DNA from: a virus
Taxonomy: Duplodnaviria; Heunggongvirae; Uroviricota; Caudoviricetes
Virus record (IMG/VR): IMGVR_UViG_2531839265_000009
Span: 1 to 10,116 of that record
DNA: 10,116 nucleotides
Strand: one strand, 5' to 3'
In this document: one piece after another, positions 1 to 10,116 of the stretch
How the letters are laid out: the number at the start of each line of letters is the position of its first letter
Numbering within the stretch: the first letter of the stretch is position 1
Program-made: the position numbers and the translations under genes
Notes under the pieces: generated by a model
Databases searched by the model: none
Seen by the model: only the letters and a program-made list of their open reading frames with translations
What the model was told of the DNA's origin: nothing

Positions 1-426
1 TTATAGATAGACCTCATCTATCAATCCCGTGCACACCTTCCCAAAAAAAAGTTTTCGAACCTGCGGCGATGTGAACAAGGGTAGGCGGGCGGTCCTGGGC
101 AGCCGGGGTTGCAAGGATTTGATCCGCCCCTCCCACCAATATTTATCGCCGTAACCGCTCCGGCTTCTTCCACTGGTACGTAATTTTTCTTTCTCCTGGT
201 ACATCTGCACGCGGCGACGGTACGACAACATCTCCAGAACTCTGGTGCGTATGTTGCGCATATCCACGCCGTTAAGCTCGATACCGTCACGGCGCATCAC
301 CTCAGCCACCACACGCGCGTAATTTCCGGCTATCACGCTGTCCGGCTGCGTGGCCTCCTGTTTGCCTGCTGCCTGGCTGGCTCCGGTAACGCGGCGAATC
401 ATTTTCAGCATTTCGGCTTCGGTCAT
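1..426 (-). CDS. hypothetical protein (141 aa from ATG 426; frame stays open to TTG at 456)
   Basis: Minus-strand ORF with TAA stop at 3..1. In-frame ATG at 426..424 lies 8 nt downstream of GGAGG (439..435). The N-terminal ~95 aa look like an ordinary helical protein; the C-terminal third is Arg/Pro-rich and overlaps a second open frame (21..290), so an undetected frameshift is possible. No family recognised. Confidence 0.45.
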   Translation of the reverse strand: MTEAEMLKMIRRVTGASQAAGKQEATQPDSVIAGNYARVVAEVMRRDGIELNGVDMRNIRTRVLEMLSYRRRVQMYQEKEKLRTSGRSRSGYGDKYWWEGRIKSLQPRLPRTARLPLFTSPQVRKLFFGKVCTGLIDEVYL

Positions 427-467
427 TGTCATGGCCTCCGTGGTGATAGGAAACAATGTCGTAATTG

Positions 468-547
468 TGGCGGGTCCTTCCTGGAAAATGAAACACCGGG
501 GGTAGCCATACGCGCAAAAACGCGCTGTTTATGAGATTTTTCGGAAG
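468..547. repeat. left arm of ~80-bp imperfect inverted repeat (partner at 1201..1280)
   Basis: Reverse complement of 468..547 aligns with 1201..1280 at roughly 80% identity. Conserved cores are AGCGCGTTTTTGCGCGTA and TACCCCCGGTGTTTCA, plus GGA(A)GGACCCG. Confidence 0.8.
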
Positions 548-708
548 GGTGGTTGTTGTTTAATTGTTTGTTATATCCATTTGATAACTAAGAGAAAACT
601 GAAAACAATACAACAACCTGAGGGCGTTTTTTTGATGTTATGGTTCCGAAAATGCCAATTAAATCAAATGGTTTAACAAAAATACGCGGTTGTTGTATTG
701 CATACTTA

Positions 709-1149
709 TTAGCTTTCCTGCTCTGTAACTACAGATTGTTGCAGATGCTCACGGCGAACGGCTACGGCATGACGCCACCCAGCCAGAAAGCCGGCCATTT
801 TATTTCGTGCCTTGCTCACGTCTTCCGGTGAGTAGCCGTAAATCTGCAGACCATTATCAAATCGCTGTTCTGTTTCTTCACTGAAAGACTCGTCGCGCTC
901 TGATGAAATCAACCTGGCAACCATAATCTTTTCCAGTGCGCTGGTTTCTCCATGGTGCTCAATAGCCTCAAGATGGCTTTTACCCATGCACCAGAATAAT
1001 GTGTGTCCGATGTGATAACCGCCGGACTTTCCGCGATCCGCATCAAGATACGGCATGCCCTGTTTGGTCCATGCGCGAATAGTGGTTCTGTTGACCTTGA
1101 AATGTTCTGCTATTTCCTGCTGACTCACAAAACAATCTTTATTATTCAT
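709..1149 (-). CDS. Nu1-like terminase small subunit-like protein (winged-HTH DNA-binding N-terminus); possible packaging-redirection factor
   Basis: 146-aa ORF. N-terminal segment QQEIAEHFKVNRTTIRAWTKQGMPYL resembles the lambda Nu1 N-terminus KKQLADIFGASIRTIQNWQEQGMPVL as I remember it. AAGGT RBS about 7 nt upstream of ATG 1149. Confidence 0.7.
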   Translation of the reverse strand: MNNKDCFVSQQEIAEHFKVNRTTIRAWTKQGMPYLDADRGKSGGYHIGHTLFWCMGKSHLEAIEHHGETSALEKIMVARLISSERDESFSEETEQRFDNGLQIYGYSPEDVSKARNKMAGFLAGWRHAVAVRREHLQQSVVTEQES

Positions 1150-1200
1150 AATGTTACCTTAATCGCATGATTAAATATTAATCAAGTGGTGGTGGTGTAC

Positions 1201-1280
1201 CCTTCCCGGAAAGTGTCATAAATAGCGCGTTTTTGCGCGTACACGTACCCCCGGTGTTTCAGATCCTGGAAAGGACCCGT
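1201..1280. repeat. right arm of ~80-bp imperfect inverted repeat (partner at 468..547)
   Basis: See partner arm. This arm lies between the terminator at 1282..1307 and the TerS-like start codon at 1149. Confidence 0.8.
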
Positions 1281-1281
1281 G

Positions 1282-1307
1282 AAAAAAAAGGCCGGATTGC
1301 TCCGGCC
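1282..1307 (-). terminator. rho-independent terminator at the end of the head-gene operon
   Basis: GGCCGGA (1290..1296) / TCCGGCC (1301..1307) stem with a 4-nt loop. On the minus strand it is followed by a run of 8 T (plus-strand A run 1282..1289). It sits directly after the stop of the ORF at 1312..1659. Confidence 0.75.
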
Positions 1308-1311
1308 TTTC

Positions 1312-1659
1312 TCAGATGTTTTTCAGTATGCGATCGATGGTATCCGTATCATAACCTTCACCTGCATAACCAGCATCTGCATAAATGGTCGCATCCTGTT
1401 TCATCATTGCGCTTAGTAGTTCGCTCGCCATATCTGCATCAAGACGCGAGACGCTAGCCATGCCACGCAATAACGGCTGATATTCAGGTGCGTCACTCAG
1501 AGCCATGATAGCGTTGACGCGATTTTTATCCTGCCTATCCAGAGCCTCAAGATTACTTCTGGCTTCATAAAGCGGCATCCCTTCATCTGCCATTGCCCTG
1601 GCTTCAACAGGAAATTTTCTGGCAAGCATTAACGACATAACGGCTTCATTCTTTGGCAT
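1312..1659 (-). CDS. hypothetical protein (115 aa), last gene of the head-gene operon
   Basis: Open frame on the minus strand. First ATG (1659..1657) follows the decoration-gene stop by 14 nt, and that intergenic spacer is a G8 homopolymer on the coding strand (C8 at 1662..1669). The upstream part of the 1312..1725 ORF overlaps the D-like gene in another frame and is not counted. No family recognised. Confidence 0.5.
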   Translation of the reverse strand: MPKNEAVMSLMLARKFPVEARAMADEGMPLYEARSNLEALDRQDKNRVNAIMALSDAPEYQPLLRGMASVSRLDADMASELLSAMMKQDATIYADAGYAGEGYDTDTIDRILKNI

Positions 1660-1673
1660 ATCCCCCCCCGTAA

Positions 1674-2009
1674 TTATCGCGCCAGTGGCTGAACTGATAT
1701 ACCTGACCCCGCAAAAGCTGCGCATTTCTTCACGTCTGTAGTGACGCTTTCAGGCCAGTTAACGGCGGCAATATTAAAAATCCCTGTCTTGTAACACTGT
1801 GCGGATTTTTGCTTTGCCGTGTCCAGGGGGTAGGAGGTCAGATAAATGGCCTTGCCTGATTCCTGACCGTCCCACGCCTTAAACTCGCCGTTCTCCGTCA
1901 TCATCAGCGGGGTAAACTCGGGAATAGCTCCGGCATCAGCGGCAAAGTGCACCAGCGTAGTGGAAACCTGCTGTGTACCGGAAAATAATTCAATATATGG
2001 AACGCCCAT
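1674..2009 (-). CDS. head decoration protein, lambda gpD-like
   Basis: 111-aa ORF. TPLMMTENGEFKAWDGQESGKAIYL...YKTGIFNIAAVNWPESVTTDVKKCAAFAGSGISV aligns along its whole length with lambda gpD as I remember it (TPLMLDTSSRKLVAWDG...[35 protein letters not shown]). GGGGGA RBS 5 nt upstream of the ATG. Confidence 0.8.
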   Translation of the reverse strand: MGVPYIELFSGTQQVSTTLVHFAADAGAIPEFTPLMMTENGEFKAWDGQESGKAIYLTSYPLDTAKQKSAQCYKTGIFNIAAVNWPESVTTDVKKCAAFAGSGISVQPLAR

Positions 2010-2021
2010 AAAAATCCCCCG

Positions 2022-3076
2022 TTAACCAATTTTCACGGTAACAAATTTGCGGATATCTGCCGGAACCGGTTGCGGTGCGCTGTGCGTCTGCACGTACTCA
2101 ATCGCCGGATCGCCTGGCTCAATCCAGTTTTTCGGGTAGTACATATTTCGTGTTGTGCCAGTTCTTACCGCGTCCTGATCCATAATTGCCCCATAGGCTA
2201 CCAGTCCTTTATTGCTGGTGTTCCCCAGAACAAGCAAATCAGGATCAAGAAAATGTTTTCTGTGCCGTCGCTGTCGGTGTATTTACCGGAATAAACAATA
2301 AGCGCCAGATCTCCCAGGTAGCCTTTAAAGCTCACCACTTCGCCCAGGTTTTTACACGCCAGCTCTGCCGCAGACTCTGACCCCCGGGACAAATCATAAA
2401 GTTCCCGGAATTTTTTAAAGCTGCGTAACAATCGCCAGGCATTCGCCCCCATAATCATGACGTTCGCGGGGCACTCAGCCTGTTCGGTATACAGTTCAAT
2501 ATCATCTGTCGGATCATGCGTCTCTTTATCCTGCTCAGACCATTTTTTCCCTGGCCCCTGCTGGATAATGCAGTTTGCTGGCATCCTCCAGTCGATTTCG
2601 TAGCGTTCTATGCCTTCGCCCTCAATGATATTTTTTCCGGTAGTGACTGCATTTACCGCCAGCCATTCAACACGGGCTTTGATGGCTTTTACCTGACGGC
2701 GAAGATTGCCGGTAATGAGGCGGAGGCGACGATAAGACGGGCTGTTGAGTGCTGCCGGATCTTCACCAGCAACACGCATAATGGTTTTTGATGGATCGAT
2801 TTCGTGTTTTGGCTTCATGTAGCCAGGCTGGATAATGCTTGTTTCGTACCCTTTATCACGCTGAACCTGACTACCCACCATCGGCGAACAAAATGCCGAC
2901 ATGGTTACTTCGTCATTTTCCAGATCATCTAACATAATCTTCTGTGTATCGAAGGTTGCGACGTTAGGGAAAAATAACGTGGTAAACAGCGGATTGAATT
3001 TAAAATCATCAACATCAGGACGATTCAGATAGGAAAAAAGCTGGTTTGTGTTCAGTGGTTGCGCCTTATCTGTCAT
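2022..3076 (-). pseudogene. major capsid protein, lambda gpE-like, interrupted by a 1-nt frameshift near 2250 (pseudogene or homopolymer sequencing error)
   Basis: ORF 2198..3076 matches the lambda gpE N-terminal and central regions (KFNPLFTTLFFP vs KFDPLFLRLFF; GYMKPKHEIDP vs GYVKPKHEVNP; THDPTDDIELY vs TYDPTDDIEAY). ORF 2022..2237 in another frame matches the gpE C-terminus (VLGNT..., YPKNWIEPGDPAIEY...). The frames switch at minus-strand gaaaacattttcttgat; one extra T would restore ...ENIFLDPDLLVLGNT.... GGGGGTGAG RBS upstream of ATG 3076. Confidence 0.8.
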
Positions 3077-3458
3077 TACTCACCCCCATGAGGCTGATTC
3101 ATACCAAGCGCAGCGCGTAAATGACTGCGTACCATCCAGCCGACTGACGGCTTCACCATGCACAACGGATCAAGGCCGATTTTTTTCCTGCCTCTGCGTT
3201 CTCCTCAAAGCGCGCATTAAGTGCGGCGATAATATCGGGGCTGATGTACACGGATACACCGCCCGGCTTCTGTGTTCCCATAAATGAGATTCCTCTTTGA
3301 CTAAAAACAAACATAACGAAAAGTCAGTCATGATTTTAATCATCGTTGCATTTTTTGCAATGATATTGACTGTTGTTGCAAATCATGAAATTATCATGCC
3401 GTGGTTTTACTCCTTGTACCACAGACTCATTCAGCATTAATCACGTTAGCGGCATGAA

Positions 3459-3492
3459 ATCCCCCGGAACCACATCCCGGGGGATTTTTTTT
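3459..3492 (+). terminator. plus-strand rho-independent terminator (no plus-strand CDS upstream; possible sRNA terminator)
   Basis: ATCCCCCGG (3459..3467) / CCGGGGGAT (3477..3485) 9-bp stem, followed by a T8 run on the plus strand. Confidence 0.6.
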
Positions 3493-3497
3493 GCGCA

Positions 3498-3524
3498 CAA
3501 AAAAGCCGGGAAAAATCCCGGCTT
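3498..3524 (-). terminator. minus-strand terminator downstream of ssb
   Basis: AAGCCGGGA (3503..3511) / TCCCGGCTT (3516..3524) 9-bp stem with a 4-nt loop. On the minus strand it is followed by TTTTGTG, a short U tract. It lies about 15 nt after the ssb stop. Confidence 0.5.
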
Positions 3525-3538
3525 CTGTCACTCGTTGC

Positions 3539-3961
3539 TTAAAACGGTATGTTATCCCCGTACGGATCATCATTACCCGCCTGTTGTTTTGCCCTGTTCA
3601 GCGCGTCAGTGGCCTGGCTCTGCTGGCCTTTTTTGCCGCCCGGGCGCGCCGTTCTGGCACTGATTACGCTGTCTGCGATAACCTGCCAGCCCTGCCGCGC
3701 TTCGCCGTTCTGGCCTGTCCACTGGCTTACCTGCATGTTACCCGCCACGCTCACCAGTTCGCCTTTGTGGTGTTTTGCCAGTGCGTCGGCCTGTCTGCCA
3801 AACGCCAGGACGGATAACCACATCGTCGCCGTTCCGTCATCTGCCTGGCTGCACGGCAGGGGAACCGCCATACTCGCCATCGCCATTTGTGTCCCTTTGC
3901 TGGTGGTCTTTAACTGCGGGTCAGTCGCCAACCGCCCGTAAGCCGCTATCTGTGCTGTCAT
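3539..3961 (-). CDS. ssb: single-stranded DNA-binding protein (SSB), plasmid/phage type
   Basis: 140-aa ORF. It has an OB-fold-like core (WLSVLAFGRQADALAKHHKGELVSVAGNMQVSQWTGQNG, compare E. coli SSB [40 protein letters not shown]), a Gly/Gln-rich linker and an acidic tail DDPYGDNIPF (compare DFDDDIPF). Its start overlaps the upstream gene stop as ATGA. Confidence 0.85.
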   Translation of the reverse strand: MTAQIAAYGRLATDPQLKTTSKGTQMAMASMAVPLPCSQADDGTATMWLSVLAFGRQADALAKHHKGELVSVAGNMQVSQWTGQNGEARQGWQVIADSVISARTARPGGKKGQQSQATDALNRAKQQAGNDDPYGDNIPF

Positions 3962-4209
3962 GCTGTCTGCTCTCCGGTTTTAACGTTGATGGTTGTCACC
4001 TGTTCCGCTTCGGCAATCTCCCGTTCTGTCAGCGTGGCAAAGTTTGCCGCCGCTGTGGTCATGAATGCGCTTATCAGTTCAGGATGCGCTTTCGCGTATC
4101 CTTCCCCGGCGTGGCGGTCTATCGTTCTGATTGCCACCTTTAAGGCGTGCTCTGTCATGTCTAATGCGCGATATTTTGGCGCTGTCTTATCTCTGCTTTT
4201 TCTGGTCAT
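3958..4209 (-). CDS. hypothetical protein (83 aa), translationally coupled to ssb
   Basis: Open frame whose stop overlaps the ssb start (ATGA). GAGGA lies immediately upstream of ATG 4209; an alternative internal start is M18. No family recognised. Confidence 0.5.
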   Translation of the reverse strand: MTRKSRDKTAPKYRALDMTEHALKVAIRTIDRHAGEGYAKAHPELISAFMTTAAANFATLTEREIAEAEQVTTINVKTGEQTA

Positions 4210-4218
4210 TCCTCACTG

Positions 4219-4412
4219 CTCCCCACTTTTACTACCCACTTTTTGAAATTACCCAACGTCTCCCCACTTCTTTTTTTGTGATTCTAACGTGATGTTTTTC
4301 AATGTATTTTTTATTCCCCACTTTTTGGGGTATATACAGGTGGGAAAGTGGGGAATCGCGTTTCAATTTTGTTAAATTCCCCACACTCCCCACTTTTACT
4401 ACCCACTTTTTA
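4219..4412. repeat. iteron-like repeat cluster with AT-rich spacer; candidate origin of replication
   Basis: 26-bp direct repeat CTCCCCACTTTTACTACCCACTTTTT at 4219..4244 and 4386..4411. Additional CCCCACTT(T) copies at 4262..4270 and 4316..4326. An inverted pair TTCCCCACTTT (4314..4324) / AAAGTGGGGAA (4345..4355). An AT-rich stretch at 4271..4315. The cluster lies immediately 3' of the helicase gene. Confidence 0.6.
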
Positions 4413-5783
4413 CAGTGGGCGCACGTCATCACCGTCAATAGCAATAACGCCATCACCTTCCAGCTTGTACAGCCAGCGCCGGAAGTGTTTCATCTCATAC
4501 CCCAGCTTTTTCATATCATCGCGCAACAACGGAATTGTGCATTTATCGCCGCGCTGTGTGCGTGAACGGATACAGCCCCATAGCGCGGCATGATTCTCCG
4601 TCTTGTTCCCGGCTTCCTCGATGCGCTCCAGTTCAACAGGTGGGCGCGGCTTATCCACAACCACCAGCGACGTGATTAACTCCTTGTCAGCGTCGGTAAA
4701 AAGCTCCACCACGCGTAAATCGTATGCAGCCTCTTTAAGTTCCTCCGCGTCCTTCATTTTGGTACAGGAGATAACCAGGGCTTCACTGTCTGCACCTTCC
4801 CGGCGAATACGGTATTCAGCGTCCAGAGATGCACGAAATGCACTGGAACCACGCGCCCCCTTTGTTTCATCCTTGCCGGAATGGTGAACCACCAGTACCG
4901 TGGCCCCTGTGCGTCGCTTCAGTTCGTCACATCCACGGATAAACGCCCCCATATCCCGCGCGTCATTTTCATCATTACCGCCAAAGCAACGCGCCAGCGT
5001 GTCCAGAATAATCATGCGTACCGGTTTACCCGTTTCCCGTTCAACCTGACGGGAAGCGATGACCATTTCATCAACATCAAGCGGGACCGCCGGAAAAATC
5101 GGGCGGTTTACCAGGTACAGATTTTTCACCCGTTCATCATTAACGATTTCCCATGCTTTGATACGACGAGGGACACCAATGCCACCTTCACCGACGACAT
5201 ACATCACCGAACCATGCGCCACCCTGCGGCCTCCCCAGTGGCGACCCGTGGCAACATGACACGCCCAGGAACACGCGAGGAATGATTTATAGGAACCGCT
5301 CGCGCCGTATGTGCTACACAATGAATTAGCCGGAATCACGCCCTTAACGACATAATCAAGCTGTGTGTCGTACCCTGCAGATCCAATACTCATTGGTAGC
5401 GTGGTTTTTCGCTGGCTGTATTGCTCGTCAGTAAGTATTTCCCCGCGCTCTGCCTGTTCGCGGATCCGTTGCAGGTAGTCGTGCCAGTTCTCCAGCTTCT
5501 GGCTGTGCATTCCCTCAGGGTAATAATTCGCATCCCGTACACCTGCCGCCGCCAGTTTTTGCCCGATGGCATTAATATTTGACGGCTTGATGTGGCCTGC
5601 CTTGTATAGCCGGACACAATAGCGACCATCATCGATGATTTTCAGGTCTGCCAGTTCGTCAAGCTGGCTGTCTCCCAGCCATACAGGCGGAACATTGTCG
5701 CCAGCAAGTCGCCCGTCCTGTTCCTGCCATTGTTTCGCGTGCGCCCAGGCATCACTACCCGCAAAAATAATGACTTCGGTCAT
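4410..5783 (-). CDS. replicative helicase, RecA-fold AAA_25 / RSF1010 RepA-like ATPase domain with an unassigned ~150-aa N-terminal domain
   Basis: 457-aa ORF. RMIILDTLARCF (Walker B-like), TVLVVHHSGKD and KGARGSSAF match the RepA/AAA_25 helicase pattern as I remember it (RLMVLDTLRRF, SIVFLHHASKG, ASRGSS). The P-loop region is GASGSYKS at 5283..5306. Confidence 0.75.
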   Translation of the reverse strand: MTEVIIFAGSDAWAHAKQWQEQDGRLAGDNVPPVWLGDSQLDELADLKIIDDGRYCVRLYKAGHIKPSNINAIGQKLAAAGVRDANYYPEGMHSQKLENWHDYLQRIREQAERGEILTDEQYSQRKTTLPMSIGSAGYDTQLDYVVKGVIPANSLCSTYGASGSYKSFLACSWACHVATGRHWGGRRVAHGSVMYVVGEGGIGVPRRIKAWEIVNDERVKNLYLVNRPIFPAVPLDVDEMVIASRQVERETGKPVRMIILDTLARCFGGNDENDARDMGAFIRGCDELKRRTGATVLVVHHSGKDETKGARGSSAFRASLDAEYRIRREGADSEALVISCTKMKDAEELKEAAYDLRVVELFTDADKELITSLVVVDKPRPPVELERIEEAGNKTENHAALWGCIRSRTQRGDKCTIPLLRDDMKKLGYEMKHFRRWLYKLEGDGVIAIDGDDVRPL

Positions 5784-5820
5784 TTTGTCGTGCGGCTGTT
5801 TTTTAAGTTCGGTGCCAGTT

Positions 5821-6120
5821 TCATTTTTTGCCCCTGAATGCGTTAATCATGTTTTTCATTTTCTGAATGTTCGCCCGTGCCCTGGCGTTACTGGTGGGCT
5901 GTTTGCGTGGTGTGGCCTGTACCAGTGAAAAATCGCGCCGGAACTGATAAACAGGCATCACGCAGTCATAGCTGTACCCATCACGGCGGTAAGTAACGCA
6001 TCGTCCCGCCACGCTTTTAATCGTTACCGTGCCGCCGTAGTTATCCCTGAAAATATCGCCGGGGCGGATTTCAGGCCGAGCGGGGCCGCTGGCAGTAAAG
6101 CCAGAATTTTTCTGTTTCAT
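5821..6120 (-). CDS. hypothetical small basic protein (99 aa) immediately upstream of the helicase gene
   Basis: Open frame with AGAGGA RBS 8 nt upstream of ATG 6120; lysine/arginine-rich C-terminus. No family recognised. Confidence 0.55.
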   Translation of the reverse strand: MKQKNSGFTASGPARPEIRPGDIFRDNYGGTVTIKSVAGRCVTYRRDGYSYDCVMPVYQFRRDFSLVQATPRKQPTSNARARANIQKMKNMINAFRGKK

Positions 6121-6190
6121 GGTTTTTATTCCTCTGCGCGGGTCTTGTTGTGTATTTCCATAACCGCGTTTAATTCATCAATAACCGGGG

Positions 6191-6334
6191 TTAACAGAGT
6201 GCTGAAAGCAGAAAATAAATCCCCCCCTGTTCGGCATGAACTTCGGTTAATTTAATTAATACCGCTTTCATTTCCAGTGCCCGATTTAATGCATTCTCAG
6301 AATGAATAAGAACATCGAAAGGGATTTCATTCAT
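6191..6334 (-). CDS. hypothetical small protein (47 aa)
   Basis: My own translation from ATG 6334..6332 gives MNEIPFDVLIHSENALNRALEMKAVLIKLTEVHAEQGGIYFLLSALC, stop TAA at 6193..6191. It is below the ORF-track length cutoff. Its start overlaps the stop of the upstream gene (ATGAATGA) and shares the start context GGTGAGCCATG with that gene. Confidence 0.4.
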   Translation of the reverse strand: MNEIPFDVLIHSENALNRALEMKAVLIKLTEVHAEQGGIYFLLSALC

Positions 6335-6791
6335 GGCTCACCACCTCCGGGAATTTTCTTCTGTAACGCGCCTCTGCAACATATTCCGCATAGTCCGACG
6401 CAATATTGAGAATATCCACACCCTCTGCCCTGTAGCCACTGGTACTGATAAGGAAAAATGCGGCTTTCATCATGTCGGCAACGCATAACAACGCATCGCC
6501 GGTGTGTTCTGGTGCGCCATCAAATTCCTGTTTCAGGGCATTAAAACGATCATCACGCATAACCCCCCCATTTTCACAATCAGCAATCAGGATGGCTTTA
6601 GCCTCATTCAGTGCCATATCAGCGGTAAGCTGTGCGTAGGCCAGCGAATGGGGGATTATTGCCCCTGTATACTCCGGCTCTCTGCTAATGTGTTTTTCCG
6701 CGGTTGCTGCCGTGCATGAAATATTAATCAGCGCGTGCATCAGCGTTCTGATAGCTTCGGCGGCTGCGTCCGGACGGGTGTTATTGCACAT
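6327..6791 (-). CDS. hypothetical protein (154 aa)
   Basis: Open frame with GGGGGTGAG RBS and start ATG 6791..6789. Overlaps the upstream gene by 11 nt and the downstream small ORF by 8 nt. No family recognised. Confidence 0.55.
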   Translation of the reverse strand: MCNNTRPDAAAEAIRTLMHALINISCTAATAEKHISREPEYTGAIIPHSLAYAQLTADMALNEAKAILIADCENGGVMRDDRFNALKQEFDGAPEHTGDALLCVADMMKAAFFLISTSGYRAEGVDILNIASDYAEYVAEARYRRKFPEVVSHE

Positions 6792-6987
6792 GGCTCACCC
6801 CCTGACGAATACGGGCGGCGAATACCATCACGCAGCCAGCCGGGGATTGCTGGCGTGCTTCCTGTTCGCTGGTGGCCTCAATGGTAATCACGCGCGGTTG
6901 TGCCGTACTCAGGGCGATAAAACGCCAGATATATTTATTCAGGTTGTGCGAGTCCCGCCCTTGCGGGTGTGTGGTATGATTTCTCAT
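6781..6987 (-). CDS. hypothetical small protein (68 aa)
   Basis: The 3' 68 codons of the long 6781..7425 frame, starting at ATG 6987..6985 with GAGG 5 nt upstream. The rest of that frame runs antisense through the RHH gene and is rejected. Stop TAA at 6783..6781 overlaps the next gene's start. Confidence 0.4.
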   Translation of the reverse strand: MRNHTTHPQGRDSHNLNKYIWRFIALSTAQPRVITIEATSEQEARQQSPAGCVMVFAARIRQGVSHVQ

Positions 6988-7068
6988 AGCTGCCTCGATA
7001 CTCTTTCTATCGTTGGTGGTTAGACGCCCTGCATGTGTGCCACCACTGCGGGGCGTTGCGTTTTTTGA

Positions 7069-7128
7069 TGTACACGTGTTAAGGTGTACACCTAACGAAC
7101 CAAAACATAACGCTATAGGTGTACACAT
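7069..7128. promoter_or_regulatory. three GTGTACAC-type palindromic operator-like sites upstream of, and overlapping the start of, the RHH gene
   Basis: TGTACAC at 7069..7075 overlapping the ACACGTGT palindrome at 7072..7079. Perfect 12-bp palindrome AGGTGTACACCT at 7082..7093. AGGTGTACACAT at 7117..7128, which overlaps the probable RBS (AGGTG) and the A of ATG 7127. Confidence 0.6.
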
Positions 7129-7321
7129 GTCAACAGTTATTAAGCGCGATAAAAAACAAAAAGGCACAGGAAAGGCCCCACCATTCCATATGCGTATAGT
7201 CCCTGAATTGAAGGAGCAGTTTGATAACGAAGCCAGTAACGATGGAGTAAGTCTTGCCAACTGGCTTAAAGAGTTAGGGCGCAAAGAACTGCTACGGCGC
7301 GGAATTGAGCCAAAGGGATAA
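7127..7321 (+). CDS. Arc/Mnt-family ribbon-helix-helix DNA-binding protein (64 aa)
   Basis: FHMRIVPELKEQFDNEASNDGVSLANWLKELGRKEL fits the RHH beta-strand plus two-helix pattern (compare Mnt FNFRMPMEVREKLKFRAEANGRSMNSELLQIV). ATG 7127 sits 5 nt after AGGTG. The longer 7013..7321 frame upstream has no RBS and runs through the operator palindromes. Confidence 0.6.
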   Translation: MSTVIKRDKKQKGTGKAPPFHMRIVPELKEQFDNEASNDGVSLANWLKELGRKELLRRGIEPKG

Positions 7322-7330
7322 CTATCACTA

Positions 7331-7861
7331 ATGTCGCAACCAGAGGAGTTGCGACTCCAAAGATTACATAGGAGATTAATGATTATGGGATTCGTCATTT
7401 TCATTGCGATCGTAATTTTATCCATTTACGTTCTTACCAAATTATTTATTTCAGAAAATTCACACGACAAAATTAGAGCCGAGGCATCCAGAAGAATTGC
7501 ACAAGAAGAGGCCGAACGGGCTAAGTTGTATGAAGAGAGAAAGGAATCATCTGATAATCCTGTTAATAAACAAAAACGAATAACAACACACGAAGATCAT
7601 TTTTATATGGATATTCATGGCGGTCACAAATATATATGTGTTGATGCTAAGTTAGTTTTTGAATATGCAAATTTAAAACACAACTATTTTCTTCACGCAT
7701 CTCACTATTTCCCTGAGTTAGAGTATGTTTATGGAAAAAACGAACATGGGAAAATAGTTAGAGTAGATTTGTACGATAAAAAAATTCAAGCTATTAACCC
7801 CGATACTGGCGAAAAAATACCAGGTGTGAGACGTTACCTACGACAGCACAAGATAAAATAG
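7331..7861 (+). CDS. single-pass membrane protein with ~130-aa His/Tyr-rich C-terminal domain, unknown function (AT-rich cargo gene)
   Basis: Open frame with one hydrophobic helix (MIMGFVIFIAIVILSIYVLTKLF) preceded by a basic segment (RLQRLHRRL), then a charged linker and a C-terminal domain. Strong AGGAG (7370..7374) favours ATG 7379 or 7385 as the real start; 7331 is the longest frame. Markedly AT-richer than its surroundings, by eye. Confidence 0.6.
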   Translation: MSQPEELRLQRLHRRLMIMGFVIFIAIVILSIYVLTKLFISENSHDKIRAEASRRIAQEEAERAKLYEERKESSDNPVNKQKRITTHEDHFYMDIHGGHKYICVDAKLVFEYANLKHNYFLHASHYFPELEYVYGKNEHGKIVRVDLYDKKIQAINPDTGEKIPGVRRYLRQHKIK

Positions 7862-7963
7862 CCCACCGGAATTTTTTTCCGGTTACGCTTTGCCCACCAG
7901 CCGCAAATGTGGCATTGTTGGCAATGCTCATGCGTTGGGGATAACGTGTAGCTTGTGTCGAAT

Positions 7964-7991
7964 GGCCACCGTAGCAGGTGGCCTTTGTTTT
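7964..7991 (+). terminator. rho-independent terminator for the plus-strand cassette
   Basis: GGCCACC (7964..7970) / GGTGGCC (7977..7983) 7-bp stem with a 6-nt loop, followed by TTTGTTTT. Confidence 0.65.
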
Positions 7992-8142
7992 GCCTGTTAT
8001 CCGGCAATTGTGGCGCTTCGTCACACGGTTGATATAATTCCCCTGCACTGATCCATTTTTTTCGCAGCAGGTTAATTGTTCACAAGGGCGCTCCGGCAAC
8101 GGGGTGCTTTTTGTTATGTTCATTGCGTTACACCTAACACCA

Positions 8143-8349
8143 TTACGCAGCCGTTCCGCGCGCTTCTTCCTCGCGTTCTTTCAGCCAGGCCAGCACCTCA
8201 TCTTCATACCAGCCAACACGGCGCAGACCGATTTTGAAGCCTTTCGGGAATTTTCCGGCGCTGATCATGTCCTGTAGCGAACTGTCTGCCTTGATGCGCA
8301 GAATATTTTTTACTTCCTGACGGGTAAGAATTTTTCTGATTACTTCCAT
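8143..8349 (-). CDS. alpA: AlpA-family phage transcriptional regulator (MerR-like HTH; excisionase/activator-like)
   Basis: 68-aa ORF. ILTRQEVKNILRIKADSSLQDMISAGKFPKGFKIGLRRVGWYEDEVLAWL matches the AlpA pattern (L..V....G.S..T.Y.....G.FP.....G.R.VGW...EV..WL). GAGGT RBS 9 nt upstream of ATG 8349. Confidence 0.85.
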   Translation of the reverse strand: MEVIRKILTRQEVKNILRIKADSSLQDMISAGKFPKGFKIGLRRVGWYEDEVLAWLKEREEEARGTAA

Positions 8350-8414
8350 CGTGTTTTACCTCGTTAATCCGGCGTATTCCGGTGATAAATACGGTAAAAC
8401 AGGGCAGGGCGGGA

Positions 8415-8454
8415 AAAACAGTACTCACCGTTTTAAAACGGTACTCACTGTTTT
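8415..8454. promoter_or_regulatory. two tandem 20-bp imperfectly palindromic repeats upstream of alpA (candidate operator)
   Basis: AAAACAGTACTCACCGTTTT at 8415..8434 and AAAACGGTACTCACTGTTTT at 8435..8454, differing at 2 positions. Each has inverted ends AAAAC.G / C.GTTTT around TACTCAC. Confidence 0.55.
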
Positions 8455-8482
8455 TATCTCATTGATTACGCTTTCTTTTTGC

Positions 8483-8513
8483 AAAAAAAATAGCGACCGC
8501 AAGGGGCCGCTAT
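8483..8513 (-). terminator. rho-independent terminator after the int / small-ORF transcription unit
   Basis: ATAGCGACC (8490..8498) / GGCCGCTAT (8505..8513) stem with one mismatch. On the minus strand it is followed by a T run (plus-strand A run 8483..8489). Confidence 0.6.
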
Positions 8514-8518
8514 TGTGA

Positions 8519-8761
8519 TTACCGCTTCCACTTCTTAGGTCGTCCACCACATTTAAGGCTGGTGGGTCTCAGCACCTTGTCGATGCTTTCAGCCAGATTT
8601 TTCGATGCGCCACGCGAGCGTAAAAAACTGACTACCTCGTGTTTTGTGGGGGCTGTTGATTTGTCTTCCGGATCGTATGTTGACCAGAATTCATGATTTG
8701 CCATTAACGCCAGTTGCAGTCCTTCACCGCAGACATTGGATGATTTTTCGTGCCAGACCAT
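8519..8761 (-). CDS. hypothetical protein (80 aa) between int and alpA
   Basis: Open frame only. Weak RBS. Basic C-terminus (GRPKKWKR). No family recognised; the exact start is uncertain. Confidence 0.4.
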   Translation of the reverse strand: MVWHEKSSNVCGEGLQLALMANHEFWSTYDPEDKSTAPTKHEVVSFLRSRGASKNLAESIDKVLRPTSLKCGGRPKKWKR

Positions 8762-8874
8762 TTCAATAAATCTCGATTTCTCATGAGTCGGGTTTTTCCT
8801 TGTCTGTTGAGGAGATAGAGGATTATACGATGGTTTGGCATGGTTTGCACTGGTTATACTGTTTTTTTGTACAG

Positions 8875-10116
8875 TTACACGGCACGGATACCCCTTTTAC
8901 CACTGGCTATGGTCACTCCGGTAGCTGCGGCCTCTACAAATTCCCCCCACCAGCGCATAAGCACCACGCGCTTTTCCAGGTAGTTACTTCGGTTATATGC
9001 TCGCCTTACCTCGTTCGTGTCCACGTGTGCGAGTGCGGCCTCGATTACGTCCGGCTCGAATCCTTCCTCGTTCGCTGCTGTACTGAATATGGCGCGTAAT
9101 CCGTGAGACACCAGCACACCAGCGTATCCCATCCGGCGCAATGCAGCGTTAGCGGTCTGGCTGCTCATTGGCAGCATTGGATTTTTAAGGCTGGGAAAAA
9201 CATGTTCCCTGTGTGCGCTGATTGGCTTCATTGTTTCCAGTACAGCCATCGCCTGACCGCAAAGAGGGATCACATGGTCACGGCGCATCTTCATGCGTCC
9301 GGCTGGAATCGTCCATGTTTCGGCATCGAGATCTATTTCTTCCCAGCGTGCGGCGGCTGCTTCGGCTGGGCGTGCTACGGTCAGCAGTTGCCACTCAATC
9401 AGCAATCTGGTTTGCCGTTCTATGCTGGCGACCGATAAATCGTGCATTAGCTGCGGTAGCTGTTCCGGTCGGATGGTTGGCATATGCTTTTTAGTGGGAG
9501 AAGGGAATGCCTTGCGGACGTTCGCTGCGGTGTTGATGTCAATCAGCCCACTGTTGGCAGCAAAATCCATCACTTCATTGATGCGTTGTAAAACGCGTTT
9601 CAGAGTTTCCAGGTTGCCACGCGCTTTAATGGGGGTGAGTATCTCGACAAAGCGGCGAGCGGTGAGGGTATCTATTGGCGTTTTTCCGATGTACGGGAAT
9701 ACGTATTTTTCCATGGATCGCCAGATATCCTTAATCGTGTTGTAAGCCAGATTCTGGCCTTTTTTCATCTCGTACCAGTCCGAGGCAACTTTTTCGAACG
9801 TGTTGCCCTTTTTCCTGCTCTCTGCTTCACGTTTCCGGCGTTCGTAGTCCTGTGGGTCAGTTCCCTTTGCTATGAGTGACCTGTATTCATTCCGTCGCTC
9901 TCTGGCATCAGACAGGGAAACATCATTTAGCGATCCAAGGCTGATAATAGTCCGTTTTTTATCTGCCGGGCGGTAGTACGTAAAACGCCAGATTTTTGAT
10001 CCGGAGGGCTTCACCAGAAGAAATAATCCTCCGCCATCCTGCAGGGTATATTCCTTTTCCCCTGGTCGTGCGTTTTTGATCTCCGTAATAGTTAGTGGGG
10101 GGGTTTTTCGTGCCAT
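8875..10116 (-). CDS. int: tyrosine site-specific integrase, P4-family (prophage CP4-like)
   Basis: 413-aa ORF. N-terminus YTLQDGGGLFLLVKPSGSKIWRFTYY is the typical P4-type integrase arm domain. C-terminal catalytic region contains the HGLR box (VSHGLRAIFSTAA) and a downstream Tyr (RRAYNRSNYLEKR). The ATG is the last three bases of the window, so its RBS and the attachment site lie outside. Confidence 0.95.
   Translation of the reverse strand: MARKTPPLTITEIKNARPGEKEYTLQDGGGLFLLVKPSGSKIWRFTYYRPADKKRTIISLGSLNDVSLSDARERRNEYRSLIAKGTDPQDYERRKREAESRKKGNTFEKVASDWYEMKKGQNLAYNTIKDIWRSMEKYVFPYIGKTPIDTLTARRFVEILTPIKARGNLETLKRVLQRINEVMDFAANSGLIDINTAANVRKAFPSPTKKHMPTIRPEQLPQLMHDLSVASIERQTRLLIEWQLLTVARPAEAAAARWEEIDLDAETWTIPAGRMKMRRDHVIPLCGQAMAVLETMKPISAHREHVFPSLKNPMLPMSSQTANAALRRMGYAGVLVSHGLRAIFSTAANEEGFEPDVIEAALAHVDTNEVRRAYNRSNYLEKRVVLMRWWGEFVEAAATGVTIASGKRGIRAV

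Follow-up and report, generated by a model that had tools for sequence, protein, structure and literature searches.

The stretch of DNA analysed here, 10,116 nucleotides long and referred to as the window, makes up, with a probability of about 0.9, the inner part of a phage-inducible chromosomal island (PICI) of the classical Gram-negative kind and of the EcCICFT073/Rpp type, integrated at the tRNA-Pro (proL) site of E. coli. The island is a typical representative of a previously characterised E. coli satellite family, the EcCICFT073-type PICIs, whose namesake encodes RppA and is the prototype of Gram-negative PICIs (Fillol-Salom et al. 2018 ISME J, PMC6092414; 2019 Mol Cell, PMC6739421). Direct observations comprise homology and synteny, the boundaries of the island, its iterons and cos architecture, and purifying selection.

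In regard to the position of the island, near-identical copies (99.85-99.89% identity) in public E. coli assemblies sit between tRNA-Pro (proL)/yejM and yejO/narP, and comparison with the empty K-12 site sets their ends and gives a length of ~10.7 kb. Judged from the att sites, the island extends ~220 bp past position 10116 and ~395 bp past position 1, and the tRNA-Pro(GGG) gene proL lies ~210 bp beyond 10116 in the near-identical islands (coordinates 740-816 in island L006). The att duplication at tRNA-Pro is defined, and both flanks are core chromosome. The original prediction was thus right to call a satellite with an int-alpA-replicase/ori backbone, with no prophage around it. Portal, large terminase (TerL) and tail genes, said to be missing from the window, were found neither there nor in either flank of the near-identical islands. 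The window does end on gene boundaries, as had been noted, but the ORF that reaches position 1 owes its extended length to an artefact, and the island runs past both ends. A decaying lambdoid prophage remnant or hybrid, keeping E, D and a Nu1 fragment, would account for the head-gene homologues, the Nu1-like wHTH and the several broken reading frames, but such an origin is very improbable and already refuted by the core chromosome on both sides and the att duplication; moreover, no nucleotide match to any phage record was found for the window.

The integration, regulatory and replication genes occupy the following positions:

8875-10116 (-), tyrosine integrase, 413 aa; Pfam Arm-DNA-bind_3, Phage_int_M and Phage_integrase, E 1e-23 to 1e-26
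8519-8761 (-), orf80, small ORF between int and alpA; gene call in L004-L007
8143-8349 (-), AlpA-family regulator, 68 aa; PF05930, E=1.6e-7
7385-7861 (+), orf158, low-GC accessory gene with an N-terminal hydrophobic helix; gene calls in L004-L008
7127-7321 (+), orf64, divergent low-GC accessory gene; gene calls in L004-L008
6781-6987 (-), Icd-like gene; NCBIfam phage_ICD_like, E=1.5e-19
6553-6791 (-), orf79, mapped from L006; frame interrupted by a homopolymer deletion at window position 6562
6327-6560 (-), orf77, mapped from L006
6126-6334 (-), orf69, mapped from L006; frame interrupted by a homopolymer deletion at window position 6220
5821-6120 (-), DUF4222 protein, 99 aa; PF13973, E=8e-25
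4410-5824 (-), RepA-family (AAA_25) replicative helicase/initiator; PF13481, E=3.5e-44; phrog_2850, E=7e-245
4220-4408 (-), replication origin; seven iterons AAGTGGGKA, one of them inverted, around an AT-rich spacer
3958-4209 (-), orf83
3539-3961 (-), single-stranded-DNA-binding protein (SSB); PF00436, E=6e-16

The integrase is 98.8% identical to WP_000101918 of island L001. No family match was found for orf80 in Pfam, NCBIfam and PADLOC searches, and a terminator-like hairpin (8514-8489) lies 3′ of it. AlpA is the expected activator of the island operon, a role taken from EcCICFT073 (PMC6092414). The Icd-like gene, orf79, orf77 and orf69 make up a group of small early genes. The region of orf64 and orf158 (7127-7861) has a GC content of 37-39%, and neither gene gave an above-threshold match in Pfam, PADLOC or NCBIfam. 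The replicase comprises 471 aa in intact copies (L004-L008), while the window ORF, 4410-5783, is truncated at the N-terminus by a homopolymer deletion at 5798. Directly 3′ of this gene lies the iteron origin, which is the PICI ori convention (PMC6092414). The iterons previously reported next to the helicase are real, with seven copies in 4220-4408 against 0.10 expected by chance.

The remaining part of the window holds the head and packaging genes:

3076-3281 (-), orf68, small gene, 68 aa in L004-L008; phrog_3255; window copy broken by a homopolymer deletion at 3179
2022-3076 (-), lambda gpE-like major capsid homologue, c1499 orthologue, 351 aa when intact; Phage_cap_E over both window ORFs
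1674-2009 (-), lambda gpD/phage 21 SHP-like head decoration homologue, c1500 orthologue, 111 aa; PF02924 (HDPD), E=3e-16
1312-1659 (-), orf115, all-helical protein; phrog_1999
1150-1279 (-), cos1; cosQ-like GGGTCCTTTCC, non-lambda cosN region CACCGGGGGTACGTGTACGCGCAAAAACGCGC and PICI-type cosB up to the rpp start codon
709-1149 (-), Rpp (redirecting phage packaging), RppB-type allele, 146 aa; PDB 6HLK (RppC), E=7e-34 over residues 1-135
471-549 (+), cos2, inverted relative to cos1; inverted repeat I1, 79 nt, 80% complementary
143-426 (-), orf94, last island gene, 94 aa in L004-L011; phrog_1561

All the genes listed originally (integrase, AlpA, RepA-like helicase with iterons, SSB, gpE-like and gpD-like proteins) were recovered, with Pfam domain matches. 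Their combination was described at the time as unfamiliar and tentatively ascribed to a separate way of hijacking capsids or to a hybrid in decay, but it corresponds to the layout published for EcCICFT073, with int, alpA, a replicase and its iteron origin, SSB, gpE-like c1499, gpD-like c1500 and Rpp c1503. This order and content of genes are those of an experimentally characterised satellite, a kind of finding that the original prediction had itself named as evidence against its reading. The shared order runs from int and alpA through the Icd-like and small genes, DUF4222, the replicase with its 3′ ori, orf83 and SSB, and continues with a small ORF, the c1499-like and c1500-like genes, a helical ORF, cos1, rpp, the inverted cos2 and the last ORF. 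By tblastn, identities to the EcCICFT073 counterparts are 84-89% for the capsid, 84% for the decoration protein, 83% for Rpp (RppA c1503), 69% for SSB, 72% for DUF4222, 85% for orf83 and 70% for the last ORF. On the other hand, the integrases are only 25% identical, and the CFT073 site adjoins roxA/phoQ whereas the window island targets tRNA-Pro proL. The window alpA is another allele, its replicase body is a RepA/AAA_25 helicase and not a primase (only the first ~117 residues are common), the PerC gene is missing, and its cosN is not GGGCGGCGACCT. The divergent integrase and the RepA-type replicase body indicate that the backbone modules are alleles unlike those of the model element. This order, with E before D and rpp between two cos sites, is PICI-like and not lambda-like, which also speaks against a prophage remnant.

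In the sequence of the window, the reading frames of six genes are disrupted, those of the capsid gene and of five other ORFs. A 1-bp deletion in a T5 run at 2255 divides the capsid gene into two ORFs (2198-3076 and 2022-2237), and a homopolymer deletion at 183 joins orf94 to the sequence downstream, generating an artefactual 151-aa ORF (1-456). Such interruptions could be taken as real frameshifts, with the island in decay and its capsid gene, the N-terminus of its replicase and small genes inactivated; if so, this copy would be without an intact capsid gene and with a truncated replicase. However, this is quite unlikely, as the window differs from L006 at 11 places, nine of which are 1-bp deletions, all in runs of 5-8 identical bases, and the other two substitutions, with no insertions. 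The split capsid gene and the other broken ORFs are most likely a homopolymer sequencing artefact, because a deletions-only, all-homopolymer pattern is typical of long-read under-calling and not of mutation. The deletions behind the frame breaks are absent from the 99.9% identical islands, which counts against a prophage remnant.

The packaging region is especially informative. The label of a Nu1-like TerS given originally has to be replaced, since the protein is the known Rpp (PDB 6HLK match; PMC6739421); likeness to TerS lies in the N-terminal wHTH (phrog_57, E=1.7e-8), while the match to Nu1 (1J9I) reaches only E=0.28. A small terminase identity for 709-1149 (-) was ruled out by the RppC crystal structure match and the near-RppB sequence. 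As in the RppB-encoding E. coli PICIs (PMC6739421, Fig. S1, Table S1), the window Rpp has 146 aa, starts with MNNKDCF and ends with VVTEQE(S/N). Compared by eye and at the protein level, it is ~96% identical to RppB, differing at about six positions from the sequence printed in PMC6739421 Fig. S1C, which is machine-read, imperfect and may contain errors. RppB blocks lambda and phi80 (PMC6739421). Like in EcCICFT073, rpp is flanked by two inverted cos sites, with conserved cosQ and cos1 cosB. In cos1, an inverted-repeat arm spans 1201-1279. An alignment of the site was made to cos1/cos2 of EcCICFT073 and to cos regions of phages, and its cosB is almost the same as the cos1 cosB of EcCICFT073 (PMC6739421 Fig. 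S1). In cos2, cosQ and the flanks are as in cos1, but the central 12 nt differ and the PICI-type cosB is absent.

These sites also bear on a P4-like satellite of P2-type helpers, with which the island shares an integrase, an AlpA/Vis-like regulator, its own replicase, helper cos dependence, a size of ~10-11 kb and a tRNA site. Such an identity is hardly conceivable and refuted by gene content: no ORF matches the Psu, Sid, Delta/Ogr or alpha-primase families, P2/P4-type cos was not found at ≤3 mismatches, and Rpp and lambdoid-type cosQ/cos flanks are present instead, the helper type being lambdoid (the distinctions between PICIs and P4 are laid out in PMC6092414).

The gpE-like and gpD-like genes are conserved members of the family. 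The EcCICFT073 capsid (c1499) and head-decoration (c1500) genes are named explicitly in PMC6092414, and 21 of the 29 reference Gram-negative PICIs carry a major capsid gene (PMC10111431). The window capsid protein matches PDB 3BQW (E=5e-206), the solved structure of c1499 as a capsid protein, and lambda gpE (7VI9, E=4e-84), while the decoration protein matches 1TD0 (E=6e-14). The stop of orf68 overlaps the start of the capsid gene. As for orf115, it has only six representatives among 1.8 billion proteins and seems confined to these islands; its AF2 model (pLDDT 83) gave no significant fold match.

It could be proposed that the island redirects capsid formation or partly forms capsids, its gpE- and gpD-like proteins, perhaps with orf68 and orf115, co-assembling with or replacing helper head proteins to make satellite-specific (e.g. 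small) capsids in addition to Rpp, analogous to SaPIbov5 Ccm. Both head genes are under strong purifying selection (dN/dS 0.10 for capsid and 0.12 for decoration, below 0.20 for Rpp), are intact in L004-L008, CFT073 and L001, and occur, with ≥80% nucleotide identity, in 614 of the 5426 complete genomes of E. coli. The capsid belongs to a lineage ≤47% identical to any capsid among 50,697 phage records, and the cassette is swapped among islands that are nearly identical elsewhere: the backbone of L001 shows 95-97% identity, yet its capsid is ~59-63% and its decoration protein ~50% identical. Even so, this scenario is unlikely, as deletions of c1499 or c1500 in EcCICFT073 left transfer and interference unchanged and all packaged DNA was phage-sized (PMC6092414). 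In addition, no portal, protease or recognisable scaffold was found among the island ORFs in Pfam and phrog profile searches, and orf115 lacks a significant fold match. Purifying selection and the distance from phage capsids argue against a prophage remnant as well. The published deletions are without phenotype, yet dN/dS for the pair is ~0.1.

Other satellites present related organizations. The cf-PICIs (EcCIEDL933 type; Alqurainy et al., bioRxiv 10.1101/2022.09.08.507074) have the int-alpA-replicase backbone and a satellite-borne capsid gene in common with the window island, but are 15-19 kb long and encode portal, protease, head-tail connectors, HNH, TerS and TerL, none of which it has. SaPIbov5, whose Ccm is a capsid homologue redirecting helper capsid size, is likewise a cos-packaged satellite with a homologue of the helper major capsid; the EcCICFT073 family, however, shows no size redirection and no phenotype of capsid-gene deletion, and also carries a decoration homologue. 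Similar in size and gene order to the window island is HE-PICI 11capE (Tommasini et al. 2023, PMC10111431), a Gram-negative PICI that carries a capsid gene of the gpE family and shares cos with its lambdoid helper, resembling the cos match of the window island to lambdoid prophages, but it is integrated inside the helper's capsid gene and not at a chromosomal tRNA gene.

Concerning potential helpers, the island cosN differs from that of lambda, so it should not be taken for granted that lambda or phi80 mobilise the island as they were shown to mobilise EcCICFT073. The cosN matches the cos of a minority of lambdoid prophages. In one of these, from ETEC1746, this type of cos precedes terS-terL-portal by ~140 bp, and it also lies upstream of terS in phages SerU-LTIIb and vB_EcoM-705R4. 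From this sequence match, prophages of this minority lineage are likely the natural helpers. The TerS of the ETEC1746 prophage is 88% identical to a Nu1 of lambda type and retains Y50 and E65, which are the positions altered in phages that escape Rpp (PMC6739421).

The life cycle, including induction, replication, packaging and the helper, can be proposed by homology with EcCICFT073. A lambdoid helper phage would switch on alpA expression, and AlpA would turn on the leftward operon. The island would then be excised by the integrase and replicated from the iteron origin just 3′ of the helicase gene by the RepA-type helicase, with the help of SSB. Rpp dimers would bind the N-terminal DNA-binding domain of the helper Nu1-type TerS, and the resulting complex, blind to phage cosB, would recognise the island cosB at cos1. 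Finally, the helper TerL would cut the island cosN and package island concatemers into helper-made capsids, while the packaging of the helper itself would be blocked.

In every feature that can be tested in sequence, the island studied here is a Gram-negative PICI of the Rpp (redirecting phage packaging protein) type, and the satellite interpretation in the original prediction was right. All genes named there were recovered by ORF listing and profile searches, and every one lies on the minus strand:

8875-10116, minus strand, tyrosine integrase (Pfam integrase domains)
8143-8349, minus strand, AlpA (PF05930)
5821-6120, minus strand, DUF4222 protein (PF13973)
4410-5783 as read in the window, minus strand, RepA-family AAA_25 helicase (PF13481)
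3539-3961, minus strand, SSB (PF00436)
2198-3076 and 2022-2237, minus strand, Phage_cap_E capsid in two adjacent ORFs (profile positions 14-257 and 264-328)
1674-2009, minus strand, HDPD decoration protein (PF02924)
709-1149, minus strand, 146-aa HTH protein, Rpp (small-terminase likeness confined to the first ~45 residues)

As in other PICIs, the integrase is terminal (8875-10116), the att site is specific, and the size, ~10.7 kb in near-identical islands, falls within the 10-15 kb range. The AlpA-family regulator (PF05930, 8143-8349) is located downstream of int and heads a unidirectional operon, in which the core genes downstream of alpA all share its strand. The element also encodes its own replication initiator (AAA_25), whose gene is followed directly on its 3' side by an iteron origin. 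The iterons that had been noticed beside the helicase gene are real, because seven copies of the motif AAGTGGGKA were observed at 4220-4408, directly 3' of that gene, where 0.10 would be expected by chance, and they are sited as PICI origins are. Phage portal, terminase, tail and lysis genes are lacking, as no window ORF gave a Pfam or PHROG match to any of these families. Neither a tRNA gene nor a significant Rfam family was found in the window. Helper-dependent induction, replication and high-frequency transfer have been demonstrated only for the homologous EcCICFT073, the prototype Gram-negative PICI (PMC6092414).

EcCICFT073 was located at NC_004431.1 ~1,377,930-1,388,900. Its order from int to SSB is int, an alpA-type HTH gene, Icd-like and small genes, DUF4222, primase, a small ORF and SSB, followed by PerC, a 68-aa ORF, capsid (351 aa), decoration (111 aa), a 137-aa ORF, RppA (144 aa) and a 93-aa ORF.

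Identity of window proteins to EcCICFT073 (tblastn of window proteins against the EcCICFT073 locus)
Capsid: 84-89%
Decoration: 84%
Rpp: 83%
orf83, a small ORF: 85%
DUF4222: 72%
SSB: 69%
Last ORF: 70%
Integrase: 25%
Replicase: match over the first ~117 residues only

Since the integrase is only 25% identical and the replicase match is limited to ~117 residues, these modules are represented by different alleles in the two islands. In the truncated ORF 4410-5783, replicase residues 2-117 (window 5433-5783) show 64% identity to the EcCICFT073 primase at its N-terminus, whereas beyond ~117 codons the window protein is an AAA_25 helicase unrelated to that primase; the N-terminal domain is common to both replicase types. 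The combination of a satellite backbone with head genes had been regarded as unfamiliar, but the complete gene set is already known from EcCICFT073, whose gene content, capsid and decoration genes included, is stated in the literature together with the phage size of its packaged DNA (PMC6092414). Tommasini et al. (PMC10111431) report a major capsid gene for 21 of the 29 reference PICIs. Parts of the window are matched in 1973 of the 5426 complete E. coli genomes searched, and the island is a further copy of a common, already known E. coli satellite family.

The 146-aa protein, which had been taken for a Nu1-like small terminase, proved to be Rpp. In a phmmer search of solved structures it matched RppC (PDB 6HLK/6HN7) with E=7e-34 over residues 1-135, while lambda Nu1 (1J9I) reached only E=0.28. 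Its identity is 83% to RppA (c1503) of EcCICFT073 and ~96% to RppB as printed in Fig. S1C of PMC6739421, from which it differs at about six positions, and equivalents of R21-T22 and L51 occur in its sequence. The homologue would thus consist, as in Rpp-type islands, of an N-terminal wHTH mimicking the DNA-binding domain of TerS and a C-terminal dimerisation region. In the published work, dimers of Rpp attach to the DNA-binding domain at the N-terminus of the phage TerS, and the complex so formed recognises the PICI cosB in place of the phage cosB (PMC6739421); RppA, RppB and RppC all block lambda and phi80 (Fillol-Salom et al. 2019, PMC6739421). When an int-alpA island carries a small "TerS-like" wHTH protein between inverted cos sites, that protein should therefore be read as Rpp and not as a terminase.

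In EcCICFT073, two exact copies of the lambda cosN (GGGCGGCGACCT) lie inverted, one on each side of rppA. The same sequence, allowing ≤3 mismatches, is absent from the expected intergenic positions in the window. The cos sites of the window were located through a 79-nt inverted repeat flanking rpp (471-549 and 1201-1279, 80% complementary). Aligned with the cos regions of EcCICFT073 and of phages, with a CFT073 lambdoid prophage as the reference for lambda-type cos and TerS, both arms retain a cosQ-like GGGTCCTTTCC and the right-hand flank containing CGCTATTTATGA. The core is CACCGGGGGT-N6-ACGCGCAAAAACGCGC, unlike that of lambda, and represents a non-lambda type of lambdoid cosN. The cosB of cos1, the copy preceding rpp, comprises ~55 nt up to the rpp start codon and is ~90% identical to the cosB of EcCICFT073 cos1 and unlike phage cosB. 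Phage-like cosQ and cosN, a PICI-specific cosB beside rpp and a second cos copy are together the arrangement of Rpp-type islands.

The flanks are common to the two window copies, but 5 of the 12 central nt differ between them (GGGTACGTGTAC at cos1, GGGTAGCCATAC at cos2), and the two phage cos sites of the same type also differ in this stretch. Because these positions vary among copies, the predicted 12-nt cohesive end does not seem to be fixed in this cos lineage.

The variant core precedes nu1/terS in phage SerU-LTIIb and in vB_EcoM-705R4, and occurs in 107 of the 5426 complete E. coli genomes. In ETEC1746 it lies 140 bp upstream of the terS-terL-W-portal-S49 head operon of a lambdoid prophage (NZ_CP122727.1, ~2.527-2.54 Mb). 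The TerS of this prophage is 88% identical to a lambda-type Nu1, and the differences cluster in the DNA-binding domain at the N-terminus; for TerL the identity is 82%. The residues mutated in Rpp-escape phages, Y50 and E65 (PMC6739421), are both retained in this TerS. We infer that the natural helpers would be a lambdoid lineage with the variant cos, rather than lambda itself. With its variant cosN the island departs only slightly from the known mechanism of packaging hijack.

Regarding the genomic position of the island, an exact look-up of the Rpp protein returned 150 blocks of the public assembly collection, and every Rpp locus displayed with its flanks occupies the same chromosomal site as the window-type island. 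Two of these assemblies match the whole window at 99.85-99.89% identity. Intact copies of the island occur, for example, in GCA_053035105.1 and NZ_CM143727.1. The near-identical islands are flanked by yejM/tRNA-Pro on one side and yejO/narP/ccm on the other. A tRNA beyond position 10116, one of the checks proposed, was found by ARAGORN in a near-identical island as tRNA-Pro(GGG), ~210 bp beyond the integrase start. Direct att repeats were a further check; a long exact repeat was searched for and not found, and the ends were set instead from the empty K-12 site. One end coincides with the 3' terminus of tRNA-Pro; the other is a damaged repeat, CTCTCGTGCC...AAAAAT, which precedes yejO and lies ~395 bp past window position 1. 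The damaged attR copy of the tRNA-Pro 3' end lacks GACC, and damage of this copy has been reported for PICIs (PMC10111431). The motifs AGCTACACG and AGCTATACG, repeated near both att sites outside the window (925-1000 and 11435-11470 of L006, an E. coli island 99.9% identical to the window), are probably arm-type sites of the integrase.

A full lambdoid prophage contiguous with the island was an alternative to a satellite; it would show adjoining late genes (Nu1, A, W, B, C, D, E and tail genes) together with immunity or lysis modules. This alternative, including a prophage remnant, is excluded because chromosomal genes, and no portal, terminase, tail or lysis genes, were found on either flank of the near-identical islands; in addition, megablast of the window against 50,697 phage records gave no match, and no phage capsid exceeds 47% identity to that of the island. 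Two other satellite classes were also considered. A cf-PICI would carry a portal, prohead protease, head-tail connectors, TerS and TerL, all absent here, where only capsid and decoration homologues are present. For a P4-like satellite, no Psu, Sid, Delta or alpha primase family was detected in any ORF, and no P2-type cos was found in the window at ≤3 mismatches.

Several genes of the window appear broken. Compared with L006, the window shows 11 differences: nine 1-bp deletions (at 183, 2255, 3179, 3302, 4270, 5798, 6220, 6562 and 8450), two substitutions and no insertions. All nine deletions lie within runs of 5-8 identical bases. As a result, the capsid gene (product of 351 aa in every relative) is split, the replicase lacks 14 N-terminal residues, orf68 is disrupted, small early ORFs are fused or broken, and the 94-aa last gene is read as a 151-aa ORF, from which the left boundary of the window at position 1 derives. 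Altogether, six apparent pseudogenes or fused ORFs were created. Such frameshifts could represent real decay of this copy, but that explanation is very improbable, as every indel is a 1-bp homopolymer deletion and only two substitutions and no insertions accompany them. This pattern is typical of homopolymer under-calling in long reads, and sequencing error almost certainly accounts for the broken genes. Where windows of this kind seem to contain pseudogenes, homopolymer indel artefacts should be looked for before decay is called.

Between alpA and the early operon, two small divergent ORFs on the plus strand (orf64 and orf158, window 7127-7861) have a GC content of 37-39%. For orf64 there is a weak RHH/TraJ-like match (E=1e-3, far short of the cutoff), orf158 has a hydrophobic helix at the N-terminus, and neither matches Pfam, PADLOC or NCBIfam. 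The pair is probably accessory cargo. A defence role was considered for these ORFs and the small early ORFs, and PADLOC and NCBIfam gave no match; comparison by gene position with the Tai paper (PMC11364771) revealed no correspondence with either group. Furthermore, two copies of a 20-nt direct repeat, AAAACAGTACTCACCGTTTT, are present at 8415-8454, 65-105 nt upstream of the alpA start codon, and could be an AlpA autoregulatory site; the deletion at 8450 sits within this repeat.

The capsid and decoration genes raise a different question. The repaired window capsid matches the crystal structure of the EcCICFT073 capsid c1499 (3BQW) with E=5e-206 and lambda gpE (7VI9) with E=4e-84; for the decoration protein, the matches are phage 21 SHP and lambda gpD. 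The best match to the capsid in the phage collection is Gifsy-1, while lambda and its close relatives show ~45-46% identity. The capsid and decoration genes are present at ≥80% nucleotide identity in 614 of the 5426 complete E. coli genomes. Between the window island type and EcCICFT073, dN/dS is 0.10 for the capsid, 0.12 for the decoration protein and 0.20 for Rpp, which indicates strong purifying selection on the capsid and decoration genes. In the related island L001 (9881-11276, compared with window 1674-3076), the capsid is 59-63% and the decoration protein 50% identical, while most of the backbone is 95-97% identical; the cassette has therefore been exchanged between PICIs. Taken with the ≤47% ceiling to any phage capsid and dN/dS of ~0.1, such exchange between near-identical islands marks the cassette as satellite-specific.

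Between the decoration gene and cos1 lies orf115 (1312-1659), whose family has 6 representatives among 1.8 billion proteins. Its AF2 model is all-helical and confident (pLDDT 83), with no significant fold match in the structural search; a few non-significant viral matches to scaffolding and S49/prohead-protease proteins are a lead only. Taken together, the observations on these genes argue for a functional cassette.

Deletions of c1499 and c1500 (decoration) in EcCICFT073 had no phenotype with the helpers tested (PMC6092414), and we found no paper that assigns these genes a function. It is possible, though at roughly three chances in ten it remains the less probable case, that the cassette of orf68, capsid, decoration and orf115 has a morphogenetic or anti-phage function that was missed with lambda, phi80 and the CFT073 prophage. 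Such roles could include chimeric or satellite-sized heads, or poisoning of head assembly, with the natural helper lineage only, which for the window island would be lambdoid prophages with the variant cosN.

The packaging hijack by Rpp in this family is understood at the structural level, and the window itself is of little import. The role of the cassette is a family-wide question, acknowledged in the literature and not peculiar to the window. Most Gram-negative PICIs retain a selected capsid/decoration pair, and the variant cosN indicates which lambdoid prophages would suit as helpers for testing it.

Follow-up and report, generated by a model that had tools for sequence, protein, structure and literature searches.

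The stretch of viral DNA analysed here (10,116 nt, positions 1 to 10,116 of IMG/VR record IMGVR_UViG_2531839265_000009; hereafter the window) contains two arms of DNA that resemble each other in inverted orientation and bracket a single small gene, which raises the question of what such a pair represents. A first-pass annotation, made from the letters alone, had suggested packaging or TerS-binding sites, a helper-activated bidirectional regulatory element, or the ends of an inserted or invertible cassette. Based on comparison with known packaging sites, we consider it very probable that the arms belong to two lambda-type cohesive-end (cos) packaging sites in a phage-inducible chromosomal island (PICI), each arm being the cosQ-cosN core of one site, and that the two are placed head to head around rpp.

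An inverted repeat around a single gene

A repeat search of the window recovered an inverted pair at 471-549 and 1201-1279 (79 nt, 80% complementary, spacing 651 nt), whereas the next longest inverted pair is only 27 nt. The arms are identical at 63 of 79 positions without gaps, gapped alignment adds ~2-3 nt per end, and they score 49 in local alignment, far above chance, given that 200 dinucleotide-preserving shuffles gave 9.8 +/- 1.3 and never more than 16. The flanks at 461-470 and 1280-1290 are unrelated to each other. The first-pass description of ~80-bp inverted arms of ~80% identity at 468-547 and 1201-1280 is thus borne out to within 3 nt, as is its claim that they flank a Nu1-like gene alone, since 709-1149 (-) is the single sizeable open reading frame (ORF) between them.

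The island and its rpp gene

The genes and the terminator that frame the repeat are as follows.

1-432 (-): orfX, a conserved gene downstream, which starts ~40 nt outside the cos2 cosQ and is a flanking landmark, not part of cos
709-1149 (-): rpp (redirecting phage packaging), RppA type, 146 aa; matches PDB 6HLK RppC at E 7e-34 over residues 1-135
1283-1311 (-): intrinsic terminator hairpin with U8 that ends the upstream capsid-like operon and abuts the cos1 cosQ; fold -21.5 kcal/mol, z -3.3
1674-2009 (-): gpD-like decoration protein (Pfam)
2198-3076 (-): lambda gpE-like capsid protein (Pfam)
3539-3961 (-): SSB (Pfam)
4410-5783 (-): AAA_25 primase-type protein (Pfam)
8143-8349 (-): AlpA (Pfam)
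8875-10116 (-): tyrosine integrase (Pfam)

Judged by this gene content, the window belongs among the Gram-negative PICIs, in the family of the E. coli island EcCICFT073: it has the integrase, AlpA and primase/replicase of the PICI layout, lacks terminase and tail genes, and falls within the usual size of about 10-12 kb. The gene between the arms, previously read as TerS- or Nu1-like, does have the winged-helix likeness, but its product is an Rpp homologue and not a true TerS. Rpp proteins, which combine a TerS-like winged-helix domain with a dimerisation region, serve PICIs by capturing the small terminase subunit of a helper. In addition to the RppC match, it is 83% identical to RppA of EcCICFT073 and retains the proposed DNA-contact residues R21, T22, R25 and K29. 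The terminator at 1283-1311 is also present in EcCICFT073, and orfX, which has no Pfam match, is co-oriented with rpp in every related island.

Several further features of the island were observed. Frameshifts interrupt the gpE-like gene (2022-3076, -) near 2246-2252 and orfX (1-432, -) near 181-187; neither gene is broken in EcCICFT073 or in the IMG/VR island L035, and the frameshifts in the window may be sequencing errors or decay. EcCICFT073 has been described as being without capsid morphogenesis genes (PMC6092414), whereas gpE-like and gpD-like genes, plus an ORF of unassigned function, are found upstream of cos1 in this island family (window 1312-3076 (-); L006 9169-10997). Two ORFs without a Pfam match, at 7331-7861 (+), 176 aa, and 6327-6791 (-), 154 aa, may be accessory genes, the former being opposite in strand to the rest of the island.

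The arms as probable cos cores

The proposed packaging sites, referred to as cos1 and cos2 after their counterparts in EcCICFT073, comprise the following parts.

471-549 (+): cos2 core (left arm), with cosQ GCGGGTCCTTCC, cosN region GAAACACCGGGGGT-AGCCAT-ACGCGCAAAAACGCGC and TGTTTATGA box, in the position and orientation of EcCICFT073 cos2
548-700 (+): cos2 cosB, phage type, with three R-like repeats at 548-573 (+), 603-620 (inverted) and 685-700 (+)
1150-1200 (-): cos1 cosB, PICI-specific part, GGTACACCACCACCACTTGATTAATATTTAATCATGCGATTAAGGTAACATT, reaching the rpp start codon
1201-1279 (-): cos1 core (right arm), with cosQ CACGGGTCCTTTCC, cosN region GAAACACCGGGGGT-ACGTGT-ACGCGCAAAAACGCGC and TATTTATGA box, colinear with EcCICFT073 cos1

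Read toward rpp, each arm is colinear with lambda cos, which is too divergent for blastn and was aligned to the arms by hand. Both have the cosQ block ACGGGTCCTTTCC, ~43 nt that include the cosN region, and the CGCTATTTATGA..TTTCCGG box; the distance from cosQ to the TATTTATGA box is 43 vs 44 nt in the alignment, and the order and spacing of lambda are kept. A BLAST comparison of the arms with a phage collection gave a prophage fragment, SerU-LTIIb, as the sole match. The sequence of lambda cosN, GGGCGGCGACCT, occurs in neither core, and the predicted 12-nt cores (GGTACGTGTACG in the right arm, GGTAGCCATACG in the left) are unlike that of lambda and differ from each other at 4 central positions. 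Because of these differences the nick sites are predictions from positional homology with lambda: the 12-nt cohesive end of cos1 would lie at ~1238-1249 (+/-1 nt) and that of cos2 at ~501-512.

The divergence of these cores from lambda appears to reflect membership of another cos family. A scan of IMG/VR gave 31 stretches with the GAAACACCGGGGGT-N6-ACGCGCAAAAACGCGC family, often on contigs 34-68 kb long. Whenever the core is followed by a gene in these viral contigs, that gene is terS, at a distance of 228-269 nt, which identifies the family by position as a genuine phage cos family. The N6 centre is hypervariable among its phages (L035-L065 of IMG/VR: CATAGC, CGGTGG, CGTAGG, CTGGGG, CATGGG and others) while the flanks are invariant, and a non-lambda core therefore marks a sub-family rather than a lack of function.

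The pattern of mismatches between the arms is consistent with this assignment. They fall in stretches that also vary among phage cos sites, lying between cosQ and cosN, in the centre of cosN and over the final few bases ahead of cosB, and the repeat is therefore best regarded as two copies of a constrained functional core. The likeness of the arms would follow from the need of each to preserve what the large subunit acts on (cosQ, cosN flanks and TATTTATGA box), and the repeat would stop at its inner ends because two different cosB regions start there. Homology indicates that the feature is functional.

The same arrangement is found in EcCICFT073 (NC_004431, 1377749-1389210). Two copies of the lambda cosN 12-mer are present there: one precedes rppA by 90 nt on the (+) strand, the other follows it by ~200 nt on the (-) strand, in agreement with the published Figure S1 cos1 and cos2 sequences. 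Window positions 1150-1279 align with the published EcCICFT073 cos1, a fragment which runs on into the start of rpp. Of the packaging readings in the first-pass annotation, paired cos sites therefore hold, given the colinearity with lambda, phage cos and EcCICFT073 cos1/cos2, but the arms themselves are not the TerS-binding sites, since a cosB lies just inside each arm and the two differ.

Some cosN variants were seen among the related loci. In L013 (2370-2433 and 3137-3200), the rare variant GGGCGTCGACCT is common to both cos sites, and in L026 and L028 the variant GGGCGACGACCT is found in cos2 only; these patterns hint at occasional inter-arm conversion, or at matching to a helper. Separately, the SerU-LTIIb record (L001, KU052038) has a 'NU1-like protein' coding sequence annotated over the aligned cos site at 6461-6679, with the real terS starting from 6727, and this is probably a mis-annotation.

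Two different cosB regions

The cosB of cos1 is specific to these islands. In the window (CACCACCACCACTTGATTAATATTTAATCATGCGATTAAGGTAACATT-ATG), it is ~90% identical to its EcCICFT073 counterpart and contains no R-element triad, and it is conserved in 27/27 Rpp loci, even in the RppC-like L034, where the identity of Rpp drops to 44%. In EcCICFT073, the RppA-TerS complex recognises the cosB of cos1 and not that of cos2 (PMC6739421).

The region inside cos2 is of a different kind. Exact copies of GGTTGTTGT occur at 551 (+), 610 (-) and 688 (+), one per R-like repeat, with no other exact copy in the window, and the geometry of the repeats resembles R3/R2/R1 of lambda. The window cos2 aligns end to end, over 229 nt at ~80%, with phage and prophage cos sites upstream of SE11-type terS, a TerS class that is encoded by five viral contigs, all of which (5/5) contain the GGTTGTTGT motif three times. 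In this alignment the R-like blocks are 96%, 89% and 80% conserved, vs 75% and 60% for the spacers. In E. coli SE11, a lambdoid prophage has a cos2-like segment immediately before its small terminase gene, and about half of 474 matching E. coli genomes match the cos2 segment only.

The phage relationship extends to the other islands. In phage PhiR12_1, the cos site between Rz and Nu1 shows 93% identity over 179 nt to the cos2 of EcCICFT073, a match that takes in the three ATGTCCGGTT-type repeats of the latter. Across islands, the cos2 cosB is of at least four types, in contrast to the constant cosB of cos1. The four main types pair with one TerS class each in viral contigs (5/5, 4/4, 5/5 and 4/4), and all four island types are also found in phage contigs. 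Based on these alignments, cos2 is identified as a complete phage cos with a phage-type cosB. This identification, like the match of island cos2 cosB types to phage TerS classes, goes beyond the published accounts consulted. The strict consensus WATCAANNNNTTR for IHF, whose lambda site lies between R3 and R2, was the only form searched and has no match anywhere in the window, including either cosB, which counts slightly against a cosB that is lambda-like in every respect. Both PICI cosB regions have been described as unrelated to phage cosB (PMC6092414, PMC6739421); by our comparisons, this statement is true for lambda and phi80, but not for other lambdoid classes. In the literature searched, no relevant later study of cos2 or of the PhiR12 phages turned up.

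Conservation and exchange among related islands

To place the pair among its relatives, we compared 26 islands: 23 of the 24 IMG/VR loci encoding Rpp relatives (those reaching both sides of the gene), the window, EcCICFT073 and the TerS-carrying island of E. coli HNSQ2209. In all 26, exactly one core lies on the rpp strand just upstream of the gene and one on the opposite strand just downstream. The set is partly redundant, with 20 distinct arm pairs, and all related loci are enterobacterial. The gpD-like gene, the next ORF, rpp and orfX are always co-oriented, so no inversion was seen; the rpp segment is inverted in 0/26, and no empty version was found. At least 80% of the cos2-rpp-cos1 segment is carried by 44 complete E. 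coli genomes. A scan of species-representative genomes by protein pattern returned a single doubtful locus, in a Dokdonella MAG (L010; 36% identical over 80 residues). One IMG genome (UViG 2585427729) contributed three separate Rpp-encoding island contigs, L021, L031 and L033.

The IMG/VR island L035 indicates how the segment changes. It is 98.1% identical to window 1233-4179 and 92% to window 143-544, yet encodes a 194-aa 21-like TerS in place of Rpp between the arms, with 21-type repeats in the cosB of cos1 and SerU/lambda-type repeats in that of cos2. Homology with the window breaks inside both arms just past cosN, after ACGCGCAA. By this alignment, islands that are otherwise 92-98% identical have exchanged everything between the two cosN sites as a single unit, a finding beyond the published accounts consulted, and this explains why the inner arm halves co-vary within an island. 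The simplest cause of such a swap would be ordinary homologous recombination in the shared cos cores. The same backbone and two cosN cores, with a full 21-like TerS instead of Rpp, were observed in L035 (9290-10300), L008 (3005-4030) and L060; in these islands both cosB regions are of phage type and differ from each other.

These comparisons bear on the two explanations in which the arms are not packaging sites. One is that they are regulatory DNA, acting as paired operators or as a bidirectional helper-activated promoter for rpp and the downstream gene, which we regard as very improbable. Each arm is indeed intergenic and upstream of a (-) gene, and the right arm follows a terminator, so that rpp needs its own promoter within 1150-1280. 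However, a sigma-70-like scan of 380-1400 gave 2 sites vs 2.0 expected, none of them in an arm. The promoter/terminator scan also missed the clear terminator at 1283-1311, which RNA folding confirmed. An Rfam search matched no RNA family. The bidirectional element of the first-pass annotation thus found no backing in promoter enrichment or RNA families. Moreover, the arms are inverted although the genes are co-oriented, their homologues in phages are the cos cores that sit between the lysis genes and terS, and the mismatches between them fall in stretches that are unconstrained in phage cos sites too.

We give similarly little credence to the view that the arms, as terminal inverted repeats, mark the ends of an rpp cassette that moves by transposition or flips by site-specific inversion. 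It draws on L035, in which a 98%-identical backbone has a different gene between the same arms and homology breaks in both of them, but these breakpoints coincide with the edge of the shared cos core, where ordinary homologous exchange between cos sites would place them. The segment is never inverted or absent among the 26 islands, its flanking genes are always co-oriented, and neither an invertase nor a transposase lies near the arms, the only nearby recombinase being the island integrase ~8 kb away. What stands of the inserted or invertible cassette suggested at first is the exchange of the segment as a unit, apparently by homologous recombination and not by transposition or inversion. A transposable cassette with terminal inverted repeats was also considered as a candidate and rejected, there being no transposase, no island without the segment and no relation between the flanks at 461-470 and 1280-1290.

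A proposed role for cos2

With paired cos sites as the preferred reading, the layout of cos1 (cosQ-cosN-cosB-rpp) parallels that of phage cos and Nu1, and by analogy with EcCICFT073 its cosB would be read by a heterodimer of Rpp and helper TerS. Packaging in lambda proceeds from cosN toward cosB and Nu1. The helper large subunit would accordingly nick the cosN of cos1, and packaging would move left across rpp and follow the concatemer round until it reached another cos1. By contrast with this Rpp-dependent route, cos2 could be read directly by the unmodified TerS of the SE11-prophage-type phage class, with packaging running rightwards. In lambda, initiation requires cosN and cosB, and termination requires cosQ and cosN (PMC6739421). 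Given the orientation dependence of lambda cosQ and cosN, the inverted arrangement would mean that a run terminates only at the same kind of site: each would pass the other site in a non-productive orientation and end at its own next copy, leaving matched cohesive ends. Of these elements, sequence identity, homology, the arrangement and its conservation come from the present comparison, while the function of both sites and the dependence of cos1 on Rpp come from published experiments with EcCICFT073; that the DNA of the window island is cut, where exactly it is nicked, and that cognate phages make use of cos2 are what we infer.

Why some PICIs have two cos sites is a question that has been asked and left unanswered (PMC6739421). 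Our hypothesis is that cos2 exists for helpers with a TerS able to read its cosB unaided, a proposal on which our confidence is close to evenly divided. With confidence falling a little short of even, the pair could form a dual-specificity switch, with cos1 used for any helper whose TerS can be captured by Rpp and cos2, as an inserted copy of the full cos of another TerS class, used for those phages without Rpp. The inter-cosN cassette (right flank of cosN, cosB of cos1, rpp or terS, cosB of cos2) would be swapped to retarget helpers.

The main rival to a helper role is that cos2 is a recombination relic, or a decoy that ties up unmodified phage terminase (interference), with only cos1 mattering for spread, which we consider rather unlikely, although the decoy variant is conceivable. 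This explanation fits experiments with EcCICFT073, in which transfer by lambda and phi80 depends on cos1 and not cos2: deletion of cos1 lowers transfer by both phages, whereas deletion of cos2 raises lambda-mediated transfer (PMC6092414). RppA, in turn, stimulates cos1 only, via its cosB (PMC6739421), and with these two helpers cos2 is dispensable and even slightly harmful (PMC6092414, PMC6739421). However, cos1 and cos2 each allow transduction when cloned in a plasmid, and it takes a double deletion to abolish transfer (PMC6092414). A relic would also sit poorly with the presence of cos2 in 26/26 islands, with R-like blocks that are better conserved than spacers, and with a cosB that has been exchanged among at least four phage types, always as a complete triad or dyad. 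Furthermore, none of the helpers tested in the literature (lambda and phi80) carries the cognate cosB. A site that is costly with such non-cognate helpers yet always kept suggests a compensating benefit; we therefore argue from its cost with lambda and its universal retention that cos2 is of benefit elsewhere.

A helper role for cos2 would matter beyond this locus. PICIs carry virulence and defence genes among enterobacteria, and which phages carry them depends on cos recognition. Interchangeable phage-type cosB modules in cos2 would offer a testable explanation for the second cos, and could make helper range predictable from sequence.

Comparison with known systems

The window is similar to EcCICFT073 in gene order (int, alpA, primase, ssb, capsid-like genes, rpp, orfX) and in having one core directly upstream of rpp and an inverted core downstream. 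However, its cosN is GAAACACCGGGGGT-N6-ACGCGCAAAAACGCGC, unlike that of EcCICFT073, which is lambda's. The two cohesive ends of EcCICFT073 are identical, whereas those predicted in the window differ (ACGTGT vs AGCCAT), and the cos2 cosB is of the ATGTCCGGTT type in EcCICFT073 and of the GGTTGTTGT type in the window. The two-cos design of EcCICFT073 thus extends to a second cosN family, and is universal in the sampled relatives.

Lambda shares with the window the order and spacing of cosQ, cosN and TATTTATGA box, the +,-,+ orientation of the R repeats with similar spacing in cos2, and the position of cos1 upstream of a Nu1-like winged-helix gene. Unlike lambda, in which cosB is R3-I1-R2-R1, the window has different cohesive-end and R sequences, no strict IHF site, and two oppositely oriented cos sites that are not followed by terminase genes.

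As what appears to be a near-complete copy of a phage cos, cosB included, cos2 resembles the helper-cos copies of SaPIbov5 and SaPIbov4 (PMC5052747) and of P4 with the P2 cos. Two putative cos sites have been reported in SaPIbov4 (PMC5052747), and the helper-embedded PICI 11capE has 258 bp in common with the cos of its helper (PMC10111431). In the window, unlike these satellites, the copied cos coexists with an Rpp-dependent cos that it faces across rpp. Based on sequence comparison, the pair is the known cos1/cos2 arrangement in a new relative whose cosN family and cos2 module differ from those described; the phage-type cos2 and the swapping of modules at cosN are modestly new and testable.

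Follow-up and report, generated by a model that had tools for sequence, protein, structure and literature searches.

A lambda gpE-like capsid gene in the window, by which we mean the whole stretch of 10,116 bases analysed here, is written in two reading frames. This raises the question of whether the gene has been inactivated, whether the two frames are joined at expression, or whether a base present in the real DNA is absent from the assembly. The window is the reverse complement of sequence in JH594563.1, from Escherichia coli 4_1_47FAA (GCA_000243195.1).

Reading frames of the capsid gene and the missing base

The 5' part of the gene (2198..3076, minus strand) begins with ATG and encodes 292 aa; it has been deposited as EHP64198.1, 'hypothetical protein HMPREF0986_03832'. 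The 3' part (2022..2258, minus strand) lies in the -1 frame and covers residues 278-351 of the protein, which has 351 aa when intact. In the ORF listing, it is represented by a second ORF of 71 aa with a TTG start (2022..2237, minus strand). Residues 1-277 of the 292-aa product are authentic, and the final 15 residues are out of frame and are followed by a premature TAG. Thus, in the window as written, only about the first 277 residues of the capsid protein are in frame. In the protein alignment, frame 0 agrees with the intact homologues through ...YTDSDGTE, and the residues beyond this point, NIFLILICLFWGTPAIKDW*, are out of frame; the translation of the 292-aa ORF has the C-terminal end ...YTDSDGTENIFLILICLFWGTPAIKDW. 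The downstream frame is open from 2282 and reads (R)KHFLDPDLLVLGNTSNKGLVAYG...VKIG, the same as in the intact 351-aa relative, and its translation from 2282 is ...RKHFLDPDLLVLGNTSNKGLVAYGAIMDQDAVRTG...FVTVKIG*.

An alignment with 13 homologues gave the same picture. The first ORF tracks the homologues to G-T-E, and the second frame tracks them thereafter, through the C-terminus. In addition, the 3' part keeps the nearly invariant residues G291, G296, I298, D300, P324, T331, S333, P335, and P339. Furthermore, the DNA of both halves matches an intact gene at 100% identity over 1,301 bases, two one-base gaps aside, and the split arrangement is therefore not due to chance. The two reading frames are the halves of one lambda gpE-like capsid protein. 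The preliminary description had reached this view from the minus-strand ORFs 2198..3076 and 2022..2237, which we confirmed. It had also placed the switch of frame within 2237-2260. Since frame 0 is good to GTE and the other frame is identical to the intact relative after it, the translations and the protein alignment bear this position out.

The site of the frameshift is at 2256..2259 on the minus strand, where the window has A4 (GAAAAC) and nine of nine informative relatives, that is, those with conserved flanks at this site, have A5 (GAAAAAC). GAAAAA is also found here in a more distant relative. The closest complete-genome relative, NZ_CM143727.1, is identical to window positions 1900..3200 except for two one-base gaps, A5 versus A4 at GAAAA(A)C (2256-2259) and A8 versus A7 at 3180-3186. 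The intact junction is GAA AAA CAT TTT, which encodes E-K-H-F with Glu277-Lys278 and leads to the 351-aa protein. At the four junction positions, the sampled full-length homologues (at least 50% identity) have E or Q, then K, Q or H, then H, Y, P or R, and finally F or Y.

It had been suggested that one additional T would restore a continuous protein. An extra T in the TTTT run (2250-2253) would indeed reopen the frame; however, the junction would then read E-N-I-F, from which the sampled homologues differ, and this candidate was rejected. At the junction the homologues encode Glu-Lys (GAA AAA), which places the loss in the A run at 2256-2259 and not in TTTT.

The island and its capsid homologue

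Its genes and its insertion site identify the element as a phage-inducible chromosomal island (PICI) of the EcCICFT073 type, about 10.7 kb long. Gram-negative PICIs, with EcCICFT073 of E. coli CFT073 as the reference, were described by Fillol-Salom et al. (2018, ISME J, PMC6092414). The island studied here is located at the 3' end of tRNA-Pro(GGG), between yejM and yejO, and the tRNA end is partially repeated at its right end. On the minus strand, the gene order is integrase, AlpA, small ORFs (including Icd-like and DUF4222 proteins), RepA helicase, SSB, a 68-aa ORF, capsid, decoration, and three small ORFs. The tyrosine integrase gene (8875..10116, minus strand; 413 aa; Pfam PF00589, PF22022, and PF13356) is intact. 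The collection indexes an identical integrase in 159 blocks; 24 contigs from among these were read, and the nine comparison islands, all from independent assemblies, were found through this integrase. The AlpA-family regulator (8143..8349, minus strand) has 68 aa and matches Pfam PF05930. The RepA-family helicase (AAA_25; 4410..5783, minus strand) has 457 aa as called here; judging from the length of 471 aa in relatives, its native start should lie about 14 codons upstream. The gene for the single-stranded DNA-binding protein (3539..3961, minus strand) encodes 140 aa (Pfam PF00436).

The island thus has an integrase and AlpA at one end, its own replication module (RepA-family helicase and SSB), a small size (the class of about 10-15 kb), and a specific attachment site, as expected of a PICI. 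No portal, protease, large terminase, tail, or lysis genes were found in the island gene list.

The comparison with EcCICFT073 showed the same order and sizes of genes, namely a 207-nt gene, the 1,056-nt capsid gene (c1499), the 336-nt decoration gene (c1500), and small ORFs. Int, alpA, and a replication module are also shared, at a size of about 10.7 kb for the island studied here. The repaired capsid protein is 85% identical to c1499 over all 351 residues. However, the two islands differ in their site, which is tRNA-Pro(GGG) between yejM and yejO here and next to phoQ in CFT073. They also differ in that the capsid gene reads as frameshifted here, most likely artefactually.

The repaired capsid protein matches Pfam PF03864 (Phage_cap_E) with E = 3.8e-49 and 167.9 bits (cut-off 22.9), covering profile positions 14-328 of 329. 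It also matches PDB 3BQW ('putative capsid protein of prophage') nearly end to end (E = 4.6e-206) and lambda gpE (7VI9) over residues 22-350 (E = 4e-84). By these matches, the capsid homologue is a genuine relative of lambda gpE. The head decoration gene (1674..2009, minus strand) lies directly downstream of the capsid gene; it is intact, encodes a lambda gpD-like protein of 111 aa (Pfam PF02924, E = 3.1e-16), and is annotated likewise in relatives. The pairing of a gpE-like gene with a gpD-like decoration gene is the same as in bacteriophage lambda. Unlike lambda gpE, however, the gene here is located on a satellite island without portal, protease, or large terminase genes.

In EcCICFT073, deletion of c1499 or c1500 left lambda interference and island transfer unchanged, and neither a role of the CFT073 homologue in capsid formation nor a capsid-size phenotype was found (PMC6092414). 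The locus had been read in the preliminary description as carrying a major capsid gene. The PICI architecture, the match to c1499, and the absence of a c1499 phenotype together argue instead for the capsid homologue of a satellite, and not for the essential capsid gene of a prophage. Likewise, the possibility that this is a prophage's own major capsid gene was rejected, because the portal, protease, large terminase, tail, and lysis genes are lacking and the island matches EcCICFT073. Satellites of this kind are known, and the element is one more example; its intact form is in circulation in E. coli strains with hardly any change.

Homopolymer lengths and the origin of the frameshift

The same island was found in the independent assemblies L011, L012, L014, and L015, which differ from the window by 1, 0, 1, and 4 substitutions, respectively, over 10,046-10,116 aligned bases. 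All four encode the 351-aa capsid protein, the 471-aa RepA, the 68-aa product of the gene upstream, and a 94-aa product of the last gene. L011 and L014, which were aligned end to end with one substitution each, served as the reference for the indel count. Compared with either of them, the window has 10 indels, all of which are homopolymer contractions in the window, and there is no expansion. A/T runs account for 7 of the 10. No contraction was found in the 314 runs of three bases or the 104 runs of four bases, while 1 of 69 runs of five, 3 of 22 runs of six, 2 of 8-9 runs of seven, 2-4 of 6-9 runs of eight, and 2 of 2 runs of nine bases were contracted in the window. The contraction rate thus climbs with the true run length, from 0/418 for runs of 3-4 bases to 2/2 for runs of 9 bases. 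The contraction in the capsid gene, A5 to A4, is the least typical of the ten (1/69 five-base runs).

Several other genes are affected by these contractions, all given here on the minus strand. At 3180..3186, A8 became A7 (A8 in 10/10 relatives), with the result that the gene preceding the capsid gene is disrupted; it has 68 aa in relatives and is called as 42 aa in this assembly. At 5799..5804, A7 became A6 (A7 in 8/8 relatives) around codon 6 of the gene for the RepA-family helicase. The helicase is called 14 codons short here (457 aa versus 471 aa in the listed relatives), and the 457-aa version is unique to this assembly. At 184..188, A6 became A5 (A6 in 7/7 relatives) and the last gene of the island changes frame close to its 3' end; this gene has 94 aa in relatives and is read through to 141 aa here. 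Three contractions are intergenic: T6 to T5 at 3303..3307 (T6 in 10/10 relatives), A6 to A5 at 8451..8455, upstream of alpA (A6 in 9/9 relatives), and A8 to A7 at 4271..4277 (A8 in most relatives, with one A7 and one A9). The relatives agree with each other at the A/T sites except for 4271-4277; thus, those runs are not naturally variable. The G runs are G8/9 to G7 at 6563..6569, which is shorter here than in any relative although the relatives themselves vary (G8-G10), G8 to G7 at 6221..6227, which is variable among relatives (G7-G10), and G9 to G8 at 1662-1669, a contraction relative to L011 and L014. One more contraction, A7 to A6, was found just beyond the window edge.

The Broad HMP reference strains of that era, with HMPREF locus tags, were presumably sequenced by 454. 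We infer that the pattern stems from flow-based (454-type) sequencing. Errors of 454 sequencing in assembled contigs are biased to A/T, are more common in longer runs, and cause artificial frameshifts (Luo et al. 2012, PLoS One, PMC3277595). The differences of the window are of the same single-base run-length type and share the A/T bias, the length dependence, and the false frameshifts; however, 10 contractions of 10 is a stronger directional bias than can be documented from that paper (PMC3277595).

For a control, about 10-11 kb of flanking chromosome on the same scaffold was compared with other E. coli genomes, and no frameshift in core genes was found in it. However, there is only one run of at least 7 bases in the right-flank coding sequence versus 15 in the island. 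For this coding sequence (5.3 kb), 0.93 contractions are expected at the length-specific rates of the island, with P(0) = 0.4. As the flanks have few long runs, their clean genes are only weakly informative and nearly neutral. Long intergenic runs in the flanks were contracted: both comparable 8-base runs, and A8 to A7 between yejK and yejL. An error process acting across the whole assembly would fit the flank control, which is, however, no proof of it. The split of the conserved gene yejH, for a radD-like helicase, into two parts (181+ and 402 aa) was considered as a second core-gene frameshift and was rejected, because it is caused by a scaffold gap of 22 N. This gap in JH594563.1 (L021 335-356) is located inside yejH, 5.3 kb upstream of the island. 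It identifies the source as a gapped draft scaffold, and it speaks of draft quality and says nothing on homopolymer error.

Real slippage mutations likewise favour homopolymers and scale with run length. The deletion could be real: the copy in 4_1_47FAA would be a decaying PICI in which replication slippage in the A5 run made a pseudogene of the capsid homologue. We regard this as unlikely. Homopolymers are natural hotspots of slippage, the flanking core genes have no frameshift, and related islands in complete genomes do have annotated frameshifts, in a small ORF (NZ_CP098183.1) and in ssb (NZ_CP091026.1). In addition, loss of the gene could be tolerated, since the capsid homologue of EcCICFT073 was deleted without detectable phenotype (PMC6092414). 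Several observations speak against this reading. Over 10.1 kb, the window has a single private substitution and ten contractions, with no expansion; in mutation accumulation, substitutions outnumber small indels, even in mismatch-repair mutants. Two other genes and the gene for replication would need to be hit simultaneously in an island otherwise identical to copies in other strains, and the long runs in the flanks are contracted too. Furthermore, the preliminary description had held that the same frameshift in independent isolates would support a real pseudogene; the truncated 292-aa product occurs on only one contig of the whole collection (JH594563.1, GCA_000243195.1), and the repaired capsid sequence, identical to WP_097725621.1, on 303. 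The wider form of this reading, in which the A4 and the other contractions are all real and the island is a freshly inactivated PICI that lost the capsid homologue, the replication gene, and two small genes to slippage, perhaps in a transient mutator background, seems improbable to us. If it were true, the window would show a satellite caught in the course of losing its functions in a commensal of the human gut. Mutation does not leave differences of this kind, which are contraction-only, length-dependent, and mostly in A/T runs and are accompanied by only one substitution. Identical island copies, which are evidently mobile, sit in chromosomal backgrounds that differ, with 10 substitutions in some 450 bases of the neighbouring yejM. 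Damage to the RepA start and to the 68-aa and 94-aa genes as well is not easily explained in an island that otherwise matches such copies.

Alternatively, the two frames could be joined at expression, either through a programmed ribosomal -1 frameshift such as TTC to TTT or through transcriptional slippage, and a full-length capsid protein would result. To regain the downstream frame, a -1 shift could occur at any point of the zone of overlap (85 nt, 2282..2198), in which A4 and T4 runs are present. However, no X XXY YYZ heptamer in frame 0 was found in 2282..2198, and the only runs in this zone are A4, T4, and G4. RNA-polymerase slippage needs runs of about 8-9 bases, far longer than those in the zone. 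The homologues also point away from a conserved recoding arrangement, since a single continuous frame is present in most of the listed ones (about 343-355 aa), in all of the aligned ones, and in all nine of the closest island copies that carry the gene; in the last two groups its length is 343-352 aa. Moreover, the site differs from the relatives by exactly one base, among ten similar run-length discrepancies. Programmed frameshifting was rejected, as the overlap has no heptamer and the two-frame layout is not conserved, and joining of the frames at expression in any form is extremely improbable.

Judging from the aligned relatives, the capsid frameshift is thus very probably an undercalled homopolymer, that is, an artefact of base-calling or assembly. 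One A of the five-A run (GAA AAA, Glu277-Lys278) would have been undercalled in the draft assembly GCA_000243195.1, and the real DNA most likely carries an intact 351-aa lambda gpE-like capsid homologue. Of the three explanations offered in the preliminary description, the homopolymer miscall is the one that we retain; the -1 slip was not upheld, and genuine inactivation is unlikely in view of the contraction-only pattern and the single contig. The pseudogene call in this 2011-era draft is no evidence for inactivation of the capsid gene, prophage decay, or recoding. In addition, at least three further gene disruptions in the window are of the same artefactual kind, namely those of the RepA start, the 68-aa gene, and the 94-aa gene.

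Variation among sister islands

The sister islands with an identical integrase (L013, L016, L017, L018, and L019) are modular mosaics. Their replication slot is occupied by a RepA-type helicase (471 aa) or by a D5_N/Pox_D5 primase (601 aa). Their morphogenesis slot is filled either by a gpE-like capsid and a gpD-like decoration protein or by a DUF1441 protein together with a ClpP-protease/capsid fusion of 613 aa. Some of the sister islands have a Nu1-like small terminase, and others lack it. The only private substitution of the window relative to 12 relatives is at position 4087, where the minus strand has G and all others have A; it falls within an 83-aa ORF (3958..4209).

Islands from independent assemblies that are otherwise nearly identical differ in the length of three minus-strand poly-G tracts. 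The tract at 6563-6569 is G7 here and G8-G10 in relatives, and it toggles the ORF 6327..6791, which reads as 154 aa with G7, as 79 + 81 aa with G8, as 86 + 77 aa with G9, and as 155 aa in a relative with G10. The tract at 6221-6227 (G7-G10) affects a 69-aa ORF, which is on at G8 and is cut to 47-52 aa at G7, G9, and G10; RefSeq flags the ORF at this tract as 'frameshifted' in NZ_CP098183.1. The tract at 1662-1669 (G8 or G9) sits immediately before the ATG of a 115-aa ORF. These tracts could be phase-variable contingency tracts in PICI, or they could be assembly noise in poly-G.

One island with the identical integrase (L019, at 9770-10000) is not next to tRNA-Pro. It is located in the ykg region, after L36/L31 paralogues, an intimin-like gene, and an AraC-family gene, and no tRNA was found in 21 kb. 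The sequence that it shares with the other copies begins at TCTCGTGCCGACCA, which is the 3' end of tRNA-Pro in those copies. This start at the tRNA-Pro 3' end suggests that the copy occupies a putative secondary attachment site. At the right end of the island studied here, about 390 bases beyond window position 1, there is a putative attR repeat (L005 11463-11470). It reads TCTCGTG--CCA in this assembly versus TCTCGTGGACCA in close relatives, a two-base difference that lies outside a homopolymer.

Follow-up and report, generated by a model that had tools for sequence, protein, structure and literature searches.

A small gene ahead of the capsid gene in an EcCICFT073-type phage satellite, very probably split by a homopolymer under-call

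RppC ('redirecting phage packaging') is a protein of phage-inducible chromosomal islands (PICIs) that redirects the small terminase of the helper phage. Slippery sequences of the form A_AAA_AAG/A are known from dnaX and from IS elements. The closest described relative of the element treated here is EcCICFT073, the prototype PICI of E. coli, for which induction and packaging by a helper phage have been shown (PMC6092414). Its genes c1499 and c1500 encode a capsid and a decoration protein, and neither is needed for interference or transfer (PMC6092414). Engineered islands in which cargo takes the place of c1498-c1501 still transduce (PMC10530653, PMC10460865).

The window, that is, the whole stretch of 10,116 nt that was analysed, is, judged by its genes, an EcCICFT073-type PICI, a phage satellite of E. 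coli. An integrase gene lies at one end, AlpA (PF05930) and an own replication module are present, the size is ~10 kb, and lysis and tail genes are absent. The order on the minus strand is integrase (8875..10116), an 80-aa ORF, AlpA, an Icd-like gene, small ORFs, a DUF4222 gene, a RepA-family helicase (AAA_25), an 83-aa ORF, SSB, a 68-aa gene, a lambda-E capsid gene, a lambda-D decoration gene, a 115-aa ORF, a 146-aa protein and a 94-aa ORF. Three of these carry the assignment to type.

2022..3076, minus strand: lambda E-type major capsid gene (PF03864, Phage_cap_E, E=3.8e-49; 351 aa in relatives)
Downstream of the capsid gene, minus strand: lambda-D-type decoration protein (PF02924, HDPD, 3.1e-16)
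709..1149, minus strand: 146-aa RppC homologue (PDB 6hlk/6hn7, E=7e-34)

The RppC homologue and the CFT073-like gene order point to the EcCICFT073 type, and the RppC homologue indicates an Rpp-type cos PICI. This places the window with confidence among the E. coli phage satellites of the known EcCICFT073/Rpp family. In relatives (cited below by L numbers), the insertion site is tRNA-Pro, between yejM and yejO. In L001 and L002, P2-like baseplate genes (V, W, J) and not yejO are found beyond the 94-aa ORF of the island, so these copies adjoin a prophage or lie inside one.

EcCICFT073 has a gene order equal to that of the window, and it also has a 68-aa ORF upstream of c1499 (WP_000796960.1; L014 7007..7213). 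This ORF has the same length as the small gene of the window, is coupled to the capsid gene by the same TAATG and shares a conserved upstream region. It also occupies the same slot, with the replication/SSB module on one side and the lambda-E-like capsid gene on the other, and the two proteins are ~63-66% identical. The islands differ in that EcCICFT073 has a P4-type primase, not a RepA helicase, and is integrated next to phoQ instead of at tRNA-Pro between yejM and yejO. A further difference lies within the small gene itself. Where the window has a run of A residues, the CFT073 gene reads GGC ATT GCG GCA GGA (GIAAG), without a homopolymer.

The small gene of the window and its surroundings are laid out as follows.

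3076..3281, minus strand: small PICI gene, 68 codons in relatives, split in the window
3303..3307, plus strand: A5 run, read as T5 on the gene strand, within the small-gene leader; a run of 6 in relatives
3296..3291, minus strand: Shine-Dalgarno sequence AGAGGA, its AGGA ending 9 nt 5' of the ATG at 3281..3279
3281..3153, minus strand: 42-aa ORF in the 0 frame, by translation
3180..3186, minus strand: A7 tract (plus-strand T7); A8 in near-identical islands
3153..3155, minus strand: premature TGA in the 0 frame, met owing to the missing base
3186..3079, minus strand: -1-frame continuation with stop TAA at 3078..3076, by translation
3074..3078, minus strand: TAATG overlap of the small-gene TAA (3078..3076) and the capsid ATG (3076..3074)

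The original prediction described a minus-strand ORF beginning at ATG 3281..3279 with AGGA about 9 nt upstream, an A7 run just ahead of its stop codon, and a -1 frame open as far as a TAA that overlaps the capsid ATG. All of this is confirmed by reading and translation. In the 0 frame, translation of the minus strand gives MGTQKPGGVSVYISPDIIAALNARFEENAEAGKK, next SALIRCAW, and then the TGA at 3155..3153; the -1 frame gives IGLDPLCMVKPSVGWMVRSHLRAALGMNQPHGGE, which ends at the TAA at 3078..3076. Two figures in the prediction are partly corrected. A 68-codon product agrees with relatives, but the shorter product, put at about 44 aa, has 42. The gene span of 3077-3281 is right in its start, but with the stop codon included the gene ends at 3076. 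An intact 68-aa protein aligned with the window by tblastn produces two HSPs in two frames, and the restored 68-codon product is MGTQKPGGVSVYISPDIIAALNARFEENAEAGKKIGLDPLCMVKPSVGWMVRSHLRAALGMNQPHGGE.

ATG 3281 is the true start of the small gene, since the N-terminal M-x-x-x-K is kept in the family and a 207-nt RefSeq gene starts from the same ATG. The shortened leader run at 3303..3307 brings an upstream ATG, at 3314, artificially into frame. The overlap TAATG, which is kept in CFT073 and in RefSeq relatives, provides coupling between the small gene and that of the major capsid protein.

The source of the window is established by identity. Over 9281 nt it is 100% identical to L015 (GCA_000243195.1, JH594563.1), the assembly of E. 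coli 4_1_47FAA, whose HMPREF locus tags mark it as an early Human Microbiome Project draft. There the 42-aa product is annotated as EHP64199.1 (HMPREF0986_03833), and the neighbouring shortened capsid is HMPREF0986_03832. Near-identical islands from four independent assemblies (L026, L027, L029 and L034) were reached via the integrase of the window. They differ from it by 0-3 substitutions over 8.9-10.1 kb and by 7-10 indels each. These indels fall at 10 distinct sites, all of them homopolymers, and the window is always the shorter; expansions were not observed. The sites are listed with the run in the window, the run in relatives and the location.

184-188: T5, T6 in relatives, in hyp94
1662-1669: C8, C9 in relatives, intergenic
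2256-2259: T4, T5 in relatives, in the capsid gene
3180-3186: T7, T8 in relatives, in the small gene
3303-3307: A5, A6 in relatives, in the leader of the small gene
4271-4277: T7, T8/T9 in relatives, intergenic
5799-5804: T6, T7 in relatives, in the RepA helicase gene
6221-6227: C7, C8/C9 in relatives, in hyp69
6563-6569: C7, C8/C9 in relatives, in hyp154 (fused ORF)
8451-8455: T5, T6 in relatives, intergenic

Measured against L001, the rate of contraction climbs with the length of the run: 0/71 at runs of 4, 1/45 at 5, 2/12 at 6, 1/2 at 7 and 2/5 at 8. At 8-mers the under-call rate in this assembly is 25-40%. Searches with intact proteins (tblastn) find five genes split in the window: hyp94, the capsid gene, the small gene, the RepA helicase gene and hyp69. 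Thus T4 at 2256..2259 turns the 351-aa capsid gene into a 292-aa ORF plus a tail, and the 292-aa product occurs on one contig only, that of the window assembly, as against hundreds with the intact form. T6 for T7 at 5799..5804 strips the first 6 codons from the RepA-family helicase, T5 for T6 at 184..188 splits the 94-aa terminal ORF, and C7 for C8 at 6221..6227 splits the 69-aa ORF; these three genes are intact in L026, L027 and L029.

A pattern that is contraction-only, length-dependent and nearly substitution-free, with ~1 indel per kb, is the signature of homopolymer under-calling, and mutation is an unsuitable explanation because a genome with ~1 indel per kb would not be viable. The likeness to under-calling in flow-based or otherwise error-prone sequencing extends to every feature, that is, restriction to homopolymers, dependence on length, contraction only, almost no substitutions and several conserved genes split, and no point of difference is seen. 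Flow-type chemistry is inferred to be the cause; a literature search by the strain name 4_1_47FAA returned nothing on the sequencing method. An origin in a mismatch-repair-deficient mutator was considered and ruled out, as the indels are contractions only, there are essentially no substitutions, and such a density would be lethal genome-wide.

The poly-C run at 6563..6569 lies in a minus-strand ORF at 6327..6791. C7 in the window fuses two ORFs into one of 154 aa. The run is C8 in L029, L034 and L003 (79+81 aa) and C9 in L026 and L027 (86+77 aa). The variation is thus found between islands that are otherwise near-identical and is not confined to the faulty assembly. The run could be truly hypervariable, or generally hard to sequence.

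The A7 tract of the small gene is best explained as an assembly artefact in which one base was dropped from A8 in an ordinary 68-codon gene that undergoes no recoding; the probability of this reading is put at about 0.92. The E. coli 4_1_47FAA draft would systematically under-call homopolymer runs, and the real sequence at 3180..3186 would then almost certainly have eight A's on the gene strand. A8 would give a single 68-codon gene translated conventionally from ATG 3281. This gene would be the first of the capsid/packaging operon, and TAATG would couple its translation to that of the lambda-E-like capsid gene. Of the two explanations offered by the original prediction, that of a second homopolymer indel within the operon has turned out to be the right one: the capsid gene is broken as well, and relatives with A8, A7G or GGG-A6-G at the tract all have a single uninterrupted 68-codon gene.

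The comparison with homologous islands, suggested at the outset as a check, does find the uninterrupted 68-codon gene, and this outcome counts against programmed frameshifting. Among complete E. coli genomes, 22 were found by megablast with 2900..3500 as the query. In the alignment with relatives, the A7 of the window is matched by A8 and the T5 in its leader by T6. In L001-L003 the RefSeq annotation has a 207-nt gene ('hypothetical protein') without interruption, whose end falls on the capsid ATG. A single ORF is present in all 13 of the RefSeq relatives fetched: eight have A8 (KKIG), three have A7G (KKVG) and two have GGG-AAA-AAA-GTC. T8 at the site of window 3180..3186 is found in L026, L027, L029, L034 and L001. 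In L003, L004 and L012 the tract is A7G and the frame is kept, which indicates that the eighth position of the tract is an ordinary coding base. Among public contigs, the intact I-allele (KKIG) is on at least 1397 (at least 1000 plus 397) and the V-allele (KKVG) on 232 (137 plus 95).

Shorter and longer tracts do occur. The 42-aa form is on 7-11 public contigs, and length variants jointly make up <1% of alleles. The exact 42-aa product is also on ~10 other contigs, which derive from unrelated samples (three ENA metagenome assemblies and six Logan run assemblies). Islands with A7 (L016-L024) represent at least four sequence backgrounds, and in them the small gene is the only split one among the reference proteins tested. 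L020 shows an independent event, A7G to A6G. An A9 allele (GKKNRP, 37 aa) and an A6 allele (GKNRP, 36 aa) are each on one contig. These variants fit a slippage-prone A8 run, whether biological or technical, and several of them may themselves be errors.

The recurrence of A7 in independent and otherwise clean assemblies, on at least four backgrounds and with the small gene alone split, together with the existence of A6G, A9 and A6 variants, can be taken to suggest that the base is really missing in 4_1_47FAA. The A8 run would be a hot spot for slipped-strand mutation, and a dispensable PICI gene would have been inactivated or phase-switched. Since the module is not needed for mobilization, the element would still transfer. 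The experiments with EcCICFT073 agree with this, as deletion of c1499 or c1500 has no effect on transfer or interference (PMC6092414) and islands with c1498-c1501 swapped for cargo are still transduced (PMC10530653, PMC10460865). Yet the tract is one of 10 contraction-only differences, set against 0-3 substitutions, between the window and four near-identical islands, and about one indel per kb across the genome marks the pattern as technical. A real A7 has a prior of <1% of alleles, as against the under-call rate given above for 8-mers in this assembly. In the gene region the window has 0 SNPs relative to the A8 islands L001 and L026, its closest, whereas it has SNPs relative to the A7 island L018, and so there is no sign of descent shared with a real A7 lineage. 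A genuine mutation in the strain is accordingly judged quite unlikely. A separate question is whether the tract (GGA-AAA-AAA-ATC), apart from the artefact in the window, is a genuine natural slippage hot spot. Its alleles might switch the first gene of the capsid operon on and off, or they might be tolerated because low-level -1 slippage on A_AAA_AAA remakes the exact wild-type protein; this reading as a whole is judged unlikely. Phase-variable (contingency) tracts are similar in that a coding A8 has A6, A7 and A9 variants on several backgrounds. They are dissimilar in that the variants here are <1%, the family as a whole lacks a conserved tract and there is no evidence of on/off selection.

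The other explanation in the original prediction was a programmed frameshift on A_AAA_AAA that yields a shorter and a 68-aa product. It is considered here in the form of -1 ribosomal frameshifting or transcriptional slippage, with the 42-aa 0-frame and the 68-aa trans-frame products made in a set ratio. The motif was correctly recognized. The heptamer (GG-A AAA AAA-TCG) fits the canonical X_XXY_YYZ pattern and stands in the phase that a -1 shift requires, a -1 slip on A7 would give back exactly the wild-type peptide ...GKKIGLD..., and a GAGG sits just upstream. In the A-rich heptamer, its phase and the short ORF, the site resembles those of dnaX and IS elements. Unlike them, it has no conserved stimulatory stem-loop, no correctly spaced SD-like element and no conserved two-ORF arrangement. 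Folding of the 50-101 nt downstream does not exceed that of dinucleotide shuffles (z +0.13 to +0.73), the window gave no match in Rfam, and the GAGG, which is the only SD-like element, ends 4 nt before the heptamer, against a spacing of ~10 nt in dnaX. SALIRCAW, the extension in the 0 frame, is not a conserved peptide, and what would be the 'trans-frame' product is in relatives just the ordinary product of the gene. At a programmed site the arrangement that requires frameshifting would be the conserved majority. Here it is rare, with the gene split on 7-11 contigs and intact on at least 1600, and a single ORF is found in all four near-identical islands as well as in every RefSeq relative fetched. 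The A-run is missing, moreover, in CFT073-type, Salmonella and more distant members. Programmed production of two products is thus unsupported, and it is considered extremely improbable. Should a real A7 template exist, some leaky slippage on it is chemically plausible, and low-level -1 or transcriptional slippage could then yield some full-length protein, which would be leakiness and not a programmed signal.

With the dropped base as the preferred reading, the apparent recoding site, the split capsid gene, the shortened RepA helicase and the two further split ORFs are all under-calling products of one old draft assembly. None of these breaks should be counted as a pseudogene, a recoding signal or a sign of island decay. 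The sole residual curiosity is that tracts of other lengths recur, at low frequency, in other assemblies.

The restored protein retrieves 18 clusters, and every one is continuous across the tract site. Both halves are kept in one frame, with YISPDI in the N-terminal part and GLDPL ... PS.GW.VR..LR in the C-terminal part. Diverged members have GIAAG, GAKVG, GLKVG or LAKVG at the tract site and consequently no A-run. The protein is a full-length match to phrog_3255 (unknown function; E=7.8e-25). Only 13 clusters came out of a profile search that covered 1.84 billion representatives, and by these comparisons the family appears narrow and without a link to any known family. The restored protein has no Pfam match at E<=0.1, and a search of genome contigs with it confirmed no relative. 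It has no match by tblastn among GenBank phages, which suggests that the protein is specific to satellites or prophages and is not a bona fide phage gene. A 67-aa homologue is found in L032 (16789..16992), an island variant with the same integrase and the same insertion site, where it lies directly 5' of a gene for a ClpP-protease/HK97-type capsid fusion. Its presence beside a different type of capsid indicates that the small protein goes with the operon and not with one capsid type. The phrog_3255 protein is thus a conserved first gene of the capsid/packaging operon, variants with a different capsid type included, and represents a modest target for functional work.

The AlphaFold model made with a more diverse alignment (pLDDT 79.8) has an extended N-terminus and helices at residues 15-34, 39-42 and 47-58. 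A search of PDB sequences with the 68-aa protein gave chance matches only, and no structural neighbour was found. The pattern of a strand, PDI and a helix, followed by PS and a helix, resembles that of ribbon-helix-helix proteins, and weak Pfam matches to that clan were obtained with two of 12 family members (BrnA_antitoxin 0.017, RHH_1 0.2). Alignment with Arc and CopG by hhalign gave probabilities of <1%. With low confidence, a DNA-binding or regulatory role can be suggested, possibly ribbon-helix-helix-like, with either the morphogenesis operon or the helper phage as the target of this small protein. A narrower working guess, tentative and quite possibly wrong, is that the protein is a small dimer that binds DNA and regulates the morphogenesis operon.

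The region upstream of the small gene has two elements that bear on the boundary of the operon.

3360..3333, minus strand: promoter-like TTGCAA-16-TAAAAT, by consensus match only
3328..3397, minus strand: leader with TTGCA-type inverted repeats, in a region common to CFT073 and L032

The first is the probable start of the capsid/packaging operon, and the leader is a candidate operator/promoter of the capsid operon. Farther upstream, at 3457..3487, between the SSB gene and the small gene, there is a perfect 11-nt palindrome (AAATCCCCCGG / CCGGGGGATTT). A plus-strand T8 run overlaps the end of its second arm. The palindrome is probably a terminator that parts the replication operon from the capsid operon.

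Follow-up and report, generated by a model that had tools for sequence, protein, structure and literature searches.

A candidate small RNA gene with a lambda OOP-like layout at the replication-capsid boundary of EcCICFT073-type phage-inducible chromosomal islands

Closest described systems

In phage lambda, the OOP RNA is a 77-nt transcript that runs from its own promoter to its own intrinsic terminator, against the rightward operon and beside the replication genes. It overlaps the 3' end of cII and acts on this gene as a cis-antisense RNA. The lambda promoters PRM and PR are divergent, lie back to back and share operators. Virulence and defence genes are spread by EcCICFT073-type phage-inducible chromosomal islands (PICIs), which are also being engineered into delivery vehicles. 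To our knowledge, the regulation of these islands is known only at the level of AlpA; the control of their capsid/packaging module is undescribed, and the capsid genes have no assigned role.

Here, we analysed the window, a stretch of 10,116 nt (positions 1 to 10,116 of IMG/VR record IMGVR_UViG_2531839265_000009), and describe in it a candidate small RNA. Similar to OOP, this candidate is a short RNA with its own putative promoter and terminator, lies opposite a one-directional gene block and sits at the edge of the replication module. However, it ends 46 nt before the ssb stop codon, overlaps no coding sequence and has no sequence similarity to OOP. Because the candidate ends at 3492, the ssb stop codon lies at 3539 and the capsid leader starts at ~3326, no gene is overlapped and only read-through transcripts would be complementary to the RNA. 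A cis-antisense RNA of the OOP type was rejected on the same ground, the absence of an overlapping gene on the other strand. The locus also resembles PRM/PR in its divergent promoter-like sites, with starts ~75 bp apart and with repeats and palindromes between and over them, whereas one arm here would give only a terminated RNA of ~90 nt and not a repressor gene.

Other small RNAs of mobile elements share some of these properties. P4 CI, P1-P7 C4 and isrK are small regulatory RNAs of satellites or temperate phages with Icd-like genes, and the island described here also has Icd-like genes; the candidate differs from these RNAs in having neither a covariance-model match nor a complementary leader target. 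P4 CI is processed from a same-strand leader, whereas the candidate has its own promoter-like site on the strand opposite to the operon. In pathogenic E. coli, the prophage-encoded and Hfq-dependent Esr41, AgvB/AsxR and PasA-D are short intergenic RNAs of acquired elements that end in a hairpin and a long U-tail, and PasB lies antisense between co-directional genes, as does the candidate. However, they belong to other loci and have no sequence or Rfam similarity to it: Esr41 is located in SpLE1/OI-43, and PasB lies between tail genes of a lambdoid prophage, so both were rejected as counterparts.

The O157 island that carries a related locus is, we assume, the one named Sp7 in Sakai. The Hfq-crosslinking catalogue of O157 Sakai holds no small RNA labelled Sp7. 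None of the EcOnc RNAs is listed under this label either, and EcOnc33 was set aside as it lies in Sp6 with a different probe. Literature searches found no transcript or small RNA for EcCICFT073 or OI-51, and the region had no match in the phage collection. The most fitting description of the locus is a candidate new family of small RNA genes in EcCICFT073-type PICIs, with a lambda OOP-like layout and no described relative.

The island and its control region

Chromosomal islands matching the window are present in 1,973 complete E. coli genomes. Annotated relatives encode an integrase adjoining tRNA-Pro, an AlpA-like HTH protein, Icd-like genes, DUF4222, a RepA-family helicase/primase and SSB, as well as major capsid, head decoration and small HTH/TerS-like proteins. 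In the window, profile searches identified SSB, a helicase (AAA_25), two lambda-like head proteins (a D-like decoration protein and an E-like major head protein, phrog_29) and an HTH protein resembling TerS. The earlier note on this DNA had read the element in the light of P4 and its CI immunity RNA. This framing was abandoned: the gene set (capsid, decoration, Rpp/TerS-like, RepA-type helicase, SSB and Icd-like genes) and the relatives identify the window as an EcCICFT073-type PICI, not P4, and the candidate RNA has no C4 match and its own promoter-like site on the opposite strand. Among the relatives, L002 comes from strain CFT073 and is EcCICFT073, the model PICI of Gram-negative bacteria, and L004 is the O157:H7 island between roxA and phoQ, that is, OI-51.

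All genes flanking positions 3282-3538 are on the minus strand. This region separates the ssb stop codon (3539) from the start of the 68-aa gene (ATG 3281-3279) at the head of the capsid operon, and is the control region at the boundary between the replication and capsid modules. Its features are listed in Table 1.

Compared with the near-identical island L003, one T is missing from the window in each of two homopolymer runs (~2256 and 3180-3186). As a result, the 68-aa gene is frameshifted, and so is the major capsid gene, which reads as ORFs 2022-2237 and 2198-3076 and not as a single 351-aa gene; the losses are either sequencing errors or real inactivating mutations.

Table 1. Features of the control region in the window, with the homologous stretches in two E. 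coli genomes
Feature	Coordinates	Strand	Basis
Capsid operon gene 1, 68-aa protein, phrog_3255, frameshifted in the window	3075..3281	minus	
Predicted 5' leader of the capsid operon; RBS GAGGAA at 3295-3290	3282..3326	minus	sequence and alignment of translation start regions
Palindrome ATGATTTTAATCAT over the capsid promoter -10, operator-like	3330-3343	none	
Capsid operon promoter-like site; TTGCAA 3360-3355, 16-nt spacer, TAAAAT 3338-3333	3333..3360	minus	consensus scan
TTGCA/TTGCAA/TTGCAA repeats, inside an imperfect 22-nt inverted repeat (3339-3360 / 3376-3397)	3346-3350, 3355-3360, 3376-3381		
Small RNA promoter-like site; TTGACT 3366-3371, 17-nt spacer, AATTAT 3389-3394	3366..3394	plus	consensus scan, 9/12
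Candidate small RNA, ~92 nt	~3401..3492	plus	promoter, fold z, layout in 157/157 related loci
5' stem-loop; GTGGT 3401-3405 / ACCAC 3418-3422, pyrimidine-rich loop UUUACUCCUUGU	3401..3422	plus	fold
Intrinsic terminator; arms 3460-3467 / 3477-3484, 9-nt loop AACCACAUC, T8 3485-3492	3457..3492	plus	
Intrinsic terminator of the replication/ssb operon; GCCGGGA/TCCCGGC, stems 3505-3511 / 3516-3522	3499..3524	minus	dG -13.7 kcal/mol
ssb, last gene of the replication module	3539..3961	minus	Pfam SSB, E = 5.9e-16; SSB annotation in near-identical islands
Homologous stretch, CFT073	~NC_004431.1 1385259-1385337	minus	
Homologous stretch, O157 TW14359	~NC_013008.1 1542880-1542958	minus	

Every sequence feature that the earlier note had listed was found in its place. 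The TTGACT box and the possible -10 element AATTAT form a promoter-like site that was recovered by the consensus scan, and the TG at 3386-3387 makes this an extended -10. Four promoter-like sites were called in the region, compared with 1.3 ± 1.1 in shuffled sequences. The 5' end of the candidate RNA is a prediction based on the -10 element, with an uncertainty of ~8 nt. Folding reproduced the GTGGT/ACCAC hairpin, and the strong plus-strand terminator claimed for 3459..3492 proved to be a hairpin of -15.9 kcal/mol followed by T8. Its stem can be extended to 3457-3467 / 3477-3487, 11 nt with 100% complementarity. A simple terminator scan missed it because the loop limit of the scan was 8 nt and the loop here has 9 nt. 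The terminator is expected to act mainly in the plus direction, since the minus-strand side has only TTTCAT after the hairpin. The two terminators indeed stand back to back: the A6 at 3499-3504, which is the U-run of the minus-strand terminator, lies 6 nt from the plus-strand T-run. A 96-nt stretch folds at -28.1 kcal/mol (z = -3.2), and 0 of 200 shuffles folded as well. It was also borne out that no credible plus-strand coding sequence ends in the region; the plus-strand ORFs 3297-3440 and 3373-3663 cross terminators or run antisense to ssb.

Two smaller repeats lie in the same stretch. A direct repeat, CATGAAAT, occurs at 3384-3391 and 3453-3460, and an 8-nt inverted repeat, TCATGCCG/CGGCATGA, at 3394-3401 and 3450-3457. 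If transcription started at ~3394 instead of 3401, this inverted repeat would close the RNA body as a long-range stem.

The promoter-like site of the capsid operon was absent from the earlier note. Its predicted start is at ~3326, ~75 bp from that of the small RNA. This minus-strand site opposes the plus-strand site, with the -35 hexamers 5 bp apart, and thus the two lie back to back. Its homologues, read from the sequence, are TTGCTC-16-TATAAT in CFT073 and TTGCAT-16-TATAAT in O157. The palindromes that had been noticed in the region were confirmed, with one lying over the capsid -10; its homologues are ATGATTATAATCAT in CFT073 and CTGATTATAATCAG in O157, in which both ends are altered jointly so that the symmetry is preserved. 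ATGA...TCAT palindromes and TTGCA(A) repeats are common to both promoter-like sites. In distant relatives, three TGCAAY repeats at 10-bp spacing occupy the same place and are followed by TGTATAAAG. The repeated ATCATG motifs are present, at 3329, 3382 and 3393, but are weak evidence alone, since the window has 13 copies against 6.6 expected.

In islands of the CFT073/O157 type, the capsid leader forms a long hairpin (14 pairs by scan) with a T-run behind it, which overlaps the -10 palindrome (minus strand, L002 7054-7023 and the corresponding place in L004); the window-type leader has no such hairpin. This leader hairpin resembles a terminator close to the promoter, for which antitermination would be required.

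Layout and RNA features in related islands

When 3282-3538 was searched by BLAST, the full region was found in 22 genomes only, and conservation was limited to the left part, 3286-3401, which holds the promoter-like sites, palindromes and repeats. This part showed ~78% identity in ~600 genomes, including CFT073 and O157, and is present in 641 of 5,426 complete E. coli genomes, O157:H7 among them; EcCICFT073-type PICIs are thus widespread. The same layout recurs in the islands of CFT073 and O157, but with another RNA body and another plus-strand hairpin, GCCCGATAAG...CTTATCGGGC; a T7 run comes after this hairpin, and a minus-strand terminator after the T7 run.

Related loci were collected via the capsid protein (53-100% identity); 2 loci came from species genomes and 80 each from IMG/VR and metagenomes. 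The spacer upstream of the capsid operon was scanned with an RNAfold-based terminator finder, for which 157 loci had enough sequence. On the strand opposite to the genes, a hairpin with a T-run was found in all 157, starting 43-102 nt past the conserved block. In dinucleotide-shuffled regions, a terminator was called in ~12% of cases per region. The predicted RNAs formed 16 clusters below ~85% identity, and their hairpins represent at least 9 sequences unrelated to one another. In most loci of the Kluyvera/Kosakonia type, the opposite-strand terminator was the sole one called in the spacer and no T-run was present on the gene strand. As this terminator faces against the genes, it cannot terminate an upstream gene.

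In 6 of the 6 E. coli-type clusters and in 7 of the 10 distant clusters, a TG-extended -10 follows the last TGCAA repeat at a constant position. In all E. coli-type clusters, a TG-n-AAnnAT element occupies the same place, with weak -10 hexamers (AATTAT, AATGAT and AATGTT). In a strict consensus scan, the plus-strand promoter was not called in CFT073 and no promoter was called in Kluyvera. The spacing between -10 and terminator gives predicted RNAs of about 73-140 nt. A U7-U8 tail follows the terminator hairpin (T8 in the window, T7 in CFT073 and O157). The earlier note had proposed a plus-strand transcript of ~90 nt and, with reference to P4, a regulatory role for it. While the link to P4 fell away, the idea of a transcript became considerably stronger, because the layout is kept in 157 of 157 loci although the RNA body and the terminator hairpin are often replaced.

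The gene content upstream of this stretch also varies. A PerC-family regulator lies between ssb and the small RNA region in the O157 and CFT073 islands (L004 8247-8870; L002 7250-7498), and the O157 island has two further small genes there; the window has neither the PerC gene nor these two. Thus, it may be the upstream module, not the capsid module, with which the variable RNA body moves.

At the RNA level, the fold z-scores of the predicted RNAs ranged from -0.8 to -5.5, to which the terminator contributes much. The 16 representative RNAs contain 23 CCTC/CTCC motifs versus 2 GAGG/GGAG, and the CCUC/CUCC motif is predicted to be unpaired in 9 of the 16, compared with 3.5 expected from shuffles. 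In the window, the CU-rich motif sits in the loop of the 5' hairpin. A UUCCUCC loop occurs on differing stems in several distant clusters (TGTTATTT/AAATAACA, CGTTGTT/AACAACG, TTGTCGTTT/AGATGACAA and CTGTTACT/GGTAACAG), and in relatives the 5' hairpin itself has altered stems: in L008 the arms are GTGGTT/AACCAC, and in L097 they are GCGGT/ATCGT, which form two G.U pairs. Such G.U pairs, which are valid on the plus strand only, were present in 8 of the 12 hairpins with CU-rich loops that were examined. In RNAs of the CFT073/O157 type, ACCUCAU is found both within a single-stranded, A-rich stretch and in the loop of the terminator.

Column-wise covariation of the 5' hairpin was not demonstrable across clusters with MAFFT and RNAalifold, because the stems are in different registers and cross-cluster alignments are unreliable. 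RNAalifold recovered only the terminator, in which 3 of 10 pairs were changed on both sides. Since the RNA body is not conserved between clusters, no common seed beyond the CCUC-like motifs was found. Nevertheless, the recurring CU-rich loops argue for some selection at the RNA level.

Proposed mode of action and competing readings

Judged from the sequence, the minus-strand promoter would drive the capsid operon, and the plus-strand promoter would drive an RNA of ~92 nt (~3401-3492) that ends at its own intrinsic terminator, abutting the one that closes the ssb operon. This RNA would consist of a 5' hairpin with a pyrimidine-rich, anti-Shine-Dalgarno-like loop, an unstructured stretch, and the terminator with a U8 tail. 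Base pairing is the most likely mode of action. In trans, the loop may pair with a purine-rich ribosome-binding region of the island, of a helper phage or of the host. In cis, the RNA may pair with transcripts that extend past the replication module in the direction of the capsid operon, and its transcription would also oppose them. We infer, with a probability of roughly 0.5, a small RNA with transcription and termination of its own that works through base pairing: in cis with read-through transcripts and, probably, in trans with a ribosome-binding region. When function is left aside, a new PICI small RNA gene is probable.

If real, an RNA gene that is conserved on the opposite strand and coupled with the capsid promoter would offer a handle on the control of the capsid module and on the role of the capsid genes. 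Moreover, pathogen genomes that have been studied heavily would gain a small RNA family so far missing from their annotation.

The search for complementary target sites that had been suggested for the island and for helper phages was carried out in the island and in lambda start regions, and nothing rose above chance. Ungapped complementarity of at least 8-9 nt in the window, CFT073 and O157 islands was at chance level (9-mers are expected ~4 times), and no above-chance complementary site was found upstream of icd or elsewhere in the island. When duplexes were folded against the start regions of operon gene 1 and the capsid gene, the mean z was 0.04 and -0.5, respectively, relative to shuffled RNAs. 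Among 35 lambda start regions, none stood out; the most specific-looking pairing was that of the CFT073-type RNA with the cro ribosome-binding site (z ~-1.8). An Hfq-dependent, trans-acting small RNA would be expected to have a conserved seed and a complementary target; here, only CCUC-like motifs recur and the target searches were at chance.

In the helicase gene, positions 4679-4687 (ACAAGGAGT, 9 nt) are an exact complement of the small RNA loop, a match that by its length is within chance. Within 4669-4687, ACAAGGAGT is directly followed by TAATCACGT, which is identical to 3438-3446 of the RNA.

A more ambitious version, in which the RNA is a satellite riboregulator and one arm of a two-way switch, is rather improbable. 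In the quiescent island, the small RNA promoter would be on and read-through blocked, while the anti-Shine-Dalgarno loop would repress a key mRNA of the island or the helper phage; upon induction, a shared regulator would turn on the capsid promoter instead. If true, Gram-negative PICIs would gain their first described RNA-level control or helper-interference factor, with the RNA present in the model island EcCICFT073 and in the O157 island OI-51.

The RNA may also be a by-product. The plus-strand promoter would then fire and yield an RNA with no sequence-specific role; the divergent promoter would compete with or balance the capsid promoter, while convergent transcription and the terminator would bar read-through into the capsid operon and stop antisense transcription into ssb. 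This insulating role is unlikely, though a serious contender. From cluster to cluster the RNA body changes, and only the promoter position, the length range and the terminator persist; this turnover fits a sequence-independent role, and the searches found no target. In addition, CFT073/O157-type islands have two tandem minus-strand-capable hairpins, which suggests that strong insulation matters. However, the recurrence of CCUC-type motifs and their placement in loops are not expected of such an RNA, and the UUCCUCC loop kept over changing stems in several distant clusters suggests selection on the RNA itself. A still simpler account holds that there is no discrete transcript, only a bidirectional terminator set at the module boundary, and that the plus-strand hexamers are operator or activator sites of the capsid promoter. 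Block 3286-3401, with the capsid promoter, palindromes and TGCAA repeats, is enough alone to explain the conservation, the plus-strand -10 hexamers are weak and no transcript has been reported. We nevertheless find this account doubtful: the sole called terminator of many distant loci faces against the genes, has no gene-strand T-run beside it and serves no annotated gene, the window already has a canonical minus-strand terminator ahead of the plus-strand one, and the distance from -10 to terminator is constrained.

The remaining alternatives concern other kinds of element. An immunity RNA of the P4 CI/P1 C4 type, of which the earlier note had invoked P4 CI, would suit a satellite with Icd-like genes, as in the c4-icd-ant region of P1. 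The covariance-model search proposed alongside it found no Rfam family at gathering thresholds in the whole window or in 20 related loci. At E <= 10, no C4 match was listed for 3200-3650. The searches gave only terminator-shaped chance matches, ncr1175 (34 bits versus a threshold of 60) and isrK (11.7 versus 50), the latter on the minus strand over the other terminator. With its own promoter-like site opposite the operon and no complementary site upstream of icd, the candidate has next to no chance of being such an RNA. Furthermore, CI/seqA homologues have been reported in some PICIs, but from Bro genes, a location other than that of the candidate (PMC10111431). A small protein or leader peptide encoded at the small RNA stretch is very improbable, and coding on either strand there is unlikely. 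Minus-strand ORFs of 16 codons with the same stop codon were read by eye in CFT073 and O157; however, close relatives differ by 1-3 nt in the length of the A-run within this ORF, so that the frame is broken, no Shine-Dalgarno sequence lies upstream, the ORF is absent in the window, and the plus-strand ORFs cross both terminators. The region is AT-rich (29-35% GC at 3300-3450) and has repeats, as a replication origin or packaging (cos) site might, yet either role is hardly conceivable. Origin-type iterons and an AT-rich core lie instead at 4208-4412 beside the helicase gene, so 3282-3538 was rejected as the PICI origin. The lambda cosN sequence, GGGCGGCGACCT, had no match with <=2 mismatches anywhere in the window; with 3 mismatches there were 6 matches versus 8 expected, none of them in 3282-3538. 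In EcCICFT073 (L002), cosN lies elsewhere, in two exact copies at 4149 and 4888.

In the likely replication origin of the window, at 4208-4412 and directly 3' of the helicase gene, the AT-rich core is flanked by (A/T)TCCCCAC(TTTT) repeats and by a direct repeat of 26 nt (4219-4244 and 4386-4411). The EcCICFT073 origin was mapped experimentally to the position directly 3' of the helicase gene (PMC6092414). Since the window has no cosN and EcCICFT073 has two exact copies, the window island may use a different helper or packaging site; it retains the Rpp/TerS-like HTH gene at 709-1149. Finally, the otherwise one-directional early operon of the window is interrupted at 7127-7861 by two plus-strand genes, a small Arc-like gene (homology to L003 8850-9041) and ORF 7331-7861 (176 aa, no family match), flanked by an Icd-like pseudogene and an intact Icd-like gene.

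Follow-up and report, generated by a model that had tools for sequence, protein, structure and literature searches.

The island and its gene order

The window, i.e. the whole 10,116-nt stretch of DNA that we have analysed, carries a cluster of short repeats in a 200-bp intergenic gap, and every gene that flanks this cluster is located on the minus strand. The genes and the gap are listed below, starting from the integrase end:

8875-10116, minus strand: tyrosine integrase, cut by the end of the window
8519-8761, minus strand: small AlpA-like helix-turn-helix (HTH) protein
6781-7425, minus strand: protein with an Icd-like domain
5821-6120, minus strand: DUF4222 protein of 99 aa
4410-5783, minus strand: repA, 457-aa AAA_25 protein, annotated as 'helicase RepA family'
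4210-4409, no strand: whole candidate origin, the 200-bp gap from the repA stop codon to the start of the 83-aa gene
3958-4209, minus strand: 83-aa gene
3539-3961, minus strand: SSB

Beyond the SSB gene follow the genes of a lambda-E-type major capsid protein and of a lambda-D-type head decoration protein. The resulting order (integrase, AlpA-like HTH, Icd-like, DUF4222, rep, gap, 83-aa gene, SSB, capsid, decoration), with its single direction of transcription, has the layout of the Gram-negative phage-inducible chromosomal islands (PICIs), i.e. int, alpA, an accessory/Bro zone, a replication zone and a late zone; the organisation of PICIs, together with their size of about 10-15 kb, has been used here as the criterion for the assignment (PMC10111431, PMC6092414). 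As EcCICFT073 has this same gene order, we assign the window to the EcCICFT073 family of Gram-negative PICIs and not to the P4-like satellites; the ends of the island and its att sites fall outside the window.

Positions 3400-6200 gave no match in a megablast search of a phage collection, which argues for a chromosomal or satellite element rather than for a deposited phage. Parts of this 2.8-kb query are present in 1,902 of the 5,426 complete E. coli genomes, and the repA part of the allele family, mostly together with the gap, is found in 667 of them.

The closest relative, 99% identical, is locus L001 (NZ_CM143727.1), where the island is located at about locus positions 8700-19000, inserted between prophage head genes and P2-like tail genes; this arrangement corresponds to the 'helper-embedded PICI' configuration of Tommasini et al. 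2023 (PMC10111431). The island of L001 brings capsid and decoration genes of its own, of the lambda-E/D type, the order of which is the reverse of that in the helper. The integrase end of the window (8116-10116) diverges from this 99% identical relative, with the alignment ending at position 8115, so the copy in the window may use a different integration site. The Sp7 island of Sakai was uninformative for the comparison, since its allele is a different one, of the primase type.

Anatomy and conservation of the repeat cluster

The gap is bounded by the stop codon of the helicase gene (4410-4412, minus strand) and by the ATG of the 83-aa gene at position 4209. It contains the following elements:

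4219-4244, plus strand: left iteron pair, 13-bp units CTCCCCACTTTTA and CTACCCACTTTTT; copy 1 of the 26-bp repeat, with positions kept in 10 E. coli loci
4250-4270, plus strand: degenerate iteron TACCCAACGT (4250-4259), then the third left iteron CTCCCCACTTC (4260-4270)
4270-4312, no strand: AT-rich tract, 23% GC, candidate DNA-unwinding element
4313-4356, no strand: central module; iteron ATTCCCCACTTT (4313-4324, plus strand), 8-bp palindrome GTATATAC (4330-4337), degenerate inverted iteron (4338-4344, minus strand) and inverted iteron (4345-4356, minus strand)
4357-4378, no strand: another short spacer rich in AT (27% GC), which includes the conserved motif TTTTGTTAAATT
4377-4411, plus strand: right iteron set; degenerate copy TTCCCCACAC (4377-4386), then 13-bp units 4386-4398 and 4399-4411, the pair being copy 2 of the 26-bp repeat

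The two copies of the 26-bp direct repeat CTCCCCACTTTTACTACCCACTTTTT (4219-4244 and 4386-4411) are 100% identical, and each is a tandem of two 13-bp iterons; the right-hand copy runs 2 nt into the stop codon of repA. The inverted pair, ATTCCCCACTTT at 4313-4324 and AAAGTGGGGAAT at 4345-4356, is complementary at 12 of 12 positions over a separation of 20 nt. An extra copy of the iteron, TCCCCACTT, occurs at 4261-4269, while degenerate copies occur at 4250-4259, at 4338-4344 (minus strand) and at 4377-4386. The consensus of the iterons is yCCCACTTTT, with a core of ~9 bp and a tandem spacing of 13 bp; three iterons are counted on the left, two to three in the centre and two to three on the right, the flanking sets being direct and only the central pair being inverted. 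The earlier note had described a perfect 26-bp direct repeat, an inverted pair of motifs with further copies, an AT-rich segment between the repeats and an adjacent helicase gene, all of which are confirmed by this anatomy.

The cluster is far beyond chance: counted on both strands, the 10,116-bp window has seven copies of the CCCACTT core, all of them within 4222-4408, against an expectation of 1.24 per whole window, and none of 200 dinucleotide-preserving shuffles reached this number. The GC content of the tract at 4270-4312 is 23%, versus 49% across the window; the tract is a local minimum of duplex stability (40-mer dG of -44.7 kcal/mol versus a window mean of -55.2, sd 4.4), ranking only seventh among the least stable 40-mers of the window. 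As single-stranded DNA, the central module folds with a dG of -10.4 kcal/mol (z = -3.4). No known RNA family was matched in the whole window in a search against Rfam.

The gap was aligned with ten further E. coli loci, 76-97% identical over a 751-bp query (4150-4900). In all full-length gaps the iterons occur at the same offsets from the start of the gap, namely 13, 26, 54, 109, 130 (minus strand), 138 (minus strand), 181 and 194; across the 10 E. coli loci, the positions of the iterons are fixed and the spacers drift. The core between the inverted iterons (T.TATACA.GT; TATATACAGGT) is nearly invariant in this alignment (A1). The same plan occurs in five distant loci, from Xenorhabdus, Kosakonia, Pectobacterium, Pantoea and an Oceanospirillaceae metagenome-assembled genome (MAG): from the rep stop codon onwards, two to four direct iterons are followed by an inverted pair around a GTATATA-like core, by a spacer and by another two to four direct iterons, with an AT-rich stretch also separating the central module from the distal set of iterons. 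The cluster is located directly 3' of rep in 10 E. coli loci and in five distant ones.

Two of the loci depart from the common arrangement. In L012 (NZ_CP193495.1, locus positions 1284-1401), a natural deletion of 83 bp, apparently produced by recombination of the second left iteron with the central one, leaves a gap of 118 bp from which the AT-rich tract is gone; the RepA protein of L012 is the same as that of L005, and either this locus is defective or the AT-rich tract is dispensable. In L015 (Xenorhabdus beddingii), a second iteron cluster, of the CCCAC type (AAAGTGGGGAG, TTCCCCACTTTT), is located 220-300 nt past the rep stop codon, beyond the CTCAC-type origin, so that two origin specificities appear side by side.

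One CDS of 153 nt is annotated in the gap of L007, and open reading frames of the window also cross the gap. A coding function of the gap was rejected, because conservation tracks the positions of the iterons and not codons, and because a 1-nt indel occurs between close relatives.

RepA and the predicted reading of the iterons

The features of repA that are relevant to the reading of the iterons are the following:

4410-5783, minus strand: repA, putative initiator-helicase; N-terminal domain (aa 1-117), RecA-fold ATPase AAA_25 (aa 138-306), C-terminal winged helix
4413-4628, minus strand: C-terminal winged-helix domain of RepA (aa 386-457), predicted iteron reader, from an AlphaFold2 model
4485-4487, minus strand: codon of His433, immediately before the recognition helix (434-443)

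RepA matches Pfam AAA_25 with E = 3.5e-44, and the closest solved relative of its ATPase core is RSF1010 RepA (PDB ID:1g8y), through a weak match over residues 139-312 (E = 0.004). The first 116 residues of RepA are 64% identical to the Pri-Rep protein of EcCICFT073, while the remainder of the two proteins differs; the shared region (residues 1-117 of RepA at window 5433-5783, minus strand, versus L003:11242-11650) is a confidently modelled alpha/beta domain, which has no Pfam match and which may be an adaptor to a conserved partner. Among the RepA-type loci, the N-terminal domain occurs as two alleles that are about 45% identical.

The AlphaFold2 model of full-length RepA has a mean pLDDT of 66 and is confident at residues 1-117 and 390-457; a fold search with this model returned only RecA/RadA/KaiC-like cores and spurious matches to periplasmic binding proteins. 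Since the middle of the full-length model is poor, the C-terminal domain was modelled alone. The model of residues 386-457 has a mean pLDDT of 83.5 and consists of three helices followed by a β-hairpin; its structural neighbours are the winged-helix domains of DtxR/IdeR (some of them in complex with DNA), of IclR-type regulators and of Rpa2, and the C-terminal domain of MCM, with query-normalised TM-scores mostly of 0.55-0.8 and with E-values that are weak, as expected at 72 residues. Helix 3 (434-443) is located at the position of the recognition helix in the winged-helix fold, and residue 433 is located just ahead of it.

In the copy of repA in the window, a poly-A run near position 5800 consists of six A residues, versus seven in the relatives, and the reading frame starts at Met15. 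Owing to this 1-nt deletion, the first 14 conserved codons (MKLAPNLKKQPHDK; window 5784-5825, minus strand) form a separate short frame, the TGA of which overlaps the ATG of Met15 (ATGA). The loss of one A may be a sequencing error; otherwise it is a real frameshift, possibly with a coupled restart. With its start at Met15, this copy of repA might be impaired. Versions of RepA with 457 aa are also on record (P0005).

The protein that probably reads the iterons is indicated by natural variation. In three E. coli loci (L007, L010 and L013), all iteron copies have CTCAC and not CCCAC, and just one of the 471 columns of the RepA alignment, H433N, splits these three loci from the other eight. The comparison was widened to 80 loci with relatives of RepA, one genome per species, giving 91 loci in all, 72 of which could be scored; the residue that precedes the conserved F-x-R-W motif was compared with the dominant base at position 2 of the iteron (core C-N-CAC). 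Across many genera, the residue and the base are paired with zero exceptions in the 72 scorable loci: asparagine with T (25/25), histidine with C (17/17), lysine with C (23/23) and serine with G (7/7), i.e. CCCAC iterons accompany histidine or lysine, CTCAC iterons accompany asparagine and CGCAC iterons accompany serine. Loci that fall under the count threshold fit as well, for example N-type Xenorhabdus loci with CTCATTT.

Of the seven informative DNA columns that split the E. coli types, six correspond to one and the same iteron position, repeated in six different copies over 180 bp. In their winged-helix domains, the three N-type E. coli loci are each nearest to an H-type locus (96, 93 and 92% identity) and not to each other, so the switch between histidine and asparagine has occurred at least three times in E. 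coli; in each of these switches, all iteron copies have changed together, on different backgrounds. Linkage alone is therefore insufficient to account for the pattern, given the same change in six iteron copies and the at least three switches.

A further variation is seen in L017, L027, L037 and L091 (a MAG and Xenorhabdus), which have CTCATTT iterons instead of CTCACTT and share an asparagine, rather than glutamine or histidine, at a second position of the recognition helix (KLEN); this asparagine and CTCATTT may form a second covarying residue-base pair.

No alignment column that separates the iteron types was found in the DUF4222 protein or in the 83-aa protein. Both were rejected as binders of the iterons, on account of this lack of covariation and of their close similarity to the proteins of EcCICFT073, where the iterons are unrelated; the 99-aa DUF4222 protein, proposed as a candidate binder in the earlier note, is thus not supported in this role. 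A dedicated, non-helicase initiator was not found among the neighbouring genes. The covariation points to RepA itself as the likely reader of the iterons, through its predicted C-terminal winged helix. What it indicates is the co-evolution of this domain with the repeats, which implies binding and not the firing of an origin; the same iteron sites could also be sites of autoregulation or copy control.

Probable origin function and relation to known systems

The PICI origin is the stretch that directly follows the initiator gene on its 3' side, according to Fillol-Salom et al. (2018, ISME J; PMC6092414); for EcCICFT073, a plasmid with pri-ori was kept at the restrictive temperature significantly better than a pri-delta-ori and a delta-pri-ori construct (PMC6092414). 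EcCICFT073 shares with the window the gene order of int, HTH, Icd-like, DUF4222, pri-rep, gap, small gene, SSB, capsid and decoration; its origin gap (L003:12997-13284) is located in the same slot, the product of the next gene is 85% identical to the 83-aa protein, and its iterons are also direct and inverted, around AT-rich DNA. The two systems differ in the iterons themselves, which are GTCTACC/GGTAGAC in EcCICFT073 and CCCACTTTT in the window and are unrelated, and in the motor, which is of the P4-family primase C-terminal/SF3 type (TIGR01613) in EcCICFT073 and a RecA-fold AAA_25 domain in the window. A swapped rep-ori cassette would be expected to look like this, with a different motor and different iterons in the same slot.

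A RepA-type system is found among the four Pri-Rep alleles that are compared in Fig. S10 of the same study, one of which is from EcCIRM13514 of E. coli O145:H28 (PMC6092414). In EcCIRM13514, the gene of a RepA-family helicase precedes a gap that is also 200 bp long and shows the same plan of iterons, with the same downstream genes after it, and so a RepA-type allele has already been catalogued as a PICI initiator. The difference is one of specificity: the iterons of EcCIRM13514 are CTCACTTTT, in a gap that matches the N-type locus L010 in alignment A1, while the window has CCCACTTTT together with His433. From the gene order (six genes after alpA), we infer that the protein AHG11293 of Fig. S10 is the product of the repA gene of EcCIRM13514. 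Iteron sequences were not found in the text and supplements of Fillol-Salom 2018 (PMC6092414), where sequences are given in a figure only, and the RepA-type origin may be drawn in a figure of that paper.

The Rep proteins of the staphylococcal islands (SaPIs) provide a second comparison: in the model described for them, their C-terminal winged helix binds iterons that are located just after rep, the AT-rich centre melts, and Rep is a self-loading helicase (Qiao et al. 2022, PMC9371898). The window resembles the SaPIs in the location of the candidate origin directly downstream of rep, in the short iterons (6-12) with an AT-rich centre and in the winged-helix reader, which in the window is predicted. 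The SaPI Rep motors are, however, of the AAA+/SF3 type and not RecA-fold, the SaPI iterons have 5-6 bp and opposed flanks, in contrast with the ~9-bp core, 13-bp tandem spacing, direct flanks and inverted central pair of the window, and there is no detectable sequence relationship between the two.

P4, like the island, is an enterobacterial satellite with an initiator-helicase that acts on repeated sites, and the Pri-Rep motor of EcCICFT073 belongs to the P4 family. The octamer that is bound by the P4 alpha protein in ori and crr is TGTTCACC. This octamer was not found in the window, and so the view of the earlier note that the motif is not that of the P4 ori or crr is upheld; RepA does not match the P4-family primase model that is matched by the Pri-Rep of EcCICFT073, and no alpha-type primase/SF3 helicase was found in the window. 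Given the absence of the octamer and an AAA_25/RecA-fold initiator, an origin of the P4 ori/crr type was rejected. The lack of the P4 repeats is expected, as the element is a PICI with the gene order of PICIs and not that of P4.

RSF1010 (IncQ) has the RepA whose ATPase core is nearest by sequence (Pfam AAA_25). In RSF1010, the binding of the 20-bp iterons is left to another protein, RepC, and RepA serves as helicase only, whereas the helicase of the window has its own predicted winged helix and a 117-aa N-terminal domain. A classical iteron-plasmid origin (Rep_3/RepC-type, with 17-22-bp iterons and DnaA boxes) was rejected, as the core has ~9 bp, the spacing is 13 bp, and there is no perfect DnaA box in the gap. 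A DnaA-dependent origin was rejected as well: the sole perfect DnaA box, TTATCCACA (4651-4659, plus strand), is located inside repA, about 240 bp from the iterons; the count of such boxes is not above chance, and the V-D-K residues that are encoded there vary between alleles, so the box is probably a chance occurrence.

The gap at 4210-4409, directly 3' of repA, is very probably the vegetative replication origin of this EcCICFT073-family PICI, as the earlier note had proposed in describing a rep-dependent origin; this reading is supported by the synteny with the validated origin of EcCICFT073, by an architecture that is kept across genera and by the covariation of the iterons with the winged helix. 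In common with the PICI and SaPI origins, the gap is located directly 3' of rep and contains short iterons in two sets that flank an AT-rich region; the specificity of the iterons for their cognate Rep is suggested by the pairing in 72 of the 72 scorable loci.

By analogy with EcCICFT073 and the SaPI Reps, replication would proceed as follows. After induction by a helper phage, the island would be excised and RepA would be made; the C-terminal winged helix of RepA would read the ~9-bp iterons of the left direct set, of the central inverted pair around GTATATAC and of the right direct set. From the bound protomers, helicase rings would form, probably two that face in opposite directions, with the inverted central pair as the site of nucleation; melting would follow in the AT-rich tract next to it (4270-4312) and/or in the TATATA core, and RepA would load itself with no separate loader, before components of the host replisome take over.

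It is improbable, in our view, that the repeats are instead operators of the downstream operon (83-aa gene, SSB and capsid genes), bound by RepA or another regulator and with no function as an origin. The cluster is indeed located directly upstream of the ATG of the 83-aa gene (4209), from which the left iterons begin 10 bp away, and the covariation reflects co-evolution with the winged helix of RepA rather than replication as such. Iteron-binding initiators commonly autoregulate, as in the iteron plasmids. Nevertheless, neither a sigma-70-like promoter nor a terminator was found on either strand of 3900-4700, the unrelated gene that is located downstream in L013 has left the iteron plan unchanged, and a helicase gene with iteron sets around AT-rich DNA at its 3' end fits the PICI and SaPI origins; moreover, the syntenic region of EcCICFT073 is needed for plasmid maintenance (PMC6092414). 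A regulatory role could accompany the function as an origin. That the copy in the window is a decayed, inactive origin, or a recombination-prone repeat cluster with no current function, we consider very unlikely. The 1-nt poly-A deletion that removes the conserved first 14 codons of repA, the natural deletion variant of L012 with its 118-bp gap and the fact that many integrated PICIs may be defective would be in accordance with decay, but every iteron is intact and there is no difference between the two 26-bp pairs; the ATGA overlap could permit a restart that yields a RepA without its first 14 residues only, 457-aa versions of the protein are on record, and the allele family of repA is, mostly with the gap, present in the 667 complete E. 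coli genomes mentioned above.

Also to be weighed is a packaging (cos/pac) site, in which the repeats would be sites for the small subunit of terminase, like the R sites of lambda cosB; we regard this as hardly conceivable. A helper-like cos site is required in satellites of cos phages, and lambda cosB consists of repeated TerS sites and bent AT-rich DNA (PMC6092414). However, the sequence located upstream of terS in the prophage that surrounds the closest relative matches the window at 1216-1278 (plus strand; 63 nt, 89%) and, as an inverted partial copy, at 489-534 (25 nt at 96% and 15 nt at 93%), with nothing significant in 4210-4409; lambda cosN was not found in the window, and the repeats covary with RepA and not with any terminase. 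The segments 1216-1278 and 489-534 are probably the two helper-like cos sites of the satellite, as reported for EcCICFT073; this homology and the prophage-embedded position of the closest relative are the only hints that induction, packaging and transfer of the island depend on a helper phage.

An origin of this kind is already known and has been experimentally validated for another allele, and the current understanding of PICI replication is unchanged by the probable origin described here; the window adds a further specificity variant, i.e. His433 with CCCACTTTT. The new details may be the residue-to-base rule and the RecA-fold helicase with its own origin reader, as no literature text that describes either was found. 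We tentatively suggest, at somewhat less than even confidence, that an RSF1010-RepA-like, RecA-fold helicase, fused to its own winged-helix reader and to a shared N-terminal adaptor, constitutes a self-loading initiator-helicase, i.e. a second independent solution beside the AAA+/SF3 Reps of SaPIs, P4 alpha and EcCICFT073, with its specificity coming largely from one residue at the start of the recognition helix (histidine or lysine for C, asparagine for T and serine for G at base 2 of the iteron).

The analysis very probably places the origin of a satellite replicon that is very common in E. coli, and the rule of one residue and one base is testable: it could predict the compatibility of co-resident satellites or help to build orthogonal replicons. 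If this suggestion is true, a change of one codon and the concerted drift of the iterons would lead to new, mutually orthogonal satellite replicons, and such orthogonal specificities could explain the coexistence of several PICIs in one cell.

Follow-up and report, generated by a model that had tools for sequence, protein, structure and literature searches.

An Icd-led, translationally coupled gene chain with length-variable poly-G tracts and a predicted antisense RNA in a probable EcCICFT073-type PICI

The window, i.e., the whole stretch of 10,116 nt analyzed here (positions 1 to 10,116 of IMG/VR virus record IMGVR_UViG_2531839265_000009), carries integrase, AlpA, RepA-family helicase, SSB, capsid, and head-decoration genes, and its gene order equals that of EcCICFT073 of E. 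coli CFT073, gene by gene (order described in PMC6092414). Integrase, AlpA, replicase, and late/packaging genes stand in the canonical order of a phage-inducible chromosomal island (PICI) within approximately 10 to 12 kb. Taken together, positions 6191 to 6987 and their flanks probably belong to a PICI of the EcCICFT073 type and form the front of its early (replication-proximal) operon. The window also matches, gene by gene, relatives that sit at tRNA-Pro, next to yejM, and island-related DNA was found in 1,327 of 5,426 complete E. coli genomes (approximately one-quarter). The att sites fall outside the window.

The features of the locus are collected in Table 1. The minus-strand ORFs of 68, 154, and 47 aa are present as given in a preliminary description, with exact stop/start overlaps (ATGTGCAATAA, 11 nt, and ATGAATGA, 8 nt), and that description was right about their tight coupling and about their place in a satellite, with a cargo/regulator cassette on one side and replication genes on the other. 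It also noted correctly that two of the starts share an 11-mer, GGTGAGCCATG, found at 6332-6342 and 6789-6799. Dinucleotide shuffles gave 0.20 expected matches to this 11-mer, and two matches were reached in 1 of 200 shuffles. GGTGAGCCATG comprises a strong Shine-Dalgarno (SD) sequence (GG[T/G]GGTGA, matching GGAGGTGA), a spacer, and an ATG. In 57 related loci the SD sequence and ATG are kept at both junctions and the bases between them vary, so the exact identity of the 11-mer in the window is incidental.

Table 1. Features of the early operon front and its control region (positions in the window)
Feature	Position	Strand	Remarks
Predicted sigma-70 promoter (TTGACA, 18 nt, TATGTT)	7104..7133	-	consensus scan
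Three GTGTACAC-core palindromes, candidate operators	7068..7126	.	flank the -10; 7068-7075, 7082-7093 (perfect AGGTGTACACCT), and 7119-7126
Ribbon-helix-helix (RHH)-like protein, 64 aa, divergent	7127..7321	+	phrog_228 Arc-like at 8.6e-5
Predicted cis-antisense structured RNA	6985..7071	+	covers icd start codon, SD, and leader; two hairpins and U-rich tail (7058-7067)
Gene 1, Icd-like/Kil-type protein, 68 aa	6781..6987	-	first translated gene; SD GAGG at 6993-6996
154-aa ORF	6327..6791	-	in-frame fusion of two small genes; phrog_2512
N-half module	6561..6791	-	phrog_5146 at 2.9e-25; homologous to separate 73- to 86-aa genes of relatives
Poly-G tract 1, G7 on coding strand	6563..6569	-	joins N and C modules in frame
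C-half module	6327..6560	-	phrog_24341 at 3.8e-38; own ATG (6558-6560) kept; homologous to separate 73- to 77-aa genes
47-aa ORF, apparent truncated third gene (phrog_2196 family; intact, 68 to 77 aa)	6191..6334	-	alignment with L021, L038, and L060
Poly-G tract 2, A+G7, 8 nt	6221..6227	-	in-frame length, 9 nt
Third gene 3' remnant, out of frame, intact	6126..6220	-	encodes LFSAFSTLLTPVIDELNAVMEIHNKTRAEE and a stop; ends 5 nt before DUF4222 ATG
DUF4222 protein, 99 aa, next cistron	5821..6120	-	PF13973 at 7.9e-25
RepA-family helicase/replicase	4410..5824	-	AAA_25 at 3.5e-44; phrog_2850

The early chain from the Icd-like gene through DUF4222 to the replicase is kept across the 57 loci, with overlaps of 11, 8, 8, and 4 nt, and the whole chain is translationally coupled. 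The gene for DUF4222, of which the OI-51 homologue RgdR has been described (PMC10877973), lies directly upstream of the replicase gene in all loci, and the ancestral repA ATG (5822-5824) overlaps its stop (ATGA). Icd-led chains of this kind are found in PICIs, cf-PICIs, and P4-like elements.

Profile and sequence matches identify gene 1 as a member of the Icd/Kil family. The NCBIfam Icd-like model NF033153 matches gene 1 at 69.8 bits (cutoff, 25; residues 19 to 62), P1 Icd at 52.6 bits (residues 12 to 51), and the P4 “cI” ORF at 73.9 bits (residues 85 to 132, its Kil end). BLASTP aligns gene 1 with P1 Icd at 31% identity over 52 aa (E, 2e-6; P1 residues 11 to 60). P1 Icd binds FtsZ and stops division, and its active core comprises residues 12 to 51 (PMC11897509), which is exactly the stretch matched by NF033153; gene 1 resembles P1 Icd over this core. 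In addition, PGAP labels the 68-aa homologues in relatives Icd-like. The target of gene 1 would be host FtsZ and not the helper phage, and Icd/Kil identity would explain the toxicity of uncontrolled island induction and tie these islands to a reported prophage cell-death system. A PDB sequence search with gene 1 gave no match, and the phage collection gave a single match, to one cf-PICI-like record.

The PHROG families of gene 1 are 6196 and 1743, and the PHROG label “transcriptional repressor” was rejected for it: phrog_1743 holds the P4 “cI 137-aa” ORF and P1 Icd, and the label seems to derive from the earlier annotation of P4 cI as a protein. P4 immunity is RNA borne (PMC10111431). A 214-aa ORF (6781-7425) was considered as an Eta-like long form of gene 1 and was also rejected, since its in-frame starts lie only at or upstream of the predicted promoter, within the divergent RHH gene, and since PGAP gives 68 aa in relatives.

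In the 154-aa ORF, two genes that EcCICFT073 and many relatives keep apart are fused in frame. Its N half is 49% identical to CFT073 WP_001372127 and 89% identical to a 79-aa gene of relative L002, and its C half is 54% identical to CFT073 WP_001204077 and 88% identical to a 77-aa gene of L002. Both halves are under purifying selection (dN/dS of 0.38 and 0.29, respectively). Proteins fused by an in-frame tract 1 (G7 or G10) form at least 120 clusters, and stand-alone 77-aa forms of the C half form at least 45. The allele types of the two modules reassort freely between loci, which speaks against a tightly coevolving heterodimer. Both fused and split forms occur naturally at the poly-G tract, which suggests a capacity of the two modules to function as a single chain and offers a handle for biochemistry.

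Tract 1 is a coding-sequence homopolymer (≥7 nt) whose length differs between near-identical sequences, as at contingency loci. Its lengths across the 57 loci are G7 (11 loci), G8 (31 loci), G9 (13 loci), and G10 (2 loci), it is G8 in the CFT073 reference genome, and two loci with identical 500-nt flanks carry G8 and G9, respectively. At least 16 length changes are required on a tree of 50 taxa. Every frame of the tract retains both modules, as one fused chain or as two ORFs, because the C gene has its own ATG and tract 1 doubles as a G-rich, SD-like run ahead of it. As both modules are made at every length from G7 to G10, the slip-prone tract can drift freely.

Alignment with relatives indicates that the 47-aa ORF is an allele of a conserved 68- to 77-aa gene carrying a one-base deletion at or beside tract 2. 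The translation of the out-of-frame remnant is identical to that of full-length relatives, and clusters of both kinds exist, full length (68, 69, or 70 aa) and truncated (47 to 52 aa). The corresponding stretch was 7, 8, 9, 10, or 11 nt long in 10 loci, in frame in only two of these and truncating the third gene in the other eight, and there are third-gene protein clusters whose loop reads G, GG, or GGG. Both the 69-aa form and the CFT073 77-aa gene match phrog_2196, and hhalign relates the two forms to each other (E, 6.6e-6). The intact product would be a conserved two-helix protein.

A possible explanation, although not the one favored here, is that sequencing errors in homopolymers, rather than biology, account for the differences in poly-G length and above all for the 47-aa ORF. 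Relative to its nearest relative, the window has nine single-base indels (eight deletions and one insertion), nearly all in homopolymer runs, and three of them break conserved genes, namely, those for the capsid protein, RepA, and the third gene, the last with a perfectly intact 3' remnant. The frameshifting indels lie at 2260, 5799-5804, and 6221. In repA, an A7-to-A6 change at 5799-5804 (compared with L001, L002, and L060) places the ancestral start out of frame, leaving a 457-aa ORF from 5783. However, tract 1 varies in 52 metagenome contigs, mostly short-read-type assemblies by name, and is G8 in CFT073; out-of-frame third-gene alleles form multimember clusters from independent sources, including E. 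albertii; and the in-frame G7 and G10 fused proteins are as numerous as given above. The variation of the tracts is more probably biological. Any of the frameshifts in the window itself may be an artifact of sequencing; those in the capsid and RepA genes represent either decay or sequencing error and could impair induction, packaging, and transfer of this copy. More generally, homopolymer indels may yield spurious “new” small ORFs in annotation.

The preliminary description had counted three genes of unknown function, none resembling a family known to its author. The count fails, as the 154-aa ORF corresponds to two genes in many relatives, fused at G7, and the 47-aa ORF to a truncated allele. 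The absence of family resemblance was likewise mistaken: gene 1 passes NF033153 and aligns with P1 Icd, and all three ORFs fall into PHROG families. “Unknown function” still applies to two of the ORFs but not to the Icd-like gene 1. The description's suggestion of helper-interference or regulatory factors may hold for the helical proteins. Structure prediction and profile searches yielded AlphaFold2 (AF2) helical hairpins and the family of gene 1 but no fold match for the 154-aa ORF. The AF2 model of the N half is a helical hairpin over residues 8 to 72 (pLDDT, 70 to 87), the overall model being of moderate quality (pLDDT, 65), and Foldseek comparison with PDB and BFVD returned generic helical hairpins only (E of ≥0.48). 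Because these hairpins lack a fold match, we infer function from position alone.

Further searches place these proteins in a narrow group. Neither the 154-aa nor the 47-aa ORF has a match in Pfam or NCBIfam, PADLOC matches none of the three ORFs, and a PDB sequence search with the 154-aa ORF gave no match. Distant-homologue searching of 1.84 billion representative proteins returned only 48 clusters, constituting one narrow enterobacterial family, and the phage collection contained no match at the DNA level and none to the 154-aa ORF by tblastn. The small proteins were rejected as paralogs of one another (hhalign probability of ≤2%), the exception being the third genes of 69 aa and 77 aa, which are related. 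The proteins carry no DNA-binding motif and are acidic (pI 4.7 to 5.1). The helical proteins most likely bind host or helper proteins at induction and would be neither enzymes nor DNA binders.

Among more specific roles, it is unlikely that the acidic proteins following Icd are helper-directed antirepressors or derepressors that switch on, or hamper, a resident lambdoid helper. An antirepressor directly follows icd/kil in P1 (ant1/2) and in P4 (epsilon, “helper derepression protein”), the candidate proteins are small, acidic, and helical, and none of 50,697 phage records contains them, their occurrence being limited to satellite-like islands. However, comparison with epsilon, ORF151, and Cnr gave no evidence of homology (hmmsearch, <0 bits; hhalign probability, ≤2%), and the published work consulted on E. 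coli PICIs (e.g., PMC6092414) contains no report of helper derepression. Sequence and profile comparisons revealed no similarity to P4 epsilon or P1 Ant, and the equivalence is positional only. Two particular candidates were rejected: the N module as a relative of P4 epsilon (a local identity of 10/21 failed the profile test; HMM, -1.4 bits) and the 154-aa ORF as a relative of P4 ORF151, which is similar in length but not homologous.

A second reading, to which we likewise give little probability, takes the chain for an abortive-infection or programmed-cell-death module carried by a satellite, with an Icd-like effector, a requirement for the small genes and the replicase, and a phage protein as the trigger. 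In the prophage system of ECOR61, the likely effector is, by its description, an Icd-like protein, and reconstitution of cell death required all six linked genes, a primase among them; the trigger is an accessory gene of a phage (Silas et al., bioRxiv 10.1101/2023.04.06.535777). The ECOR61 Icd-like protein, however, carries a long extension at its N terminus, like that of P4 Eta, the phenotype may be mere satellite induction, and PADLOC gave no match in the window.

Replication accessory factors, i.e., an origin remodeler, a helicase loader, or a copy number control such as P4 Cnr, are quite improbable as the identity of the helical proteins. Their genes always lie directly upstream of, and are coupled to, those for DUF4222 and the replicase, and P4 Cnr occupies an equivalent neighborhood, but the same families occur with three unrelated replicases (RepA helicase, primase, and DUF927 primase), and the proteins are acidic, without a DNA-binding motif and without Cnr homology.

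Finally, the suggestion that the ORFs beyond gene 1 arose by chance, prompted by the missing Pfam and NCBIfam matches and by the 47-aa equivalent left uncalled by PGAP in L001, is extremely improbable and, for the N module, the C module, and the full-length third gene, is refuted by dN/dS values of 0.29 to 0.38, hundreds of homologous clusters, conserved SD-plus-ATG junctions, and PHROG matches, although the 47-aa product itself may be nonfunctional.

Transcription of the chain would start from the predicted promoter, whose TTGAC(A/G) element is kept in 21 leader variants, and would probably be kept off by the divergent RHH protein, a candidate repressor of the early operon that also gives weak HicB and TraJ matches. 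The palindromes flanking the -10 are candidate operators for this protein. In other loci, different repeats occupy these positions together with a different divergent regulator gene (CFT073 versus window type), the position of the RHH gene being taken in CFT073 by a YlcI/YnfO-family gene. The coupled transcript would carry, in order, Icd-like, N module, C module, third gene, DUF4222, and RepA cistrons, with strong SD sequences and overlapping stops and starts passing ribosomes from one to the next.

Gene 1 is the first translated gene of this operon, with a promoter and leader directly upstream and an 11-nt overlap with the next cistron. By analogy with P1 c4-icd-ant and P4 eta/kil, translation of icd may be the gate for all downstream cistrons, and icd left untranslated would open the mRNA to premature termination. 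In P4, Eta translation blocks termination and Kil is lethal to the cell (PMC10111431). In P1, icd and ant1 overlap by 4 nt, and icd is annotated as needed for ant expression.

Control of the gate itself probably lies with a structured RNA read from the strand opposite the icd ribosome-binding site. The predicted RNA folds at -37.6 kcal/mol (z, -5.2), and the antisense strand folds far better than the sense strand in all 21 variants. Standard pairs occupy 96% of cells, versus 36 to 54% in slid controls, and seven pairs have changed on both sides, i.e., in a compensatory manner, both in an alignment fitted to the model. The covariance model gave 54 matches, covering most of the 62 sequences (the window and 61 loci), the cf-PICI included, and no match in P1 or P4. 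The element combines conserved structure, covariation, and strand-specific G-U pairs with a U-rich tail following them. A consensus scan found no plus-strand promoter; a candidate extended -10 (TGgTATGAT, 6972-6980) is present without a -35. C4 and isrK RNAs (Rfam RF01695 and RF01394) went undetected in the window, even with E values up to 1 allowed, and are present in P4-type relatives (L009, L028, L039, and L046) ahead of the same chain.

The genes of the chain are ordinary, but novelty is possible for two features, namely, the apparently hypermutable poly-G tracts and the predicted antisense structured RNA. We tentatively propose that a cis-antisense RNA of approximately 85 nt, together with a swappable divergent repressor/operator set, gates the early/replication operon of EcCICFT073-type PICIs and cf-PICIs, replacing the C4/CI RNA of P1 and P4, and that the poly-G tracts make both the fused or split architecture and the on/off state of the third gene heritably variable. 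If so, the antisense RNA and the repressor/operator sets would be the “missing” immunity control that silences Gram-negative PICIs, an open question of the founding PICI paper. Published tests of EcCICFT073 cover genes downstream of the origin only, and the literature consulted contains no tests of any gene between alpA and the replicase gene, although the islands are common.

EcCICFT073 (O-island 51, C_RS30125 to C_RS06985) shares with the window a divergent small regulator, an Icd-like gene, overlapping small genes, DUF4222, replicase, SSB, capsid, and head-decoration genes, and its Icd-like protein is 98% identical to that of the window over 64 aa. The leader and the antisense element are also shared. 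Unlike the window, EcCICFT073 has an extra 76-aa gene after Icd, separate N and C genes (G8) that are approximately 50% identical to those of the window, a 77-aa third gene, a primase rather than a RepA helicase as its replicase, and a YlcI/YnfO-type divergent regulator with different operator repeats.

In the immI operon of P1 (c4, icd, and ant1/ant2), an Icd-family gene is likewise translated first and overlaps the next gene, and RNA control acts at the icd ribosome-binding site, where it is predicted in the window. In P1, however, processing of the same transcript releases C4, which acts in trans at sites a2 and b2, whereas the candidate RNA of the window lies on the opposite strand, and P1 ant is unrelated to the downstream genes of the window. 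The left operon of P4 (vis, eta/kil in the old “cI” ORF, epsilon, ORF151, cnr, and alpha) resembles the window in its Icd-like Kil end, followed by overlapping small genes and then the replicase. Epsilon, ORF151, and cnr have no detectable homology to the N, C, or third genes, and the window differs from P4 in lacking both a CI/C4 RNA and, ahead of any plausible start, a long Eta-type extension.

Phase-variable homopolymer contingency loci are known from Neisseria, Haemophilus, and Campylobacter, and such switching is, to our knowledge, unusual in E. coli. Tract 1 resembles these loci in its G7 to G10 run inside coding sequence and in length differences between near-identical sequences but differs in that it would toggle between a fused chain and two chains and would not switch expression off. 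In type I toxin-antitoxin systems, such as SymR/SymE, a cis-antisense RNA controls a toxic small protein. The predicted arrangement follows the same logic, placing a short structured RNA with a terminator opposite the 5' untranslated region and start codon of a growth inhibitor. Unlike a type I toxin gene, however, icd heads a multigene replication operon, and its logic is nearer to that of phage immunity than to that of a stand-alone pair.

The three overlapping minus-strand ORFs of 68, 154 and 47 aa belong to the Icd-led early operon of an already known type of satellite, in which one gene is fused and another is broken. The ORFs are present as described previously, as are their overlapping stop and start codons (exactly, ATGTGCAATAA and ATGAATGA) and the 11-mer common to two of the starts; these sequence observations stand, but the reading as three unfamiliar genes does not. 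Shuffled sequences gave 0.20 expected matches to the 11-mer, and two were reached in 1 of 200 shuffles. Each copy has the coding-strand sequence AGG[T/G]GGTGAGCCATG, i.e., a near-consensus Shine-Dalgarno sequence (GGAGGTGA), a short spacer and a start codon. Shine-Dalgarno sequence and ATG are kept at both junctions in 57 related loci and the bases in between vary, indicating that the exact identity of the 11-mer in the window is incidental to a shared design of translational coupling. G/C runs of ≥7 nt are enriched in the window (4 observed versus 0.9 expected; P about 0.015), and in this island runs of G seem to function as Shine-Dalgarno sequences.

Features of the operon and its surroundings (ordered by position in the window)
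Feature	Position (nt)	Strand	Remarks
Third G8 run	1662-1669	coding strand	
DUF4222 gene	5821-6120	-	
47-aa ORF	6191-6334	-	ORF call
Poly-G tract 2	6221-6227	+ strand coordinates	mid third gene
154-aa ORF	6327-6791	-	ORF call
11-mer GGTGAGCCATG	6332-6342 and 6789-6799		
Conserved core at tract 1	about 6540-6590		
Poly-G tract 1	6563-6569	+ strand coordinates	G7, reads through
68-aa ORF (gene 1, icd)	6781-6987	-	ORF call
Candidate extended -10	6972-6980		TGgTATGAT
Candidate antisense RNA	6985-7071	+	two hairpins, then U-rich tail; opposite icd leader, start and SD
Three GTGTACAC-core palindromes	7068-7126		flank promoter, bracketing the operon's -10
Predicted sigma-70-like promoter	7128-7133 (TTGACA), 7104-7109 (TATGTT)		110 nt upstream of icd
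Divergent 64-aa Arc/RHH-like gene	7127-7321	+	adjoins palindromes
176-aa ORF	7331-7861	+	
Partial Icd-like pseudogene in close relatives' annotation	about 7880-8123	-	downstream of alpA
AlpA	8143-8349		
Integrase	8875-10116		

Contrary to the claim that none of the ORFs resembles a known family, gene 1 scores 69.8 bits with NF033153 (“host cell division inhibitor Icd-like”), a curated NCBIfam model whose cutoff of 25 bits is thereby exceeded. The model also matches residues 12-51 of P1 Icd and, in satellite P4, the C-terminal residues 85-132 of the former “cI 137-aa” ORF, which are the eta/kil region, and direct BLASTP of gene 1 against P1 Icd gave 31% identity over 52 residues (E 2e-6). P1 Icd is an FtsZ-binding protein that stops the Z-ring from forming; residues 12-51 are its active core (PMC11897509). 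In P4, Kil is cell-killing, and translating Eta keeps the operon from being terminated prematurely (PMC10111431). The PHROG matches of gene 1 (phrog_6196 and 1743) are labelled “transcriptional repressor”, a label common to the P4 “cI” ORF and P1 Icd; it was rejected as an apparent legacy of the era when P4 cI was a supposed protein. A 214-aa ORF enclosing gene 1 was likewise rejected as a long form, its only in-frame starts lying at or upstream of the predicted promoter and inside the divergent gene. Some islands (loci L028 and L053) carry tandem Icd-like genes: a 67-aa copy with an antisense-type leader, followed by an Ash/Eta-type ORF with a second Icd-like domain at its end. Scanning of L028 against Rfam located a C4 RNA in the Ash/Eta-type part.

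The 154-aa ORF is two genes fused. PHROG families match the whole (2512), residues 1-73 (5146) and residues 78-153 (24341), and the halves are separate overlapping genes in Escherichia coli CFT073 and the related locus L002 and have 86 and 77 aa in locus L001. The join is a poly-G run (tract 1; context GATTGTGAAAAT-Gn-TTATGCGTGATGA): G7 and G10 give read-through, G8 makes the first gene stop at a TGA overlapping the second gene's ATG (ATGCGTGA), and G9 lengthens the first gene by 28 nt. Among 57 loci (52 metagenome contigs, one Shigella genome, three E. coli genomes and the window), 31 have G8, 13 have G9, 11 have G7 and 2 have G10. One contig with G8 and another with G9 have identical 500-nt flanks, and between G7 contigs and the CFT073 reference, which has G8, 0.4% of the flank positions differ. 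A parsimony count on a 50-taxon tree required at least 16 changes in length; the expectation from shuffling was close to this, at 21.

Since the second gene's ATG is always retained with the G-run just upstream, both modules would still be produced from every tract length, which accounts for the free drift in length. Both modules are under purifying selection (dN/dS, 0.38 for N and 0.29 for C). Fused forms of 150-156 aa with a GG or GGG linker make up at least 120 protein clusters and stand-alone 77-aa C-halves at least 45. Distant relatives amount to only 48 clusters among 1.84 billion representatives, and as these are mostly separate ~75-aa genes without the tract, the split state is ancestral. 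Loci combine N-type and C-type alleles differently, the reassortment taking place around a ~45-nt core of conserved nucleotides at the junction; this argues against allele-specific coevolution of the two halves. The core is nucleotide identical in the window, L001, L002 and L004 (a third related locus) though the proteins are only ~50% identical; given the reassortment across it, it may mark the point at which gene modules are joined by recombination.

To judge from its sequence, the 47-aa ORF is a truncated allele of the third gene. With 9 nt at tract 2, as in loci L021, L038 and L060, the gene is in frame and encodes 69 aa, its stop lying 5 nt before the DUF4222 start; the 8-nt stretch in the window leads to termination after 47 codons, with the 31 codons downstream intact in the other frame. 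Full-length proteins of 68, 69 and 70 aa and truncated ones of 47-52 aa from independent sources occur in the protein database, and a widespread subfamily of 75 aa lacks the tract. The CFT073 77-aa gene falls into phrog_2196 together with the 69-aa form (hhalign of the two, E 6.6e-6). In 8 of the 10 loci of the window's subtype, the third gene is out of frame.

In the nearest relative (L060; 96.6% identity over 8 kb), the 68-, 154- and 69-aa genes and those for RepA and the capsid are all intact. Nine single-base indels (eight deletions, one insertion) separate the window from it, nearly all of them in homopolymer runs. Deletions at 2260, 5799-5804 and 6221 shift the frame, dividing the capsid protein (351 aa) into 292 + 71 aa, shortening RepA from 471 to 457 aa and breaking the third gene; the others are at 189, 1205, 3187, 3308 and 4278. 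The indels reflect either a decaying island or homopolymer sequencing error, and the 47-aa ORF should therefore not be regarded as a product of design.

The small proteins are all acidic (pI 4.7-5.1). AlphaFold2 modelled the 154-aa ORF as two helical hairpins with a low-confidence linker (mean pLDDT 65); the best Foldseek match of this model in PDB and BFVD had an E value of only 0.48, and sequence searches of Pfam, NCBIfam and PDB with this ORF gave no match. PADLOC matched none of the three ORFs. Both paralogy among the small proteins and kinship to the P4 equivalents by position (epsilon, ORF151, cnr) were rejected. Only position therefore points to their role: in P1 and P4, icd/kil is followed by an antirepressor gene. 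The small-gene families accompany three different replicase types, and none occurs in the phage collection. A preprint reports on a prophage cell-death system that depends on six linked genes, a primase among them, and probably has an Icd-like protein as its effector (bioRxiv 10.1101/2023.04.06.535777).

One of the three palindromes at the predicted promoter is a perfect AGGTGTACACCT. At the same two positions, other loci carry different repeats, and they vary in the divergent regulator gene as well (CFT073 versus window type); repeats and regulator look like a pattern of exchangeable immunity specificities. This candidate swappable repressor/operator immunity set occurs in a type of phage-inducible chromosomal island (PICI) said to be without a known repressor.

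The candidate antisense RNA folds at -37.6 kcal/mol (z -5.2), and in 21 of 21 distinct variants the antisense strand folds at -35 to -42 kcal/mol, versus -21 to -28 for the sense strand. G-U pairs in its helices would be mismatches on the sense strand, and compensatory changes are present. A covariance model gave 54 matches across most of 62 sequences (the window and 61 fetched loci), including a second Icd class ~50% diverged and a cf-PICI-like record, and none in P1 or P4; the candidate is also absent from Rfam. In the model-fitted alignment, 96% of cells pair, versus 36-54% with partners slid, and seven pairs change on both sides. The candidate extended -10 lies at the right distance, within icd codons 3-5, which are invariant.

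The window is a satellite island reading right to left: after integrase and AlpA come a plus-strand cassette (64-aa RHH-like and 176-aa membrane-anchored proteins), the minus-strand chain, DUF4222, an AAA_25/RepA-family helicase, SSB, a lambda-E-like capsid gene and a head-decoration gene. DNA related to 6100-7130 is present in 1,327 of 5,426 complete E. coli genomes, and a search of 50,697 phage records with this DNA gave no match. The relatives are integrated at tRNA-Pro, adjoining yejM. The 176-aa ORF, with its N-terminal hydrophobic segment, is situated in a patch of low GC (0.33-0.40) that separates the RHH gene from a hairpin terminator; it matches no family in Pfam, PHROG or PADLOC and may be variable-slot cargo, because relatives have a 158-aa gene at the same place. 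The pseudogene downstream of alpA, annotated in close relatives, lacks the C-terminus, which suggests insertion of the cargo/regulator cassette into an older alpA-to-eta/icd arrangement. The DUF4222 gene is always directly upstream of the replicase, with an ATGA overlap in relatives; RgdR, a DUF4222 homologue in O-island 51, is a reported activator of the enterohemorrhagic E. coli type III secretion system via Ler (PMC10877973). The head-decoration stop lies 5 nt before the third G8 run, and the next ATG 2 nt after it.

In P1, icd and ant1 share a 4-nt overlap, and the annotation has icd as a requirement for ant expression. P4-type relatives have both C4 and isrK ahead of the same chain, unlike the window, in which Rfam detected neither and a modelled candidate antisense RNA would take the place of C4. 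This predicted RNA and the hypermutable poly-G tracts are worth following. EcCICFT073, the model Gram-negative PICI of strain CFT073, contains int, an AlpA activator, pri-rep and capsid and head-decoration homologues (c1499 and c1500) and is listed as O-island 51 (PMC6092414). Its published tests are confined to genes downstream of the origin, and its gene order agrees with that of the window.

What the first reader, a model, noticed from the sequence alone, without database searches (positions are those of the whole stretch)
7069..7991. AT-rich plus-strand cassette: autoregulated Arc-like RHH protein plus single-pass membrane protein (candidate defence, exclusion or toxin module)
This is the only plus-strand unit in the island. 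It sits between alpA and the replication genes, a typical accessory position. It has its own palindromic operators, one of which overlaps the RBS and start of the RHH gene, a 8-bp-stem hairpin (7333..7355) between the two genes, and its own terminator. The second gene is clearly AT-richer than the rest of the window, suggesting separate acquisition. An RHH regulator paired with a small membrane protein fits the architecture of superinfection-exclusion, abortive-infection or membrane-toxin systems, but the membrane protein has no motif I can place.
Basis: partly seen in the sequence, partly recalled or inferred. Interest (0 to 1): 0.7.

Follow-up and report, generated by a model that had tools for sequence, protein, structure and literature searches.

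The report
Satellite repressor with orphan membrane cargo
A small Arc-type repressor from the core control switch of an E. coli phage satellite is followed by a rare, foreign, membrane-anchored protein in a gene slot that holds a proven anti-phage gene in a related satellite. The pair is therefore a resident regulator plus candidate defence cargo, not a dedicated two-gene system.

Summary
The sequence features are real. A 64-aa Arc-like RHH gene (7127-7321) sits beside two near-identical 12-bp palindromes. A 160-aa single-pass membrane protein follows (7379/7385-7861, 34% GC against 49% for the window). A strong terminator lies at 7964-7983.

The "cassette" is two things, not one.

1. The RHH and its boxes are a conserved, allelic part of Gram-negative PICI-type satellites in E. 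coli, Edwardsiella, Providencia, Yersinia and Enterobacter. The box sequence changes together with the residues aligned to Arc's DNA-reading positions. The boxes overlap a conserved leftward promoter for the icd-like/replication operon. The RHH is therefore most likely the satellite's resident repressor.

2. The membrane gene fills a cargo slot (7322-7889) directly after the regulator. In other satellites this slot is empty or holds unrelated genes, including the validated defence gene PD-T7-1.

The membrane protein belongs to a very rare family absent from Pfam, PHROGs, NCBIfam and PADLOC. It has an N-terminal membrane anchor, a charged helix and a small beta-barrel. Relatives follow a different regulator family in other satellites, or stand alone in prophages. 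A toxin-antitoxin pairing is therefore unlikely. A phage-exclusion or defence role is plausible but unproven.

The parts
6784..6987 (-). Icd-like gene, first gene of the leftward (replication) operon that the control region is predicted to govern
   Evidence: NCBIfam phage_ICD_like E = 1.5e-19. PHROG 6196 'transcriptional repressor' E = 1e-46. RefSeq annotation in L001.
7024..7065 (+). Conserved GC-rich hairpin followed by a T-run, at the left edge of the control region. On the + strand it looks like a terminator/insulator. On the - strand it lies in the 5'UTR of the icd-like mRNA.
   Evidence: Inverted repeat I13. Conserved in 12 loci with a few compensatory changes.
7056..7085 (+). Candidate rightward promoter for the RHH gene: TTGCGT, 18 nt, TAAGGT. 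The -10 runs into box O2.
   Evidence: My own reading; positions checked. It is below the scan tool's threshold. The TTG and the TAnnnT hexamer keep their positions in all alleles, including L014 where the operator differs. Inferred.
7082..7093 (.). Operator box O2, AGGTGTACACCT (perfect 12-bp palindrome)
   Evidence: Invariant in all PPFHMRI-type alleles and replaced in concert with O3 in other alleles.
7104..7133 (-). Leftward promoter: -35 TTGACA (7133-7128, embedded in RHH codons 1-3), 18-nt spacer containing O3, -10 TATGTT (7109-7104)
   Evidence: Scan hit, 10 of 12 matches. TTGACA, an 18-nt spacer and TAnnnT are conserved in E. coli, Edwardsiella, Providencia, Yersinia and Enterobacter loci. 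An equivalent promoter-like site is present in YlcI-type L008.
7117..7128 (.). Operator box O3, AGGTGTACACAT. It overlaps the RHH SD/ATG and the spacer and -35 edge of the leftward promoter.
7127..7321 (+). Arc-like ribbon-helix-helix regulator (64 aa; WP_001306492.1)
   Evidence: PHROG 228 Arc-like repressor E = 2.4e-5. Profile A3 against PDB: P22 Arc 1b28/1myl E = 4e-4, residues 2-49. Same position in satellites of five genera.
7322..7889 (+). Cargo segment that fills the slot between the regulator's stop codon and the shared backbone
   Evidence: blastn breakpoints against L002-L007. Present in 16 of 5426 complete E. coli genomes. 35.6% GC.
7333..7355 (+). 8-bp-stem hairpin in the 5'UTR of the cargo gene. 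No T-run follows, so it is not a terminator. Role unknown.
   Evidence: Retained unchanged in L014, where the RHH allele differs.
7379..7861 (+). Membrane-anchored protein (160 aa from 7379, or 158 aa from 7385; WP_001306493.1). It has an N-terminal TM helix, a conserved charged helix and a C-terminal domain of about 85 aa. SD AGGAG lies at 7370-7374.
7865..7883 (.). Short hairpin (ACCGGAA/TTCCGGT) at the 3' end of the cargo, flanked by GCCCACC repeats at 7861 and 7892 that mark the cargo/backbone junction
   Evidence: Junction comparison with L004, L006 and L014.
7890..8142 (.). Shared satellite backbone between the slot and alpA. It contains the + strand terminator 7964-7991 that ends the regulator/cargo transcript, and a second + strand terminator-like hairpin at 8084-8111.
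   Evidence: Conserved at 92-97% in loci with and without cargo and with either regulator family. Terminators.
8143..8349 (-). alpA (PICI activator/excisionase family), convergent with the RHH/cargo transcript
   Evidence: Pfam Phage_AlpA E = 1.6e-7. Role of AlpA in EcCICFT073: PMC6092414.

Best explanation
The window is a Gram-negative PICI-type phage satellite. Region 7056-7991 is its quiescent-state operon, made of a resident regulator and a cargo slot.

**(A) Regulator (confidence about 0.8 that it is the resident operator-binding regulator; about 0.6 that it represses the replication operon).**
- The 64-aa Arc-like RHH protein binds two 12-bp palindromes, O2 (7082-7093) and O3 (7117-7128), whose centres are 35 bp apart.
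- O3 lies in the spacer and at the -35 edge of a conserved leftward promoter (TTGACA, 18 nt, TATGTT). That promoter points into the icd-like, DUF4222, RepA-helicase and SSB operon.
- O2 lies just downstream of that promoter's start site. It also overlaps the -10 and start of the candidate rightward RHH promoter.
- Binding should therefore shut the replication operon and limit RHH's own synthesis.
- The two promoters face each other with almost coincident starts, so RNA polymerase can probably occupy only one at a time.
- Different satellites carry different RHH alleles with matching boxes, or YlcI/YnfO-type regulators with their own repeats. This would keep co-resident satellites from cross-regulating.

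**(B) Cargo (confidence about 0.4 for the function).**
- The AT-rich gene at 7379-7861 was acquired by recombination into the slot between the regulator's stop codon and the backbone terminator.
- It has no promoter of its own here. It is therefore probably co-transcribed with the RHH while the satellite is integrated.
- Its product is anchored in the inner membrane by an N-terminal helix. A charged helix and a small beta-barrel are predicted to face the cytoplasm.
- I propose that it is a single-gene phage-exclusion or defence factor acting at the membrane, with the barrel as the binding or sensing part and the anchor as the localising or effector part.

**Shown and inferred.** Shown: the anatomy, the homology, the co-variation, the slot contents and the rarity of the family. 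Inferred: DNA binding, repression, co-transcription, topology and any anti-phage activity.
For: **Element identity**
- int, alpA, icd-like, DUF4222, AAA_25/RepA helicase and capsid E genes are present.
- The element is integrated at tRNA-Pro beside yejM in L001.

**Regulator**
- It is Arc-like.
- It is the lone + strand gene between alpA/int and the replication genes in E. coli, Edwardsiella, Providencia, Yersinia and Enterobacter satellites.
- Its boxes co-vary with the residues aligned to Arc Q9 and N11:
  - PPFHMRI goes with GTGTACAC.
  - PAFQ(V/I)RI goes with GTGCGTAC and GTAC(A/G)(T/C)AC.
  - PQFRMRI goes with GTGACCAC.
  - PTFQIRI goes with TACGTACGTA.
- Both boxes change together and keep their positions about 45 bp and about 10 bp upstream of the RHH start codon.
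- YlcI/YnfO alleles at the same site have their own repeats: GGTGTGGCCCAC twice, or AATCGCAC three times.
- The leftward promoter is called by the scan. It is conserved in all alleles, even where the start codon is TTG.
- GTGTACAC occurs nowhere else in the window.

**Slot**
- The breakpoints are at the regulator's stop codon and at 7885-7890.
- Its contents vary:
  - empty: L006, L024-L033;
  - tiny ORFs: L002, L004, L005, L007, L016, L018, L022;
  - SWIM zinc-finger protein: L003, L015;
  - a 147-aa protein: L017;
  - PD-T7-1: L020, L021 (PADLOC E = 2e-153). PD-T7-1 was validated experimentally in bioRxiv 10.1101/2022.05.12.491691.

**Cargo**
- It is 34% GC.
- It is found in 16 of 5426 E. 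coli genomes.
- The same cargo and junction occur behind a different RHH allele and in a different backbone in L014, with 5 synonymous and 0 non-synonymous changes.
- Distant homologues lie directly after YlcI/YnfO genes in two helper-embedded satellites.
- Other homologues stand alone, opposite in orientation to their neighbours and with their own promoter-like site, in lambdoid prophages near Bro-N and holin genes.
- No + strand promoter lies between the RHH gene and the cargo gene.
- The family has a single N-terminal TM segment, no K/R before it and 2-6 K/R just after it.
Against: - There is no experimental datum for DNA binding, repression, expression or phenotype.
- The rightward promoter is a weak match that I read by eye. 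The scan did not call it.
- Published work on EcCICFT073 shows that AlpA activates the satellite genes and says a global repressor is 'unclear' (PMC6092414). The RHH could therefore be only a local or autoregulatory factor.
- The membrane protein matches no defence model in PADLOC.
- Only one of five AF2 models of the C-domain was confident.
- 'Guilt by location' rests on one known defence gene in the slot. Most slot contents are unknown tiny ORFs.
- If translation started at 7331, the extra Arg-rich N-terminus would reverse the predicted topology.
- The family is so rare that strong, general selection for it is not evident. There was no true hit in 100,044 species-representative genomes.
Confidence: 0.55

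Rival explanations
1. The two genes form a dedicated toxin-antitoxin or abortive-infection pair. The RHH is the antitoxin and autorepressor, and the membrane protein is the toxin it neutralises or silences.
For: - The gene order (small RHH first, effector second, 57-bp gap) and the palindromic operator over the promoter resemble type II TA operons.
- RefSeq names several RHH homologues 'HicB family antitoxin'.
- There is a weak Pfam HicB hit, E = 0.009.
Against: - The RHH is only the DNA-binding fold, the size of Arc. It has no extra toxin-binding segment.
- The HicB hit is below Pfam's cut-off: 16.4 bits against 21.
- The RHH is found alone or with unrelated cargo in most elements. Its commonest allele has an empty slot and is listed in more than 2500 blocks of the assembly index.
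- The membrane family occurs with YlcI/YnfO regulators, with another RHH allele, and with no regulator at all.
Confidence: 0.06
2. The membrane protein serves the satellite's own life cycle or its conflict with the helper phage, rather than protecting the host. Possible roles include blocking re-entry of helper or rival satellite DNA, altering lysis timing, or interfering with helper assembly at the membrane.
For: - All known contexts are satellites or lambdoid prophages of the kind that act as helpers.
- In the prophages the gene lies within about 2 kb of holin genes.
- PICIs are known to interfere with helpers (PMC6092414; PMC11364771).
Against: - The gene is dispensable for the family. Most related satellites lack it.
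- It is oriented and positioned to be expressed in the quiescent state, not with the induced replication and packaging genes.
- It shows no similarity to holins, spanins or known interference proteins.
Confidence: 0.2
3. The membrane protein is a lysogenic-conversion or fitness factor unrelated to phages (envelope or host physiology), or a nearly neutral hitch-hiker in a recombination-prone slot.
For: - There is no defence-database hit.
- The distribution is very sparse.
- The slot also holds many tiny ORFs of doubtful function.
- The fold is generic.
Against: - Family members share 23-45% identity with the window protein. A strongly conserved C-terminal motif (P-x-T-G-E-R/K-I-P-G-I/V-K/R-R-Y/F-L-R) runs close to the last residue.
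- There are 5 synonymous and 0 non-synonymous changes between two E. coli lineages. Both observations argue for purifying selection.
- Occurrence is exclusive to phage-related elements.
Confidence: 0.2
4. The RHH does not control the replication operon. It only autoregulates and sets the expression of whatever sits in the slot, or it acts as an activator or anti-activator linked to AlpA.
For: - AlpA is sufficient to induce EcCICFT073 replication when over-expressed (PMC6092414).
- O3 overlaps the RHH's own SD and ATG.
- No operator copies are found elsewhere in the window.
Against: - O3 lies inside a near-consensus leftward promoter. That promoter's -35, 18-nt spacer and -10 are conserved in five genera, independently of the box sequence.
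- The regulator is conserved even where the slot is empty. Controlling cargo therefore cannot be its main purpose.
Confidence: 0.2

Closest known systems
Phage lambda immunity operon cI-rexA-rexB (my own knowledge of the lambda literature)
   Same: A repressor gene is followed in one quiescent-state transcript by accessory exclusion gene(s), one of them a membrane protein. The transcript ends at a terminator shared with the repressor. The accessory genes are dispensable for the element.
   Different: - Lambda CI is an HTH protein with SOS-cleavable control. Here the regulator is a 64-aa RHH.
- RexB has four TM segments and needs RexA. Here there is one TM protein with no fixed partner.
- No exclusion phenotype is known here.
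P22 Arc and Mnt (immI region) and the MetJ/Arc RHH superfamily
   Same: - The size and the beta-alpha-alpha pattern match, including the G-x-S turn.
- The profile matches Arc over residues 2-49.
- It uses short palindromic operators that overlap promoters and is probably negatively autoregulated.
   Different: - Identity to Arc is low.
- The operators are two separate 12-bp palindromes 35 bp apart, not one 21-bp site bound by a tetramer.
- It sits in a satellite, at the head of the replication operon, rather than controlling an antirepressor.
P2 / 186 developmental switch with face-to-face promoters (my own knowledge)
   Same: The repressor promoter and the promoter it represses point at each other and overlap. 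Polymerase occupancy and repressor binding should therefore together decide the state.
   Different: - P2 C and 186 CI are unrelated proteins.
- The rightward promoter here is only inferred.
- The transcript overlap here would be a few nucleotides.
SaPI Stl / Rpr master repressors of Gram-positive PICIs (PMC6092414)
   Same: A resident regulator sits between the integration and replication modules. It is oriented opposite to the replication operon, and its alleles are highly diverse.
   Different: - Stl proteins are larger HTH proteins that are counteracted by helper proteins. No anti-repressor is known here.
- Gram-negative PICIs are reported to be induced through AlpA.
- The open papers I could search do not describe such a repressor for them.
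Known defence hotspots of PICIs and P4-like satellites (PMC11364771; PMC9122126, listed) and the 'Bro zone' of Gram-negative PICIs (PMC10111431)
   Same: A fixed slot in a conserved satellite backbone holds variable, often AT-rich, single-gene cargo. A validated defence gene (PD-T7-1) occupies this slot in Edwardsiella.
   Different: - The published PICI hotspots are at the 5' end, at the 3' end, and downstream of pri.
- This slot lies directly after the + strand regulator, inside the alpA-to-replication 'dynamic zone'.
- Those papers do not single it out.
Membrane-anchored superinfection-exclusion morons: lactococcal Sie2009, HK97 gp15, P22 SieA (my own knowledge)
   Same: These are small membrane proteins encoded next to the repressor, or as stand-alone morons with their own promoter. 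They are expressed from the integrated element and have atypical base composition.
   Different: - There is no sequence or PHROG similarity.
- The predicted cytoplasmic small beta-barrel is not a described feature of those proteins.
- Function here is untested.

Membership tests
Arc/MetJ ribbon-helix-helix DNA-binding proteins | Sequence or profile similarity to characterised RHH repressors over the whole beta-alpha-alpha unit | tested here: met
   The profile of 18 homologues hits P22 Arc (1b28/1myl) at E = 4e-4, query 12-59 against Arc 2-49. Weaker hits go to another Arc-family protein, MazE7 and Mnt. PHROG 228 Arc-like repressor E = 2.4e-5.
Arc/MetJ ribbon-helix-helix DNA-binding proteins | N-terminal beta-strand with alternating polar residues, and a G-x-S/T/N turn between the helices | tested here: met
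   The strand is F20-H-M-R-I24, aligned to Arc F10-N-L-R-W14. D-G40-V-S42 lies at the helix A/B turn, and G40 is invariant in 18 sequences.
Arc/MetJ ribbon-helix-helix DNA-binding proteins | Binds short symmetric operators through the beta-ribbon | tested here: inconclusive
   Four allele classes show concerted changes of both boxes with the residues aligned to Arc Q9 and N11. This is strong comparative support, but no binding assay is possible with these tools.
HicB-family antitoxin / type II toxin-antitoxin system (RefSeq's name for several homologues) | HicB N-terminal RNase-H-like domain and Pfam HicB above threshold | tested here: not met
   The protein is 64 aa in total. The Pfam HicB hit scores 16.4 bits against a cut-off of 21 and covers only the RHH part.
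HicB-family antitoxin / type II toxin-antitoxin system (RefSeq's name for several homologues) | A constant cognate toxin gene next to the antitoxin | tested here: not met
   The downstream gene is absent or unrelated in most loci. No HicA-like protein is present.
YlcI/YnfO family (NF041551), the alternative regulator at this position in EcCICFT073 | Match to the NCBIfam model | tested here: not met
   The window RHH has no hit. The CFT073, L007, L008 and L010 proteins hit at E = 1e-17 to 1e-19. BLASTP of the window RHH against the CFT073 YlcI gives E = 2.3. The two are positional analogues, not family members.
Known anti-phage defence systems (PADLOC-DB 2.0) | Match of either protein to a defence-system model | tested here: not met
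   No hit for the RHH, the membrane protein or the L008 homologue. The L009 homologue has one weak hit over its TM/N-terminal part only, E = 2.8e-4.
Superinfection-exclusion membrane proteins (functional class) | Inner-membrane localisation | tested here: inconclusive
   All full-length family members have a single N-terminal hydrophobic segment with mean KD 1.8-2.9. This is a prediction only.
Superinfection-exclusion membrane proteins (functional class) | Blocks entry or development of incoming phage when expressed from the resident element | not testable with these tools
   This needs plating, adsorption and DNA-entry assays.
Gram-negative PICI-type satellite (the element that carries the region) | int plus alpA, a replication module with primase or helicase, small size, site-specific integration, and no full virion gene set | tested here: met
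   - Pfam hits.
- L001 annotation: int, alpA, RepA helicase, SSB, capsid, decoration protein and TerS within about 10 kb at tRNA-Pro.
- Backbone segments are shared with EcCICFT073.
P4 CI / P1 C4-type immunity RNA (Rfam C4, isrK), reported in some PICI 'Bro zones' | Covariance-model match | tested here: not met
   No C4 or isrK hit at E <= 1 anywhere in the window. There is only a sub-threshold isrD-like hit on the terminator at 7947-7989: 22 bits against a gathering score of 37.

The most novel reading that the evidence does not exclude
Three linked claims make up the most novel reading.

1. The small + strand RHH or YlcI/YnfO genes are the missing resident repressors of Gram-negative PICIs. 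They form allelic 'immunity groups' whose operator specificity is set by two beta-strand residues. They hold the replication operon off through an overlapping face-to-face promoter switch.
2. The slot directly behind them is an unrecognised defence hotspot.
3. The membrane-anchored small-beta-barrel protein in that slot is a new single-gene anti-phage system.
Probability: 0.25. Interest if true: 0.75.

Novelty: new variant of a known kind. Interest (0 to 1): 0.55.

Why it matters
**Regulator**
- The founding paper on Gram-negative PICIs states that a global repressor in these elements is 'unclear' and that induction runs through AlpA (PMC6092414).
- A conserved, allelic Arc-type regulator sits on the promoter of the replication operon. 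This would give that question a concrete, testable candidate.
- The natural series of regulator/operator pairs is a ready-made specificity-swap experiment for RHH-DNA recognition.

**Slot**
- It is short and precisely bounded, and in one case it holds a proven defence gene.
- It could therefore be mined across Enterobacterales for new anti-phage genes. The membrane protein described here is the first candidate.

**If the cargo has no phage phenotype**
- The finding reduces to an ordinary regulator plus an orphan moron.

Tried and rejected
**Searches with the membrane protein**
- tblastn against 50,697 phage records and 72,556 plasmids: no match.
- Word-indexed search of 5.8 billion protein clusters: only its own cluster.
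- Full phmmer against 1.84 billion representatives: 9 hits. A profile search added a few more.
- IMG/VR scan: one locus, the same cassette.
- Scan of 100,044 species-representative genomes: one 19-residue match that I regard as spurious.
- Pfam, PHROGs and NCBIfam on the window protein, PADLOC on it and two homologues, and Pfam and PHROGs on all eight aligned family members: no family matched by more than one member.
- PDB sequence and profile searches: nothing.

**Structure**
- Single-sequence AF2: the C-domain was unusable.
- Alignment-based AF2: one confident model of five.
- Foldseek against PDB and BFVD: no hit with E <= 0.001.
- The afdb50 library was unavailable.

**RNA**
- Rfam found no C4/isrK immunity RNA.

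**Literature**
- I found no paper mentioning these accessions, an RHH in PICIs, or a Gram-negative PICI repressor. Subscription-only papers are not covered.

**Readings I rejected**
- The mechanical ORF start at 7331. Homologues start at the TM segment, the SD is poorly placed and the hairpin abuts that ATG.
- The 'third operator' at 7069, which is not conserved.
- The 214-aa antisense ORF at 6781-7425, as a real gene.
Full report
**What is in the sequence**

The window is a phage satellite of the Gram-negative PICI type.
- On the minus strand it carries:
  - an integrase (8875-10116);
  - alpA (8143-8349; Pfam Phage_AlpA);
  - an icd-like gene (6784-6987);
  - DUF4222 and an AAA_25/RepA-type helicase;
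  - SSB;
  - a capsid-E gene.
- A near-identical element in E. coli CEA224S is integrated at tRNA-Pro beside yejM. It also has a decoration protein and TerS.

All the described features are present.
- Two near-identical 12-bp palindromes lie at 7082-7093 and 7117-7128. Their 8-bp core occurs nowhere else in the window (0.07 expected).
- A perfect 8-bp-stem hairpin lies at 7333-7355. It is not energetically exceptional (z = -1.4).
- A strong terminator lies at 7964-7991.
- The second gene is clearly AT-rich: 34.0% GC against 45.1% for the first gene and 49.2% for the window.

**The first gene is a true Arc-type RHH**

- Alone it hits only PHROG 228 'Arc-like repressor' (E = 2.4e-5). It has sub-threshold HicB and TraJ matches.
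- A profile of 18 homologues matches P22 Arc over residues 2-49 at E = 4e-4.
- In that alignment Arc's P8-Q9-F10-N11-L12-R13 corresponds to P18-P19-F20-H21-M22-R23. From the Arc-operator structure (my own knowledge), Q9, N11 and R13 read the bases.

**The palindromes are its operators: comparative evidence**

I collected the same gene from E. coli, Edwardsiella, Providencia, Yersinia and Enterobacter satellites. I then compared the 100 bp upstream of each.
- Two boxes always lie about 45 bp and about 10 bp upstream of the start codon.
- Their central bases change together, and they change with residues 19 and 21:

| Beta-strand residues | Box O2 | Box O3 | Where found |
|---|---|---|---|
| PPFHMRI | AGGTGTACACCT | AGGTGTACACAT | three genera |
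| PAFQ(V/I)RI | AGGTGCGTACCT | AGGTAC(A/G)(T/C)ACAT | E. coli, Enterobacter |
| PQFRMRI | AGGTGACCACCT | AGGTGACCACTT | Providencia |
| PTFQIRI | TACGTACGTA | TACGTACGTA | E. coli L014 |

- R23 and the outer AGGT...ACCT are constant in the first three classes.
- This natural specificity-swap series is the strongest evidence available without a binding assay.

**What the regulator probably controls**

- The promoter scan finds one good promoter in the region, on the minus strand: TTGACA (7133-7128), 18 nt, TATGTT (7109-7104).
- Its -35 is embedded in the first three RHH codons (ATG TCA A). It is kept even in Providencia, where the start codon is TTG. A TAnnnT hexamer follows at the same 18-nt spacing in every allele.
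- O3 fills the spacer and O2 lies a few bases downstream of the predicted start. This promoter points into the icd-like gene and the replication operon.
- By eye I also find a weak but positionally conserved rightward promoter: TTGCGT 7056-7061, 18 nt, TAAGGT 7080-7085. Its -10 runs into O2.
- If it is real, the two promoters face each other with almost coincident starts. RHH binding would then shut both. This gives repression of the replication operon plus autoregulation (inferred).
- The published account of EcCICFT073 says that AlpA activates the island and that a global repressor is 'unclear' (PMC6092414).
- I found no open paper describing this gene.

**The regulator is backbone, and it is allelic**

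- blastn of the region against related loci shows a shared left backbone up to about 7063-7070. A shared right backbone starts at 7885-7890.
- Between them, EcCICFT073 and others carry a different small plus-strand gene of the YlcI/YnfO family (NF041551). It also has a beta-alpha-alpha pattern.
- These genes have their own repeats at the same place: GGTGTGGCCCAC twice, or AATCGCAC three times.
- The window's RHH allele is found by megablast in 42 of 5426 complete E. coli genomes.
- A 69%-identical allele is listed in more than 2500 blocks of the assembly index. There it lies 54 bp from alpA with nothing in between.

**The second gene is cargo in a slot**

The variable segment is 7322-7889. It begins right after the RHH stop codon and ends at the backbone that carries the terminator. 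The terminator therefore serves the regulator in every satellite, with or without cargo.

Slot contents in other loci:

| Contents | Loci |
|---|---|
| Empty | L006, L024-L033 |
| Tiny ORFs | L002, L004, L005, L007, L016, L018, L022 |
| SWIM zinc-finger protein | L003, L015 |
| 147-aa unknown protein | L017 |
| 451-aa protein matching PD-T7-1 end to end (E = 2e-153) | L020, L021 (Edwardsiella) |

- PD-T7-1 is an experimentally validated anti-phage gene (bioRxiv 10.1101/2022.05.12.491691).
- Published PICI defence hotspots are at the 5' end, at the 3' end, and downstream of pri (PMC11364771).
- The alpA-to-replication interval has been called a dynamic 'Bro zone' (PMC10111431). This precise slot is not singled out there.

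**The membrane protein**

- Homologues all begin M-x-(hydrophobic segment). RefSeq starts the gene at 7385 and the cluster representative at 7379. An AGGAG lies at 7370-7374.
- The real start is therefore 7379 or 7385, and the hairpin is in the 57-nt leader.
- The protein has three parts:
  - one N-terminal TM segment, with no K/R before it and K/R after it, which suggests an N-out, C-in orientation;
  - a conserved charged helix, confident in AF2;
  - a conserved domain of about 85 aa ending in P-x-T-G-E-R/K-I-P-G-I/V-K/R-R-Y/F-L-R.
- With an 8-sequence alignment AF2 gives a small beta-barrel plus a short helix. The pLDDT is 80, but in only one of five models.
- No Pfam, PHROG, NCBIfam or PADLOC family fits.
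- The family is very rare:
  - 9 hits among 1.84 billion representatives;
  - 16 of 5426 E. coli genomes;
  - none in phage or plasmid collections;
  - no true hit in 100,044 species representatives.

**Contexts of the family**

- In strain CFIAFB20180511 the identical protein and the identical junction sit behind a different RHH allele, in a satellite with a different integrase. The coding sequences differ by 5 synonymous and 0 non-synonymous changes.
- Two distant homologues lie directly after YlcI/YnfO genes in satellites embedded in prophage late genes.
- Two others stand alone in lambdoid prophages, antiparallel to their neighbours. They lie between a Bro-N gene and other early genes, near the holins, and have their own promoter-like site.
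- One relative has two tandem copies of the C-domain.
- The protein therefore works without a fixed partner. It behaves like a moron that has been captured by the regulator's transcript in this satellite.

**Interpretation**

- The evidence does not support a dedicated RHH/membrane-protein module and makes a toxin-antitoxin pair unlikely.
- It supports a resident Arc-type regulator with cognate operators on the satellite's central promoter region.
- It also supports a downstream cargo slot expressed in the quiescent state.
- By position (PD-T7-1 in the same slot), by mobile-element-only distribution, by purifying selection and by architecture, the cargo is most likely a membrane-anchored phage-exclusion or defence factor.
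- That assignment is an inference. I give it about 0.4.
- The main rivals are a satellite-helper conflict function, and a phage-unrelated or near-neutral role.

**Limits**

- No binding, expression or phenotype data exist.
- The rightward promoter, the topology and the co-transcription are inferred.
- The structural model rests on a shallow alignment.
- The literature search covers only open-access and bioRxiv papers.

Noticed in passing
window 7890-8123 (both strands): - A backbone segment between the cargo slot and alpA is conserved at about 92-97% in several hundred E. coli genomes, including EcCICFT073. It is usually unannotated or called an 'Icd-like' pseudogene fragment on the minus strand.
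- As + strand RNA, 7860-8000 folds unusually well (z = -3.06).
- Only a sub-threshold isrD-like Rfam hit covers the terminator.
- Its role (3'UTR, leader of the AlpA-driven transcript, or gene remnant) is open.
   Followed up: partly
window 7018-7065: The motif GGTTAGACGCCC...GGGGCGTTG forms a GC-rich hairpin followed by a T-run. It is conserved at the left edge of the control region in 12 loci with either regulator family, and 3 of 7 pairs show compensatory changes. It could be a + strand insulator-terminator, or an element in the icd-like mRNA leader.
   Followed up: partly
window 2022-3076 (-): The capsid-E gene appears frameshifted relative to the intact 351-aa capsid of L001. tblastn aligns residues 5-285 in frame -3 and residues 276-350 in frame -2, with the switch near 2222-2252. 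It is either a pseudogene or a sequencing error.
   Followed up: partly
window 6781-7425 (-): A 214-aa open frame runs antisense through the whole RHH gene into the icd-like gene. Some RefSeq records annotate 137-aa 'Icd-like' proteins that overlap the RHH start in the same way (L003, L015). This is probably an annotation artefact, but I did not test it.
   Followed up: no
window 7861-7867 and 7892-7898; L014 3037-3090; L004 and L006 junctions: GCCCACC repeats (TAGCCCACC right after the cargo stop codon, and TTGCCCACCAG at the start of the backbone) flank the cargo/backbone junction. L014 has an extra partial copy. They may be short homologies used for cargo exchange.
   Followed up: partly
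L002 3449-3613: The 'empty-looking' slot of strain MFDS1019527 contains an unannotated ORF of about 54 aa with a hydrophobic N-terminus (MQQIPYWLGSLFVFAFLMKYC...). It follows a 39-aa ORF related to WP_000136964.1. This is another small membrane protein in the same slot.
   Followed up: no
L020/L021 4218-5573 (Edwardsiella tarda): A satellite integrated next to a phage portal gene (helper-embedded type) carries the validated defence gene PD-T7-1 directly after its RHH regulator.
   Followed up: partly
E. coli genomes (for example A33 with 5 places, TUM1881 with 4): Several genomes contain up to five copies of the shared satellite backbone. If these carry different regulator alleles, this fits the idea that the alleles act as separate immunity groups. 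I did not check which alleles co-occur.
   Followed up: no
window 3454-3524 (-): A tandem pair of hairpins with T-runs lies downstream of the SSB gene. It gives a sub-threshold Rfam hit to a Bacillus sRNA (34 bits against a gathering score of 60). It is most likely just a double terminator.
   Followed up: no
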